In this document: piece after piece, positions 1 to 64,000 of the stretch
Position numbering within the stretch: position 1 is the first letter of the stretch
Layout: each line of letters begins with the position of its first letter
Program-made: the position numbers and the translations under genes
Notes under the pieces: generated by a model
Told to the model about the DNA's origin: nothing
Database searches by the model: none
What the model saw: only the letters and a program-made list of their open reading frames with translations
Assembly (NCBI GenBank): GCA_963666055.2
Contig: CAXWPH010000003.1
Coordinates: forward strand, 64,001-128,000
Reading direction: 5' to 3'
Source of the DNA: Acidobacteriota bacterium
GTDB taxonomy: Bacteria; Acidobacteriota; UBA890; WLXD01
Length of the DNA: 64,000 bases

Positions 1-34
1 CTGAGGGGCTCCGCCACACTCCCACCACGGCCTG

Positions 35-1177
35 CTAGCCGAGGCAGCGATCAAGCTCATCGAGAGCGCGCTCGATGTCTTCGGTGGTGTTGTACAGGTG
101 TGGCGAGAAGCGAATAAAATCGTTGCGTCCCGAGACCACCACGCCGCTGGCGTTCAGGCTTGTGGCGATCTTCACTGGGTCGGCACCAGGAATGCGCATG
201 GAGACGATCGAGGTGCGCTCCTTGCTGGCTCGGGGCGAGAGGATCTCCGCGCCGCGCGTCTCCAGCCCGTCGATCAGCTGCGTGGCCAGGCCGAGGTTGT
301 GCGCCGCAATCTGGTCGATGCCGACGTCCATGAGCGTGTCCATGGATCGCGCCAGACCGATGGCGTTGCCGTAGCCCAGCGTTCCGTACTCGAATCGCCG
401 CGCTGTTTCGGGCAGCTCCATGCGCACCGGTGCCAGATCCCAGAGTCGCTGGTGGCTGCGAAAGCCGACCAGCCCAGGGTCGAACCGCGTGTGCAGGTGC
501 GGCGCCAGCACCATCACGGCGGCGCCAAACGGACCGCATAGCCACTTGTAGCCGGCCGTTATCAGCACGTCGATCTCACTCTCCCGAACGTCGATCGGGA
601 TGGCGCCGGCCGACTGGGTTCCGTCGACCACCAACAGCGCGTCGTGGGCGTGGGCACCGTCGGCCAGTTGCTTCAGGTCGAATCGCTGGCCGCTACCGAA
701 CTCGACGTGTGAGATGCAGACGACGGCGGTGCGCTCGTCGATCTGATCCAGCAGCTGATCGGGATCTACTCGCATGTCGCGGCTCGGTGCCAGCCGGATC
801 TCACATCCGGTGCGGCGAGCGACGCGTACCCACGGATAGAGCGTGCTCGGGAATCCGACGTCGGTGCCCACGACGTTGGTGTTGGCGGCCGGTGCCATCG
901 CCCAGGCGAGGGAGCCCAGGAGCTCGCTGAAGCTGGCCGCCACGGCGATGTCGTCGGTGGTGGCGCCGAACAGCCGCGCGGCGGACTCGTGCAAGCCGTC
1001 GAAGACGGTTTCCTCGGGATTTTCGCCGAAGTTGACCGTGCCGTTGCGGGCTACATCCCGCTGCCACTCGATGATCGCCTCTTCGGCTGCGCGCGGCATC
1101 AACGCCACCGAGGCGGCGTTCAGGTAGGTGCGACCGTCGACGCGGCGAAACTGGTCAGTGCCTGACAGATCGTTCAT
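35..1177 (-). CDS. Aminotransferase class V (fold-type I PLP) enzyme lacking the desulfurase catalytic Cys
   Basis: YLNAAS, SHVEFGSG, VDGTQSAG, GYKWLCGP (PLP Lys), RFEYGT, IRFSPHLYNT motifs; no RxGHHC/SGSAC Cys loop. Confidence 0.85.
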   Translation of the reverse strand: MNDLSGTDQFRRVDGRTYLNAASVALMPRAAEEAIIEWQRDVARNGTVNFGENPEETVFDGLHESAARLFGATTDDIAVAASFSELLGSLAWAMAPAANTNVVGTDVGFPSTLYPWVRVARRTGCEIRLAPSRDMRVDPDQLLDQIDERTAVVCISHVEFGSGQRFDLKQLADGAHAHDALLVVDGTQSAGAIPIDVRESEIDVLITAGYKWLCGPFGAAVMVLAPHLHTRFDPGLVGFRSHQRLWDLAPVRMELPETARRFEYGTLGYGNAIGLARSMDTLMDVGIDQIAAHNLGLATQLIDGLETRGAEILSPRASKERTSIVSMRIPGADPVKIATSLNASGVVVSGRNDFIRFSPHLYNTTEDIERALDELDRCLG

Positions 1178-1356
1178 CAGCTCGGAGGAGGTTCATGGCG
1201 AGGAATAAGGCTGAGGCGGTGGGGAGGACGATGCGGCGTTGTCTCATGGCGCTGTGTTCATCAGCTGACCCGGTGCAACGCGCTCGCTTGAAGGCTAGTC
1301 TGTCGCTTGTCGAGTGGCCAACGTGCGGAGCGTATCCAAATGCCTCAGGAGTTGTG

Positions 1357-4300
1357 ATGACATCGACGTCTTCGTCCAGCCGATGCTACTACCCCGCAGT
1401 TGTCATGCCTGCCGCCTTGCTTGCGGCGGCGCTCATCGTCGTGGCACCGCCCACTGCCGCGGCGCAGATGGATGCGCCTGCGGCCTTGCAGCCGCTGCAT
1501 TTCCGCCACATCGGTCCTGTCGGCAACCGTATCGCCGCGGTTGCGGGTGTCGAGGGCGACGCGCACGTCTACTATGTCGGCGCAGCATCGGGCGGCATAT
1601 GGAAGACCGAGGACGGCGGTCTCAGCTGGCGACCGGTGTTCGACGACCACCCGGTGCACGCGATCGGATCGTTGGCGGTCGCCGCGAGCGACCCGCAGAT
1701 CGTTTGGGCAGGTACCGGCGAGCCGCACATTCGATCCAACGTGTCGATCGGTAACGGCGTGTGGAAGTCGACCGACGGCGGCGACAGCTGGGAGCACATG
1801 GGGTTGGAGGCAACGGGTCGGATCTCCGACGTGCTGATCCATCCGCGTGATCCGGACGTAGTCTACGTGGCGGCGCTGGGGCACGGGCACAGCCCGCAAC
1901 CGGAGCGCGGCATCTTCCGCACCACCGACGGCGGCACCACCTGGGAGCACGTGTTGTTCGTCGACGAGAACACCGGTGCGTCGGATCTGGAGATGGATCC
2001 CAACAATCCGCGCATTCTGTTCGCCGGCATGTGGCAGGTATCGATCAATACCTGGGGCCGCGAGAGCGGCGGCCCCGGCAGCGGCATCTTCGTGAGCCGC
2101 GACGCCGGTGATACCTGGACCAAGCTGGAGGGACACGGGCTGCCGACCCGGCCGGTGGGCAAGGTCGACATCTGCATGACAGCCGCTGATAGCCGTCGTG
2201 TCTACGCCCTAATCGAAACCGGCGACGGGGTTCCGTGGCACGGCGAGGAGACCGACAGCGGCGAGCTCTGGCGCTCCGAGGACGGTGGACGTGACTGGGA
2301 GCTGGTCAACCACAGCCGTGACCTGGCAGGACGCAGCGCCTACTACACCGTTTGCCATGTCTCGCCGCAGGATGCCGACGAGACCTATTTCCTGGCGGCG
2401 CCGTTCCTTTACTCGCTCGACGGCGGTCGCAGCTACGTTGCGGCCGGATCCGATGACGCAGCAATGGCGCGTCCAGGCGGCGACAACCACGACATGTGGA
2501 TCGATCCCGGCAACGCCGACCGCATGATCGTCGGCAACGATCCGGGGGTGGCGATCTCCACCAACCGCGGTCGTAGCTGGATGCGTATCCAGCTGCCGAT
2601 CGCCCAGATGTACCACGTGACAGTCGACAACAACGTGCCCTACTACGTGTACGGCAACCGCCAGGACGGGCCGTCGTACCGCGGCCCGAGCAACAGTCGC
2701 ACCGGCGGGTTCGGAGGCGGCTCCATCCCGCGGGGCATGTGGCACAGCGTCGGTGGCGGCGAGAGCGGGTTTGCCACCCCCGATCCGGAGGACCCCGACC
2801 TCATCTGGTCGAGCGCTTCCGGGGCCGGGGCCCGGGGCGGCATCGTGGTGCGCTACCGCGATAGCACCCGCCAGTTCCGGCAGGTGGAAGTGTGGCCCGA
2901 GAGCACTGGTGGGTGGCCGGCCGAGGGAGTGAGGTATCGCTTCCAGTGGACGTTCCCGTTGCTGATATCGCCGCACGACAGCGACACCGTGTACGTGACC
3001 AGCCAGCACGTTCACCGCACCACCAACGCTGGCCAGAGCTGGGATGTGATCAGCCCGGACCTCAGCACCAACGACAAGTCCAAGCAGGGGATCTCCGGCG
3101 GGCTCACACCCGACAACATCGGGGTGGAGTACTGCTGTGTAATCTACGCGTTCGACGAGTCGCCGGCGCAGCAGGGCGTGCTCTGGGCCGGCACCAACGA
3201 CGGGCTGGTGCAGGTCAGCCGCGACGGCGGCGCATCGTGGGACAACGTCACCGCCAACATCCCCGGTCTGCCGCTGGAGGGTGTGGTACGGGCGGTCGAG
3301 GCGTCGAAGTGGGACGCCGGCAAGGCCTACGTGGCGATCGAGCATCACCAGGTAGGCGATTTCGCTCCCTACGTGTATCGAACCGATGACTTCGGTGGCA
3401 GCTGGGACAAGATCACCGACGGGCTCGCGCCGGGCGTTCTGAGTTACGCGCGCCACATCGAAGAGGACCCGGTGCGGCCGGGCCTGCTGTACCTCGGCAC
3501 CGAGAACGCCCTGTACGTCAGCTTCGACGACGGCGACAGCTGGCAGTCGATGATGACCGACCTGCCGGCCTCGCCGATGTACGGCATCGTCGTCCAGGAG
3601 CACTTCAACGACCTGGTGATCGGCACATACGGACGCGGATTCTGGATCATGGACGACCTGTCGGCCTTGCAGCAGCTCACCCCGGCGATGGTCGCTGCCG
3701 TACAGGCTGGAGTCGCGGGCGGGCCCGCGGCGCACCTGTTCGAGCCGCGGCGGGCGTACCGTTTCCACAACATCACCTCGCCGGCCAGCAGCGCTGGCGA
3801 TCCCAGTGCTGGTGAGAATCCGCCGCGCGGGGCGTCGATCAACTACTGGCTCGGAGAGGAGCCGGAAGGACCGGTGACGGTTCGCATCAGCAATGCCGCA
3901 GGAGAGACCGTGCGCCAGCTGAGCGGCACCAAGACGGCGGGCATCAACCGTATTTGGTGGGATCTTCGTGGCGAGTCGGCCACACCGTTGCGCCTGCGCA
4001 CCAGACCCATTACCGCCGAGTGGTTTGATCTGGGCGCGGATCGCGTGCGTGAGGTGAACAGCCGCCCCGGCATGCTGAAGCCACCCGGAACCTACACCGT
4101 AACGCTCGAAGCCGCGGGGCAGACGTCCGAGCACACGCTCGAGGTGCTGAAGGATCCGAATTCCGAGGGCACCAACGCCGACGTCGCGTTGCAGACCGAG
4201 ATGCTGGTGCAGCTGCGCGGTGATCTCGAGACTACCGTGGCGATGATCAACCGCATCGAATGGATCCGCCGCCAGCTCTACGATCTGCAGGCGGTGATGG

Positions 4301-4644
4301 CCGACACACCGGATTCCGAGCGTCTGATCGAGGCGGCCGGCGAGCTCGACGGTACGCTGTTGACGGTAGAGGAGGATCTCTACCAGACGCGGCTCAGTTA
4401 CACCGGGCAGGATCGGGTGCGCTGGCCAACGCGCCTGTTCGGTCACCTGCAGTATCTGGAGGGTGCGGTTGCTACCGTCGATTTCCCGCCGACCGACCAA
4501 GCCCGTGAGGTGCAACAGGTGCTCGAGCAGCGCATGAATGAACTGTCCGAAGAGCTCGCCGGAGTCGTCGACGAGGACGTCGAGGCGTTCAACCGTCTGT
4601 TGCGCGAGCTCGGCCTCGGCCCGCTGGTCACCGGGGTTGAGTAG
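1357..4644 (+). CDS. Secreted Vps10/sortilin-like BNR (Asp-box) repeat protein, glycosyl-hydrolase-like
   Basis: Signal peptide; FRHIGP, GGIWKTEDGG, STDGGDSW and other Asp-boxes; C-terminal coiled coil; start set at the ATG after AGGAG (1347-1351). Confidence 0.85.
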   Translation: MTSTSSSSRCYYPAVVMPAALLAAALIVVAPPTAAAQMDAPAALQPLHFRHIGPVGNRIAAVAGVEGDAHVYYVGAASGGIWKTEDGGLSWRPVFDDHPVHAIGSLAVAASDPQIVWAGTGEPHIRSNVSIGNGVWKSTDGGDSWEHMGLEATGRISDVLIHPRDPDVVYVAALGHGHSPQPERGIFRTTDGGTTWEHVLFVDENTGASDLEMDPNNPRILFAGMWQVSINTWGRESGGPGSGIFVSRDAGDTWTKLEGHGLPTRPVGKVDICMTAADSRRVYALIETGDGVPWHGEETDSGELWRSEDGGRDWELVNHSRDLAGRSAYYTVCHVSPQDADETYFLAAPFLYSLDGGRSYVAAGSDDAAMARPGGDNHDMWIDPGNADRMIVGNDPGVAISTNRGRSWMRIQLPIAQMYHVTVDNNVPYYVYGNRQDGPSYRGPSNSRTGGFGGGSIPRGMWHSVGGGESGFATPDPEDPDLIWSSASGAGARGGIVVRYRDSTRQFRQVEVWPESTGGWPAEGVRYRFQWTFPLLISPHDSDTVYVTSQHVHRTTNAGQSWDVISPDLSTNDKSKQGISGGLTPDNIGVEYCCVIYAFDESPAQQGVLWAGTNDGLVQVSRDGGASWDNVTANIPGLPLEGVVRAVEASKWDAGKAYVAIEHHQVGDFAPYVYRTDDFGGSWDKITDGLAPGVLSYARHIEEDPVRPGLLYLGTENALYVSFDDGDSWQSMMTDLPASPMYGIVVQEHFNDLVIGTYGRGFWIMDDLSALQQLTPAMVAAVQAGVAGGPAAHLFEPRRAYRFHNITSPASSAGDPSAGENPPRGASINYWLGEEPEGPVTVRISNAAGETVRQLSGTKTAGINRIWWDLRGESATPLRLRTRPITAEWFDLGADRVREVNSRPGMLKPPGTYTVTLEAAGQTSEHTLEVLKDPNSEGTNADVALQTEMLVQLRGDLETTVAMINRIEWIRRQLYDLQAVMADTPDSERLIEAAGELDGTLLTVEEDLYQTRLSYTGQDRVRWPTRLFGHLQYLEGAVATVDFPPTDQAREVQQVLEQRMNELSEELAGVVDEDVEAFNRLLRELGLGPLVTGVE

Positions 4645-6103
4645 ACCCATCACGGCGGCGCTTGCGCTGGGGCTGGTGCTGTCGATTGCGCCGACGGCGA
4701 GCGGCGGCCAGCGAGCTTCGTCACTTTCCTCGGGCGAGAGCGAGCGAGCGGCGTGGTCGCGGTTCCGTGGCCCCAACGGCTCCGGCGTTGCCGAGACCTC
4801 GGCCCTGCCCATGCGCTTCGACGGTGACAGGCAACTCGTGTGGAAGACGACCTTGCCGCCGGGGCACTCGTCGCCGGTGCTGTCAACGGATCGCATCTTC
4901 GTGACCGCGTTCGAGCACGAGCAACTTTCGACGCTCGCCGTCGATCGAGCCACCGGCGGAATACTGTGGCGACGCCAGGCACCGAGAGCGCGAACCGAGA
5001 AGCTCGATGCACGTAACAACCCGGCGGCCCCCAGCCCGGCGACTGACGGCGAGCGCGTGGTGGTGTTCTTCGCGGAGTACGGCTTGCTGGCCTACGACGT
5101 TGACGGCAACGAGCTCTGGAGGCTGCCGCTCGGCCCCTTTGACAACCTCTACGGCATGGGCGCGTCGCCGATCATTCACCAGGGCAAGGTCTTGCTGGTC
5201 TGCGATCAGCGAACCGGCTCGTACCTGCTGTCGGTTGACGCGGCGACCGGTCGCGAGCTTTGGCGCGTCGATCGACCCGAGGCCGCCAGCTCCCATGCCA
5301 CTCCGATAATCTGGACGTCGCCCGAGGGTGAGGCGCAGCTCGTGGTTGTCGGGTCGTTCCTGCTCAGTGGTTACTCGGTGCAGACCGGAGAGCGACGCTG
5401 GTGGGTGCGCGGCATGATCCACGAGATGAAGTCGGTACCGGTCGTCGGCGACGGCGTGGTCTACGTCAACGGCTACGGCTCACCGCTCAACGACCCCGGC
5501 AACACCATGGACGTCGGGTCGTTCGACGAGGCGCTGGCACTCAGCGACGCCAACGCCGACGGGTTGTTGACCCCGGAGGAGTTGCCAGAGGGGCGGGCGA
5601 AGCGGCGTTTCAGGGTCAGTGACCTCGATGGCGGCGGCACGCTGGATCAACGCGACTGGGACTACTTCCGCAACTCGATGGCGATGACCAACGGCATGTT
5701 CGCCATACGCCTCGGTGGCAGCGGCGACATGACCGCGGAGAGCTTTCTGTGGATCTACAGTCGGGCGGTGCCGCAGCTACCATCGCCGCTGCTGTACGAG
5801 GGGCTGCTCTACATGATCAACGACGGCGGCATCGTGACGATCCTCGATCCTGCCAGCGGCGAGCGACTCGACCAGGGGCGCATTCCGGGCGCGGTCGACA
5901 AGTTCTACGCCTCGCCGGTGGCCGGAGACGGCAAGATCTACATGCTCAGCGAGCTCGGTAAGGTGGCGGTGCTGAAGCCGGGCCCCGAGCTCGATGTGTT
6001 GGCGGTCAACGACCTCGACGACCTGGCGTACGGCACGCCGGCGATCGCGGACGGACGCATCTATGTGCGCACTCGTGAGACCCTCTACGCGTTCGGGTCC
6101 TAG
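4637..6103 (+). CDS. PQQ-binding-like (BamB-type) beta-propeller protein with an inserted EF-hand pair
   Basis: WSRFRGPNGSG, GHSSPV, G.ELWR repeats, FYASPVAGDGKIY; EF-loops DANADGLLTPEE and DLDGGGTLDQRD; TTG start overlapping the upstream stop. Confidence 0.85.
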   Translation: MSRPITAALALGLVLSIAPTASGGQRASSLSSGESERAAWSRFRGPNGSGVAETSALPMRFDGDRQLVWKTTLPPGHSSPVLSTDRIFVTAFEHEQLSTLAVDRATGGILWRRQAPRARTEKLDARNNPAAPSPATDGERVVVFFAEYGLLAYDVDGNELWRLPLGPFDNLYGMGASPIIHQGKVLLVCDQRTGSYLLSVDAATGRELWRVDRPEAASSHATPIIWTSPEGEAQLVVVGSFLLSGYSVQTGERRWWVRGMIHEMKSVPVVGDGVVYVNGYGSPLNDPGNTMDVGSFDEALALSDANADGLLTPEELPEGRAKRRFRVSDLDGGGTLDQRDWDYFRNSMAMTNGMFAIRLGGSGDMTAESFLWIYSRAVPQLPSPLLYEGLLYMINDGGIVTILDPASGERLDQGRIPGAVDKFYASPVAGDGKIYMLSELGKVAVLKPGPELDVLAVNDLDDLAYGTPAIADGRIYVRTRETLYAFGS

Positions 6104-6163
6104 CAGTCGGTGGAGGAAGTGTGGCGGATCTGCTAACGGCGACCGCCCGGCAAACGGAGTTAC

Positions 6164-7288
6164 GTGATGAAGGTGGAGATTTTCGAGCTCGAGAGGGTTC
6201 AGTCGCTCTGGGAGAACCTCGTCGAGATCAATCTCACCGAGAGTGGCGTGCACCCGTATACCCTCGAGGAGCTGCTCACCGCGGATGAGATTGCCGAGGT
6301 CACGCGGGTTCGTCTGGGCTACGGCCAGACCAACGGCTCGATCCCGCTGCGCGAGCGCATCAGTGGCCTTTACATCGACGCCGACGCCGACAACGTGTTG
6401 GTGACCACGGGCTCGGCGGAGGCCAACTTCGTGGCCGCCTGGAACCTGCTCGAGACCGGCGACGAGCTCGCGCTGATGGTGCCCAACTACCTGCAGATTC
6501 GCGGCATAGGGCGTGCGTTCGGCGTCGACGTGAACCCGTTCCACCTGCGCGAGGAGCTCGCCTGGGGGCCCGATCTCGATGAGCTGCGAGCGGTGATCTC
6601 GCCACGCACCAAGATGATCGCGCTGTGCAATCCGAACAACCCCACCGGCGCGGTGCTCAGCGCCGACGACATGCAGGTGATCGTCGACCTTGCCGCCGAC
6701 GTCAACGCCTGGGTTTACGTCGACGAGGTCTATCGTGGCGCCGAGCTCGCGGACAGCGATACGCCGACGTTCTGGGGAACCTACGACAAGGTCGTGGTCA
6801 ACGGTGGGCTTTCGAAGGCCTACGCGCTTCCCGGCCTGCGTATCGGCTGGCTAGTGGGACCGCATCAGATGATCGCCGATTCCTGGGCGCGGCACGACTA
6901 CACCACCATCGCCGCTGCCGTGATGAGCGATCAGATCGCCCAGATGGCGCTGACCTCGCCGCGTCGCGAGCAGATCTTCGAGCGCAACCGGAGCTTGCTG
7001 CGCCACAACCTGGTGATTGTCCAGGACTGGGTCGCCGCACACCGGGGCCGGCTCCACTTCATCCCACCGCGGTCGGGCGGCATGGCGTTCGTGCGCTACG
7101 ACTTCGACATCAACTCGACTGAGCTGACAACCCGCCTGCGCGACGAGGAGGGGCTGCTGGTGGTCGCCGGCGACTGTTTCGGTATGGATCAGTACCTGCG
7201 AATCGGTATCGGCGGTGAGTCCGAGCAGCTGATTATCGGGCTCGGTCGCATCGACGACATGATTGCCCGGCTAGCGCCCGCCGGCTAG
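6164..7288 (+). CDS. Aminotransferase class I/II
   Basis: CNPNNPTG, VDEVYRG, GLSKAYALPGLRIGW motifs. Confidence 0.9.
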   Translation: MMKVEIFELERVQSLWENLVEINLTESGVHPYTLEELLTADEIAEVTRVRLGYGQTNGSIPLRERISGLYIDADADNVLVTTGSAEANFVAAWNLLETGDELALMVPNYLQIRGIGRAFGVDVNPFHLREELAWGPDLDELRAVISPRTKMIALCNPNNPTGAVLSADDMQVIVDLAADVNAWVYVDEVYRGAELADSDTPTFWGTYDKVVVNGGLSKAYALPGLRIGWLVGPHQMIADSWARHDYTTIAAAVMSDQIAQMALTSPRREQIFERNRSLLRHNLVIVQDWVAAHRGRLHFIPPRSGGMAFVRYDFDINSTELTTRLRDEEGLLVVAGDCFGMDQYLRIGIGGESEQLIIGLGRIDDMIARLAPAG

Positions 7289-7311
7289 AACCGGCTACGG
7301 CGTCGTGCGTC

Positions 7312-7827
7312 TTATCGGTCGGGACGTGCCTTCGTCTGACGACGCGCCGCCGCCCTGCTGCGAGCCTCGAGCAGCAGCGGGTCGGAGGTGCTGTCGTAGA
7401 TGTTGCCGACGTAGTGCAGGCCCTTGCTGTTCCCACCGCTCCGGCGCCGGGCGCCGCGGAAGTTGTCCTCGGGCACCGACTCCTGGATCATCAGCGAGCC
7501 CTTGGCAGACGTCGCACCGTCGAGGGAGAAGATGGTCATCAGGTAGGAGTCGGCGCCGAGACCGTGCTCGCACAGCTCGAAGGCGGTGTCGAACGACTGT
7601 CCGGCGCAGACCGTGAAGATCTCACCGTCGGTAATACCTTCGATCAGGATGTCGAAGTCGGCATGCCTGGTCCAGGCGACCTGCCAGCGCATGAAGCCGA
7701 ACCCGATGGGCTGATAGGAGAACACGTCGCCGTCGCGGATCTGCCTGCGGATCCCACTTTGGGCCCCGGCCGAGGCCGCGCTGACAACAACACCCAGCAC
7801 CGAGATCGCCAGTAGTAGCTTTCGCAT
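7312..7827 (-). CDS. Secreted hypothetical protein
   Basis: Signal peptide MRKLLLAISVLGVVVSAASAGA; GGAGA RBS upstream; beta-rich mature domain with a Cys pair. Confidence 0.7.
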   Translation of the reverse strand: MRKLLLAISVLGVVVSAASAGAQSGIRRQIRDGDVFSYQPIGFGFMRWQVAWTRHADFDILIEGITDGEIFTVCAGQSFDTAFELCEHGLGADSYLMTIFSLDGATSAKGSLMIQESVPEDNFRGARRRSGGNSKGLHYVGNIYDSTSDPLLLEARSRAAARRQTKARPDR

Positions 7828-7987
7828 CGGGGGCTTCTCCGTTTCAACGGAGGCGCGAAAGCGGCGTGTCGATGCCGTGCACGACTCCGGGGAGCGATGA
7901 GTCGGCGGGTCGACAGGGGACTCCTCTCATCGTAGCGCGCCGAGGGTGGTGGTTGCACGGACGCCGCCGGTCTGCGAGCTTCCGACC

Positions 7988-9170
7988 ATGACTACGCCCT
8001 GGTGGACACGTGACGGACTCGAAGTTCGCGATGGTCGCATGTCGATCGCGGGTCAAGATGTGGAGGCGCTGGCACGTGCCCACGGCACGCCACTGTACGT
8101 GTACGACATCTCCCGCATGGAGGCCAACCTGCGCCGGCTGCAGCGTGCGCTCGACGACGCCGGCGTGCGTCATCATCTACTCTACGCGCTCAAGTGCAAT
8201 CGTCATCCGGACATCGTTGCCAGAATGCACGGCACCGGCGTGGGCGTCGATGTCTGCTCGCCGAACGAGATGGACATGGCGTTGGCGGCCGGCTGGACGG
8301 CGGGAGAGATCTCGTACACCGGCACGAACCTCAGCTCGTGCGACCTGGAACGCATTCTTGCCCATCCGTTGGTCTTGAACCTCGACTCGCTGAGCGCCAT
8401 CCGGCACGTAGGCGCGCGGGCCGCCGGCAGGACGATCGGCCTGCGGCTCAACCCGGGAGTGGGAGCCTACTCGACGCGCACGACCGCAGCGGGCAGCTGG
8501 CCATCCAAATTCGGCATCTACCCCGGAGCAGGTGGACGAGGCGCTGGCGATTGCTGCCAACCACCAGATGAAGGTGGGAGGGCTGCATTTTCACATCGGC
8601 TCGGGTTGGCTCCAGGACATGCTCGGCGATTTCCGACAGGCGGTTCAGGTGGTCAGTGACGTCGCTGCTCGGCTCACGGACCTCGAGTACATCAACGTCG
8701 GCGGCGGTATCGGCGTTCCGCTGCTGGCGTCCTCAGTTCGCGTCGATCTCGATGTGTACGCAGCCCTGATCGCGGCGAGCTTTGGGCCACTCGGCGTGAC
8801 CGTGATGTGCGAACCAGGCGACTTCCTGGCGCGCGATGCGGGCGTGTTCCTGGTAGAGGTGGTGGGGGTGGACGAGCGCCGGGGCACGAAGTTCGTCGGT
8901 GTCGACGGGGGATACAACGCCTGTGGCATTCCCTATCTGTATCGCGAGCCCCAGGAGATCGTGGTTTGCCGAGCCGCCGATGTTGCCGCAACCGAGACCT
9001 ACACGGTCGCCGGCCACATCAACGAGGCGCGTGACGTGTTCGCTGACGATTTGCGACTGCCGGAAGTTCACCAGGGTGACATCCTGGCGCTGCTGAACGT
9101 CGGCGGCTACGGGGCCGAGCTCGCCACTACCCATTGTGGCCGCCCGCACGCCGAGCGGCTCGTACTCTGA
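7988..9170 (+). CDS. Diaminopimelate-decarboxylase-like fold-type III PLP enzyme, split by a +1 frameshift near 8521
   Basis: GTPLYVYD, YALKCN, SKFGI, then in the next frame HFHIGSG, NVGGG, EPG, GGYG; extra C in the CCCC run. Confidence 0.85.
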
Positions 9171-9172
9171 CC

Positions 9173-9196
9173 GCAGCGAGTCATTGTGCTCGCTGC
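9173..9196. terminator. Hairpin directly after the decarboxylase stop codon
   Basis: GCAGCGAG-N8-CTCGCTGC; no U tract. Confidence 0.3.
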
Positions 9197-9336
9197 AGCG
9201 CCGGCCTGGGCTCGCCAACAGAAGGAAGGAGGCTGCCTTGCCGAGATCGTTCATCACCACGCAGCGAGGCCGGACGAGCGCGCCGTCGCGATGGGTCGGA
9301 TTGGTCTGCACGGCGGCGATGCTGCTGGCCGCGGCG

Positions 9337-9612
9337 TCAGATTGCCTGTTTGCCCGGCATCCCGGTGGTACGTGGGCGGATCCTCTTAGGCGATAGCCTA
9401 GTGGCGCCGGGGTACAGACACCGTGAGCAGCCATCGCGCTTGATGACGCTGCGGACGGTGTCGAGCGTGTACCAGAGCCGACCACAGGCGTCGCAGATCG
9501 ACCAGCGGTAGACGCGGCCCGGGTGCTGCTTCTGCTTGTAAACGATCCGGTCGTCGGCCAGGCGCATTATCGCCGCTGCCCTCGGATCTCTCGTAAGCTG
9601 CCACTTGTCCAC
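9337..9612 (-). CDS. Small Cys-rich (CxxC...CxxC) zinc-finger-like protein, possibly phage-derived
   Basis: GGAG RBS before GTG; YRWSICDACGRLWY...CSRC. Confidence 0.5.
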   Translation of the reverse strand: MDKWQLTRDPRAAAIMRLADDRIVYKQKQHPGRVYRWSICDACGRLWYTLDTVRSVIKRDGCSRCLYPGATRLSPKRIRPRTTGMPGKQAI

Positions 9613-9622
9613 GAGGAGGCTC

Positions 9623-9796
9623 CTATGCGCGGTGTGATCTTCGGCGACCTTCTCGATCCACCCAGATGAACTCGCTGATGCTGAGATCGACCCCGGGCGC
9701 GTACACCAACGTCCCCGTCTCGGCGAAGGCAGCTTGCATGGTGCCGGCGTCGCCGAGAACGTCGTCGTAGATTACCACCGGGACGCCGGTCACCGC
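9623..9796 (-). pseudogene. Internal fragment of a TolB/PD40-type propeller, as found in acidobacterial Ser/Thr kinases
   Basis: Manual translation VTGVPVVIYDDVLGDAGTMQAAFAETGTLVYAPG...FIWVDREGR; no 5' end. Confidence 0.5.
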
Positions 9797-9817
9797 TTAG
9801 TTACATACCACTAGTGG
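9797..9817 (+). mobile_element. IS630-like right-end remnant
   Basis: GTTACATACCACTAGTGG, 16/18 identical to 18731-18748; reads ...VTYH-stop ending in CTAG. Confidence 0.4.
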
Positions 9818-9867
9818 GGCCGCCAGAAGGTTGCCGTCCATCCCGTAGACCAGATGACGGAGGGTCT

Positions 9868-9957
9868 ATGGGCTCGCATCCGATCAACCTAGCTGTTCGA
9901 TTCCTGCTCGAATTGTCGGTGCGCGCCGCGCGCTTCAAGTGCCCACCAGGATCCTGA
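9868..9957 (+). pseudogene. 5' fragment of a YrdB/DUF2568-family membrane protein
   Basis: GGAGG RBS; MGSHPINLAVRFLLEL, after which similarity is lost and a stop follows. Confidence 0.55.
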
Positions 9958-10049
9958 AGGCGGTCAGGCGGGAACGCGTTGACGACGCGCAACGAGCCCA
10001 GCGACGCCCTGCCCGAAAGTCGTCGGTGGGGATGTCGGCGCTTGTCGCC

Positions 10050-10236
10050 CTCTGGGCATTCGTCGTCGAACGCCGTGACGTCCGTGCCCGGTTCACTCTG
10101 GTCGGTATACACCTTGACCGAACCGTACTCTGTATCGGTTACGGTGAGGGTGAACCTTATGTTGGTCAGGCCACCGAAGAAGAACCAAAACTTGCCGTTG
10201 TTCTGGCGGCCGTCAATGGCCTTGGCGACCATTTCT
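10050..10236 (-). pseudogene. Fragment of an acidobacterial (Thermoanaerobaculia-type) extracellular repeat domain
   Basis: EMVAKAIDGRQNNGKFWFFFGGLTNIRFTLTVTDTEYGSVKVY resembles the VKVLDG..NG.FWVF.G.LTNV.YTLTVTDT motif; N-terminal half absent. Confidence 0.5.
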
Positions 10237-10322
10237 TGAGTGATCCGTTCGGAGAATCCGCGCCATTCTCTTTTCCCACGATGCAACGCGAGTTCGGATT
10301 CTGACACCGTCGACCGTGGGTG

Positions 10323-11072
10323 TCAGATGCCCACCAGGTTCGGTCGAAGCTTGTGATAGCCGCGTTCGCTGGCCCACAGATCCAGTGGCAGGGCAGCAAT
10401 CTCGTCGACGTCCGCCACGGCGCGCGGGTCGGCCGCCAGGCTGACGACGTGCAGGTAGCGATTGCAGCTCAGGCAGGCGCGAACCTGAAGCTGCGGCAGC
10501 TTGTCGGTGCCGTACCACGCCAGCTGGGTGTCGTCCGTCTGACCACAAGCCGCGCATCGGGCGCGCGGGAACTCCCACTCCGCCAGGCAAAGGGAACAGA
10601 TCAGGCTCAACGCCGTGCCGTCGCCGTGAGTCCGCGAGCAGCAAACCTGGGGCGCATGGCCGCAGCGGGGACAGTGATCGACCGAGTCGCCAGTGGCGGC
10701 ACTCGCGCTGCTGTTGCCCGTGCCGGCAGCGGCCGCCGGGCCCAACAACACCCGGGCGAAGAAGCTCCGCGGTGATTCCGTGTCCTCGGTTTGGCGATAG
10801 GCCTCGAGGGCGATCTCGCCCGCCGCGGCGTCGAAGCATCGGGCGGCAGCCTTCAATGGATCAGGGGCGATCCTGATGACCAGGTTCACGAGGCCGGCGC
10901 GAGAGTCGAGTGGTGTCGCCGTCGAGACTCCTGCCTGGAACGCTGCAATCTCGGCGTAGAATTCCAGCGCCTGACGCGTCGCCGGGTGGCTTTCGGCGAG
11001 CACCCGGGCGCGTGCCTCACGGCGGGCACAAAGGTCGGCGAAGTCTTGCTGGCCTGGCAGCGGCGCGGTCAG
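10323..11072 (-). CDS. fdhE: Formate dehydrogenase accessory protein FdhE
   Basis: CPRCG, CSLC..EW..PRA.CAACG, CLSC..Y Cys pairs; probable start in the CTGA overlap with the fdnI stop. Confidence 0.9.
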   Translation of the reverse strand: MTAPLPGQQDFADLCARREARARVLAESHPATRQALEFYAEIAAFQAGVSTATPLDSRAGLVNLVIRIAPDPLKAAARCFDAAAGEIALEAYRQTEDTESPRSFFARVLLGPAAAAGTGNSSASAATGDSVDHCPRCGHAPQVCCSRTHGDGTALSLICSLCLAEWEFPRARCAACGQTDDTQLAWYGTDKLPQLQVRACLSCNRYLHVVSLAADPRAVADVDEIAALPLDLWASERGYHKLRPNLVGI

Positions 11073-11695
11073 CGGCCGGAGATCTTGGAGTACCACTTGG
11101 CGTGGTGCGACGCGGCCCAGTCGGCGCTCACCCAGCCTCGGGTCATGGCACGGAGGGAACCCGGGATCGCCGCCACGGCCATGTAGATGTGAACGATGAT
11201 GCCGCCAATGGCGACCACCGCTGCGAGCGGGTGCACGAGCAAGGCGGCAAAGGTGAGACCACGCGGCGCCGTGCTCGGAAACCACATCACCAGCCCGCTG
11301 GCCAGCAGTGCCACTGCGGCCATCGATTGAGCCCAGAACAGCATCTTCTGCCCGGCGTTGAAGCGCCCGGACTCCGGCAGCCCGTCGGCGTCGTTGGCAA
11401 TGTAACGATGCGCCTGGCGCAGCCAGCTGCGGTCGTCAACGTCGACGCGCATCTGGCGTGCCCAGCTGACGAACATCAGGCCGAGGATGGCTGCGAAGAA
11501 GATGCCGCCCCAGGGGTGTCCCCAGCGCGTCGCGTCGCCGCCGCCGAATATCGTCGACAGCCAGAGCAGCTTGTGGCTCCAGAGCGAGAGGCCGGTCGCT
11601 GCGACATAGACGAAGCCGATGGCGACCAGCCAGTGAACGGCTCGTTCGCGGAACGAAAAGCGCTCCAGGCGCTCGTCGGTGGGCGCGGTGTTCAC
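11069..11695 (-). CDS. fdnI: Formate dehydrogenase gamma (cytochrome b556) subunit
   Basis: ERAVHW, GRFNAGQK, HIYMA, MTRGWV, HHAKW. Confidence 0.95.
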   Translation of the reverse strand: MNTAPTDERLERFSFRERAVHWLVAIGFVYVAATGLSLWSHKLLWLSTIFGGGDATRWGHPWGGIFFAAILGLMFVSWARQMRVDVDDRSWLRQAHRYIANDADGLPESGRFNAGQKMLFWAQSMAAVALLASGLVMWFPSTAPRGLTFAALLVHPLAAVVAIGGIIVHIYMAVAAIPGSLRAMTRGWVSADWAASHHAKWYSKISGR

Positions 11696-12489
11696 GCCTC
11701 ACCTCCGTGCTCTTGGCCGAGGGGGCCGACGCGAAGGTAGTGCAGCAGTACCCCCAAGATACCGCCGAAGAAGACCAGATTGCCCAGCCACTTCACCGGG
11801 CCCTTCCAGAGCTTCACCGTCCAGTGCACGGTGGGATTGGCGGGAAGGCCGTAGATCTGCGGTTGCGAGGCGTCCTTGAGCACGTACAGCACATTGGTCC
11901 CGCCGACCCCCAGGGGGTTGTACACGCCGGCGTTCTGATGTCCCGCGTTGCGCAGATCCTCGGTACGGGTCTCGGCTAGCTGGAGAAGATCGTCCCGAGT
12001 ACCGAACGTCAAGCAGCTCGTCGGGCAGGCCTTGACGCAGGCGGGCTCCAGACCCACCGATGTACGATCGGAGCACAGGGTGCACTTGTAGACCTTTTGG
12101 GTCACCGGAGACAGGCGCGGTATGTCGAACGGGCAACCGGCGATGCAGTAACCACAGCCGATACACAGGTTGTGGTCGAAATCGACGATGCCGTTGTCGT
12201 GCCGGAAGATCGCCCCGGGGACGGGGCAAACGTCCATGCACCCTGGTTCGACACAATGCATGCACTGGTACTTGGAAAAGATCCAGTCGAGGGTGTTGTC
12301 CTCGTGCTCGACCTCCTTGAACTTGATTAAGTTCCAGAAGTCGTGGCGAACTTCAGGCATCGTCTGATAGGTGCCGTCGAACGCGCCGTACGTGGTCCCC
12401 TGATCGTTCCACTGCTGACAGGCGGCCTCGCAAGCCTTGCAGCCGATGCAGGTGGTGGTGTCGATCAGCTTGGCGACGATCTCGGCCAT
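11692..12489 (-). CDS. fdnH: Formate dehydrogenase beta (4x[4Fe-4S]) subunit
   Basis: KLIDTTTCIGCKAC, CMHC, CIGCGYC, KCTLC, PACVKACP; C-terminal TM helix. Confidence 0.95.
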   Translation of the reverse strand: MAEIVAKLIDTTTCIGCKACEAACQQWNDQGTTYGAFDGTYQTMPEVRHDFWNLIKFKEVEHEDNTLDWIFSKYQCMHCVEPGCMDVCPVPGAIFRHDNGIVDFDHNLCIGCGYCIAGCPFDIPRLSPVTQKVYKCTLCSDRTSVGLEPACVKACPTSCLTFGTRDDLLQLAETRTEDLRNAGHQNAGVYNPLGVGGTNVLYVLKDASQPQIYGLPANPTVHWTVKLWKGPVKWLGNLVFFGGILGVLLHYLRVGPLGQEHGGEA

Positions 12490-12493
12490 GAGC

Positions 12494-15400
12494 TCAGAGC
12501 TTCTCCAGGTTCACCAGGAACCCCTTGTATTCGGGCGTGCCGGAATTGGGATCGAGCACCGACGGGGTGAGGTTGTTGACCAGCGGTCCCCGAACTCTGC
12601 CGACGAAGCCCCAGTGGATGGGGATCCCGAGCTGATAGACGGGCCGCTCGGCGACTCGCAGGGCGCGCAACCGCTTGGTTACCATCGCGGGGCCTTCGAC
12701 GCGGCCGCGCGCCGCCGTCACCGCGACGAGATCTCCGTTGGCGATGCCCTTCTCGCGCGCCAACTCTTCGGGTACCTCGACGAAGAACTCCGGCTGTAGC
12801 TGCGAGGCCGTGGACACGTGCTTTGTCCAGAAGTGGAAGTGCTCGGTGAGCCGGAAAGTCACCGCCACGTAGGGGAACTCGTCGGCGCTGCCGAGCGGGT
12901 CGAGGTCGCCCCGCATGATCGTCGCCATCGGATTGCTGTTGACCGTCGGGTGCAACAGGTTGTCGACCGGCGACTCGACTGGCTCGTAGTGCTCCGGAAA
13001 CGGCCCTTCCACGAAGTCCGGCGCGAACAGCTTCGCCACCCCCTCGGCAAGCATGATGAACGAACCATACTGGTCGGGCGGAGCGTTAGCGGCGTAGTCG
13101 GCGACGTCTCCCAGATAGCGGCCATTGTCCCAGCGGATCGGTGCGCGCGTAACGTCCCAGGGCTGGCCGTCAGCATCGGCCGAGGCACGGTTGTAGAGCA
13201 CGCGACGGTTGGCCGGCCAGCTCCAGGCGTAGTCCGCGAACAGACCCAATCCGGTGGGGTCTTCCTGGCCGCGCCGATCCATCATGTTGCCGGCCTCGGT
13301 AAACGAACCCGCGTAAAGCCAGTTGCCGCACAGCGTCGACCCGTCGGCGCGCAGCTCTCCGAAGCCCCCCACCTGTTGGGCATTGCCGATCGAGCGGCCG
13401 CTGATCTCCATGGCCACCTCGGTCAGCGACGGCGACACCGCGTTGCCGTAGTCCCACGCGATGTTCAGTAGTGGCTCCGGGGCGGTGCCCCCCTCCTGGC
13501 GATACAAGTCGCGGAGCTTCAGGAACAGCCGGGCGATGATCTCCTGGTCGTTCTTGGCGTCGCCCGGCGGCGGCAGAGCGGCGTCTTTCCATTGCAGCCA
13601 GCGCGACGAGTTCACGAAGGTGCCGTCCTTCTCGGCAAAGCAGCCTGCCGGCAGCAGGAAGACCTCTGTATCGATGTCTGCTGGCTCGGCGGCGTTGGCG
13701 TAGTACTCGCCGGCAAGGTCCCGGGCCTTCCAGAACGCTGCCGTCTCGGTCTCGAAGTTCTCGACCACGATCATCCACTTGAGCTTGGCGAGCGCGGCAA
13801 TCATCTTCGGGCTATTGGGCCCGTTGGCCACCGGGTTCATTCCGAACGAGATCAACCCCTCCATCTCGCCTTCGTTCATGCGGTCGAAGATCTGGCCCCA
13901 GCTGTGGTTTGCGGCCTCGTCGATCTTCGGCAGCCAGTCGTAGCCGTAATCGTTCGATGCCTGGGCGTTGGCTCCGTAGTAGGCCTTCAGCAGGCTGGCC
14001 ATGAAGCGCGGCGTGCCGGTCCAATAGTTCATCGAGTCAGGGCGCAACGCCCGCGGCGAGTTGGCGGCGTTGTACTCGGCCAGCGATGTCTGCGGTGCCT
14101 TCGGAACCTTCAGATAGCCGGGCAGCATGTCCCATGCGCCCATGTCGGTGGCGCCCTGGATATTGGAATGGCCGCGCTGGGCGTTGAGCCCCCCGCCGGG
14201 CATGCCGATGTTGCCCAGCAATAGCTGCAACATCGCGGCGCAGTGGATCAGCTGCACCGAATGGCTGTGCTGGGTCCAGCCGAGTGCGTACAGGATCGTG
14301 CCGGAGCGGCCCGCACGGCCAGACGATGTGATCACCTCGGCAGCGCGCTCGAATGCCTCCGCGGTGCAGCCGCTAATCGAAGCCACGACGTCAGCCGTGT
14401 AAACGTTCGTAGTGGTGCGTCATGAGCTGGAACACACAGCGCGGGTGCTGCAACGTCGGGTCGACGCGAGCGTGGCCGCGGGAGTCGAGCTCGTAGCTCC
14501 AGGTCGACTTGTCGTAGGCGTTGCGTTCCGCGTCCCAGCCCGAGAAGTACCCGTCCTCGAAACCGAAGCCCTCCTGGATCAGGAACGCGGCGTTGGTGTG
14601 CTGCGCGACGTACTCTCGGTGATAGCGATCGTTGCTCAGCGCATACTTGATGAGGCCGCCGAGGAAGGCGATGTCGCTGCCGGCGCGGATCGCGACGTAC
14701 TCATCGGCAACCGCAGCGGTGCGGTTGAAGCGTGGGTCGACGCAAACCAGCTTGGCGTTGCGATTCTTCTTCGCCTGCATGACGAAGCGGAAGCCCACCG
14801 GGTGGTTCTCGGCGGGATTGCCCCCCATGACGAGGATCACATCAGCGTTGGCGACGTCCGTCCAGCCGTTGGTCATTGCCCCGCGACCGAACGTGGCGGC
14901 CAGACTGGCCACGGTGGGGCCGTGTCACAAACGCGCCTGGTTCTCGTACGGCAAGATCCCGAGACCGAAGCGCAGCTTGCCGAGCAGGTAGTTGACCTCG
15001 TTAGTGTCGGTGCAGCCGCCGATCAGCGCCAGGTTGGTAAGGCGGTTGACGGTACGGCCTTGCGCGTCGCGCTCCTCGAACCCGGCGTCACGCGTGTCCT
15101 TGATACGGCGCGCCATGCGGTCCAGAGCCTCGTCCCATGAGATGGGCTCGAAATCCGTCGCCCCTGGAGCGCGGTACAGGGGTCGCTCCAGCCGGCGGTC
15201 GTTGTTGACATAGTCCTTCAGGCTGATGCCCTTGGAGCAAAGCGTGCCGCGGTTGATCGGGCTGTCGGGATCGCCCTCGATGTGCACCACCGTTGGCTTT
15301 ACGTTGTCGGCACGATCGCCGAGCGTGTGGATGACGACACTGCAGCCGACGGCGCAATAGGGGCAGACGCTGTGGGTCTGCGTGGTGCGCGCGATCTTGA

Positions 15401-15509
15401 GCTGGCGGACCGCAGCGTGTGCCGGGCGCAGGTCAAACCCGAAGGCCGTGGTGGCGATCACCACCGCGCCTGCCTTGAACAGCTGCCGTCGAGAAACGTC
15501 CGTGCTCAT
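12494..15509 (-). CDS. fdnG: Formate dehydrogenase-N-type alpha subunit, selenoprotein (UGA at 14927-14925), with an apparent +1 frameshift near 14402
   Basis: Tat motif SRRQLFK; CPYCAVGC; NQARL-UGA-HGPTVASLA matches E. coli NQARVUHGPTVASLA; RGHSNIQG; PEYKGFLVN. Confidence 0.95.
14893..14924 (-). promoter_or_regulatory. Bacterial SECIS element
   Basis: Directly 3' of the UGA: CACGGCCCCACC-GUGGCCA-GUC-UGGCCGCCAC, a hairpin with a GU-containing apical loop at the fdnG-like spacing. Confidence 0.85.
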
Positions 15510-15575
15510 ACGCTCGAACCCCCGCTGGTTGATACCACGGTGGTTAGCGGATCGTCAACGAACAACGGGCCGACG

Positions 15576-16024
15576 ATGCAGCAATGTCTCAATGACGCGA
15601 TACAAGAACACACTGTCGGAAAGGATGTACCAACACTTCCCATTGTTCGCTGGTTCGCCATAATGGCGCTACTCGTGGCGCTTTTTCCCAGTATCGGATG
15701 CGCCTCAATGGCGCCACGCGCCAACGTGGCGCATATCGGCTACATCGCGGCTTCGGCCGGTGACATCGCTTCCACGCAACGAGCTCTGAGAGCCGGCGCC
15801 GTCGAGATGAAACCCGCTACTGGGAAGCAATCCCAACATCGAAAAGCTCGTAGGAATCAAGGTCGCGGGATGGGCCGGGCTGCGAGCGTTCGAAGGGGTG
15901 CTGGAGCGGCATGTCGAGCGGCCGCTCAAGTGGTGGGAGCAGGCCACTCGTCTGGGCGGTTCCTATCGGTGTGACGGCCTGGGCGACGGCGCACAACAAC
16001 GGCGTATCCCGACGACTCGAGTAG
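15576..16024 (+). CDS. Small membrane (lipo)protein, DUF5658-like, broken by two +1 frameshifts (~15811, ~15945)
   Basis: Reconstructed: ...SIGCASMAP...GDIASTQRALRAGAVEMNPLLG...IKVAGW...WWEQALVWAVPIGVTAWATAHNNGVSRRLE; start uncertain (15576 or 15663). Confidence 0.55.
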
Positions 16025-16179
16025 CGGCGCAAGCCGGCAGCGGGTCAATTGTCGGTCGTCGCGCCGCCCTCGCACAACGCTCGTGGTCGTCCTCGGAGGC
16101 CGTCTCCGGTGACGATGGCTGCGCCGGAATACGCTACAAGTACCCTCAGCGAACCTAACCGGCCGCGGGTATCGGAGGC

Positions 16180-17822
16180 TTGAACCAAATCATGAGACGT
16201 TATGGGCGGCCTGCGATCGTGCTGTTAATCGGGATGTGTGGTGCCGCCGGAGCGTCCCCGAGCGCCGCGTCGCAGCAGCCGTCGGCGGCTGATCGGGCGA
16301 TTACGTTACCCATCCGACGGCAGATCATCGCCCCGGCGGCGGTGACCGGCCACGCTAAGGCAACGCGGCGAACGCTTGCCGAGACCCTGGACTTCTGCCT
16401 GTCCAACAGCGACAAGTGCGCCCTGTCGGTGAACCACATGACCGACGGGTGGGACGTCACTTCAACGCCGATCGGCTGCAGACCACAGCGTCCACCTTCA
16501 AGACGTTGGTGCTGATTGGCTACGCGGAGGCGGTGGCCGATGGGCGCGTTGCACCGCACCGCGTGCTCGGGGGACGCGCGATCAATCCCGACAAGCTCAT
16601 GCGCCGCGACGACTGGGCGCGCTTCTGGAGCTCGCTCGACGGCGGGGCGCTCGCCGCCGCGTGGGAGGACCTGGGTCGGCCGTCCAAGGTGACCCCGGAT
16701 CAAATGGCTCGCCAGATGATCGCGTTCAGCGATAACGCTGCTCCCGACTGGTTCATCTCGGAGCTGGGCGAGGCCGCGATGCAGGAGGTTGTCGACCGCT
16801 ACGTCAATACCGCCGGGCATCACGACCGCCCACGACCCGTCAACGCTTTCTTCAATACGTGGGTCGCCAACCCGGACGAGGAAGGCATCGGCCCGCGCAT
16901 GTTCGCCGATTACAGCGGCAACGACGTCGGTGGCTACCACGCTGAAGTTGCGCGCCTGTTCGCCGACATGCACAAGAAGCGATTCATGAATCGTCTTCGC
17001 AAGGTGCGCTGCTTCGCGCTGCCCTGGAAGAAGGCACCCGCTGGCTGCGTGCCGGTGTTGGGTACGAGTCCCGACGAGCTGGTCGCCCTGAGTCAGTCGT
17101 ACTTCAACCGTTCGACTAGCCGCACGTATGTGAACCTGCTGACTCGGATGCTCTCCGGCGACCTGTGGGAGGCCGATGTGGAGGCCGTTGTACGGCGGCA
17201 GTTCGAGTGGGTGCTCGAACTACCCGACTTCTCCGCCGTCTTCAGCCGCAATGGCCGCAAGGGGGGCGCCTTGGGTACGAATGTTCTGAACTGGACCGCC
17301 TACATGCACTCGCGTGAAACCGGGGCGCAGATCGCCTTCACGATGATGTTGCAGAACCTTGCTCCCGGAGACATCGAGGCGAGCGACGTGATCCTTCTCG
17401 CCGAGGGCATCGCCCGCAGCGCGGCGTCAGCACGACTGCTTCGCGACACCGTGCCGGCCGAGCCCACGCTGCCGGAAATCGTTTCGCAAGTAGGGGTCGT
17501 GGAGGCGGCGGCGCGGCGCGGGGGTGGGACTGACCTGAGAGTTGAAGTAGAGATCATCAACACCAGTCCGCACCGAGCCCGGAAGCAGGTAGAAGTCGCC
17601 GCCTATCTGTCCAAGGACAGCATTTTCCAGATGAGCCGGGACACGCTCATCAGCAAAGCCAAAGCCGGAAAGCTCGGCGCGTACGGTCGCAAGGTCGTGA
17701 TGCTGTCCGGCGCGACCACCGTCTCGGTGGCCGACAAGTTCCTCCTCATCGTCGTCGATCCGAACGGCAAGCTCAAGGAGAGCGTGGAGGACAACAACGT
17801 CGCCTACCAGAGAATCCGTTAG
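16180..17822 (+). CDS. Secreted serine hydrolase (class A beta-lactamase-like) with a C-terminal CARDB domain; -1 frameshift near 16453
   Basis: Signal peptide; STFK, SDN and KGG motifs; VVDPNGKLKESVEDNN CARDB ending. Confidence 0.75.
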
Positions 17823-17903
17823 CAGTTGGGATGCCTTCGCTTGACTCACTGAAGATTCAGTAGATCGTCATTGTTTGTCGATGATTAATCGCTGAATTTC
17901 GAG

Positions 17904-18680
17904 ATGGCCGTGTCGCCTATCGGTGCGCTACGTTACCCACTCAGCCTCGGGCGCCGTTGTCTGCTTTCGGCTTCGCTGGCTGCCGGCCTGGTGGCCAGCT
18001 CGTTGTCCATCCTGGCTGCGTCGCAAGAGGGGACAACGGTGCACGACGCGGTGTTCAGCAGCGCGCAAGTCGAACGCGGCCAGGTCAGCTACGAGACCCA
18101 CTGCGCCTCCTGTCACGGCGCCGATCTCGGGGGCGACAGCGCCGGCGCTCTTGTCGGAGAGGACTTTCTGCGTAGCTGGACCGGCCTGTCGCTCAGCGGG
18201 CTGTTCGAGTTCGTCCAGGCCATGCCTCCAGAAGCCGCGTCGAGCCTCGGCGACCAGACCTATCTGGACCTCCTCAGCCACATCCTCCACACCAACGGGT
18301 TTCCGACCGGAGCGCAGGACCTGCGCACCGACGTCCTCGCGGCGGTGCTGCTGCAAGGCGCCGAAGGCCCTCAGGAAGTACCCGACTACTCGCTGGTGCA
18401 GGTGGTCGGTTGTCTGACCCGAGGACCGGACGACGCATGGATCGTGACTCAAGCGAGCGTCCCGATCCGCACCCGGAACCCCGCGGCATCGACCGGCGGC
18501 GCGCTGCTGGGCGCGAGTTCGGTGGCCCGCGGGTCGGCGTCCTTCGAGCTGTTGTACGTGTTTCCGCGCCCCGACGATCTGCAAGGACGCCGCGTCGAGG
18601 TGAAGGGCTTTCTTATCCGCGGCGATCGGGACGCGCTCAACGTCACGGCATTGTCGAGTTTGTCAGCACCCTGCCCTTAG
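17904..18680 (+). CDS. Periplasmic monoheme cytochrome c with a C-terminal beta-barrel domain
   Basis: CASCHG, distal MPP; VQVVGCL...VEVKGFL domain. Confidence 0.85.
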   Translation: MAVSPIGALRYPLSLGRRCLLSASLAAGLVASSLSILAASQEGTTVHDAVFSSAQVERGQVSYETHCASCHGADLGGDSAGALVGEDFLRSWTGLSLSGLFEFVQAMPPEAASSLGDQTYLDLLSHILHTNGFPTGAQDLRTDVLAAVLLQGAEGPQEVPDYSLVQVVGCLTRGPDDAWIVTQASVPIRTRNPAASTGGALLGASSVARGSASFELLYVFPRPDDLQGRRVEVKGFLIRGDRDALNVTALSSLSAPCP

Positions 18681-18704
18681 CGGCGTAACCAGACCCACCA
18701 GCCT

Positions 18705-18752
18705 TCCACCACGATATGCAACGATCATCTGTTACAGGCCACTAGTGGCCTG
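18705..18752 (+). mobile_element. IS630-like right-end remnant with an 18-bp palindrome
   Basis: Reads MQRSSVTGH-stop, like IS630 transposase C-termini; CAGGCCACTAGTGGCCTG (18735-18752) is a perfect palindrome centred on CTAG. Confidence 0.45.
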
Positions 18753-20271
18753 CGCTCGTTTCTTCCTCCGGCTGAGCGACCGGTTCGATGCCCTCGCGGA
18801 GCATGACGTCGCGGATTGCCGCGGCGGTGGGCGGTGAGCTGATGATGTTCATACCCCGGTGGACGCCTTCGGCGATCTCAAGTGGTGTCCAGCCCCTCGA
18901 GTTCTGCCGATTCCAGACGGCGATGTCAGCCCCCTCGTCGGCGAGTAGCCGGACGACCGCGGGTACGGCCTTGTAGGCGGCGCCGTGCATCGCTGTCTCG
19001 CCCTTGAGGTCGACGGCGTTGATGTCGCTTCCTAGCTCGAGGGCCAGCCTGACGACTTCGATCACCTCGGGCTCTGTGCCCGGATCCTCCCCCGGTGACG
19101 AGGTGCCGAGGCCGGCGGCAACCATCAGCGACGTCGACTCATCGTCGTTGGTCAGCAGCGGATCGGCACCCAGCTCGACGAGGAGGCGCATGTAGTCGGC
19201 GTCGGCCGTCCGTGCGGCCAGCAGAAACGGCGTCCCGCCCACGAAGCTCAGCGCCGTAATTCCGGCGGGTGGACGCTTGGTCACCCGCGCGTTCACGTCT
19301 GCGCCGGCTGCCACGAGCTTGCGGACAAGCTCGAGGCTCTCCATGTCACCCGAGCCCACGGGCGCCGGGTTGTTGCTCCCGGCGATGCCCGCCTTCCGTA
19401 CCCACGTGACCTGATGAAGCGCGGTCCAGCCGCGCGGCGCCACGTTCGGGTCGGCGCCGCGATCCAGGAGTTTGGCAGCGAGCTCGTAGTGCGCGTTTCC
19501 GACGGCCAGCAGAAAGGCGTTGACCCCCGCGTCGGAGGCCGAGTCTCTTTCCAGACCGCCAGCGGTCCGCCGTGCATTTACGGTGAGCGACTCGTCGAGG
19601 CTGGAGCCGGCATCCAGCAGGGCTTCGACGGCCTCGATGTGCCCTTCGCGGGCGGCGAACAGCAACGCCGTGAACGCCTTCTCGGAGGCGGCGTGGACGT
19701 CCGCGTCATGCGCCAGTAGCGCCTTGACCACATCGATGTGGCCCTCCGCGGCGGCCCACATCAGCGCCGTCTGCCCGCGCCAGCTCTCGGCCGCATTGAT
19801 GTGGGCTCCGTGTGCGAGCAGGAGCTCGACCGCTGCCAGGCTGCCGGTGCGTGCAGCTGTCATCAGGACGGTTTCGTCCTCCGCGAGGGTGGCGTTCACG
19901 TCGGCGCCGGCGTTTAGCAGCGCCAGGATGATCGACGCGTTGCCGTTGACCGCCGCGAGGGAGATCGGCTGCACGCCGTAGCGGTTTGTCGAGCTGGCGG
20001 TGGCACCCGCCTCGAGCAGCAACTCGATCATGTCGGCGTCGTTTCGATAAGCGGCCCAGTGGAGCGCGGTCGTCCCGTCTGCCTCGGGCTCGTCGACGTC
20101 GATGCCCTCCGACAGCAACGACCGCACGGCGGCGGCGTCGGTGCGTTTGACGGCATCGACCAGGGCCGCGTCGGCGGCCGCGGCGGTGCTGCCAGCGGCG
20201 AGCAGAAAACCGACGGTCGCGGCAAGGGAACGGAGCATGCTCAGCTTCAATGCGGTCATCACGTCACACAC
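18742..20271 (-). CDS. Exported ankyrin repeat protein
   Basis: Signal peptide; many GxTALHWAA/GADVNA repeats. Confidence 0.92.
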   Translation of the reverse strand: MCDVMTALKLSMLRSLAATVGFLLAAGSTAAAADAALVDAVKRTDAAAVRSLLSEGIDVDEPEADGTTALHWAAYRNDADMIELLLEAGATASSTNRYGVQPISLAAVNGNASIILALLNAGADVNATLAEDETVLMTAARTGSLAAVELLLAHGAHINAAESWRGQTALMWAAAEGHIDVVKALLAHDADVHAASEKAFTALLFAAREGHIEAVEALLDAGSSLDESLTVNARRTAGGLERDSASDAGVNAFLLAVGNAHYELAAKLLDRGADPNVAPRGWTALHQVTWVRKAGIAGSNNPAPVGSGDMESLELVRKLVAAGADVNARVTKRPPAGITALSFVGGTPFLLAARTADADYMRLLVELGADPLLTNDDESTSLMVAAGLGTSSPGEDPGTEPEVIEVVRLALELGSDINAVDLKGETAMHGAAYKAVPAVVRLLADEGADIAVWNRQNSRGWTPLEIAEGVHRGMNIISSPPTAAAIRDVMLREGIEPVAQPEEETSAGH

Positions 20272-20284
20272 GAAAATCGAGCGA

Positions 20285-21631
20285 TCATAGGCTCATCGGC
20301 GCGAGCACTTCGCCCGCCCGGCCCGTGCTGTCGACGAAGCTGTCCAGGTGCACCCCGACGTGATCCAGCAGCGCCAGGTGCAAGTTGGCCAGCGGCATAG
20401 CCTCGTCGTACTTGACATGCCACCCACCCTTGACCTGCCCGGCTCCGCCGCGGGCAACAACGATCGGCAGGTTGGTGTGGTCGTGCACATCCGGGTTGCC
20501 CATCCCGCTCCCCAGCAGATAGGTAGTGTGGTCGAGCAGCGTGCCGTCGCCATCGGGGGTCGACCGCAGCCTTTCGAGCAGGTACGCGAAGAGCGAGACG
20601 TGATAGGCGTTGATCTTGGCCAGCTTGGCCAGCTTGACGGGGTCGTTGACGTGATGAGACACCGGATGATGGGGCTCCGGCACGCCGATTTGTGGGTAGG
20701 TTCTGGTGCTGCCCTCGCGCGCCAGCTGAAAGGTGATGACCCGGGTCATGTCGGCCTGCAGTGCCAGCACCTGCAGGTCGAACATCAGCTTGACGTGCTC
20801 CTCCCACGACTCGGGCACGCTGGCGGGGCGATCGAGGTCCGGAAGCGGCGTCGAGTCGGCATGTTGCTCGGCCCGCTGGATGCGGCGTTCGACCTCGCGC
20901 ACAGTGTCGATGTACTCGTCGACCTTGGCTCGGTCACCGCTCCCTAGCTTCGCCTGCAGCCGCGCCATGTCGTGCATCACCCAGTCGAGGATGCTGGCGT
21001 TCGTCTTCAACTGCGCCTGGCGCTGCTCGAGGGTGCCGCCATCACCGAACAATCGCTCGAAGACGGCGCGCGGGTCGGATTCCGGTGGCAGCGGCGTCGT
21101 CGGTGATGACCACGACAAGCTATTCATGTAGACGCAGGCGTAGCCGTTGTCGCAGTTGCCGACCTGCGCAATCAGGTCAGTGCCCAGCTCGAGCGACGGA
21201 ATCGGTGTCTCGCCGCCGATCTGAGCCGCGGCAATCTGGTCGACGGTCGTCCCCAGCAGGTAATCGCTGCCTTCGGTGCGCTTGCCCCCGGTACAGCTCA
21301 GGAACGCGGCGTTGGACGACGCGTGATTGCCGGTCGTGTAGGCGTTGCGCAGCTCGGTGTTGGTGACCACGGTCAGGTGATCGAGGTAGGGGGTGAGCGA
21401 AGCCAAAGAGGGTGACAGCTCGGTAATGGCGCCCTCTCCCTTGGGAATCCACGGCACTGGGTTCATTCCCATCGGGATGAACACATATCCGAGCCGCCGC
21501 ACGGGGTTTGCCGCGGTTCCGATCTGCGCGGACAGCGCCGGCACCATGGCGTCCAACAAGGGGAGAGCCAGAGTGGCGCCGACACCGCGCAGGAACGTGC
21601 GGCGCGGTAGGGCCGTCTTGGTGACGATCAT
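20285..21631 (-). CDS. DUF1552 protein
   Basis: LPRRTFLRGVGATLALPLLDAMVP, TVDQIAA, PSLELG, HHPVSHH, GTLLDH; ATGA overlap with the upstream gene. Confidence 0.92.
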   Translation of the reverse strand: MIVTKTALPRRTFLRGVGATLALPLLDAMVPALSAQIGTAANPVRRLGYVFIPMGMNPVPWIPKGEGAITELSPSLASLTPYLDHLTVVTNTELRNAYTTGNHASSNAAFLSCTGGKRTEGSDYLLGTTVDQIAAAQIGGETPIPSLELGTDLIAQVGNCDNGYACVYMNSLSWSSPTTPLPPESDPRAVFERLFGDGGTLEQRQAQLKTNASILDWVMHDMARLQAKLGSGDRAKVDEYIDTVREVERRIQRAEQHADSTPLPDLDRPASVPESWEEHVKLMFDLQVLALQADMTRVITFQLAREGSTRTYPQIGVPEPHHPVSHHVNDPVKLAKLAKINAYHVSLFAYLLERLRSTPDGDGTLLDHTTYLLGSGMGNPDVHDHTNLPIVVARGGAGQVKGGWHVKYDEAMPLANLHLALLDHVGVHLDSFVDSTGRAGEVLAPMSL

Positions 21632-24030
21632 TGCGACCTCCGCATCTGAAACGGATGACTCTTTGTGATGGCGAGCACGAGCGACGAGAAACGATAATCG
21701 TAGTGCGCCGCGTCCCGCACGATGGCGCGCACGGCTGGGGCATCGTGGTAGTCGACACCACGGCCCAGGGCGAACGTAAGCAGCTTTTCCGTCAATGTAC
21801 CGACGAACACCTGCGGCCGGGCCAGGAGCGCCGAGCGCAGTCCCGCTACTCCCTCGAAAGTCGCACCACCGGGTAAGCTTCCCGACGCGTCGATCGACGT
21901 GCGGTCCTCGCCAAGATCGCGCCATCGTCCAACCGCGTCGAAGTTCTCCATCGCCAGGCCGGCCGGGTCCATCAGCTGGTGACAGGCGGCGCACACCGGA
22001 TTGGCGCGGTGCTCGACCATGCGCTCGCGCATCGACAAGGCCCTCCGGCCCGGTTCAGTCTCCGGTAACGGCGGCACCGTCGCGGGCGGCGGCGGTGGTG
22101 GCATCCCGAGGATGTTGCTGAGGACCCACTTTCCACGCAGCACGGGTGAGGTGCGCGTCGCGTACGAGGTTACCGTCAGGATGCCGCCGTGCCCCAGCAG
22201 TCCGGCCCGCTCGCTTCCCTCGGACAGCTGCACCCGTCGAAAATGGTCGCCGTAGATGTGCGGCATCCCGTAGTGTCTGGCGAGGCGCTCGTTGACATAG
22301 GTGTAGTCGGCGGTCAGCAGATCGACGACGTTGCGGTCTTCGCGGACGATGCTGTCGAACAAGAGCTCAGTCTCGCGACGAAACCCCTGGCGCAGGTTGT
22401 CGTCGAAGTCGGGAAACAACCGCAAATTAGGGCGCGCGGCATCCAGGTTTCGCAGGTGCAGCCACTGCCCGGCGAAGTTGGTGCTCAACGACTCGGACCG
22501 CAGGTCGATCAGCATCCGGCGAACCTGAGACTCGAGCACATTCGGTTCCCGGAGCTCGCCGCGCTCGGCGACGGCCAGCAGTTCGTCGTCTGGAATGCTG
22601 CTCCAGAGGAAGAAGGACAGGCGCGTCGCCAGCTCCAGATCGCTGAGAAGATACGCCTCGCCCGAGGCGACGTGGTCGGCGTCGCGCTCGATGCGGAAGA
22701 GGAACTCGGTGCTCGACAGCAGCGCCCTGAGCGCTGTTTCGATCCCGGCCTCGAAACCCCCTGTAGCGCGGGCGTTCCGATAGAACGAGAGCAGTGCGGC
22801 GCTGTCGGCGTCGGTCACGGGGCGCCGATACGCACGTCGGGCCAACGTCGAGATGATGGTGCGCGCACACGCCTGTTCATCGTCCGCCGAGGTGCTCGCC
22901 GGCTGGCACACGAAGATCCGCTCGCGGCTCGGCGTTGCGCCTGTGCCGCTAGCTTCGAACGGACCGGCGATGGCGACCGAGCGCACCGCGGGCTGGGTCC
23001 TGGGATGCCGGTCCATGTTGAAGTGCGCCTGGTAGGGCTGGCGCTCGGTTTCGATGAGTGCGGAGCTCTTCTTGATGAACGTCGCCGTGACAACATGCGG
23101 GCCGGCCTCGACCGGCACTCGAGTCACCAGATCCTTGTCGACATCCACGTCGGAGTAGTAATCGCCGAAATTATTTCGATTCGGCGTGATGGTGAAGAGT
23201 CGGAGCCGCTCGCCGTCCAGCGCGAGCTCCATGATGTGCGGCTCCGTCAGGCCTTCGACGTTCTCGTTACGGTTGCGGGACAGCCGGACCCGGAGCTCGT
23301 ACTCGCCCTCGAGTGGAAAGCTGTAGCTGACGGCGATGCCGCCACGCGTGCCGAACGGCAGCCCGTCGAAGTGGTCTTCTTGCGTGAGATCGGCGGGGAG
23401 TACCACGACATGACTCCCGGGAGCTGGCGAGGCACTGCCGACGGCCGCCCGACTGACCTTTTGCGCGGCCGACAGATACCGCTCCATCAACATCGGCGAG
23501 AGACCGACGACGCTGACGTTGTCGAACCCGAAGCTGGCGTCGTCGCGCGGCAACAGCGCGGTCACGTCCACATCGAGCGCCAGCAGATCTCGCACCGCGT
23601 TCCGATACTCCGTGCGGTTGAGCCGGCGGAATGTGTCGGTGCGACCAGGGTCCGGGTTGATGGCCGCAACGCGGTCGAGCTCGGTCTCCAGATACGCCAG
23701 CAGACCTTCGTAGCTGGCCTCATCGGGTCGCGGGATCCGTGCCGGGGGCATGGCCCGAGCGTTCAGCTTCCTGACGACCTTCTCCCAGACCTCGAGGTGC
23801 TCGCCGATGCGGTCGAGCTTGACGGTATCGAGGGCAAGCCCGCCCGCCAGGGCTTGCTCGTTGTGACAGCCCACGCAGTAGGTCTCGACCAAGTCCGACT
23901 GTACCGCGACAGCCGGCGCGCCCGAAGCAGTCTGCGCGGGGACCGCCCGCACACCAGCGGATGGCCAGTAGCCGACCGACAGCCCGATGGCGGCACCTAC
24001 CAGGGCTCGCCTCATGCCACGCGGGGTCAT
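21628..24030 (-). CDS. DUF1587/1592/1595/1588/1585 (PSD) cytochrome c protein
   Basis: CVGCH, RRLNRTEY, RLSFFLWSSIPDDEL, NFAGQWL, TSPVLRGKW, CAACH. Confidence 0.93.
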   Translation of the reverse strand: MTPRGMRRALVGAAIGLSVGYWPSAGVRAVPAQTASGAPAVAVQSDLVETYCVGCHNEQALAGGLALDTVKLDRIGEHLEVWEKVVRKLNARAMPPARIPRPDEASYEGLLAYLETELDRVAAINPDPGRTDTFRRLNRTEYRNAVRDLLALDVDVTALLPRDDASFGFDNVSVVGLSPMLMERYLSAAQKVSRAAVGSASPAPGSHVVVLPADLTQEDHFDGLPFGTRGGIAVSYSFPLEGEYELRVRLSRNRNENVEGLTEPHIMELALDGERLRLFTITPNRNNFGDYYSDVDVDKDLVTRVPVEAGPHVVTATFIKKSSALIETERQPYQAHFNMDRHPRTQPAVRSVAIAGPFEASGTGATPSRERIFVCQPASTSADDEQACARTIISTLARRAYRRPVTDADSAALLSFYRNARATGGFEAGIETALRALLSSTEFLFRIERDADHVASGEAYLLSDLELATRLSFFLWSSIPDDELLAVAERGELREPNVLESQVRRMLIDLRSESLSTNFAGQWLHLRNLDAARPNLRLFPDFDDNLRQGFRRETELLFDSIVREDRNVVDLLTADYTYVNERLARHYGMPHIYGDHFRRVQLSEGSERAGLLGHGGILTVTSYATRTSPVLRGKWVLSNILGMPPPPPPATVPPLPETEPGRRALSMRERMVEHRANPVCAACHQLMDPAGLAMENFDAVGRWRDLGEDRTSIDASGSLPGGATFEGVAGLRSALLARPQVFVGTLTEKLLTFALGRGVDYHDAPAVRAIVRDAAHYDYRFSSLVLAITKSHPFQMRRSQ

Positions 24031-24174
24031 CGTCTGCGCCTCCCGGGCCTCGACTCACTGTCAGCAGAGTATCCGCGTGAAACCTGCTATCCAGTTCGAC
24101 GGAGTATACGACAGCTCTGCATCGCTACGACCAAATCAGCCGCTGACGAAGATCGTGCCGGGGGCCGGCGACCG

Positions 24175-25515
24175 CTACCTGGATGGAAACAGTGCCCGGT
24201 TCAGGATCGACTCGAAGAGCTCCTGTTTGCCGCTACGAGTCTCCGGCGCGCCGTTCGTGGAGGCGATCTCATAGAGGTCGGCAAACTCCAGCTCGCCCGA
24301 CTCGAACGCCGCTCCGGGGGCGGTGGAAAAGCTCTCGTAGCGGTGGTCGCGCAATCGCAGGTAATCCGACTCCTCCAGGATGCCTGCCGCAACCAGCAGG
24401 GCACTTGCAAAGGTGTCCATACCGGTGATGTGGGCGATGAACAGGTCTTCGGCGTCGGTCGAGTTGCGGCGCAGCTTGGCGTCGAAATTGACTCCGCCGG
24501 TTCCGAGCCCACCGGCTTGGAGCAGTACGAGCATCGCTTCGGTGGTCTCGTACAGATCCACCGGAAACTGGTCCGTGTCCCAGCCGCTCTGGTAGTCGCC
24601 GCGGTTGGCGTCGATGCTGCCGAGCAGGCCGGCATCGGCGGCCACCTGGAGCTCGTGCTGGAAGGTGTGGCCGGCGAGCGTAGCGTGGTTTACCTCGATA
24701 TTGAGCTTGAAGTCATCGAGCAGGTCGAACTCGCGCAGGAAACCTACCGCGGTTGCCGCGTCGTAGTCGTACTGGTGCTTCATCGGCTCCTGTGGCTTCG
24801 GCTCGATCAGGAAGACGCCGTCGAAGCCGTGGCTACGCGCGTAGTCACGGGCGGAATGCAGAAACCGCGCCAGGTGCTCACGCTCGCGCTGCATATCGGT
24901 GTTAAGCAGGCTCATGTAGCCTTCTCGCCCGCCCCAGAACACGTAGTTGGTTCCACCTAGAGCAATGGTGGCGTCCAGCGCGCATTTCACTTGGGCGGCG
25001 GCGTGGGCGACGACAGCGAAATCGGGGTTGGTGGCAGCGCCGTTCATATAGCGCGGGTGCGAGAACAGGTTGGCGGTACCCCAGAGCAGCTGCACGCCGG
25101 AGGCACGCTGTTTCTCGGCCGCATACTCGACGGCTGCTTGCAGGCGACGCTCGGACTCGCCAACGGAGTCGCCTTCGGCGACCAGGTCCGTGTCGTGGAA
25201 GCAGTAGAACGGCACCCCGAGCTTGGTGATGAACTCGAACGCCGCATCTATCTTCAAGCGCGCCGCGGCGAGCGGATCGGGCTCCCTCGACCAGGGGAAC
25301 TCGCGCGTCGGCGTGCCGAACGGGTCGCCGCCGCCAACGCCGAAGCTGTGCCAGTAGGCAACCGCGAAGCGCAGGTGCTCGGCGAGCGTCTTGCCGGCCA
25401 CGGTGCGACCGGGGTCATAGGCCTTGAAGGCAAGCGGGTTGCGGGAGTCTGGTCCTTCGAACGGGATCTCCCCGACCTGCGGAAAGAACTCGTTGTCTCC
25501 GATTGTTACGGGCAT
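24175..25515 (-). CDS. xylA: Xylose isomerase (class II)
   Basis: [51 protein letters not shown]. Confidence 0.97.
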
Positions 25516-27026
25516 TTCGGTTGCTCCTCCACGTCGTGGCCGGCGACCGCCCGTTCAAGGTGGCGGCACCATCGATCATAGGCGGCAGCGTATTCCGAGC
25601 GCAGTGGATCGTCGGGCTCTACGACGGCGCTCGCGATGAGGCCGGCGAATGCCTCCGCGCTGGTCTCATAGACCCCGATACCGAGGCCGGCGCCGCGCGC
25701 CGCCCCCTGTGCTCCATCGGTCTCGAACAGCTCGATCGTCGCGCCGCTTGTGGTCGCCAGCGCCTGCCGAAAGATTGGGCTAGCGAACATGTTGCCCGAG
25801 CCGGCGCGGATTACTCGCGGCTCGATTCCGGTCTCGCGCAAGACGTCCAGCCCGTAGCGAAAGGCAAAGGCGATGCCCTCCTGTGCGGCACGCAACAGGT
25901 GGGACCTCTGGTGCCGATTGAACCCCAGGCCGTAGATCTGACACCCGAGGTCCCGATTCTCGAGTAGCCGTTCCGCGCCGTTTCCGAAGGGAAGAACGAC
26001 CACCCCTTCGCTGCCCACAGGCACCTGCCCGGCAGTGGCGTTCATGGCGTCGTAGTCAGTTCCCGGCGAGCACACTTGCCGCCGAAGCCAGGCGTTGAGA
26101 ATGCCGGTGCCGTTGATGCACAGCAGCACACCGAGGCGAGGCCTGCCGCTTTCGTGGTTCACATGCGCAAACGTGTTCACCCGCCAGCGCGGGTCCGGCT
26201 GGGCAACATCGCTCACCCCGTAGACCACCCCGGAAGTGCCGGCTGTGGCGGCGATAGCCCCGGGCTCGAGCACGTTGAGCGACAGCGCGTTGTTGGGCTG
26301 GTCGCCGCCCCGATAACTGACCGGAGTGCCGGCCTGCAGCCCGAGCTCAGAAGCGGCCGCTGCCGTCACCCGGCCCTGGACACCGAAGGTCGGGACCACC
26401 TCCGGCAGGAGCGAAGCGTCGAGCTCGAAGTGCCGCAGCAGCGGCATCGAAACCTGGTGATCGACAAAATCCCACAGGATTCCCTCCGACAGGCCGGGCA
26501 CGGTAGTGGCGATGGTCCCGGTCATCCGCATCGCGACCCAGTCGCCCGGGAACAGCATCTTGTGGGCGCGGGCGAACGTATCCGGCTCGTGTGCCTTCAC
26601 CCAGGCGAGCTTGGAGGCGGTGAAGTTGCCGGGAGAGTTCAGCAGGTGCCGCTGGCAGTAGTCGGGCCCGATGGAGTCGAGGGCGTCGTCGCCCAGGGAC
26701 ACGGCGCGGCTGTCACACCAGATGATCGCCGGTCGCAGAACCTCGGTGTGCTCGTCGACCAGCACGAGGCCGTGCATCTGGTAGGCGATGCCGACCGCGC
26801 CGACCCGGTCGGGCCGCACCGCCGCAGCCTCGAGCACCGCGGCGGTGGCGCGCACCAGATGCCTCCACCACAGCTCGGGGTGTTGCTCGGCATAGCCGGG
26901 GCACGGAGCGTCGATCGCCATCTCGTCGGCCGGCGACGATGCCGAGGCGACACAGGCGCCGGAGTCGGCTTCGAGGAGCGCCGCCTTGACCGAGGAACTT
27001 CCGATGTCGTAGCCGAGGAGGTACAT
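25506..27026 (-). CDS. xylB: Xylulokinase (FGGY family)
   Basis: [45 protein letters not shown]. Confidence 0.93.
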
Positions 27027-27046
27027 CGTGGGCTCCGACCGCCGCG

Positions 27047-27916
27047 CTAGCACTGCTCGCGGCCTTCCTGTGGCGAGTACTCGGTGCGCAGCAGGCGGGC
27101 GTTCAGGTTGACGTTGACGGTGCCAACGAAATCGTCTGCATGTGGCGGGCGGTGGCGGTGGGTCGCGTCGTAGTCGAGGTTGCTGCCAGCGCCGAGTGCG
27201 TACTCGATACCGCCCGCCAGGTGGCCCAGAAACGCCGCCTCGGAATAGCTCTCGGTGGTGTGGCCGAGTGCCGTGTAAAAGGCGCGTCCACCGTCGTACT
27301 CGTGCGACCAGGACATGCGATGTGGATCGCCGGTGGTGGCACCCTCGTAGCTGTCTTCCTCGATCGTCAGCAACACGCGCACGTCCGAGCTCGTATAGCG
27401 CAGGTCGTACCACTCGTCGGTGCGCGTCCAGGTGGGCTGGAGATGGTTCGTTGCCGGATGGTCCGGGTCGTCCACCCGTAGGGTGGCCTGTTGAATCTCG
27501 GGATGATCAACGAAGTAGGCGCCGACAAGACGTCCGTACCACGGCCAGCCATACTCGGTGTCGCTGGCGGCGTGTATGCCGACATAGCCACCGCCGGCCT
27601 GGATGAAACGCTCGAAGTTCGCCTGCTGGGAAGCATCGAGGACGTCGCCCGTCGTGCTGAGGAACACGACGACGTCGTAGTTGCGCAGCGTGCCTTCCGC
27701 GAACACCGAGGCGCCCTCGGTGGCGTCCACGCTGAACCCGCGCTCGCGGCCGAGCTTGCGAATGGCGCTGACGCCCACCTCGATGGAGCCGTGTCGGAAC
27801 GCCGCCGTCTTGGAGAACACCAGCACCCGAGGTGGTGGCGCAGAACAGGCGGTGGCGATCAGCGTTGCGAGCATGGCAACGAGGGTGAGCCCTGATGGCC
27901 GGGTGCGGTGGCGCAT
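27047..27916 (-). CDS. ThuA-like domain lipoprotein
   Basis: Lipobox ATAC; VLVFSKTAAFRHGSI, GGGYVGIHAASDTEY, DEWY, FYTALGH. Confidence 0.9.
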   Translation of the reverse strand: MRHRTRPSGLTLVAMLATLIATACSAPPPRVLVFSKTAAFRHGSIEVGVSAIRKLGRERGFSVDATEGASVFAEGTLRNYDVVVFLSTTGDVLDASQQANFERFIQAGGGYVGIHAASDTEYGWPWYGRLVGAYFVDHPEIQQATLRVDDPDHPATNHLQPTWTRTDEWYDLRYTSSDVRVLLTIEEDSYEGATTGDPHRMSWSHEYDGGRAFYTALGHTTESYSEAAFLGHLAGGIEYALGAGSNLDYDATHRHRPPHADDFVGTVNVNLNARLLRTEYSPQEGREQC

Positions 27917-27954
27917 GTGGGTCCTTTGCACTTTGTGGGGGGCGAAACGACCGG

Positions 27955-29160
27955 CTAGGAGGCCGAGCCGTAGTCAACGTCGATCTGTCGGCGTGACGCG
28001 GCGGATAACAGCACGGCGTCACACACCACCGCGGCGCGATAGCCGTCGTCGAAGGTGGCGCCATGCGGCGCTACCTCCCGATCGTTGACGATGCAGTCGA
28101 GCAGGTGAGCGAACTCGTGCACGAACGTGTGCTCCCAACCGATGATGTGCCCGTGAGGCCACCAGTGTTCCCAGAACGGGTGATGCGCTTCGGTTACCAG
28201 AACATCGTGGAAGCCCTGCGTCTCACGGGGCTGGTCGCCGACCCAGAACACCTGGAGCTCGTTGAGGCGTTCGAGGTTGAAGCAGATGCTGCCAAGCTCG
28301 CCGTTGATCTCGACGACCTGGTGATTCTTGCGGCCGGCTGCGAAGCGCGACGATTCGAGCGTTCCCAGAGCCCCGTTGGCGAATTCCACGGTGGCAACAA
28401 AGGCATCGTCGACGTTGACCTTGGCATTGCCGGAGCCGTCGGGCGACGGCCGCTCGTCGATGAAGGTACACGTCGCGGCGCCTACGCTGGCAATGTTGCC
28501 CACGAGGTAGTGCGCCAGGTCGATGATGTGCGCGCCCAGGTCGCCCAATGCTCCGCTACCGGCACGTTCCTTGTCGAGTCGCCAGATTCTCGGCGTGCCG
28601 TAGTGCGGCAGGATCCACTCCTGCAGGTAGACCGCACGATAATGGTAGATACGGCCCAGCGCGCCGCTCTCGATCAGCTGGCGCGCTTGGCGAATGGCGG
28701 GTACGAAACGGTAGTTGAACCCCACCATGTGCTTGACGCCCGCGTCGCGCACCGCCGCCAGCATTGTCGCAGCCTCCTCGGCGTCGCGCGCCAAGGGTTT
28801 TTCGCAGATCACGTGCTTGCCGGCAACGGCGGCGGCGATGCAGGGCTCGGCATGGACGTTGTTGGGCCCACCGTTGTCGAATAATTGCACGTGCTCGTCG
28901 TCGATGAGCTCGCGCCAGTCCGTGTAGTGCCTCGCGTAGCCGTAGCGTCGCGCCGCTTCGGCGACGGCGCTCTCGTCGCGGCCGCAGATCGCTACCAACT
29001 CGGGCATTGCCGGTGGCGGGTAGATCATGTAGGGGAGCGTCTTGAGCGCGTTCGAGTGCGCCTTTCCCATGAAGGAGTACCCGAGCATACCGACACCTAC
29101 GCTGGGTACGTCGAGATCGGTCGTCGTCGCCGCCATGTCGGTGAAGGACTGCTCACCCAT
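27955..29160 (-). CDS. Gfo/Idh/MocA oxidoreductase, levoglucosan-dehydrogenase-like
   Basis: GYSFMGKAHS, CEKPLA, GFNYR, YLQEW, GSGALGDLGAHIID, GWEHTF. Confidence 0.9.
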   Translation of the reverse strand: MGEQSFTDMAATTTDLDVPSVGVGMLGYSFMGKAHSNALKTLPYMIYPPPAMPELVAICGRDESAVAEAARRYGYARHYTDWRELIDDEHVQLFDNGGPNNVHAEPCIAAAVAGKHVICEKPLARDAEEAATMLAAVRDAGVKHMVGFNYRFVPAIRQARQLIESGALGRIYHYRAVYLQEWILPHYGTPRIWRLDKERAGSGALGDLGAHIIDLAHYLVGNIASVGAATCTFIDERPSPDGSGNAKVNVDDAFVATVEFANGALGTLESSRFAAGRKNHQVVEINGELGSICFNLERLNELQVFWVGDQPRETQGFHDVLVTEAHHPFWEHWWPHGHIIGWEHTFVHEFAHLLDCIVNDREVAPHGATFDDGYRAAVVCDAVLLSAASRRQIDVDYGSAS

Positions 29161-29190
29161 CCTGGTGCTCCCGGCCTGGTGTAAATCGCC

Positions 29191-30189
29191 TCAATCGTCG
29201 GCGAACGCCGCGTCGAACGCCACATCCGAGGGTGTGAAGTCCTGGTCGCGGACCATCTGTAGCGCCTCCTGCGCACCCCACTCCCGGTCCATACCGATGT
29301 CCTCCCACTCGATCGACAGGGGACCGTTGTAGCCGATGCGGTTGAGCGCCCGTACGATTAGGTCCCACTCTACGTCGCCACGCCCAGGGGATACGAAATC
29401 CCAGCCCCGTCGAGGGTCACCGAAGTCCAGGTGTGACGCCAGGATGCTGTTGCGTCCGTCCAGCTGCACTCGCGCGTCCTTCACATGGACGTGGAAGATA
29501 CGGTCGGGAAACTCGTCGATAAAGGTCACCGGCTCGATGAACTGGTGAACCAGATGACTGGGATCGAAGTTGAACCCGAAGCTGGGGTGGTTGTCGATCG
29601 CATCCAGCGCCCGCCGTGCCGTGATGGTGTCGTAGGCGATCTCGGTGGGGTGCACTTCGAGCCCGTAACGCACCTCTTCTTCGGCGAATACAGCAAGGAT
29701 GGGCTGCCAACGCTCGGCAAAATCGTTGTACCCCGCATCGATATCGCCCTGGCTCGTGGGTGGGAAGAAGTAGAGCTTGGACCACACGCTACTGCCGGTG
29801 AATCCGTTGACTACGTCGACTCCGAATCGGCGCGCTGCCCGTGCGGTGTCGGCGATCTCCGCGGCGGCGCGCTGCCGGACCCCCTCGGGGTCGCCGTCTC
29901 CCCAGATCCGGAGCGGCAGGATCCCACGGTGCCGTTCGTCGATGGGATCACACACGCACTGGCCTACCAGGTGGGTGCTGATGGCCGAGCACGACAATCC
30001 GTGACGCTCGAGTAGCTCCCGCTTGGCATCGAGGTAGGAGTCGTCGCTGAGCGCCAGGTCGACCTCGAAGTGATCACCCCAGCAGGCCAGCTCGAGCCCA
30101 TCGAAGCCCCATTCTGCAGCCTTCGCAGCCAACGTCTCCAAAGGCAGGTCAGCCCACTGGCCGGTGAACAGGGTGATCGCTCGTGACAT
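29191..30189 (-). CDS. Sugar phosphate isomerase/epimerase (xylose-isomerase-like TIM barrel)
   Basis: [41 protein letters not shown]. Confidence 0.92.
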
Positions 30190-30391
30190 CGAGAATCTCC
30201 TTTGTAGCGCCTCGGTTCCACGGCAATTTACGCGGGTGGACGTCGCGAAACAACGTGCGCTTTCGCTGATCCCAGGCCGCGGCTATATTCTGCGCTTGGG
30301 CTTCCGAAAGGAATTCGTTCGTAGCGTTCGGGGCGCTCGCCCGCGACCCCGCCAGCGCTGCCCATCCGGAGTTGGACGAGTCGTATCCACG

Positions 30392-31579
30392 ATGCATGAC
30401 GAGCAAGCCTACGAGCGCGAGCCGTACCTCACCGAGCTTCATGTCGAGGTTGTCTCGGCAGGCGACGAGGAGGGACGTCCGTTCGTGATTCTCGATGACA
30501 CGATTCTGTACCCGGAGGGTGGTGGCCAGCCTGCGGATCATGGCCTGGTCGACGAAGTGCCGGTAGTCGATGTGCAGCGGGTTGACCGCGACATTCGCCA
30601 CTATGTTGATCGCCCGATAGAGCCGGGGGCGGCGCGGCTGACCCTGGACTGGTCGCGCCGATTCGATCACATGCAGCAGCACACCGCACAACACCTGATC
30701 ACTGCGGTGGCCGAGGCGCAGCACGGCTGGGAGACGACTTCGTTTCATCTCGGCGAGCAGCGCTGCGATATCGAGCTCAACACACCGTTGCCGGATACGG
30801 TTTCGCTGGCTCGTGTGGAGGACGTCGTGATGGGAGTGGTGCGGTCGAACCGCCGTGTCAACGCGCGCCGTGTGTCGCCGGCTGAGGTTGGCGCGCTCGA
30901 GGTACGTACTCGCGGGTTGCCATCAGGGCATCACGGCAGTGTGCGCCTGGTTGAGATCGACGGCATCGATGTCTGCGCCTGCGGCGGCACGCACCTGTCG
31001 TCGACAGCCGAGATCGAAGCCGTCAAGCTACTGGGGGTCGAAGCGATGCGGGGAGGATGCCGGCTGCACTGGGTAGCCGGTGGCCGGGTGCGTGCGCGGC
31101 TGAGCGGGCACGAAGCCCGAGCCCGCCAGCTGCGCGCCCAGCTCGACGTCGCCGACGAAGATCTCGTCGACGCGGTGGTGGGCCGCCTGGAGCGACTCAA
31201 GACGGCGGAGAGGCGTGTGCACCGCCTGGAGAGGCAGCTGGCCCGACAGGTTGCGCGTCGGCTCGGTGGCGCCGATACGCCGGTCGTGGAGGCGCACTTC
31301 GACGATACGAATGCCGGGTTCCTGCAGCTCGTTGCGCGCCATCTTTCCGTCGATGCCGGCGCGCGCATCGCTTTTCTCACCGCTTCCGATGCCGGCGAGC
31401 ATTTCTTCTTGCTTGCCACCGGCGCCGATAGCTCAGTGCAGTTAGGCGAGCCTGGAGCGCAGGTCGCCGAGCTGCTCGACGGTCGAGGCGGGGGCTCCGG
31501 AACGCTCTTTCAGGGCAAGGCCGGCAGCTTGAGCCGCCGCTGCGAGGCGGTGGCGCTGCTCGAGAGGCTCAGCGACTGA
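30392..31579 (+). CDS. Alanyl-tRNA editing protein (AlaX) with a DHHA1 domain
   Basis: YPEGGGQPAD, HMQQHTAQH, CGGTH, GRGGGS. Confidence 0.9.
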   Translation: MHDEQAYEREPYLTELHVEVVSAGDEEGRPFVILDDTILYPEGGGQPADHGLVDEVPVVDVQRVDRDIRHYVDRPIEPGAARLTLDWSRRFDHMQQHTAQHLITAVAEAQHGWETTSFHLGEQRCDIELNTPLPDTVSLARVEDVVMGVVRSNRRVNARRVSPAEVGALEVRTRGLPSGHHGSVRLVEIDGIDVCACGGTHLSSTAEIEAVKLLGVEAMRGGCRLHWVAGGRVRARLSGHEARARQLRAQLDVADEDLVDAVVGRLERLKTAERRVHRLERQLARQVARRLGGADTPVVEAHFDDTNAGFLQLVARHLSVDAGARIAFLTASDAGEHFFLLATGADSSVQLGEPGAQVAELLDGRGGGSGTLFQGKAGSLSRRCEAVALLERLSD

Positions 31580-31654
31580 ATATCGTCGCTACGCGGCCGC
31601 GCGGCCGCGCGCCTATCGATGCTGTCGTTTCGAGATCTCTGGGCGGTGGTGTCC

Positions 31655-33280
31655 TCAGCCCGCCGTCGCCTCCGAGGTGTCGCCGACGCTGGCGCGAGTC
31701 CAGTCCCCGTTGACGTGACGCCAGGCGCCTTCTGGGTTGGCGTCGCGGAGCAGGCTCGGTAGACGGTGCTGACGAACGTTGTCGTAACACTCCAGCATCG
31801 CGAAACGAGCCAGCGAAGTCGGAATCCCGACCGCAGTGAAGCCCGGATGACCGGTAGCCGGGTAGGGGCCACCGTGGTTCATGGCCGCCGTGACAGCTAC
31901 ACCGGTCGGCATCTTGTCGTTCAGTAGCCGCCCGACGCGCCGGCGCAACGGCTTGGCGATGCGCTCGTAGAGGGCGTCGTCGTCGTTGCCGGTGTGGGAG
32001 TAGACGCTTCCGGTGAGGTTGCCCTCGAGGCGCTCGGCGATCTGTACCATCTGCGCAGCGTCGGTCGCCACGACGATGAGGTTGGAGTTGCCGAATGCCT
32101 CGGTTTGCAGGCCTTCTGGATTGGCTAGGAACGCCGCGCCGCTAGTACGTAGCAAGGTGTTCTGGAAGCGACAGCCTTGCCCCTCAATAGGCTCGCCGCC
32201 GGTGAGTAGCTCGGCGCCGGCCGTTTGAAGGGTGTCGACCGCAGCCACCAGCCCTTGCACCCCTCCGGCACCCAGGAGCGCCCCCACGTCCGAGCCTGCG
32301 AAGCGTGCGCGAAGGTCGTCGACAAAGGCCTCGGCGTCGTCGCCGGCCTGCACGACAACCACACCCGGGTTGGTGCAAAACTGGCCCGTACCCAGCAGCG
32401 CCGAGCCGACGAACTCCTCGGCAAGGGCCTCGCGGCGCTCGCCTAGCGCGCCCGGCAGCACGAACACCGGGTTGATGCTGGAGAGCTCGAGATAGATCGG
32501 CTTGCCGGCGCGGTCGGCGGCTTCCTTCAATACCAGCCCGGCGGCGCGCGAGCCCGTGTAGCCGGTGGCGGCCACCAAAGGATGCGCCACGAGATAGGCG
32601 CCGTCATCGTGCGATGTGCGGTAGATCATCTGAACCGTCGCCGCTGGTAGGCCGGTCTCCTGAAGAGCTGGAACCACGGCCTCGGCGAGCAACTGCGTGG
32701 TGCGCGGGTGGCTGGAATGACCCTTGGAGATCACCGGGTTGCCGGCAGCGATGGCAGCGGCGAAGTCGCCGCCGCAGGATCCGTTGAAGGCGAGTGGGAA
32801 GTTGTTCGGTCCGAACACCGCCACGGGTCCGCCCAAAGGACCGTACATCGATCGAATGTCGCTGGCGGTATCGATCGTCGGCTGTCGCCAGCTTCCACTG
32901 CGAGCAGCGGCGGCCGCCTGTCGCAGCTGATCGGTGGTTCGCGGCAACTCCACGTCCGCCAAGCGCGGGGACAACGGCAGCGCCGTCTCGAGGCTGGCGG
33001 CTGCGGTGATCTCGTCTTTGGCGGCGTCGATACGGTGAGCATAGCCATCCAGGAACGCGGCGATGCGCTCCGGCTCGGCATCGGCCAGGGTGCGGGCGGC
33101 GTCTGCGCCTGCGTGTAGCGCCGCGTCAATGTCGGCCCGACTGCTTACCGGGTAGACGTGAGGCAGCGGCTCGCCGGTATCCGGATTGGCGGCCTGGAAC
33201 GTTCCGGTGGCGTCGGCTGGTCGCCACTCTCCGTCTACGAGTATCTTCTCCACGGGCTGCTCCACTGCGATGAGTTCCAT
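31655..33280 (-). CDS. NADP-dependent aldehyde dehydrogenase, alpha-ketoglutaric semialdehyde dehydrogenase type
   Basis: FGPNNFPLAF, GGDFAAA, ELSSINP, GQFCTNPG, PTGVAV..AMNHGGPYPAT. Confidence 0.9.
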   Translation of the reverse strand: MELIAVEQPVEKILVDGEWRPADATGTFQAANPDTGEPLPHVYPVSSRADIDAALHAGADAARTLADAEPERIAAFLDGYAHRIDAAKDEITAAASLETALPLSPRLADVELPRTTDQLRQAAAAARSGSWRQPTIDTASDIRSMYGPLGGPVAVFGPNNFPLAFNGSCGGDFAAAIAAGNPVISKGHSSHPRTTQLLAEAVVPALQETGLPAATVQMIYRTSHDDGAYLVAHPLVAATGYTGSRAAGLVLKEAADRAGKPIYLELSSINPVFVLPGALGERREALAEEFVGSALLGTGQFCTNPGVVVVQAGDDAEAFVDDLRARFAGSDVGALLGAGGVQGLVAAVDTLQTAGAELLTGGEPIEGQGCRFQNTLLRTSGAAFLANPEGLQTEAFGNSNLIVVATDAAQMVQIAERLEGNLTGSVYSHTGNDDDALYERIAKPLRRRVGRLLNDKMPTGVAVTAAMNHGGPYPATGHPGFTAVGIPTSLARFAMLECYDNVRQHRLPSLLRDANPEGAWRHVNGDWTRASVGDTSEATAG

Positions 33281-33462
33281 CGGACGGTGCCGGCGTCTGT
33301 GCCGCGAAAGGCGCCGACAGTTTGGAAGGGCGGCGCGCCACAGAATCTACAACTCGTGGCTCGCACGCGTAGCCGGCCAGCGCGCCGCATGTCGGTGACG
33401 GTGCGCGCACGACGAGTTGCGTTCGCCAGCTCCGTTCGCTACGGGACGCCCAGTTTGCTCGA

Positions 33463-33489
33463 TTTGATCCGCGTGTTCACGGATATAAT
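33463..33489 (+). promoter_or_regulatory. Possible sigma70 promoter upstream of the fcl remnant
   Basis: Perfect TATAAT at 33484-33489; TTGATC upstream but with a short spacer. Confidence 0.35.
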
Positions 33490-33618
33490 GGCTCGAGTGC
33501 CGACTCTCCAGCGACGCTACCGGGCTTCCATTACCCGCCCTGGTAGGCGTTTGCTACGATTCCGGAACCGTTCGCGCCGCCGCGTCGACCGCCGTCGATC
33601 CCGGCGTTTCTGATCCCT

Positions 33619-33789
33619 ATGCTCGTTTCCAAGGACGCCCAGATTTATGTTGCTGGCCATCGCGGCCTCGTGGGCACGAGCGTTGTGCGGCACCTCCAAG
33701 AGCGGGGCTTCACCAACATATTGACTGCTACCCGCGACGAGCTGGACCTGCGCGACCAGCGGGCGGTAAACGCGTGGTTCGCGGCTCAC
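33619..33789 (+). pseudogene. fcl: GDP-L-fucose synthase N-terminal fragment
   Basis: IYVAGHRGLVG...TRDELDLRDQRAV..WF, then an abrupt switch to unrelated sequence. Confidence 0.85.
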
Positions 33790-35033
33790 GACACCGTGCT
33801 GCGCTACTCGCCCGAGGAAGCCGAGAAGGTCACCGGCATACCTGCGCCAACGACGCCGGCGCGACGCCGATCTACCTGCCGGGCTACCAGCGCGTCGACG
33901 ACCCCGAGGTGCACGCCAAGTACGAGAAGTCGTGGGGCGTGAAGCTGTCGCCTGAGCCCGGAATGAACCTCAACATCATGATGAAACAGGTGGGCAAGCG
34001 TATCAAAGGCATGTTTGTCATGGGCGAGGACATCGTCCTATCGGAGCCCAACGTCAAGCATCTCGAGGAGGGGCTGAACAACATCGAGTTCCTCGTCTAC
34101 CAGGACATCTTTCTCAACGAGACCGCCCGTTTCGCCGACGTGATCCTCCCCGCCGCGGTGTTTGCCGAGAAGGAGGGGACGTTTACAAACTCGGAACGTC
34201 GAGTGCAACTCGTGCGCAAGGCGGTGGAGCCGCCGGGCATGGCGCGACCCGACTGGGAGATCATCAGAAACCTCGCCAATGCCGCCGGAGCTTCGTGGAA
34301 CTACGAGACCGCCGCCGAGGTCTACGACGAGCTCGCCCGCGACACCCACCAGTTCGCCGGCATCAGCCACGCTCGCATTGACGCTGAGGAGCATCGCGGC
34401 AAGACCGGTATCCAGTGGCCCTGCCCGAATCCGCAACACCCGGGAACGGAGTTCTTGCACGAGGGTGGCGCGTTGCGCGGCAAGGCGCTCTTCGTTGCCG
34501 CCGACTACCGCCCGTCGATGGAGGTCGAAGACGAGGACTACGGGCTGCTGCTGTCAACCGGGCGCACTTTGTACCATTACAACTGCGCTACCCAGACGCG
34601 CCGTGAAACCGGCCTGGACATGAAACAGTCGGACCCGTTCGTCGAGATCCATCGCCGCGACGCCCGCAAGCGCGGCATCGAGCACGGCGATCTCGTCGAG
34701 GTTTCGACGCGCCGCGGCGCCGTCCAGTTGCGCGCCATGGTCTCGCGCCAGGTGCGCCCGGGCTGTATCTGGATGCCGCTGCACTTCGCCGAGGCGCGCG
34801 CCAACCTGCTCACCAACGACGCCGGCGATCCGGTCACCCAGACGGCCGAGTACAAGGTCTGCGCCGCCGAGATCACCAAGCTGGCTTCGGCGACTGAGTC
34901 CGAGCGCGCCGAGCTGTTCCCGGGTACCTACTACGGCATTCAGGGCCCCGGATACCATGTCACCGAGTTCAAGGGCGGTGCCGCTGCGGTCGCCGTTCCC
35001 GTGCTGCACAGTCCTGACCGCGGCCAAGGCTGA
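33790..35033 (+). pseudogene. C-terminal part of a cytoplasmic FdhF-type formate dehydrogenase alpha subunit (5'-truncated, internal deletion)
   Basis: YSPEEAEKVTGIPA joined to NDAGATPIYLPGYQ; QDIFLNETA, EKEGTFTNSERRVQ, LSTGRTLYHY, AEYKVCA. Confidence 0.85.
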
Positions 35034-36674
<1,641 letters not shown>

Positions 36675-36701
36675 CGGAGACTCCCGATCTCAGGACTATC
36701 G

Positions 36702-39671
36702 ATGCGTCAGATCTTTCCTGACCACGAGCGGCGGCCCGGCGACGTGCGGGGTAGCTTTCAGGATCTGATGCAGTGGCGCGTCCGCCGCGTGCTGCTGGTT
36801 TCGAGCCTCTACGACTCGTTCATGTTCGCGGAGGATCGGCTCGCCGACGCTTTGGTGCTCGGCGAGTTCCTGGGGGTCGAGCTTTCTACCCTGCCTGAGA
36901 TCCACCGCGTCTCGACCGGATCGGAGGCGCTCGACGAGGTCAAGCGGCGGCCCAGCTACGACCTTGTGATCAGCTCAACGAGGGTGGGCGAGATGCACGC
37001 CCAGGAACTGGCTCGCGGTCTGCGCGAGGCGGGCATCGAGGTGCCGATCATCATGCTCGCCTACCACGAGCGCGAGCTCAAAGACTTCATCCGCGCTCAT
37101 GGCCTCTCCGATATCGATCGTGCCTTTCTGTTCCAGGGTGACATTCAGTTGTTCCTGGCGATCGTGAAGTGGGCCGAGGACCTGATGAACATCCAGCACG
37201 ACGTCGACACGATGGGCGTCCAGGTGATCCTCGTCATCGAGGACAACATTCGCTACTACTCGTACTTCCTGCCGGTGATCTACACAGCCGTGCTCCAGAA
37301 CACCGCCAGCCTGGTGCCGGACGGCATCAACCTGGCTCATAAGCTGCTGCGCGTGAAGGCGCGCCCCAAGATCGTGCTTGCCAGCGACTACGAGCACGCC
37401 TGGGACTATTTCCAGACCTACGAGGCCAACATCCTCGGGGTCATCTCCGACGTCGATTTCCCCAAGGACGGCGAGCTCTGTGCGGACGCCGGTGTGCAGT
37501 TCGCGCGCGAGGTGCTGCAACGCCACAGCGACGTGCCGGTCGTGCTCGACTCCGGACGGCGCGAGAACGCGGCGCTCGCTGAGGCGACCGGAACGTCGTT
37601 CCTTCACAAGTACTCGCCGACGCTTCTGCAGGAGCTGAGTCGGTTCATGGGACGGAACTTCGGGTTCGGACCCTTCGTCTTCCGCATGCCCGACGGCACC
37701 GAGGTCGCCCGCGCCCGCGACCTCCGACAGCTGGAGCGTGCCCTGCACACCGTGCCGGCCGAGAGCATCTGGAATCACGCCGAGCACAACGACTTCTCCA
37801 CCTGGCTCAAGGCACACACCGAGTTCGACATCGCCTACCGGTTCCGGCCGCTGAAGATCTCGCAGTTCGACGGGGCGGAGTCCCTGCGCCGCTTCGTGAT
37901 TGACGCGATCCGCACCCATCGCGAGGAACGCCGTCGAGGTGCGGTGGCCGATTTCGAGGCTGGCCGCTTCAATCCGGAGCGTAGCTTCGCCCGCATTGGT
38001 GGCGGGGCGCTGGGCGGCAAGGCTCGCGGTCTGGCGTTTGCGCGCCGGTTGTTGAAAGACTTCGGTGAGGATCGCTTCGAGAACGTGCGTCTCGCCGTAC
38101 CGCCGAGCGTCATCATCGGGACCGACGTTTTCGACGAGTTCCTCGACGCCAATGACCTGCGCGATTTCGCTCTGCGTGCCGAGGACGATGACGAGATCGA
38201 GGCGCGCTTCGAATCGGCGCCGTTCCCGCTCCGAATCCAGCGCGACCTGCGTTCGTATCTGGAGCTGGTCCACTACCCGTTGGCGATACGCTCGTCGAGC
38301 TTGCTCGAGGACGCCAAGTATCAGCCGTTCGCCGGTGTCTACCAGACCCTCATGATCGCCAACAATCACGCCGACGTCGACGTGCGGCTGCCGCGGCTGA
38401 TCCGGGCGGTAAAGCGCGTGTACGCTTCGACGTTCGCGCAGCGCGCCAAACGCTACGTGAGCGCCACGACATATCGGCTCGAGGGCGAGAAGATGGCCGT
38501 GATCGTACAACGAGTCGTCGGCGCCCTGCATGGGGAACGCTTCTATCCCGAGCTGGCCGGTGTCGCCCTGTCCCAAAACTTCTATCCGGTCCATCCGGTC
38601 AAGGCGGAGGACGGTCTCGCCGCGGTCGCGCTCGGGCTCGGCGAGGAGGTCGCCAGCGGCGGTATCTGTCTACGGTTCTCGCCACGCCACCCAGATCGCC
38701 TCCTGCAGATGTCCTCTGCCGGAGACGCGCTGCGCAACTCACAGCGTGAGTTCTTTGCCCTGTCTGTCGGCAAGACCGGTCGAGCGCGCCAGGGCGAGAT
38801 CGAACGCTACGACCTGAGCGTGGCCGAGGAAGACGGAACCCTCGCCGTCGTGGGGTCGACGTACTCACCGGAAAACGATGTCATCTATGACAGCTTGTCA
38901 CGCCCCGGCACGCGGCTGGTCACCTTCGCCCCGATCCTCAAGCATGGCCTGTTTCCGCTGGCACCGATCCTGAGCGATCTCCTCGAGCTGGGAACCTACG
39001 GAGCCGGGGGCCCAGTGGAGATCGAGTTTGCCGTCAACCTGTCGACACCGCCCGGTACGCCGAAGCAGTTCGGGTTCCTGCAGTTTCGACCGGTTGTGCC
39101 GGCGCTCGATCCCGGCGGTGCGGACATCAACGGCTACGAGTCCGGCCAGCTGGTCTGTCAGAGTGGCAGCGTTCTGGGATCCGGCAGGTTGGACGATATT
39201 CACGATCTCGTCGTCGTTGATTCCGATGCCTTCGAGCGCAGCCAGAGCCGCGTGGTGGCCGCGCAGATCGCTGCTTTCAACGCGCGGCTGTGCGCCGCCG
39301 AAACGAGCTACGTGCTCGTTGGCGTGGGGCGGTGGGGCTCTGCCGACCCGCTTCTCGGAATCCCCGTATCGTGGGACCAGATCTCGGGAGCGCGCGTCAT
39401 CGTCGAGGCCGGGTTCCGCGATATGGCGGTGAGCCCATCGCAGGGAACGCATTTCTTCCAGAACCTGGTGGCCAACGATGTCGGCTACTTCACGGTTAAT
39501 CCGGAGGCCGGCGAGGGCCTCGTGGACTGGGAGTGGCTACGCGGCTGTCCGGCAAAGGACGAGACCCCCTTCGTGCGCCACGTCCGACTCGACATGCCGG
39601 TTACGGTGCTGATGAATGGCACGCGCCATGAAGGCGTGATTCTGAAGCCAGGGGTGGCCCGGTCCACTTGA
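36702..39671 (+). CDS. Receiver-domain plus PEP/pyruvate-binding (PPDK/PPS ATP-grasp) protein of unknown function
   Basis: REC-like VIEDN...ISDVDFP...DSG...FLHK; LGGKARGL, AIRSSSLLED..QPFAG, KMAVIVQ, GLGE, EIEFA, LQFRP; C-terminal SQGTHFF. Confidence 0.88.
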   Translation: MRQIFPDHERRPGDVRGSFQDLMQWRVRRVLLVSSLYDSFMFAEDRLADALVLGEFLGVELSTLPEIHRVSTGSEALDEVKRRPSYDLVISSTRVGEMHAQELARGLREAGIEVPIIMLAYHERELKDFIRAHGLSDIDRAFLFQGDIQLFLAIVKWAEDLMNIQHDVDTMGVQVILVIEDNIRYYSYFLPVIYTAVLQNTASLVPDGINLAHKLLRVKARPKIVLASDYEHAWDYFQTYEANILGVISDVDFPKDGELCADAGVQFAREVLQRHSDVPVVLDSGRRENAALAEATGTSFLHKYSPTLLQELSRFMGRNFGFGPFVFRMPDGTEVARARDLRQLERALHTVPAESIWNHAEHNDFSTWLKAHTEFDIAYRFRPLKISQFDGAESLRRFVIDAIRTHREERRRGAVADFEAGRFNPERSFARIGGGALGGKARGLAFARRLLKDFGEDRFENVRLAVPPSVIIGTDVFDEFLDANDLRDFALRAEDDDEIEARFESAPFPLRIQRDLRSYLELVHYPLAIRSSSLLEDAKYQPFAGVYQTLMIANNHADVDVRLPRLIRAVKRVYASTFAQRAKRYVSATTYRLEGEKMAVIVQRVVGALHGERFYPELAGVALSQNFYPVHPVKAEDGLAAVALGLGEEVASGGICLRFSPRHPDRLLQMSSAGDALRNSQREFFALSVGKTGRARQGEIERYDLSVAEEDGTLAVVGSTYSPENDVIYDSLSRPGTRLVTFAPILKHGLFPLAPILSDLLELGTYGAGGPVEIEFAVNLSTPPGTPKQFGFLQFRPVVPALDPGGADINGYESGQLVCQSGSVLGSGRLDDIHDLVVVDSDAFERSQSRVVAAQIAAFNARLCAAETSYVLVGVGRWGSADPLLGIPVSWDQISGARVIVEAGFRDMAVSPSQGTHFFQNLVANDVGYFTVNPEAGEGLVDWEWLRGCPAKDETPFVRHVRLDMPVTVLMNGTRHEGVILKPGVARST

Positions 39672-39695
39672 CGGGCGTACTGGCGCGACCGATGA

Positions 39696-41597
<1,902 letters not shown>

Positions 41598-41738
41598 AGC
41601 GCGCTCGCCCCAAAACCGGGGAGTTGTAGCGGGTTCTTGCTCCGCGGCTGTGCATCCAACTACCATGCCGGTCTGCTGTTGCACGATGCCTGCACCAGTC
41701 CCTGTCAGGGTTGCCGCAGGGCACCTGCTGGAGTCGCT

Positions 41739-43583
41739 GTGGAGCTTCCCGAAACTATCGGCCGGTTCGAGATCGAACGCATCCTGGGCCGCGGCGCGAT
41801 GGGCGTCGTCTATCTGGCCAAGGATCCGGTCCTGGACCGCGAGGTCGCCGTCAAGGTTATTCAGCTGCACCCGGGCCTCGACGAGAAGGACGTCAGTGAG
41901 CTCAAGAGTCGCTTCGAGGTAGAAGCTCGCGCTGCCGCGAGGATGTCGCACCCCAACCTGGTGACCATCTTCGATGCCGGCCTGCAGGACGAAAGCCTCT
42001 ATCTGGCGATGGAGTACGTTCGCGGCGAAGGGCTCGACTCGATCATCGCATCCGACCGCCTACTCACCTACAAGGAAACCGCAGACATCCTGCTGCAGCT
42101 CGGCGGCGGGCTCGATCATGCCCACGATCACGGCATTGTCCACCGTGACATCAAGCCGGCGAACATTCTCATCAACCGGCGCGGCCAACCCAAGATCACC
42201 GACTTCGGCGTCGCCCGCGAGGCTACTTCGAACCTCACCACCACCGGGACGATCATTGGCACGCCGGCGTACATGTCGCCCGAGCAGATCACCGGGCACA
42301 AGGTTTCCGGTGCTTCCGATCAGTTCTCCTTGGCAGTCATGCTCTACGAGATGTTGACCGGCAGAAAACCGTTCTTCGGCGCGGGTGCTACCACGATCAT
42401 GTACAAGATCGTGCACGAGGACCCCGAGCAATTGAACGCCGTGCGCAAGACGCTCCCCGCGGGGATCAATGGGGTCGTGATGCATGCGCTGGCCAAGGAG
42501 CCCTCGGATCGTTATCCGAGCTGCTACGAGTTCGCCGAGGCGGTGCGTGATGTTCTGGGTGCGGCGCCGGCGGACGAGGCCGTCATGCTCGGTGCGACCG
42601 CCAAGCGCAAGGCGATGGAGGCCGACAAAAAGAAGAGCAAGGCGGAGGCTCCGTCGGCAGAGGCAGCCACCCAGCTTGCTGCTCCGGGCGCTGTGGTCAG
42701 CGAGGTGGTGGATCAGCCGGCGAATGCGGCGTGGCTGGCGAGCGTCACGGATTTCTTACGGACCACTAACGGCAAGATCGCCGCCGGCGGCGGTGCGGCG
42801 GTGCTGCTCGCGGTGCTGGCGATGGCCATGTTTGCCGGCGGCGGCAGCGAGTCGACCCCGGCCGCCGGGGCTCCGCCGCCGGTAGCGGAGCCGATCGTCG
42901 AGGTAGCGGCACCTGGGCCACTGGCGACCAGCGACCCGAGCGCCGTCGATACGGAGGCCGATCCCGAGGCGGACGAAACCGGCGCGGGTGACCCGGCGGA
43001 TGACGCAGTTGTCAATACGCTACCGGACCCCGAAGAACTGACGGCGGACGCTGATGCACCCCTGGAAGCGGCTCCTATCGAGGTGGCGCCGGCACCGGGA
43101 GGGGTGCTTTCCGAGGCAACGCTATTCGCTCTCGCAGAGGAGCAGCAGGCGACCCGTCGCCGCTACTTCCCGATGCGTGCGGTACCGGCGGCCCGCGTCG
43201 ATCCCGAGTCGACGATACCCGCCGAGTCGGAAGCGCAGCTCGCCCCGGTCGTGGCTCTGCCGCCGGTGGATCCGGTCCAGGTGCGAGGCAACATCGAGGC
43301 TCCTGAGCTGTTGGAGAAATCTGAGCTCGAGCTGCCGGACTGGGCCATCGAGCTGGGCCTGCCGCGGTACGTGCTGCTGGAACTGGTGATCGACCGTGAG
43401 GCACGAATTCGCCAGGTCAAGGTGGTTCGAGCCGTGCACCCCGAGCTCGAACGGCTCGCGATCGAGGCCGTGCGGATGTGGCGGTTCCGTCCCGCGGCTC
43501 GCGACGGGGTGCCGATCGACGTCTTCTTCAATGTGGCGGTAGCGTTCGATGAGCCGGGTGGCGGCGGAGCAGGACGCCCCTGA
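41739..43583 (+). CDS. Membrane Ser/Thr protein kinase with a C-terminal TonB-like domain
   Basis: GRGAMGVVY, VAVK, HRDIKPAN, DFG, GTPAYMSPE; TM helix; Pro/acidic linker; AIEAVRMWRFRPAARDGVP. Confidence 0.9.
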   Translation: MELPETIGRFEIERILGRGAMGVVYLAKDPVLDREVAVKVIQLHPGLDEKDVSELKSRFEVEARAAARMSHPNLVTIFDAGLQDESLYLAMEYVRGEGLDSIIASDRLLTYKETADILLQLGGGLDHAHDHGIVHRDIKPANILINRRGQPKITDFGVAREATSNLTTTGTIIGTPAYMSPEQITGHKVSGASDQFSLAVMLYEMLTGRKPFFGAGATTIMYKIVHEDPEQLNAVRKTLPAGINGVVMHALAKEPSDRYPSCYEFAEAVRDVLGAAPADEAVMLGATAKRKAMEADKKKSKAEAPSAEAATQLAAPGAVVSEVVDQPANAAWLASVTDFLRTTNGKIAAGGGAAVLLAVLAMAMFAGGGSESTPAAGAPPPVAEPIVEVAAPGPLATSDPSAVDTEADPEADETGAGDPADDAVVNTLPDPEELTADADAPLEAAPIEVAPAPGGVLSEATLFALAEEQQATRRRYFPMRAVPAARVDPESTIPAESEAQLAPVVALPPVDPVQVRGNIEAPELLEKSELELPDWAIELGLPRYVLLELVIDREARIRQVKVVRAVHPELERLAIEAVRMWRFRPAARDGVPIDVFFNVAVAFDEPGGGGAGRP

Positions 43584-43586
43584 CGG

Positions 43587-45096
43587 GTGCGCTACGTCAG
43601 CCTCGTCGATCTCGGCTCCAACAGCGCGCGCCTGGTTGTCTTCGAGCTTGATCCCGGCAAGGGGTTTCGCCTGGTTGACGAGATCCGTGAGGTCGTCCAG
43701 CTGGGCGCCGGGATCGCCCAAAACGGTGAGCTGAGCGACGGCGGCATCGCGCGGGCGCTTGCGGCGGTGCGGACTTTTTCCGACTTTGCCAAAGCTGCGG
43801 CGCTCCCGAACCCACGCGTCATGGCAACGTCTGCGGTGCGCAGCGCCGCTAACCGCGAAGCGCTCCTGCATCCGGTTTCGCGAGATCGGTATCGAGATCG
43901 AGGTGCTCAGCGGTGAGGTCGAAGCGGCGCAAGGGGTCTTGGCGGTGGCCAACAGCTTCGCGCTCAGCGACGCGTGGGTGATCGACCTCGGCGGCGGCAG
44001 CATGCAAGTTTCGCAGATGCGCGACCGGTCCTGCGTCTTTGGGAGCGCTTACCCTTTCGGTGCGATCCGAGCCTCGGAGCAGTTTCTGGGCGAATCGGAC
44101 CCGCCACGCCCGCAGGACATTGAGGCGCTCCGGGACGCCGTCGACCGCGATCTCGGCTCGTTGTTGTTGCGGATGCGCGCTGAACCCCTCCCGGTGATCG
44201 TCATGGGCGGCACGGTGCGCAACCTGGCGCGCGCCATTCAGCGCGCCGAGGGTTATCCGTGGCCGCAGATGCACGGCTATTGCCTCGATGGACGAGCCCT
44301 CGAGATGCTGGTCGCGCGGTTGCGGTCACTGTCGGTTGGCGAGCGTGCAGGGGTGGCCGGGATCAACCCGTACCGTGCTGATTCGGTGCTCGCCGGGGCG
44401 CTGGTGCTTCAGCACGTGTTGTCGCAGGCCGGGCTATCGAGCCTTACCGTCTCCGGCTATGGAATGCGCGAAGGGGCCCTGATGCAGGAGTTCCTTCCGG
44501 CCCCGCACCTGATCGAGGACGTGCGCGCCTTTCACGTAAGCAACCTAGCGTGGTGCTACCCACAGCCCGAGGACCACACCCGTCGGGTGATTGACCTGTC
44601 GCGTCAGCTGTTCGACGCTCTCACCCCGCTGCACGGGTATGGTGGTCCGGAAGCGGAGCTGTTGGCGGCCGCGACCGTGTTGCACGATGTCGGCAAGATC
44701 GTTGGCCACCGCGGCCACGCCAAACACGGAGAGTACCTGGTGGCGGGGGCGACCCTAGGGGGCTTTGATCATCGCGAGCAAGCCCTGCTGGCGTTGCTGG
44801 TGCGCTTTCATGATGCCGGGTACCCCAGCGGCTCGTCCTATCGATCGGTCCTGCGCGACGGCGACCATCGTGTGCTGGCGCAGCTAACCGTTTGCCTGCG
44901 ACTGGCGGAGTGCCTCGACCGCTCCCTAACCGGACGCGTCAAAGGGGTGGGCGCCGTGATCGACGACGAAGAAGTGACGCTCCAGCTGCGGGCTGACAGT
45001 GAGCCTTGGGTCGAGCTCTGGGAGACACGTAGGCAGGCGCCCCTGTTTCTTTCAGCGTACGAGCGCCGGTTGGCGCTCGTCGTGGCGCCCGCCTGA
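43587..45096 (+). CDS. ppx: Ppx/GppA exopolyphosphatase with an HD domain; +1 frameshift near 43873
   Basis: DLGSNSARL, ATSAVRSAAN, LSGEVEA, IDLGGGS, GMREG, LHDVG. Confidence 0.88.
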
Positions 45097-45120
45097 AGGC
45101 CGCTACCGACCGAAGCTGTG

Positions 45121-45618
45121 TCATCGTTTGTGGAGAAGACGCGGCGGCAGAAACCACAGAAGTCGACCGCAGGCGGGCTCGACGCACGACCAGCCATCGG
45201 GTGCGAGCTCGATGCAAGCGACCGCGGCGGTGGGGAAAGTCACCGATGCGGCCCCCAGCAGCAACGACAAGGTGGCCGATAGCCCGGGCTCGTGGGCGAC
45301 CAGCATGACCGTTTCCAGGCGGTCATCGATCCCGCCGATCACGTCGAAGATCGCGGATGGAGGCGCTTCGTAGAGTGCCTCCTCGAGGCGCAGGTCGGCG
45401 CTCCAATCACCTGCCTGGTGGGCGATCTCGGCGGTCATGCGCGCCCGCGCCGCCGTCGAGCAAACGACCTGCTCCGGGGGGCGCCCCGTTTCTGTGATCC
45501 AGCGGCCCATCGCCTTCGCGGCTCTTTGCCCCCGAGCGTTGATCGGTCGCTCGTGGTCGGATCCGAAAGCCGCCCCCCAGTCGGATTTCGCATGCCGCAT
45601 CAAGTACACGGTTCTCAA
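45121..45618 (-). CDS. sixA: SixA-like histidine phosphatase
   Basis: MRHAKS, DHERP, STAARARMT, VAHEP. Confidence 0.88.
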   Translation of the reverse strand: MRTVYLMRHAKSDWGAAFGSDHERPINARGQRAAKAMGRWITETGRPPEQVVCSTAARARMTAEIAHQAGDWSADLRLEEALYEAPPSAIFDVIGGIDDRLETVMLVAHEPGLSATLSLLLGAASVTFPTAAVACIELAPDGWSCVEPACGRLLWFLPPRLLHKR

Positions 45619-45786
45619 GTGCCGGTTCCTGCGTGCCGGTGTGATTTCGCTGGCAGCTCCCTATACTAAAGTCTCTTGCGCCGCCGACTTTGCTGCCCTG
45701 CGCGGCGCTCGCTTCCCACATCCGTGATCGCGGCGCCCTATGCAATCAGAACTGCCCGCCGGTGTCGATGCCGACCAGCTCCGGTC

Positions 45787-46550
45787 TGTACGCCAAGCTG
45801 TGCCTGGTGGTGCGCCGCGAGGAGACCGGCATCGTGCACTACCTGCATACGAGCACCGGCAACTACAACGCCACGACAGCGCGCCTGTACACCGACATCG
45901 GGCTGTTCACCGCCGACCCCAAGATCTGCGCCGAGGCCGCCCGTCTCTTCAACGCTCTCACGGGCTACGCTGGTGGCGTCGAGTATGAGGAGTTGCTGGT
46001 GGCTCCGGGCCGCATGCGCGAGCGCCTGCTGTCCCGCATCGAGCGGGAGATCGAGTGCCACCGTGGCGATGGCGCAGGCTATCTGGCGATGGAGATGAAC
46101 GCGCTGGTCGACGCGGAGTGCATCATGGCGCTGTATCGCGCTTCGCAGGCCGGCGTTCAGATCGATCTGCAAGTGCGCGGCATCTGCTGCCTACGACCCG
46201 GGGTGGAAGGCGTCAGCGAGAACATCCGCGTCAGGTCGATCGTAGGCCGTTTCTGGAGCACGCGCGCGTCTACTATTTCCGCAACGGCGGCGACGAGGAG
46301 CTGCTCATCGGCAGTGCCGACCTCATGCCGCGAAACTTCGATAACCGCGTCGAGGTGCTGCTGCCGGTCCGCGACGCGGAAATGCGCGCCGGAATTCGGC
46401 GACGGATCATGGCAACTCACATGGCGGACAACGTCAACGCACGGCATCTTGCTGCGGATGGCGAGTATGTTCCCTCGGACCCGGCGGGCGCCCGACAAGC
46501 TTGATTCGCACCGGTGGATGATCGAACACCGGGGCACCTGGATGAGCTAG
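45787..46550 (+). pseudogene. ppk1: C-terminal remnant of polyphosphate kinase 1
   Basis: AKLCLVVRRE, TGNYN..TARLYTD, MNALVD, RGICCLRPG, (F)LEHARVYYF, GSADLMPRN.D.RVE; N-terminal part absent; two frameshifts. Confidence 0.88.
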
Positions 46551-46698
46551 TAGGCGGTGGTGGACGTGTGGCGGGCCCCGCCGGGGCGTCGCCTGGCGTC
46601 AGGCCACCTCGCATCTGCGCTAACTCGCCGTAACCCGGCCCGTTACATTTCCACCACACCGGCCTACTCTGACCCCGTGTCCCGCGGCGGGCAGCGGC

Positions 46699-46727
46699 TT
46701 GAAGCGCGTCCGGCGCTCAGCGATAAT
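46699..46727 (+). promoter_or_regulatory. Sigma70-type promoter of the nuoJ operon
   Basis: TTGAAG-17 nt-GATAAT. Confidence 0.6.
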
Positions 46728-46873
46728 CGCCCGGCGGCGAGGCTTCGCATTCGGCCTACCGTCGCCAGTTAGCCCCGCAGCGACGGCATGAGCGAGGGGC
46801 CTGTTTCTCGGGCTCAGACAGTGAAGCCTTCACGGACTTCTGAGTCGAGCCTCGGTCGGGGTGACCGGAAGAC

Positions 46874-47407
46874 ATGCTTGCCGCACAGGCAATTTTCTAC
46901 TACATGGCCGCAGCCAGCGTGGCGAGCGCGCTTCTGGCGGTGACCCGAAAGAACCCGATTCACAGCATGCTGTGGGTGCTGGCGCTTTTCCTGCACGTGG
47001 CGGGCATCTTTCTGCTGCTCGATGCTGAATTCCTGGCGGCAGTACAGGTCATCGTGTACGCCGGCGCCATACTCATCTTCTACCTATTCGTCCTGATGCT
47101 GCTCGACCTGCCGGGTGAAGAGGCGCGCCCGCGGTTCGGAAGGCACTGGCCGTTTGCCGCCGCTGTCGGGATCTCCTTTGCAGCCCTGGCCTGGCTCGCC
47201 CGGGTCGAGACCTTCGACCGCGATGCGGCTGGGGCGGCAACCGTAACGCGCGTTGCCGCGGACGCACCGGTGGAGGGTGGCCTCGAGGACATCGGGATGG
47301 CGTTGTTCGGCCCGTTTGCGCTGCCCTTCGAGATAGCGGGCCTGGTGCTTCTGGCTGCCATCGTGGGGGCGGTCGTCCTCGCCCGGAAGAGGGACACACC
47401 GTCTTGA
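46874..47407 (+). CDS. nuoJ: NADH-quinone oxidoreductase subunit J
   Basis: KNPIHS, AEFLAAVQVIVYAGAI, LPFE. Confidence 0.95.
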   Translation: MLAAQAIFYYMAAASVASALLAVTRKNPIHSMLWVLALFLHVAGIFLLLDAEFLAAVQVIVYAGAILIFYLFVLMLLDLPGEEARPRFGRHWPFAAAVGISFAALAWLARVETFDRDAAGAATVTRVAADAPVEGGLEDIGMALFGPFALPFEIAGLVLLAAIVGAVVLARKRDTPS

Positions 47408-47709
47408 TTCCAGCTACCGGTGCGATTCTGGGGTTGAGCGCGGTTCTTTTCGGAATCGGCGCATTCGGCTTTCTTGCCCGCCGCAATATCATTCTCATGT
47501 TCGTCTCGGTCGAGGTCATGCTCAATGCCGTGAACCTCAGCCTGATCGGCTTTAGCCGCCACCTCGATGATCCGCGTGGCCAGGTGCTAGCCCTGTTCGT
47601 AATCGCGGTGGCGGCGGCGGAGGCGGGGGTTGGCCTGGGGCTGGTGATCGCGCTCAATCGGAACAAGCCCGGGGCAGGCGTAGCGGATCTAACCGAACTC
47701 AAGTGGTGA
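47404..47709 (+). CDS. nuoK: NADH-quinone oxidoreductase subunit K
   Basis: RRN, EVMLNAVNL, AAAEAGVGL. Confidence 0.95.
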   Translation: MIPATGAILGLSAVLFGIGAFGFLARRNIILMFVSVEVMLNAVNLSLIGFSRHLDDPRGQVLALFVIAVAAAEAGVGLGLVIALNRNKPGAGVADLTELKW

Positions 47710-47710
47710 C

Positions 47711-49168
47711 ATGCGGTTGCTCCCACTGATTGTCGTTCTTGTGCCAGCCGTCGGCGCACTCCTGATCGCGTGCACCGGCGAGCGTCGCGCCAACCTGCGA
47801 GAGTTCTGGTCGGTTGCGGCCGGCGTCGTCATGTTCACCCTGACAGCGCTGATGATTCCCGAGGTCCTGGCCGGCAGCTCGCCGGGAAGCGTGCTGTTCC
47901 ATGTTCTCCCGGGCGTCGATTTGGCTTTTCGGGTCGACGCCTTCGGCCTGCTCTTCGCTCTGGGCGCGTCGTTGCTCTGGACCCTCACGTCGTTTTACTC
48001 GATCGGCTACATGCGCACGCTCGAGGAACATGCCCAGACTCGCTACTTCTCCTGCTTCGCGCTGGCGCTGTCGACCACTGTTGCGGTGGCGTTTTCGGCC
48101 AACCTGTTTACGTTGTTCGTGTTCTACGAAGGATTGACCTTCGTTACCTACCCGCTGGTTGCGCACAAGGAGACCGACGAGGCGAGGGCCGGGGCGCGCA
48201 AGTACCTGATCTACCTTCTCGGCGCCGCGAAGCTTTGCCTGCTACCCGCCATCATCTTGATCTACAACGTTGCCGGCACCTTGGAGTTCCGCAGCGGTGG
48301 CATCGTGGGGGCGGCGCAGGCAGCGCAACAGCCCACCTTGCTGCTGGTGATCTTCGCGCTCTTCTTGTTCGGCTTCGCCAAGAACGCGCTCATGCCGCTG
48401 CATAGCTGGCTACCGGCCGCGATGGTGGCGCCGACCCCGGTGAGCGCGCTGCTGCACGCTGTGGCGGTGGTCAAGACAGGTGTCTTCTCCACACTCAGGG
48501 TCTTTCTCTTTGTCTTCGGGGCCGACGCCATGCGCGAGATCGGCGCCGATCAATTGGCCTTGGCGGTTGCCTCCGTGACCATCTTGATGGCGTCGCTGTT
48601 GGCGCTCGGTCAGGACAACCTCAAGGCCCGGCTGGCCTTCTCCACCGTCAGTCAGCTCTCCTACATCATTCTGGGCGCGGCGCTGTTGAACGCCAGCGGC
48701 GTGATGGGCGGGGTCGCCCACATCACCAACCACGCTGTTTCGAAGATCACGCTTTTCATGTGCGCCGGGTCGATCTACGTATCCACCCACAAGACCGAGA
48801 TCAGTCAGCTTTCGGGCATCGCCCGCCGCATGCCGTGGACCATGGCGGCTTTCGCTCTTGCCTCGCTGAGCATCGTGGGGATTCCGCTCACCAGCGGCTT
48901 CGTTTCCAAGTGGAACATTGCCCTCGGCACCGTCGACGGCCACAGCATCGTGCTGTTGGGGGTGCTTCTGCTGAGCTCGCTCCTGAGCGCTGCGTACCTT
49001 GGCCCGGTGGTCTACAAGGCGTACTTTGAACCGGAGGCGCCCGACGCTGAGGAGATCCGCGAGGTGCCGTGGATGGTGGCCCCCCTGGTGGTCAGCGCCG
49101 CCGCAAGCCTGCTCCTGGGTATCTTCCCCGGGTTCGTATTGGACTTGGCCGGAAGGGTTATGCCATGA
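47711..49168 (+). CDS. MrpD-like antiporter subunit
   Basis: YPLVAH, KNALMPLHSWLPAAMVAPTPVSALLHAVAVVKTG, RLAFSTVSQLSY, SGFVSKW. Confidence 0.9.
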   Translation: MRLLPLIVVLVPAVGALLIACTGERRANLREFWSVAAGVVMFTLTALMIPEVLAGSSPGSVLFHVLPGVDLAFRVDAFGLLFALGASLLWTLTSFYSIGYMRTLEEHAQTRYFSCFALALSTTVAVAFSANLFTLFVFYEGLTFVTYPLVAHKETDEARAGARKYLIYLLGAAKLCLLPAIILIYNVAGTLEFRSGGIVGAAQAAQQPTLLLVIFALFLFGFAKNALMPLHSWLPAAMVAPTPVSALLHAVAVVKTGVFSTLRVFLFVFGADAMREIGADQLALAVASVTILMASLLALGQDNLKARLAFSTVSQLSYIILGAALLNASGVMGGVAHITNHAVSKITLFMCAGSIYVSTHKTEISQLSGIARRMPWTMAAFALASLSIVGIPLTSGFVSKWNIALGTVDGHSIVLLGVLLLSSLLSAAYLGPVVYKAYFEPEAPDAEEIREVPWMVAPLVVSAAASLLLGIFPGFVLDLAGRVMP

Positions 49169-49428
49169 GCTTCTTGGAGAGGCACCTGGAGGATCCCGTA
49201 CGCTTGGCGCGCGTCAGACGGTTCTTCTACGCCGTGCTGGCGGTGATCGCGCTGGCCGAGATCGGGTTGCCGTTGGTGTACGGCTACGGCCACCCGCACT
49301 TTTCTTTCGAGCGCTTTCCGGCATGGGGCTCGATCTACGGGTTGGTCTCGTGCGTGGCCATCATCGTCGTCTCCAAGCTCATAGGAAAAGCCTGGCTGAT
49401 GCGCCCCGAGGGCCACTATGAAGACTGA
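49165..49428 (+). CDS. Small two-TM protein between the Mrp-like subunits
   Basis: ATGA overlap; HFSFERFPAW, G..SC, LMRPEGHYE. Confidence 0.8.
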   Translation: MSFLERHLEDPVRLARVRRFFYAVLAVIALAEIGLPLVYGYGHPHFSFERFPAWGSIYGLVSCVAIIVVSKLIGKAWLMRPEGHYED

Positions 49429-49434
49429 GTGCCG

Positions 49435-51198
49435 ATGAGTCTCGAGTGGGTACACCCCGGCCTTATCCTCATCCTAGGTGCGTGGGTGTTGCCTGTCCTC
49501 AAGGGCCGGATGAAGCGCGTCGCGATGCTGGCGCTGCCGGCGGCGGCGGTCATCGCCTGCTGGACTACGACACCAGGGATGTACGGCGTGGTGCGATTCC
49601 TGGGGCAGGAGCTCGTGTTCGGTCGCGCCGACAGCCTGAGCCTGGTGTTCTCCTACGTGTTCTCGATCATGGCCTTCGTGGGCATGGTGTACGCGCTTCA
49701 CGTCGACGACGACTCCCAACACGTCAGCGCCCTGACGTACGCTGGCGGCGCGCTCGGTGTGACCTTCGCCGGAGACTTCCTGTCGCTCTATATTTTCTGG
49801 GAGCTGATGGCAGTTTCCTCAGTGTTTCTGGTGTGGCTGCGTCGCGAGGAATCTGCGGTGGCGGCGGGGTTCCGCTACCTGCTGGTGCACGTGGTCGGAG
49901 GCCTGGTCCTGTTGGCGGGGATCGTGCTCCACTGGTCTGCTGTCGGGTCGCTCGCGTTCGGCGACCTGGGCGCCTTCTCGGGCGGCGCCGGCTGGACCCT
50001 GATCCTCATCGCTTTCCTGATCAACGCGGCGGTTCCGCCCTTCGGGGCATGGCTTCCCGATGCGTATCCCGAAGCCACGGTCACCGGTGGTGTCTTCATG
50101 ACCGCGTTCACCACCAAGTCCGCGGTGTATGCGCTGATTCGCGGCTTCGCCGGCACAGAGTTCCTGGTGTGGCTAGGAGCGGCGATGGCGGTTTATGGCG
50201 TGGTCTACGCGGTGCTGGAAAACGATGCGCGCCGGTTGCTCGCGTACCACATCATCAGTCAGGTGGGCTACATGGTGTGCGGCGTGGGTATCGGAACCGC
50301 GCTGGCCATCAACGGCGCTACCGCGCACGCGTTTGCGCACATTCTCTACAAGGCGCTGCTGTTCATGGGCGCAGGCGCCGTGCTACAGGTGACCGGCCGA
50401 CGCAAGCTCAGCGAGATGGGTGGGCTCTACAAGACCATGCCGATTACTCTCGGGCTGTACATGATCGGCGCGTTCGCGATCTCCGCGGTGCCCTTGTTCA
50501 GCGGTTTCGTGAGCAAGTCGATGGTGGTCTCGGCCGCCGGCGAGTCTCACATGGCGGCGATTTTCCTGATTCTGACTTTGGCTTCGGCCGGCACCTTCCT
50601 GCATACCGGCCTGAAGCTCCCCTACTACATGTTCTTCGCCAAGGACTCAGGCCTGCGCGCCCACGAGCCGCCCAGGAACATGCTCGTGGCGATGGGCCTG
50701 GCGGCGGTTGCGTGCGCCGTGATCGGGGTGTTTCCGCGGCTCCTGTATCAGTTCCTGCCCAATCCTGTGGAGTACCACGCATACACGTTGGCGCACGTCA
50801 CCAACACTCTCGGCATGCTCGGCTTCACCGCGCTGGGTTTCTTCCTGCTGCTCAAGCAACTCGACCCGGAGCGCAAGATCAGCCTCGACACCGACTGGTT
50901 CTACCGCCGTGGCTCTGCTGGGTTCCTGTCCCTGGTGAACAAGCCGTTGGCTCGCCTCGAGTACGGCTTCGTAGGCGAGATCTATGAGTTCGTGATCCAG
51001 CGGCCGGTGCTGAGCGTGGCCCGGGTGGTGCGTAGCTTCGACGGCATCGTCGTCGATTCCGGGATCGTCGGCGTGGGACGCTTCACGCAGTTGCTGAGCC
51101 GGATCGCTCAGTTTGGGGCGAGTGGACACGCCCAGCAATATGGGTTGCTCATGGCGGCCGGAATCCTGGCCGTGCTCGCCTGGATGCTCGTTCGATGA
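49435..51198 (+). CDS. Second Mrp-like antiporter subunit with a NuoL-like lateral helix and terminal TM
   Basis: FWELMA, WLPDAYPEAT, FTTKSAVY, LAYHIISQVG, FSGFVSKS, HTGLKLPY; C-terminal amphipathic helix. Confidence 0.9.
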   Translation: MSLEWVHPGLILILGAWVLPVLKGRMKRVAMLALPAAAVIACWTTTPGMYGVVRFLGQELVFGRADSLSLVFSYVFSIMAFVGMVYALHVDDDSQHVSALTYAGGALGVTFAGDFLSLYIFWELMAVSSVFLVWLRREESAVAAGFRYLLVHVVGGLVLLAGIVLHWSAVGSLAFGDLGAFSGGAGWTLILIAFLINAAVPPFGAWLPDAYPEATVTGGVFMTAFTTKSAVYALIRGFAGTEFLVWLGAAMAVYGVVYAVLENDARRLLAYHIISQVGYMVCGVGIGTALAINGATAHAFAHILYKALLFMGAGAVLQVTGRRKLSEMGGLYKTMPITLGLYMIGAFAISAVPLFSGFVSKSMVVSAAGESHMAAIFLILTLASAGTFLHTGLKLPYYMFFAKDSGLRAHEPPRNMLVAMGLAAVACAVIGVFPRLLYQFLPNPVEYHAYTLAHVTNTLGMLGFTALGFFLLLKQLDPERKISLDTDWFYRRGSAGFLSLVNKPLARLEYGFVGEIYEFVIQRPVLSVARVVRSFDGIVVDSGIVGVGRFTQLLSRIAQFGASGHAQQYGLLMAAGILAVLAWMLVR

Positions 51199-52664
51199 TG
51201 GGCTATCCTGTCTTATCGGTCACCACGTTCCTGCCCCTACTGGGCGCGGCGGTGATCTTGCTGATCGGCGGCGCGCGGCGGGCGCGCTGGATCGCACTGG
51301 CTACGACCTTGGCGACGCTGGCCGTTTCGTTGCCGCTATTTACCGGCTTCGAGAAGGGCTCGGGTGCTCTGCAGTTCGTCGAATCCGCCGATTGGATCCC
51401 GGCCTGGAACATCCAGTACAGCATGGGCGTAGACGGAATCAGCCTTCCGTTCATATTCCTCGCGGCGCTGTTGAGCGTGCTCTGCGTCGGCGTCTCGTGG
51501 ACGGCCGTGCAGACGAAGCCGCGCGAGTTCTACGCCGCGCTGCTGGTGGCCGAGACGGCGATGATCGGGCTGTTCGCCGCGTCGAACCTGTTTCTCTTCT
51601 TTGTTTTCTGGGAGCTCATCGTCATTCCCATCTTCCTGCTGGTCGGTGTTTGGGGCGGGCCAGGGCGCGTTTTCGCCGCCGTCAAGTTCCTCATCTTCAC
51701 CTTGGCCGGAAGCGTGTTGATGCTTGTGGGGATGATCGCCTTGCACCAGGCTTATGGCACCCTCGACTTCAGGGCGCTTGCTGTTGCCCGGCAGCAACTT
51801 GACCCGGCCACGCAGGGTTGGCTGTTCGCCGCGTTCCTCGCCGCGTTTGCCGTCAAGGTGCCGATGTTCCCAGTGCACACCTGGCTACCGAACGCCCACA
51901 CCGAGGCGCCCACGGCGGGGAGTGTGATTCTGGCTGGAATTCTCCTCAAGATGGGCGCCTACGGGTTCCTGCGGGTCTCGCTCCCCATTCTGCCCGAGGG
52001 CGTGCAGCTGTTCCTCACGCCCATGTTGGTGGTCTCTGCGCTGGCGATCGTCTACGGCGCCTACGTGACCTTGGTGCAGACCGACGTCAAACGGCTTATT
52101 GCCTACTCCAGCGTGAGCCACATGGGCTTCGTGACGCTGGGCATCTTCACGCTCGAGCAGAGCGGAGTCGAGGGTGCGATTCTCCAGATGATCAACCACG
52201 GGATCGTCTCGGCGGCGCTGTTCCTGTGCGTCGGGATGATCTACGAGCGTACCCATACGCGCGAGATCAGCGACTATGGCGGGCTCGCCAAGGTGGCACC
52301 TGTGTACAGCACGATGCTGGCGTTTTTCTGCCTGGCCGCCACCGGACTTCCGGGATTGAATTCCTTCGTCGGCGAGTTCCTGATCATCAGCGGTGCGTTC
52401 AAGACGCAGGTATGGCTTGGTGTTGCTGCCGTCTGGGGGGTCGCCCTGGGGACGGCCTACATGGTCTGGCTGTACTACCGGATGGTGATGGGGCAGACCA
52501 ACCCCGGGCTCGAGGGGCTCAAGCTCGAGCTCAATTCGCGTGAGCTCGTGACCCTGGCGCCGCTGGTCTTGCTCGCCTTGTGCCTAGGTCTCTATCCGGA
52601 GCTCGTCCTGTCCTATCTTCGTGTGCCTGTGGCGGAGCTGTTGGCCATCGGAGGGCTGCAATGA
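51195..52664 (+). CDS. nuoM: NADH-quinone oxidoreductase subunit M
   Basis: GVDGIS, FWE, KVPMFPVHTWLPNAHTEAP, LLKMG, AYSSVSHMG. Confidence 0.95.
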   Translation: MMGYPVLSVTTFLPLLGAAVILLIGGARRARWIALATTLATLAVSLPLFTGFEKGSGALQFVESADWIPAWNIQYSMGVDGISLPFIFLAALLSVLCVGVSWTAVQTKPREFYAALLVAETAMIGLFAASNLFLFFVFWELIVIPIFLLVGVWGGPGRVFAAVKFLIFTLAGSVLMLVGMIALHQAYGTLDFRALAVARQQLDPATQGWLFAAFLAAFAVKVPMFPVHTWLPNAHTEAPTAGSVILAGILLKMGAYGFLRVSLPILPEGVQLFLTPMLVVSALAIVYGAYVTLVQTDVKRLIAYSSVSHMGFVTLGIFTLEQSGVEGAILQMINHGIVSAALFLCVGMIYERTHTREISDYGGLAKVAPVYSTMLAFFCLAATGLPGLNSFVGEFLIISGAFKTQVWLGVAAVWGVALGTAYMVWLYYRMVMGQTNPGLEGLKLELNSRELVTLAPLVLLALCLGLYPELVLSYLRVPVAELLAIGGLQ

Positions 52665-54082
52665 AGGGTCCGAGCGCCGCCGATCTGGCCCTGCTGATTC
52701 CTGAGCTGATCTTCGTCGTCGCTGCGCTGGTGCTCATGCTCGCCGCGCGCCGGATCCGCAGGGGCCAGGTGGCCTCGGTCGGTACTGTGGTCGCTGCACT
52801 GGTTGCGCTCGTTGCGGCGAGTCAAACGCTGTCCTGGGGGCCGATCAACGGATTCTCGGGCATGCTTGTGCTCGACGGCTACTCGCAGTTCTTCAAGATT
52901 CTGATCGTCGCGACGCTCGTGTTGACCACCCTCCTCTCGGTGGGTCGCCGTGCTGGCGACGGCGTCCCGCGCGGCGACTATCACGTGCTGTTGTTGCTCG
53001 CCGCCACGGGAATGATGATCTCGGTTTCAGCCGCAGATCTCATACCGCTCTACCTGAGCTTGGAGCTCATGACGATTTGCTCGTACATCCTCGTCGGCAT
53101 CCGGGTAGAGAGGCCGACGTCGAACGAGGCGGCGATCAAGTACTTCCTCCTCAGCTCCTTCTCTTCCGCGTTTTTCCTTTTTGGTATCAGCCTGATTTAT
53201 GGGCTCACCGGTACGACAGCCTATGACGGCATCGCCTCGGCGTTGCACTCGCGAGGCCTGGTTAGCCAACCGTTTCTGCTGATCGCCATCGGGCTGATTG
53301 TGGCCGGGCTTGCCTTCAAGATCGCGGCCGTACCTTTTCACGCCTGGGCTCCAGATGCCTACCAGGGGGCGAGTGCGCCGGTCGCGGCGTTCTTGGCGGC
53401 CGGCTCCAAAGCGGCCGGGCTGGCGGCGCTGGGACGCCTCTTCCTGATCGCGTTCGGTACCGAGGTGGGCGTGCTCTCGACGATCGCGGTGGGACTGGCC
53501 GGCCTGTCCTTGCTCGTGGGCAGCATCTTGGCGCTGTCCCAGACCAACATGAAACGGCTGCTGGCCTATTCGTCCATTGCCCACGCCGGGTATGCCCTCC
53601 TCGGTCTGATCGCCGGGACCCCCGCGGGCCTCTCCGCCACCATGACCTATGTGTTCTTCTATGTGTTCATGACGCTAGGGGCCTTCAGCGTAGTCATCGC
53701 ACTGGGCGAGCGCGGCGAGAGGCTGGATGGTTTTGCTGGCCTGGCGACGCAGCGACCGGGCACGGCGGCGCTCATGCTCTTGTTCATGCTGTCGCTGACC
53801 GGGTTCCCGCCGACGGCCGGATTCGTGGCCAAGTTCGGTGTCATCACCAGTGCAGTGCAGGCGGGCCAGATCGCGCTGGCGGTTCTTGCGGTGGCCTGCA
53901 GTGTGATCACAGCGTTCGTATACATGCGCGTAGCCGTTCTGATGTACATGAACAACACCATCGCACCGGCCCCGGCGCGTTTCCCGCTGGCGGTGACGGC
54001 GGCGCTCGCCGTGGCGGCTCTGGTCACCCTGGTGGGTGGGATCTTCCCGGCCAGCGTGATGTCGTGGACAGTAACGCCATGA
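52661..54082 (+). CDS. nuoN: NADH-quinone oxidoreductase subunit N
   Basis: EAAIKYF, FKIAAVPFHAWAPDAYQG, KRLLAYSSIAHAGY. Confidence 0.95.
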   Translation: MKGPSAADLALLIPELIFVVAALVLMLAARRIRRGQVASVGTVVAALVALVAASQTLSWGPINGFSGMLVLDGYSQFFKILIVATLVLTTLLSVGRRAGDGVPRGDYHVLLLLAATGMMISVSAADLIPLYLSLELMTICSYILVGIRVERPTSNEAAIKYFLLSSFSSAFFLFGISLIYGLTGTTAYDGIASALHSRGLVSQPFLLIAIGLIVAGLAFKIAAVPFHAWAPDAYQGASAPVAAFLAAGSKAAGLAALGRLFLIAFGTEVGVLSTIAVGLAGLSLLVGSILALSQTNMKRLLAYSSIAHAGYALLGLIAGTPAGLSATMTYVFFYVFMTLGAFSVVIALGERGERLDGFAGLATQRPGTAALMLLFMLSLTGFPPTAGFVAKFGVITSAVQAGQIALAVLAVACSVITAFVYMRVAVLMYMNNTIAPAPARFPLAVTAALAVAALVTLVGGIFPASVMSWTVTP

Positions 54083-54215
54083 ATCCTGCAGCGCTGCGAG
54101 ATACCGCGTTTCCGCCCGCGCCAGTTGCAAGGCCACGAGTGCTAAGTTACTTGCCGCGCGGGACACTAGTTTCTGAGGTCAGCCTCCAACCGCTCGCTAT
54201 CGAGGTCGTCGTCTG

Positions 54216-54569
54216 GTGAACGAGTACATCGGGATAGCCGTCATATTCGTGCTCGCCGGTGGCCTCGCGGCCACCATGGTCGCGTTGGGCTCGGTGCTGG
54301 GAAAGAAGAATCCCACCGCCGTAAAGCTAGCGCCGTTCGAGTGTGGCCAGGAGCCGTTCTCCCTGCCTACGGGGAAGCTGGCGGTGAAGTTCTACCTCAC
54401 CGCGATCCTGTTCATCCTGTTCGATGTCGAGCTCGTGTTCCTCTACCCGTGGGCGGTGCTCTACCGACGGCTCGGGCTCCTCGGTCTGGTGGAGATGGGG
54501 GTGTTCCTAGCCATCTTGATGGTCGGCTACGTCTACGCCCGGGACAACGGCGCCCTGGATTGGAAGTGA
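54216..54569 (+). CDS. nuoA: NADH-quinone oxidoreductase subunit A
   Basis: K..PFECG, FILFDVE, GALDW. Confidence 0.95.
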   Translation: MNEYIGIAVIFVLAGGLAATMVALGSVLGKKNPTAVKLAPFECGQEPFSLPTGKLAVKFYLTAILFILFDVELVFLYPWAVLYRRLGLLGLVEMGVFLAILMVGYVYARDNGALDWK

Positions 54570-54571
54570 CA

Positions 54572-55150
54572 ATGGAGAACGCTTTACTCGAATCGGTCGC
54601 CAACCGATTCCCGGACGCCGGCCTCGCCTCATACACGTACCGGGGCGACGCCACGGTCGTCTTGCGCCGCGAGAGCCTGCTCGAGGTGGCCCGTTTCCTC
54701 AAGGAGGACTCGGCGCTACAGATGAACTTCCTGGTGGACGTGACCGCGGTGGACTATTCCGCTTTCGGGAAGGGGCCGGCGCCAGCCTTTTTTGCATCCT
54801 CAGGCGTGTCGGTGAGGCCGTCCCCGCAGATTCCAGAATCAGAATCGTGGCCGGGCCCCCCGGACGACGCGCGTTTTGCGGTCGTATACCACTTCTACTC
54901 CATGACCCATAAGCATCGGCTGCGGCTGGTGGTGCCGACGCCGGAGAGCACGCCGGAGGTAGATTCGCTGACCTCGCTGTGGCCGGGAGCCAATTGGCTC
55001 GAGCGCGAGGTATGGGACATGTTCGGGATTCGTTTCGCCGGGCATCCGGATCTGCGGCGGATCCTCATGTACGAGGAGTTCGAAGGTCACGCGTTGCGCA
55101 AGGACTATCCCGTTAACAAGCGCCAGCCTCTGATCGGGCCGCACAACTAG
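54572..55150 (+). CDS. nuoC: NADH-quinone oxidoreductase subunit C, with an insertion
   Basis: DVTAVDY, ANWLEREVWDMFGI.F.GHPDLRRIL, LRKDYP. Confidence 0.95.
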   Translation: MENALLESVANRFPDAGLASYTYRGDATVVLRRESLLEVARFLKEDSALQMNFLVDVTAVDYSAFGKGPAPAFFASSGVSVRPSPQIPESESWPGPPDDARFAVVYHFYSMTHKHRLRLVVPTPESTPEVDSLTSLWPGANWLEREVWDMFGIRFAGHPDLRRILMYEEFEGHALRKDYPVNKRQPLIGPHN

Positions 55151-55172
55151 TGTCGCGCACGGAAAACTAGCC

Positions 55173-56554
55173 ATGGCTATGCAAAAGAGCCCGATGGTCG
55201 AGACCAGCTCGATCTCTGAGCCTGACGCCGCCGGACTCGAGACGCGGGACATGATGCTCAACATCGGCCCCGCCCACCCCGCCATGCACGGCATCATCCG
55301 CATCATCGCCAAGCTCGAGGGCGAGCAGATCGAGGCTGCCGACGTCGAAATCGGCTACCTGCACCGCGCTTTCGAGAAGATGTCGGAGACGGTCGACTAT
55401 AACGGCGTCGTTCCGTATACCGACCGGCTCAACTATGTCTCGCCGCTGATCAACAACATGGGCTATTGCATGGCGGTGGAAAAACTGCTCGGGATCTCGG
55501 TGCCGGAGCGCTGCCACTACGTGCGCGTCATCATGTCCGAGATCTCGAGGGTGTCGGACCACCTCACGTGTGTGGGTGCGACCGCCATGGAGTTGGGCGC
55601 GTTCACCGTCTTTCTTTACATGATCAAGGCGCGTGAGTATCTGTGGGAGCTCGTGGAGAAGGTCACCGGAGCGCGGCTGACCGTTACCTACTGTCGCGTC
55701 GGGGGAGTGAAGGCGGACCTGCCGGAAGGTTTCGCGGAAGCCTGCAGCGAGGCGTTCAAGGAGACCCGCAAGGTCCTGGAGGAGTCGAGCGCGCTCCTTA
55801 CCCGCAATCGGATCTTCGCGGACCGCATGAATGATACGGGCGCGATTTCGGCGGAAGACGCCATCTCTTTCGGGATCACCGGCCCGTTCCTGCGCGCTAC
55901 CGGCGCTACGTACGATGTCCGCAAGGACTGCCCGTACGCCGTCTACGACCAGATTCCCTTCGAAGTGCCGGTCGGGACTCGCGGCGACAACATGGATCGC
56001 TATCTGGTGCGCATGGAGGAGATGGAACAGTCCATGCGTATCGTGGAGACGGCACTAGAGCAGATACCGGGCGGTCCAGTGCTGGTCAATCCCGAGACCG
56101 GGCGCCCGATTCCGGCCGCGGAGATGGTGGACCTCGCCAAGGTGGGCAACATCGACGCGATCTCGGGCGGATGTGCCGTGGTCGGCCCAACCCTCGAGGG
56201 ATCGGGTCGTCTGTACCACCCCTCGATCGCCACGGACGAGAAGCGCGCGGTCTTTCCTGCCAAGGAAGACACCTACGGCAACATCGAAGGGCTGATGCGG
56301 CAGTTCAAGCTGGTCATGCATGGCCATGGGGTGCGCCCCCCCAACGGAGAGGCGTACTTTCCGGTGGAGGGCGCCAACGGAGAGCTGGGGTTTTACGTGG
56401 TGAGCGACGGCGCCGGTAATGCCTACCGGGTTCGGGTGCGGCCGCCTTGCTTTGCCATCATGTCGGCGCTCTCGATGCTGCTAGAGGGCGAGATGATCGC
56501 CGACATGGTTCCCACATTCGGCTCGGTCAACATGATCGGCGGGGAGCTCGATCG

Positions 56555-56558
<4 letters not shown>
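55173..56558 (+). CDS. nuoD: NADH-quinone oxidoreductase subunit D, with an insertion
   Basis: NIGPAHPAMHG, GYLHR.FEK, DRLNY, GELDR. Confidence 0.97.
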
Positions 56559-58349
<1,791 letters not shown>

Positions 58350-58357
<8 letters not shown>

Positions 58358-59954
58358 GCTCACCATCGACGACCGTGAGATCGAGGTCGCCGAGGGAACC
58401 ATGGTCATCCAGGCCGCGGAGCAGCTCGGGGTCTTGGTGCCGCGCTACTGCTACCACCCGGGCCTCTCGATCGCGGGCAACTGCCGTATCTGTCTGGTGG
58501 ATGTCGAAAACAACCCCAAGCTACAGATCGCATGCAACTTGCCCGCCACCGAGGGGATGGTCGTGCATACCAAGAACGACCGAGCAGAAGAGGGGCGACG
58601 CTCGGTTCTGGAGTTTCTGTTGGCCAACCATCCGCTCGATTGCCCAGTCTGCGATCAATCGGGCGAGTGCGACCTGCAGAACTTCTACATGGACTTCGGG
58701 CTCTACAGCCCGCGGTTCCATGAGCAGAAGGTCAAGAAGCAGAAGGCAGTGCAGCTCGGTCAGCATGTCATGCTCGACCAAGAGCGCTGCATCCTGTGCT
58801 CCCGATGCGTGCGTTTCACCGACGAGATCACCGAGACCGGAGAGTTTGGCATCTTCAACCGCGGCGACAGCTCGGAGCTGGGTATCTATCCCGGCTCCAC
58901 GCTCGACAACGCGTACTCGGCAAACGTCGTCGACATCTGCCCCGTGGGCGCTCTCACCGAGGCTGATTTTCGTTTCAAGGCCCGTGTCTGGTATCTCTCG
59001 AGCGCTCCCACTGTCTGCAACGGCTGCAGCCGCGGCTGCAACATCGACATGCATTTCGTCCTCGACCGGCCGCATTTGAACGACGGGGCCCGCATGGCAC
59101 GCGTCAAGCCGCGCTACAACGCCGGTGTCAACGAGTGGTGGCTGTGCGATGAAGGACGGTACGGCCTCGGCTGGCTGGATCATGAGCGTGCCGACGTGGT
59201 GCGCGGGCCAGCCGGTGACGCGACTTGGGAGGAGGCGCTGACAGCGATCTCGTTGCAGGTTGGCGAAGGAGCCCGCGTCGGTGTGATCGCCTCCACGCAG
59301 CTCACCAACGAGGAGCTCTTCCTGATCCGGGAGGTTTTCCAGGGGGCGCGAATTAGCGCCAACGTGCCCGAGCAGCCCGGTTCTTCGGACGACTTTCTCA
59401 TCATGGCCGACAAGAGCCCCAACATGCGTGGGGCGACCTTGCTCGGGCTCGCCGGCCCAGAGGCGTATGACGCCGGCCAGATTTTGGACGAGGCGCTGGC
59501 CGGGGATCTCGACGCGCTGTGGGTCTTCGGGCATGACCTGGTGGATCTGTTCGGTGAGGAGAAGGTTCGTGAGCTACCGCAGCGGGTGGGGTTGTTGGTG
59601 TTCTCCGGGACGAACGAGAACTCCACCGCGTCGCTGGCGCATTGGGCCCTGCCGACTGCCGGCTACGTGGAAAAGGATGGGACCTTCGTTAACTGCGATG
59701 GTCGCGTGCAGCGCGTCGGTCGGGTGATGCCACCCTACGGTCGGTCGCAGGAAGATTGGCGCATGCTCTTGAAGCTGGCCGAGATGCTTGGCCGACCGCT
59801 CGATTGGGCGAAGCCGGAGGAGATCTTCGAGGCGCTGGCAGCAGCGGAGGCACCCTTTGCAGCGTTGAGCTACGAGGCAATCGGAAAAGACGGAGCCGCC
59901 ATCACGCCGGCCACGCCCACGCCGGGGGCACCAGCAGAGGCAGTCGCACCGTGA
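58350..59954 (+). CDS. nuoG: NADH-quinone oxidoreductase subunit G (short form)
   Basis: CYHPGL..AGNCRIC, HPLDCPVCDQSGEC, CILCSRC, CPVGAL, CNGCSRGC...C. Confidence 0.93.
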
Positions 59955-61045
59955 TCGAAGCACTCCTCATCAAGCTCGCGCTGGCCGGGCTCGTGCTCTT
60001 TGCGGTGGTCAACTTCGCGGGGTTGCACACCTGGGTGGAGCGGAAACAGTCGGCCCTGATCCAGGACCGGATTGGAGCTAACCGCGCCCCCATCTTCGGC
60101 TTTCGCGCGCTGGGCCTATTTCACGGCATCGCCGATGCAATCAAAATGTTCACCAAGGAGGACATTGTTCCAGCGGGCGCCAACAAGACGCTTCATGCGC
60201 TAGCGCCGTTTTTCTCGGTGTTCTTCGCGCTGGTGGCGTTCGCGGCGATCCCCTTCGGTGACCGGCTTGTATGGGGCGATCGGGTCATCGAGCTCCAGGT
60301 AGCCAATATCGACGCGGCGCTGCTCTACGTGTTCGCGATGCTGTCGATGGGGGTCTACGGGGTGATCCTTGCCGGCTTCGCCTCCCGCAACAACTATGCC
60401 ATCATGGGTGCATTGCGCGCCACCGCACAGTTGATCTCCTACGAGATCGCTCTGGGAGTGGCCATTCTTGGCGTGATCATGGTCTACGGAACCATGAATC
60501 TGTCTGAGCTGGTCCGCGCGCAGGGGCATATGATTGGTGGTTGGATTCCGCTCTGGGGCATCGTCGTCCAGCCGGTCGCCTTCTTCATCTTCGTGACCGC
60601 GGCGCTGGCGGAGACCAAGCGGCTGCCCTTTGACCTACCGGAAGGGGAGTCGGAGATCATCGGCTACTTCGTCGAGTACAGCGGCATGAAGTTCGGGATG
60701 TTCTTTCTCACGGATTTTCTCGAAACCATCATGGTGTCCTGCCTGGCTACGACGCTCTTCTTCGGTGGGTGGCAGGTGCCCTTCCTCACCCCCGAAGGAT
60801 TCCTGCTGCCGTGGGGCGCGGAGATTCCCGTATCGAACCTGGTCTATGTCCTGCTCGGCGTGGCGAGCTTCACGGTCAAGGTCATCGGCTTTTCCTGGCT
60901 GTTCATGCAAATACGCTGGACCTTGCCGCGCTTCCGATACGATCAGCTCATGTCGCTGGGCTGGAAGGGGCTATTCCCGGTGGCGGTGGTCAACGTCGTG
61001 GTGACGGCCCTGGTGCTGATGTTCTTCACCGAGGGGGGGCCGTGA
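59951..61045 (+). CDS. nuoH: NADH-quinone oxidoreductase subunit H
   Basis: ERK..A.IQDRIGANR, KMFTKED, AQLISYE, PFDLPEGESE, PRFRYDQL. Confidence 0.96.
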   Translation: MIEALLIKLALAGLVLFAVVNFAGLHTWVERKQSALIQDRIGANRAPIFGFRALGLFHGIADAIKMFTKEDIVPAGANKTLHALAPFFSVFFALVAFAAIPFGDRLVWGDRVIELQVANIDAALLYVFAMLSMGVYGVILAGFASRNNYAIMGALRATAQLISYEIALGVAILGVIMVYGTMNLSELVRAQGHMIGGWIPLWGIVVQPVAFFIFVTAALAETKRLPFDLPEGESEIIGYFVEYSGMKFGMFFLTDFLETIMVSCLATTLFFGGWQVPFLTPEGFLLPWGAEIPVSNLVYVLLGVASFTVKVIGFSWLFMQIRWTLPRFRYDQLMSLGWKGLFPVAVVNVVVTALVLMFFTEGGP

Positions 61046-61653
61046 CCGTAAGAGTCGTCCGAAGGAGCGAGCTGACGTTCTGGGAGAATCTCTACATTCC
61101 ACAGATCATCTCCGGCCTGAGGATCACCTCGAGGCACTTCTTCCGGAATCTCTTTCTGCACGCTGCGCACATGGTCGGTCGTCTGACGCACATTCGCGCC
61201 GCCGTCACGTATCAGTATCCCGAGGAGCTGCGGCCCCTCATGTCGAGGTTTCGCAGCCGCCACCGGCTCACCCTGCGCGACGACGGCTCCCCGCGGTGCG
61301 TGGGATGCATGCTGTGCGAGACTGTTTGCCCGGCCAAGTGCATCACCATCGTGCCCGGCGAGCATCCCGATCCGCATGTCGAGAAATACCCGGTGCAGTT
61401 CGATATCGATCTGGGCGTTTGCGTCTATTGCGGCTATTGTGTCGAGGTTTGCCCGGAAGACGCGATTCGGATGGATACCGGGATCCTGGATCTCGCGGCG
61501 TACTCACGGGAGGCGATGCGGCTCGACATCCACGAGCTGATGGACCCCAAGCTGCGCAAGCCGATCGGCGACTGCAGCCTGGAGTTCCCCCATAAGTGCG
61601 AGCTCACCGGCGGCGAGATGAAGGGCAGCTGGGAACCCGCCGACGCATCATAA
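61042..61653 (+). CDS. nuoI: NADH-quinone oxidoreductase subunit I
   Basis: TYQYPEE, CVGCMLCETVCP, CVYCGYCVEVCP. Confidence 0.95.
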   Translation: MTVRVVRRSELTFWENLYIPQIISGLRITSRHFFRNLFLHAAHMVGRLTHIRAAVTYQYPEELRPLMSRFRSRHRLTLRDDGSPRCVGCMLCETVCPAKCITIVPGEHPDPHVEKYPVQFDIDLGVCVYCGYCVEVCPEDAIRMDTGILDLAAYSREAMRLDIHELMDPKLRKPIGDCSLEFPHKCELTGGEMKGSWEPADAS

Positions 61654-61714
61654 ACGACCGATTGAGCACCTTCCGCCGCGGTCGACCAGTGGAGCGTTGC
61701 AGCGCGGAGGACCC

Positions 61715-62767
61715 GTGTTGCAGTTAGGTCGCTGCGTCATCGGCGTCGCCGCGTTGATCGCAGTCGTGCCGCTCCTTGGGGCCGGCTGCGCGGTCGCCCC
61801 GTCGCGGCGAGTCGGCGTGCTGCTTACGGGGCCCACGATGGGTACCCGCTACAACGTTCGTGTAGACGACGCGCACGCGCCCGCCGCAGAGGCGACTATC
61901 GCCGCTCTCATCACGGCGACGCTGGATCGGATCGATCGCAAGATGTCGACGTTTCGGTCGGACTCCGAGATCTCCGAGCTCAACCAGGCGCCGGCAAACC
62001 AACCAGTGCGGCTCTCGATGGAAACCGTTGGCGTGCTTTCGGCTGCCATCGATCTGGCGGCTGACACCGGCGGCGCGTTCGATGTCACCGCTGGACCATT
62101 GGTCAACGCCTGGGGGTTCGGGCCGTCGGGTGACGCCAACGGGCCGCCGTCGGAGCGTGAGCTTGCCGACGCCCTGCGTCACGTGGGGTCGGACAAGATC
62201 ACATTGGACACCGTAGCCGGTACGGCGACCAAGCTCGACGCCGACGTATACATCGACCTTTCGGGAATCGCCAAGGGCTACGCAGTCGACGCGGTCGACG
62301 CGGCGCTGGCGGCGGCAGGCTGGGAGCGCACCATGGTCGACGTCGGCGGCGAAGTGCGGACGCGCGGGCTCACCGCCTTCGGTCGCCGTTGGCGCGTCGC
62401 GATCGAGCAGCCCGACGGCGGTGTCCCAGCGTCTCCGCTGCTCGTGTCGCTCGTTGACGGCGCGCTGGCGACATCGGGCAACTACCGCAACGCTTACTTT
62501 CGCGGCGACACCTTGGTAGGCCATACGATCGATCCGCGAACCGGTCGCCCCATCGAGCACAACGGAGTCTCGGTTTCGGTCATGGCGGCCGATTGCATGA
62601 CAGCGGACGCTCTGGCAACCGCGCTGATGGTGATGGGCCCCGAAGAGGGGCTTGCCTGGGCGACTGATCGCGACGTCGCTGCCGTGTTCATGGCGCGCGA
62701 TAACGACACCCTCGTGCGGCGTGCGACCCCGGCGTACGAGCGCCAGGTAGGAGCGCGGTTACAATGA
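61715..62767 (+). CDS. apbE: FAD:protein FMN transferase (lipoprotein)
   Basis: Lipobox GAGC; TMGT, GAFDVTAGPL, DLSGIAKGYAVD, ATSGNY, HTIDPRTG, ADALAT. Confidence 0.93.
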   Translation: MLQLGRCVIGVAALIAVVPLLGAGCAVAPSRRVGVLLTGPTMGTRYNVRVDDAHAPAAEATIAALITATLDRIDRKMSTFRSDSEISELNQAPANQPVRLSMETVGVLSAAIDLAADTGGAFDVTAGPLVNAWGFGPSGDANGPPSERELADALRHVGSDKITLDTVAGTATKLDADVYIDLSGIAKGYAVDAVDAALAAAGWERTMVDVGGEVRTRGLTAFGRRWRVAIEQPDGGVPASPLLVSLVDGALATSGNYRNAYFRGDTLVGHTIDPRTGRPIEHNGVSVSVMAADCMTADALATALMVMGPEEGLAWATDRDVAAVFMARDNDTLVRRATPAYERQVGARLQ

Positions 62768-63129
62768 AGAAACCGGCTCGCCGGAGCGGCGGTCTGGTGT
62801 ACTCGACGGCTCACGGACAGATGTGTCCGCGCTGCGGTCAGCCGACGATTCGGTGTGCGTGCCGCAGATCCGCAGCGACCCCGGAGGGGGACGGCGTGGT
62901 CCGCGTGATTCGGCAGACCAAGGGGCGTCGCGGCAAGGCCGCTACGCTGGTTACCGGTGTGCCGCTAGCCGGGCCGGAGCTGGCCAATCTCGGCAAGGAG
63001 CTGAAGCGTAAGTGTGGATCCGGCGGTACCGTGAAAGGCGGGACGATCGAGATTCAGGGGGACCATCGAGACTCGTTGGTTGCGGAGCTCGAGCGGCGTG
63101 GTTGGATGGTCAAGCGGGCCGGGGGATAG
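62764..63129 (+). CDS. yciH: SUI1/YciH translation initiation factor homologue
   Basis: LVYST, KGRRGK, LKRKCGSGGTVK, IEIQGDHR. Confidence 0.93.
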   Translation: MKKPARRSGGLVYSTAHGQMCPRCGQPTIRCACRRSAATPEGDGVVRVIRQTKGRRGKAATLVTGVPLAGPELANLGKELKRKCGSGGTVKGGTIEIQGDHRDSLVAELERRGWMVKRAGG

Positions 63130-63133
63130 CCCA

Positions 63134-64000
63134 GTGACCGAAGCTACGGGCCGCCGCCAGGGGCACGACGCCATCGCGGTGGTCGACTTCGGCGGCCAGT
63201 ACGCTCACCTGATTGCCACCAAGGTGCGCCGTCAGGGGGTGCTGGCAGAGATTCGCCAACCCGACGATCCGGTCGAGATGTTCGCACCCTACCGCGGCGT
63301 CATCATCTCCGGCAGCCCTAGTCTGGCCTCGCGCGGCGAGGACTCCGTCTATACGAAGTCGATCTACGATCTCGACGTGCCTATTCTGGGGCTGTGCTTC
63401 GGACACCAGGAGATCGCCCAGCACTACGGCGGCAACGTTGTTCACGGCGGGCGCCAGTGGGGCCGGGCCGAGCTTCATTTGACCGGCGAGCATCCGATCT
63501 TTGCCGGGCTCGATGCGGTCGAGTCGGTGTGGATGAGTCACTACGACTCGGTGACCTCACTCGGGCCTGAGTTCACCGAGCTGGCGTATAGCAAGACGCT
63601 CGACTTAGCTCCCGACCACCGTTTTGCGGCGATCGGCTCCGACGCGCTGCGGCGGTACGGATTCCAGTTTCACCCCGAAGTTGACGACACCGTCCACGGT
63701 GATCGCATGCTGTCGAACTTCGTGGTCAATATCTGCGGCTGCGCGGCATCGTGGACGATGGACGGCTACCTCGACGAGCAGCTTGGTCGTATTCGCGCCC
63801 AGGTGGGTGAGCGGTCGGTGTTTCTGCTCGCCTCCGGTGGCGTCGATTCCACCGTTGCCGCGGTGCTGTTGGGCCGCGCGCTGGGTGCGGAGCGCCTGCA
63901 CCTGCTACACATCGACAACGGGCTCATGCGGCTCGACGAGAGCCGTGAAGTCCGGCAGCTCTTCGGCGAGCTGGGAATCGACGGCAACCTCAACTTCGTC
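63134..64000 (+). CDS. guaA: GMP synthase, 5' part (runs off the window; absent from the ORF track)
   Basis: Manual translation: VDFGGQYAHLIA, ISGSP, LGLCFGHQ, WMSHYD, QFHPEV, SGGVDSTV, IDNGLMR. Confidence 0.95.
   Translation, partial: MTEATGRRQGHDAIAVVDFGGQYAHLIATKVRRQGVLAEIRQPDDPVEMFAPYRGVIISGSPSLASRGEDSVYTKSIYDLDVPILGLCFGHQEIAQHYGGNVVHGGRQWGRAELHLTGEHPIFAGLDAVESVWMSHYDSVTSLGPEFTELAYSKTLDLAPDHRFAAIGSDALRRYGFQFHPEVDDTVHGDRMLSNFVVNICGCAASWTMDGYLDEQLGRIRAQVGERSVFLLASGGVDSTVAAVLLGRALGAERLHLLHIDNGLMRLDESREVRQLFGELGIDGNLNFV

What the first reader, a model, noticed from the sequence alone, without database searches (positions are those of the whole stretch)
46874..54082. Complex I membrane arm with four antiporter-like subunits, Mrp-type subunits replacing NuoL, and a lengthened lateral helix
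Seen: nuoJ-K-MrpD-like-small TM protein-Mrp/NuoL-like-nuoM-nuoN, all tightly packed, with no canonical nuoL. The second Mrp-like subunit has a NuoL-like tail in which the helix-start motif appears twice (DWFY and GEIY, 27 residues apart), so the helix is about 27 aa longer. Known: four-pump (2M-type) complex I variants carry amphipathic-helix insertions that span the extra pump. Inference: a real four-pump complex built from Na+/H+ antiporter parts, possibly with higher ion stoichiometry, Na+ coupling or reverse electron transport.
Basis: partly seen in the sequence, partly recalled or inferred. Interest (0 to 1): 0.8.

Follow-up and report, generated by a model that had tools for sequence, protein, structure and literature searches.

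The report
Green complex I, nuoB moved away
This operon encodes an already published variant of respiratory complex I ("green complex I") in which two Mrp-derived pump-like subunits and a small membrane protein replace NuoL, likely giving a four-module proton-pumping arm held by a strap helix about 26 residues longer than usual, and in this genome the essential nuoB gene is missing from the operon and likely supplied from another contig.

Summary
In detail: nuoJ-K, an MrpD-like gene, an 87-aa membrane protein, a second Mrp-like gene with a lateral helix, nuoM and nuoN, with no nuoL; nuoA-C-D-EF-G-H-I follow. This is the published 'green complex I': same order as Sinorhizobium meliloti pSymA apart from nuoB and nuoH/I, 44-58% identical pump subunits, with the Mrp-derived pair and NuoM in the same clades. 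It recurs in 80 fetched loci, mostly Acidobacteriota and Planctomycetota, and the scan has reported it on other DNA several times. The helix spans 78 residues (standard NuoL 48-54, rhizobial green 77, Mrp paralogue 58); it is an Mrp start joined to a whole NuoL-type tail. Caveats: equally long helices occur in NuoL of single-nuoM operons, including this genome's second complex I; the distal subunit has Asn for the TM7 Lys; the Mrp sodium-path subunits are absent; the quinone is probably menaquinone. So five protons or Na+ coupling are not supported. Local novelty: nuoB is cleanly deleted from the operon (55 of 55 relatives keep it) and an intact stand-alone copy lies on contig C11. New member of a known kind; interest 0.2.

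The parts
46874..47407 (+). nuoJ
   Evidence: PF00499
47404..47709 (+). nuoK, both conserved Glu present
   Evidence: PF00420, NF004320 over cut-off
47711..49168 (+). X1 = first MrpD-like subunit (485 aa, no lateral helix); TM5 E140, TM7 K224, TM8 H249+K255, K345, TM12 K400; extra TM6 Lys174
   Evidence: NF006236; residue map on E. coli NuoL/M/N; sister to the D2 subunit of three-D Mrp operons
48230..48232 (+). X1 Lys174 (TM6; column of E. coli NuoL D178, next to R175): found in complex I context, not in Mrp context
49165..49428 (+). 87-aa two-TM accessory protein, no Pfam/NCBIfam family; also present between D2 and D3 of the Mrp operon
   Evidence: in 79 of 80 loci; dN/dS 0.31-0.37
49435..51198 (+). 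X2 = second MrpD-like subunit (NF009310), 16 predicted TM elements like NuoL/MrpA; E123, N197 (TM7 Lys lost), K228, H302, K306, K361
50023..50025 (+). X2 Asn197 in place of the TM7 Lys (E. coli NuoL K229)
50893..51126 (+). lateral helix of X2, 78 residues: Mrp-type DWFYRR start (27 aa) + NuoL-type helix from GEIY (50974)
51195..52664 (+). nuoM (E140, K221, K252, TM12 E394)
   Evidence: TIGR01972
52661..54082 (+). nuoN (E135, K220, K250, K391)
   Evidence: TIGR01770
54216..54569 (+). nuoA
   Evidence: PF00507
54566..54574 (+). nuoA-nuoC junction: nuoB precisely absent; the short TGAC-x-ATG sequence stands at both ends of nuoB in relatives
   Evidence: bridged by 865-base contigs without differences in runs X1, X2, X3
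54572..55150 (+). nuoC
   Evidence: PF00329, TIGR01961
55173..56558 (+). nuoD (461 aa; 404 aa in S. meliloti)
   Evidence: NF004739
56555..58357 (+). fused nuoE-nuoF; the only TIGR01959 match in the genome
   Evidence: fused in 50 loci, separate in 6
58350..59954 (+). short nuoG (534 aa; Fe-S motifs intact)
59951..61045 (+). nuoH
   Evidence: PF00146
61042..61653 (+). nuoI, two 4Fe-4S motifs

Best explanation
The operon encodes a green complex I, an NADH:quinone oxidoreductase whose genes put two Mrp-derived antiporter-like subunits (X1, X2) and an 87-aa membrane protein in place of nuoL, and which likely assembles a four-module membrane arm that would move protons, not sodium, as it likely passes electrons from NADH to menaquinone. 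Shown: gene content and order, family assignment, helix length, residue pattern, nuoB deletion and the intact stand-alone nuoB on C11. Inferred: electrons run FMN (NuoEF) - Fe-S chain (G, I) - N2 (NuoB made from C11) - quinone; the arm is ordered N-M-X1-X2, with X1 against NuoM (its TM6 Lys taking the place of the NuoL basic residue that faces the NuoM TM12 Glu) and X2 at the tip; the X2 tail, an Mrp helix start joined to a whole NuoL helix and last TM, is about 26 residues (about 40 A of helix) longer so that it can reach over three neighbours instead of two; the small protein packs on X2. Stoichiometry: I put 4 or fewer H+/2e- at about 0.55 and 5 H+ at about 0.35, because X2 lacks the TM7 Lys and NADH to menaquinone yields only about 490 meV per electron pair (recalled textbook potentials), which caps a 5-proton pump near 100 mV at standard poise. 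Direction: forward NADH oxidation about 0.6, since it holds the genome's only NuoF.
For: Order J-K-D-small-D-M-N-A-(B)-C-D-E-F-G matches S. meliloti pSymA and Ensifer plasmid loci; identities to S. meliloti X1 55%, small 41%, X2 58%, M 52%, N 44%. PMC9040806 (section 10 read) defines green complex I as two MrpD-like subunits replacing NuoL. Tree of 63 rows (quick mode, SH-aLRT only): green X1, green X2 each one side of a branch with the rhizobial copies (94), green NuoM 98; X1 joins Mrp D2 (100), X2 joins the D3 family (100), both outside NuoL (100). In 80 loci, 79 show X1+small+X2, 79 X2 followed by nuoM, 74 all of X1, small, X2, M, N (misses sit at contig or locus ends), none holds nuoL or MrpB/C/E/G. 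Helix span 76-78 in 80 of 81 green X2 (one unmeasured); a profile of 21 short NuoL tails scores X2 39.8 bits (81 green tails 25.8-69.1), 10 Mrp D3 tails at most 5.6, 200 shuffles at most 11.5. X1 TM6 Lys in 75 of 81 X1 frames (5 partial frames and 1 motif miss) and in none of 14 Mrp-type D2 segments printed. All genes under purifying selection against two same-genus genomes, dN/dS 0.04-0.37; cofactor motifs intact. C11 nuoB is 80-92% identical to the operon nuoB of close relatives (the end of that table was cut), has all ligands, dN/dS 0.07-0.11. Complex prediction, small protein against X2 + X1(161-485): weak support, 0.60 against best control 0.00; that mark was reached by 116 of 157 solved and 2 of 215 mismatched pairs, but at 0.60 or under by only 18 solved and both mismatches; runs agree in at least 91% of contacts, partner pLDDT 70-71; replacing X2 gave 0.00. 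Genome has MqnA/MqnD, no UbiB over cut-off, a haem-copper oxidase subunit I-like gene, no RuBisCO, no NqrA (95.7% complete).
Against: No structure or biochemistry of any green complex was found; nearest solved chains are 20-24% identical. A long helix does not prove a fourth module: spans of 77-79 occur in this genome's own C4 NuoL and in 10 of 10 fetched long-NuoL loci, each showing a single nuoM, as also reported for Manganitrophaceae Complex_I_1/2 (PMC9040806). The genome holds a canonical nuoL (C4) and a complete three-D Mrp operon (C15) whose subunits could in principle mix with these. The distal third of the helix has pLDDT under 50. The order N-M-X1-X2 rests on one residue correlation in a single clade, not on independent origins. 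TM7 Asn is a family trait, also seen in Mrp-context D3 (L206-L208) and in 92 of 128 representatives, so it may be compatible with normal transport. Expression of the operon and of C11 nuoB was not shown.
Confidence: 0.72

Rival explanations
1. Full five-proton machine: all four modules pump, and with menaquinone the enzyme mainly runs backwards, using the proton gradient to reduce NAD+ from menaquinol.
For: Four modules with TM5 Glu, TM8 Lys and TM12 Lys/Glu all present; 5 ions proposed for four-subunit variants in PMC9040806; reverse electron transport proposed for 2M complexes (PMC6606698 passage); menaquinone pathway present; TM7 Asn tolerated in Mrp-context relatives.
Against: X2 lacks the TM7 Lys, whose E. 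coli equivalent K229 is described as severely affecting complex I (PMC4938563 passage) and as part of an ion pair (PMC9271201 passage); it is the only NuoF-bearing complex in an organism with no RuBisCO found; other fixation pathways were not searched; models in which only the distal subunit releases protons do not tie stoichiometry to module number (PMC9271201 passage).
Confidence: 0.3
2. The Mrp-like pair and small protein work apart from complex I (joining the C15 Mrp subunits), while the operon's complex I borrows the canonical NuoL from C4.
For: Canonical nuoL on C4 and Mrp E-F-G-B-B-C-D1-D2-small-D3 on C15 exist in this genome; X1 and X2 are 52% and 50% identical to D2 and D3.
Against: The C15 operon has its own D2, small and D3; X2 ends in a NuoL-type tail that D3 lacks; the cassette is translationally coupled between nuoK and nuoM in 66 of 80 loci showing J through N; G007 and G039 have the green cassette as their only NF009310 match.
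Confidence: 0.07
3. Sodium-coupled complex I: the Mrp-derived subunits bring Na+ transport.
Against: The Mrp structure places the Na+ path in MrpE/F/G/C and the C-terminal part of MrpA, not in the antiporter-like domains (PMC7419157 passages); none of these is in the operon.
Confidence: 0.1
4. The operon is decaying in this strain (nuoB lost), so no working enzyme is made.
For: nuoB deleted; neighbouring ppx and ppk genes are broken; two further nuoB copies on C8 and C12 are frameshifted.
Against: All 14 operon frames are open with intact motifs; an intact green-type nuoB is kept on C11, 94% identical at DNA level to a stand-alone copy in G004 with dN/dS 0.11. Pairwise dN/dS cannot see very recent relaxation.
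Confidence: 0.1

Closest known systems
[quoted passage not shown]
   Same: Gene order from nuoJ to nuoG, two MrpD-like subunits plus small ORF instead of nuoL, helix span 77 vs 78, TM7 Asn, X1 TM6 Lys, same clades.
   Different: Here nuoB is off-operon, nuoE-F are fused, NuoG is 534 instead of 853 aa, NuoD is longer, nuoH-I are collinear (inverted in rhizobia), and the host is an acidobacterium with a menaquinone pathway.
2M complex I (Chadwick et al. 2018, ISME J 12:2668; not held, seen through PMC9040806, PMC6606698, PMC7117926 passages)
   Same: Four antiporter-like subunits and a lateral helix longer by about 26 residues.
   Different: 2M has a true NuoL and two NuoM; here there is one NuoM, no NuoL, and the helix sits on an NF009310 subunit.
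Complex_I_3 of Ca. Manganitrophaceae (PMC9040806)
   Same: Same two MrpD-like subunits.
   Different: Five pump-like subunits and a further 26-aa helix insertion relative to rhizobia; neither is present here (78 vs 77).
Three-D Mrp antiporter operon (E-F-G-B-B-C-D1-D2-small-D3), e.g. G000:C15
   Same: Source family of X1 (D2), small protein and X2 body (D3).
   Different: Has the small Na+-path subunits, no redox arm, a 58-residue helix span without NuoL-type tail, and TM7 Lys in the C15-type clade.

Membership tests
Green complex I | [quoted passage not shown] | tested here: met
   definition in PMC9040806
Green complex I | Rearranged order starting at nuoJ-K, membrane genes before nuoA-G, as in rhizobial plasmids | tested here: met
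   (differences: nuoB off-operon, nuoH-I not inverted)
Green complex I | Subunits share ancestry with the rhizobial copies | tested here: met
   X1 94, X2 94, M 98 SH-aLRT; NuoN not resolved as one green clade
Green complex I | All 14 core functions encoded, including NuoB and NuoEFG | tested here: met
   13 in the operon counting X1/X2 for L, nuoB on C11
Green complex I | Expressed and assembled as one enzyme | not testable with these tools
   no RNA holder listed; no structure of the family found
2M complex I | Second nuoM | tested here: not met
   one nuoM in the operon
2M complex I | NuoL with a helix insertion of about 26 aa | tested here: not met
   no NuoL; the length is matched (78) but on an NF009310 subunit
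Manganitrophaceae Complex_I_3 | Five pump-like subunits and 26 aa more helix than rhizobial MrpD2 | tested here: not met
   four subunits; span 78 vs 77
Mrp Na+/H+ antiporter | MrpB, C, E, F, G with the antiporter-like subunits | tested here: not met
   absent from the operon; MrpB/C/E/G queries hit 0 of 80 loci; they lie on C15 with their own D subunits
Mrp Na+/H+ antiporter | Na+ transport | not testable with these tools
   needs transport assay

The most novel reading that the evidence does not exclude
Green complex I is a four-module arm with rewired charges: the Mrp-derived inner subunit gained a TM6 lysine to couple to NuoM, the tip subunit works without the canonical Glu-Lys pair, and with menaquinone the enzyme acts as a five-proton reversible machine assembled from two loci (nuoB in trans). 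It would be a natural test of whether proton number scales with module number in complex I, an open dispute.
Probability: 0.2. Interest if true: 0.65.

Novelty: new member of a known kind. Interest (0 to 1): 0.2.

Why it matters
The design is in print and common, so this locus by itself is ordinary. It matters as one more carrier of an enzyme type for which I found no structure or measured stoichiometry: a four-module complex I would test directly whether each antiporter-like subunit pumps a proton. The details added here sharpen that test (chimeric tail, X1 TM6 Lys, X2 TM7 Asn, small partner) and warn that a long lateral helix alone is not a marker of a fourth pump in Acidobacteriota.

Tried and rejected
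Tandem duplication of the helix start: rejected, the second half matches NuoL tails and the first matches the Mrp D3 start. TM7 Asn as a complex I-specific change: rejected, it is in Mrp-context D3 of G215, G188, G168 and in 92 of 128 representatives, many with short tails. nuoB loss as assembly error: rejected, junction bridged in three runs of two studies, one of which may be the source sample; X5's contig had under 31 letters on one side and was not counted. Simple translocation of nuoB: replaced by duplicate-then-lose, since G004 has both an operon copy and a stand-alone copy 94% identical to C11. Long-helix NuoL as a sign of hidden 2M operons: not supported in 10 loci, five of which I picked because their match ended early and three of which showed no nuoN in the stretch. 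Small protein: no Pfam or NCBIfam family, Atlas hits only unnamed clusters. Expression: no RNA holder listed, no evidence either way. Chadwick 2018 could not be read. Literature searches for pSymA+nuo+mrpD (0 papers), Acidobacteriota+complex I+MrpD+nuoL (1 paper, no green complex passage), 'green complex I' and helix insertion found no structure, stoichiometry or acidobacterial description; the library lacks most subscription papers, and Fig. S2 of PMC9040806 was not seen. Rows dropped: L173 (unpublished genome G051) from the NuoL count; 22 of 150 representatives outside 500-760 aa.
Full report
Observation. The window holds, on the + strand and tightly packed, nuoJ, nuoK, X1 (485 aa), an 87-aa two-TM gene, X2 (587 aa), nuoM and nuoN (46874-54082), then nuoA, C, D, fused EF, a short G, H and I to 61653. 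Four genes carry PF00361. X1 is closest to NF006236 and X2 passes NF009310; neither reaches the NuoL cut-off. DWFY and GEIY are 27 residues apart.

Identity. The X2 protein finds 101 plasmid records, 99 of them rhizobial at 60-80% identity over the body. The S. meliloti pSymA and Ensifer loci read J-K-D-hypothetical-D-M-N-A-B-C-D-E-F-G, then inverted I-H. Yu et al. [quoted passage not shown] In a 63-row tree (quick search, SH-aLRT, long-branch warnings at the deep joins) the window's X1, X2 and NuoM fall with the rhizobial copies; X1 is sister to the D2 and X2 belongs with the D3 subunits of three-D Mrp operons, both outside NuoL. Of 236 relatives found among GTDB genomes the best 80 were kept: 53 Acidobacteriota, 20 Planctomycetota, 5 Nitrospirota, 1 Myxococcota, 1 unassigned; 79 show X1+small+X2, 74 show all five membrane genes, the misses lying at contig or locus ends; none has nuoL. 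The host is an acidobacterium by its nearest relative (L001, 90%). The scan had already filed this design as green complex I on other genomes; I had reached that reading before the look-up.

The helix. Measured from the start Asp to the Gly before the last TM, the span is 78 here, 76-78 in 80 of 81 green X2 (rhizobia 77), 48-54 in 24 of 30 measurable NuoL, and 58 in the genome's own Mrp D3. A profile of 21 short NuoL tails aligns end to end from GEIY at 39.8 bits; Mrp D3 tails score at most 5.6 and shuffles at most 11.5. The DWFYRR start is the Mrp D3 start. So the tail is best read as a chimera (inference): Mrp start plus a whole NuoL helix and TM16. AlphaFold gives a NuoL/MrpA-like fold with helix 487-562 broken at 543-546 (top fold match MrpA 7qru_A). 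Against reading too much into it: 6 of the 30 NuoL have spans of 77-78, among them this genome's C4 NuoL, and 10 of 10 long-NuoL loci fetched show one nuoM. In four relatives this second complex is A-B-C-D-H-I-J-K-L-M-N without EFG. Yu et al. report the same mismatch in Manganitrophaceae.

Charged residues. Mapped on E. coli NuoL/M/N taken from NC_000913.3: X1, M and N keep TM5 Glu, TM7 Lys, TM8 Lys and TM12 Lys/Glu. X2 keeps E123, K228, H302, K306, K361 but has Asn197 for the TM7 Lys, in 82 of 82 green loci; Asn is also common outside complex I context. X1 has a TM6 Lys (174) in 75 of 81 frames, the six others being five partial frames and one motif miss, and Mrp-type D2 segments lack it (0 of 14 printed, 13 genomes). 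Since NuoL has a basic TM6 residue on the side facing NuoM (recalled from structures), this suggests X1 sits against NuoM; it is one clade, so one event.

nuoB. All 55 loci that show nuoA and nuoC have nuoB, as do same-genus G002, G003, G004. Here nuoA ends three bases before nuoC, at a TGAC-x-ATG repeat present at both ends of nuoB in relatives; 865-base contigs from three runs bridge the junction without differences. A green-type nuoB (91% to L001) lies alone at G000:C11:183436-182915 with all ligands, both flanks bridged in the same runs. G004 has a stand-alone copy 94% identical to it as well as the operon copy (85% to it), so the spare arose first and the operon copy was then lost (inference). 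dN/dS is 0.04-0.37 for all operon genes and 0.07-0.11 for the C11 gene.

Mechanism. The operon has the genome's only NuoF, the genome has futalosine-pathway genes and a haem-copper oxidase-like gene and no UbiB, RuBisCO or NqrA match over cut-off. I infer an NADH:menaquinone oxidoreductase with arm N-M-X1-X2, strapped by the long helix, with the small protein on X2 (weak support: 0.60 vs best control 0.00, with the calibration limits given above). Na+ coupling is unlikely because the Mrp Na+ path runs through MrpE/F/G/C and the MrpA C-terminus (PMC7419157 passages), none encoded here. Five protons is possible but doubtful: the distal ion pair is incomplete and, with recalled midpoint potentials (-320 and about -75 mV), five protons could be pumped forward only below about 100 mV at standard poise. 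If all four modules pump, reverse operation becomes the better reading.

Verdict. Real, conserved and under selection, but a new member of a published kind that this scan has met repeatedly. What I did not find in the papers searched is the chimeric origin of the tail, the X1 TM6 Lys correlation and the off-operon nuoB; the two primary papers and Fig. S2 of PMC9040806 were not seen and may cover part of this. Interest 0.2; novel case probability 0.2, interest 0.65.

Noticed in passing
G000:C4:28579-35927 and C9:78420-81207 (L106, L107): Second complex I; in four relatives it is an 11-subunit form without nuoEFG. Its NuoL has a 26-residue repeat in the lateral helix (span 77) although the operon has one nuoM; the same holds in 10 other acidobacterial loci.
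   Followed up: partly
G000:C15:1949689-1957340 (L105): Mrp operon with three antiporter-like subunits and the same small 2-TM gene: E-F-G-B-B-C-D1-D2-small-D3; conserved in the family and order.
   Followed up: partly
G000:C11:182915-183436; C12:1854-2340; C8:53474-53960: Stand-alone intact green-type nuoB, plus frameshifted copies next to a formate dehydrogenase and an Mrp/ApbC-like ATPase gene (family names by my reading of the sequence) in a block duplicated on C8 and C12 beside an insertion sequence.
   Followed up: partly
window 43587-45096 and 45690-46550: Exopolyphosphatase-like gene split over two frames and a polyphosphate kinase-like remnant (C-terminal part only, frameshifted) just upstream of nuoJ; no other copies found by tblastn. 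Names are my reading of the translation.
   Followed up: partly
window 55173-59954: NuoD about 57 aa longer than in S. meliloti, NuoE-F fused (50 loci), NuoG cut to 534 aa (539-549 in five close relatives) with its Fe-S motifs kept.
   Followed up: partly
G000:C12:3578-3725 and many other places: A repeat of about 150 bases with well over 50 copies at 85-98% identity across nearly all contigs.
   Followed up: no
window 61697-62767: ApbE-like flavin transferase directly after nuoI; no NqrA in the genome, so its target is unknown.
   Followed up: no
L048, L067, L068, L078: Nitrospirota carry the same X1-small-X2 cassette in the standard nuo order (H-I-J-K before, full-length G where seen), so the cassette and the rearranged order are separable.
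   Followed up: no
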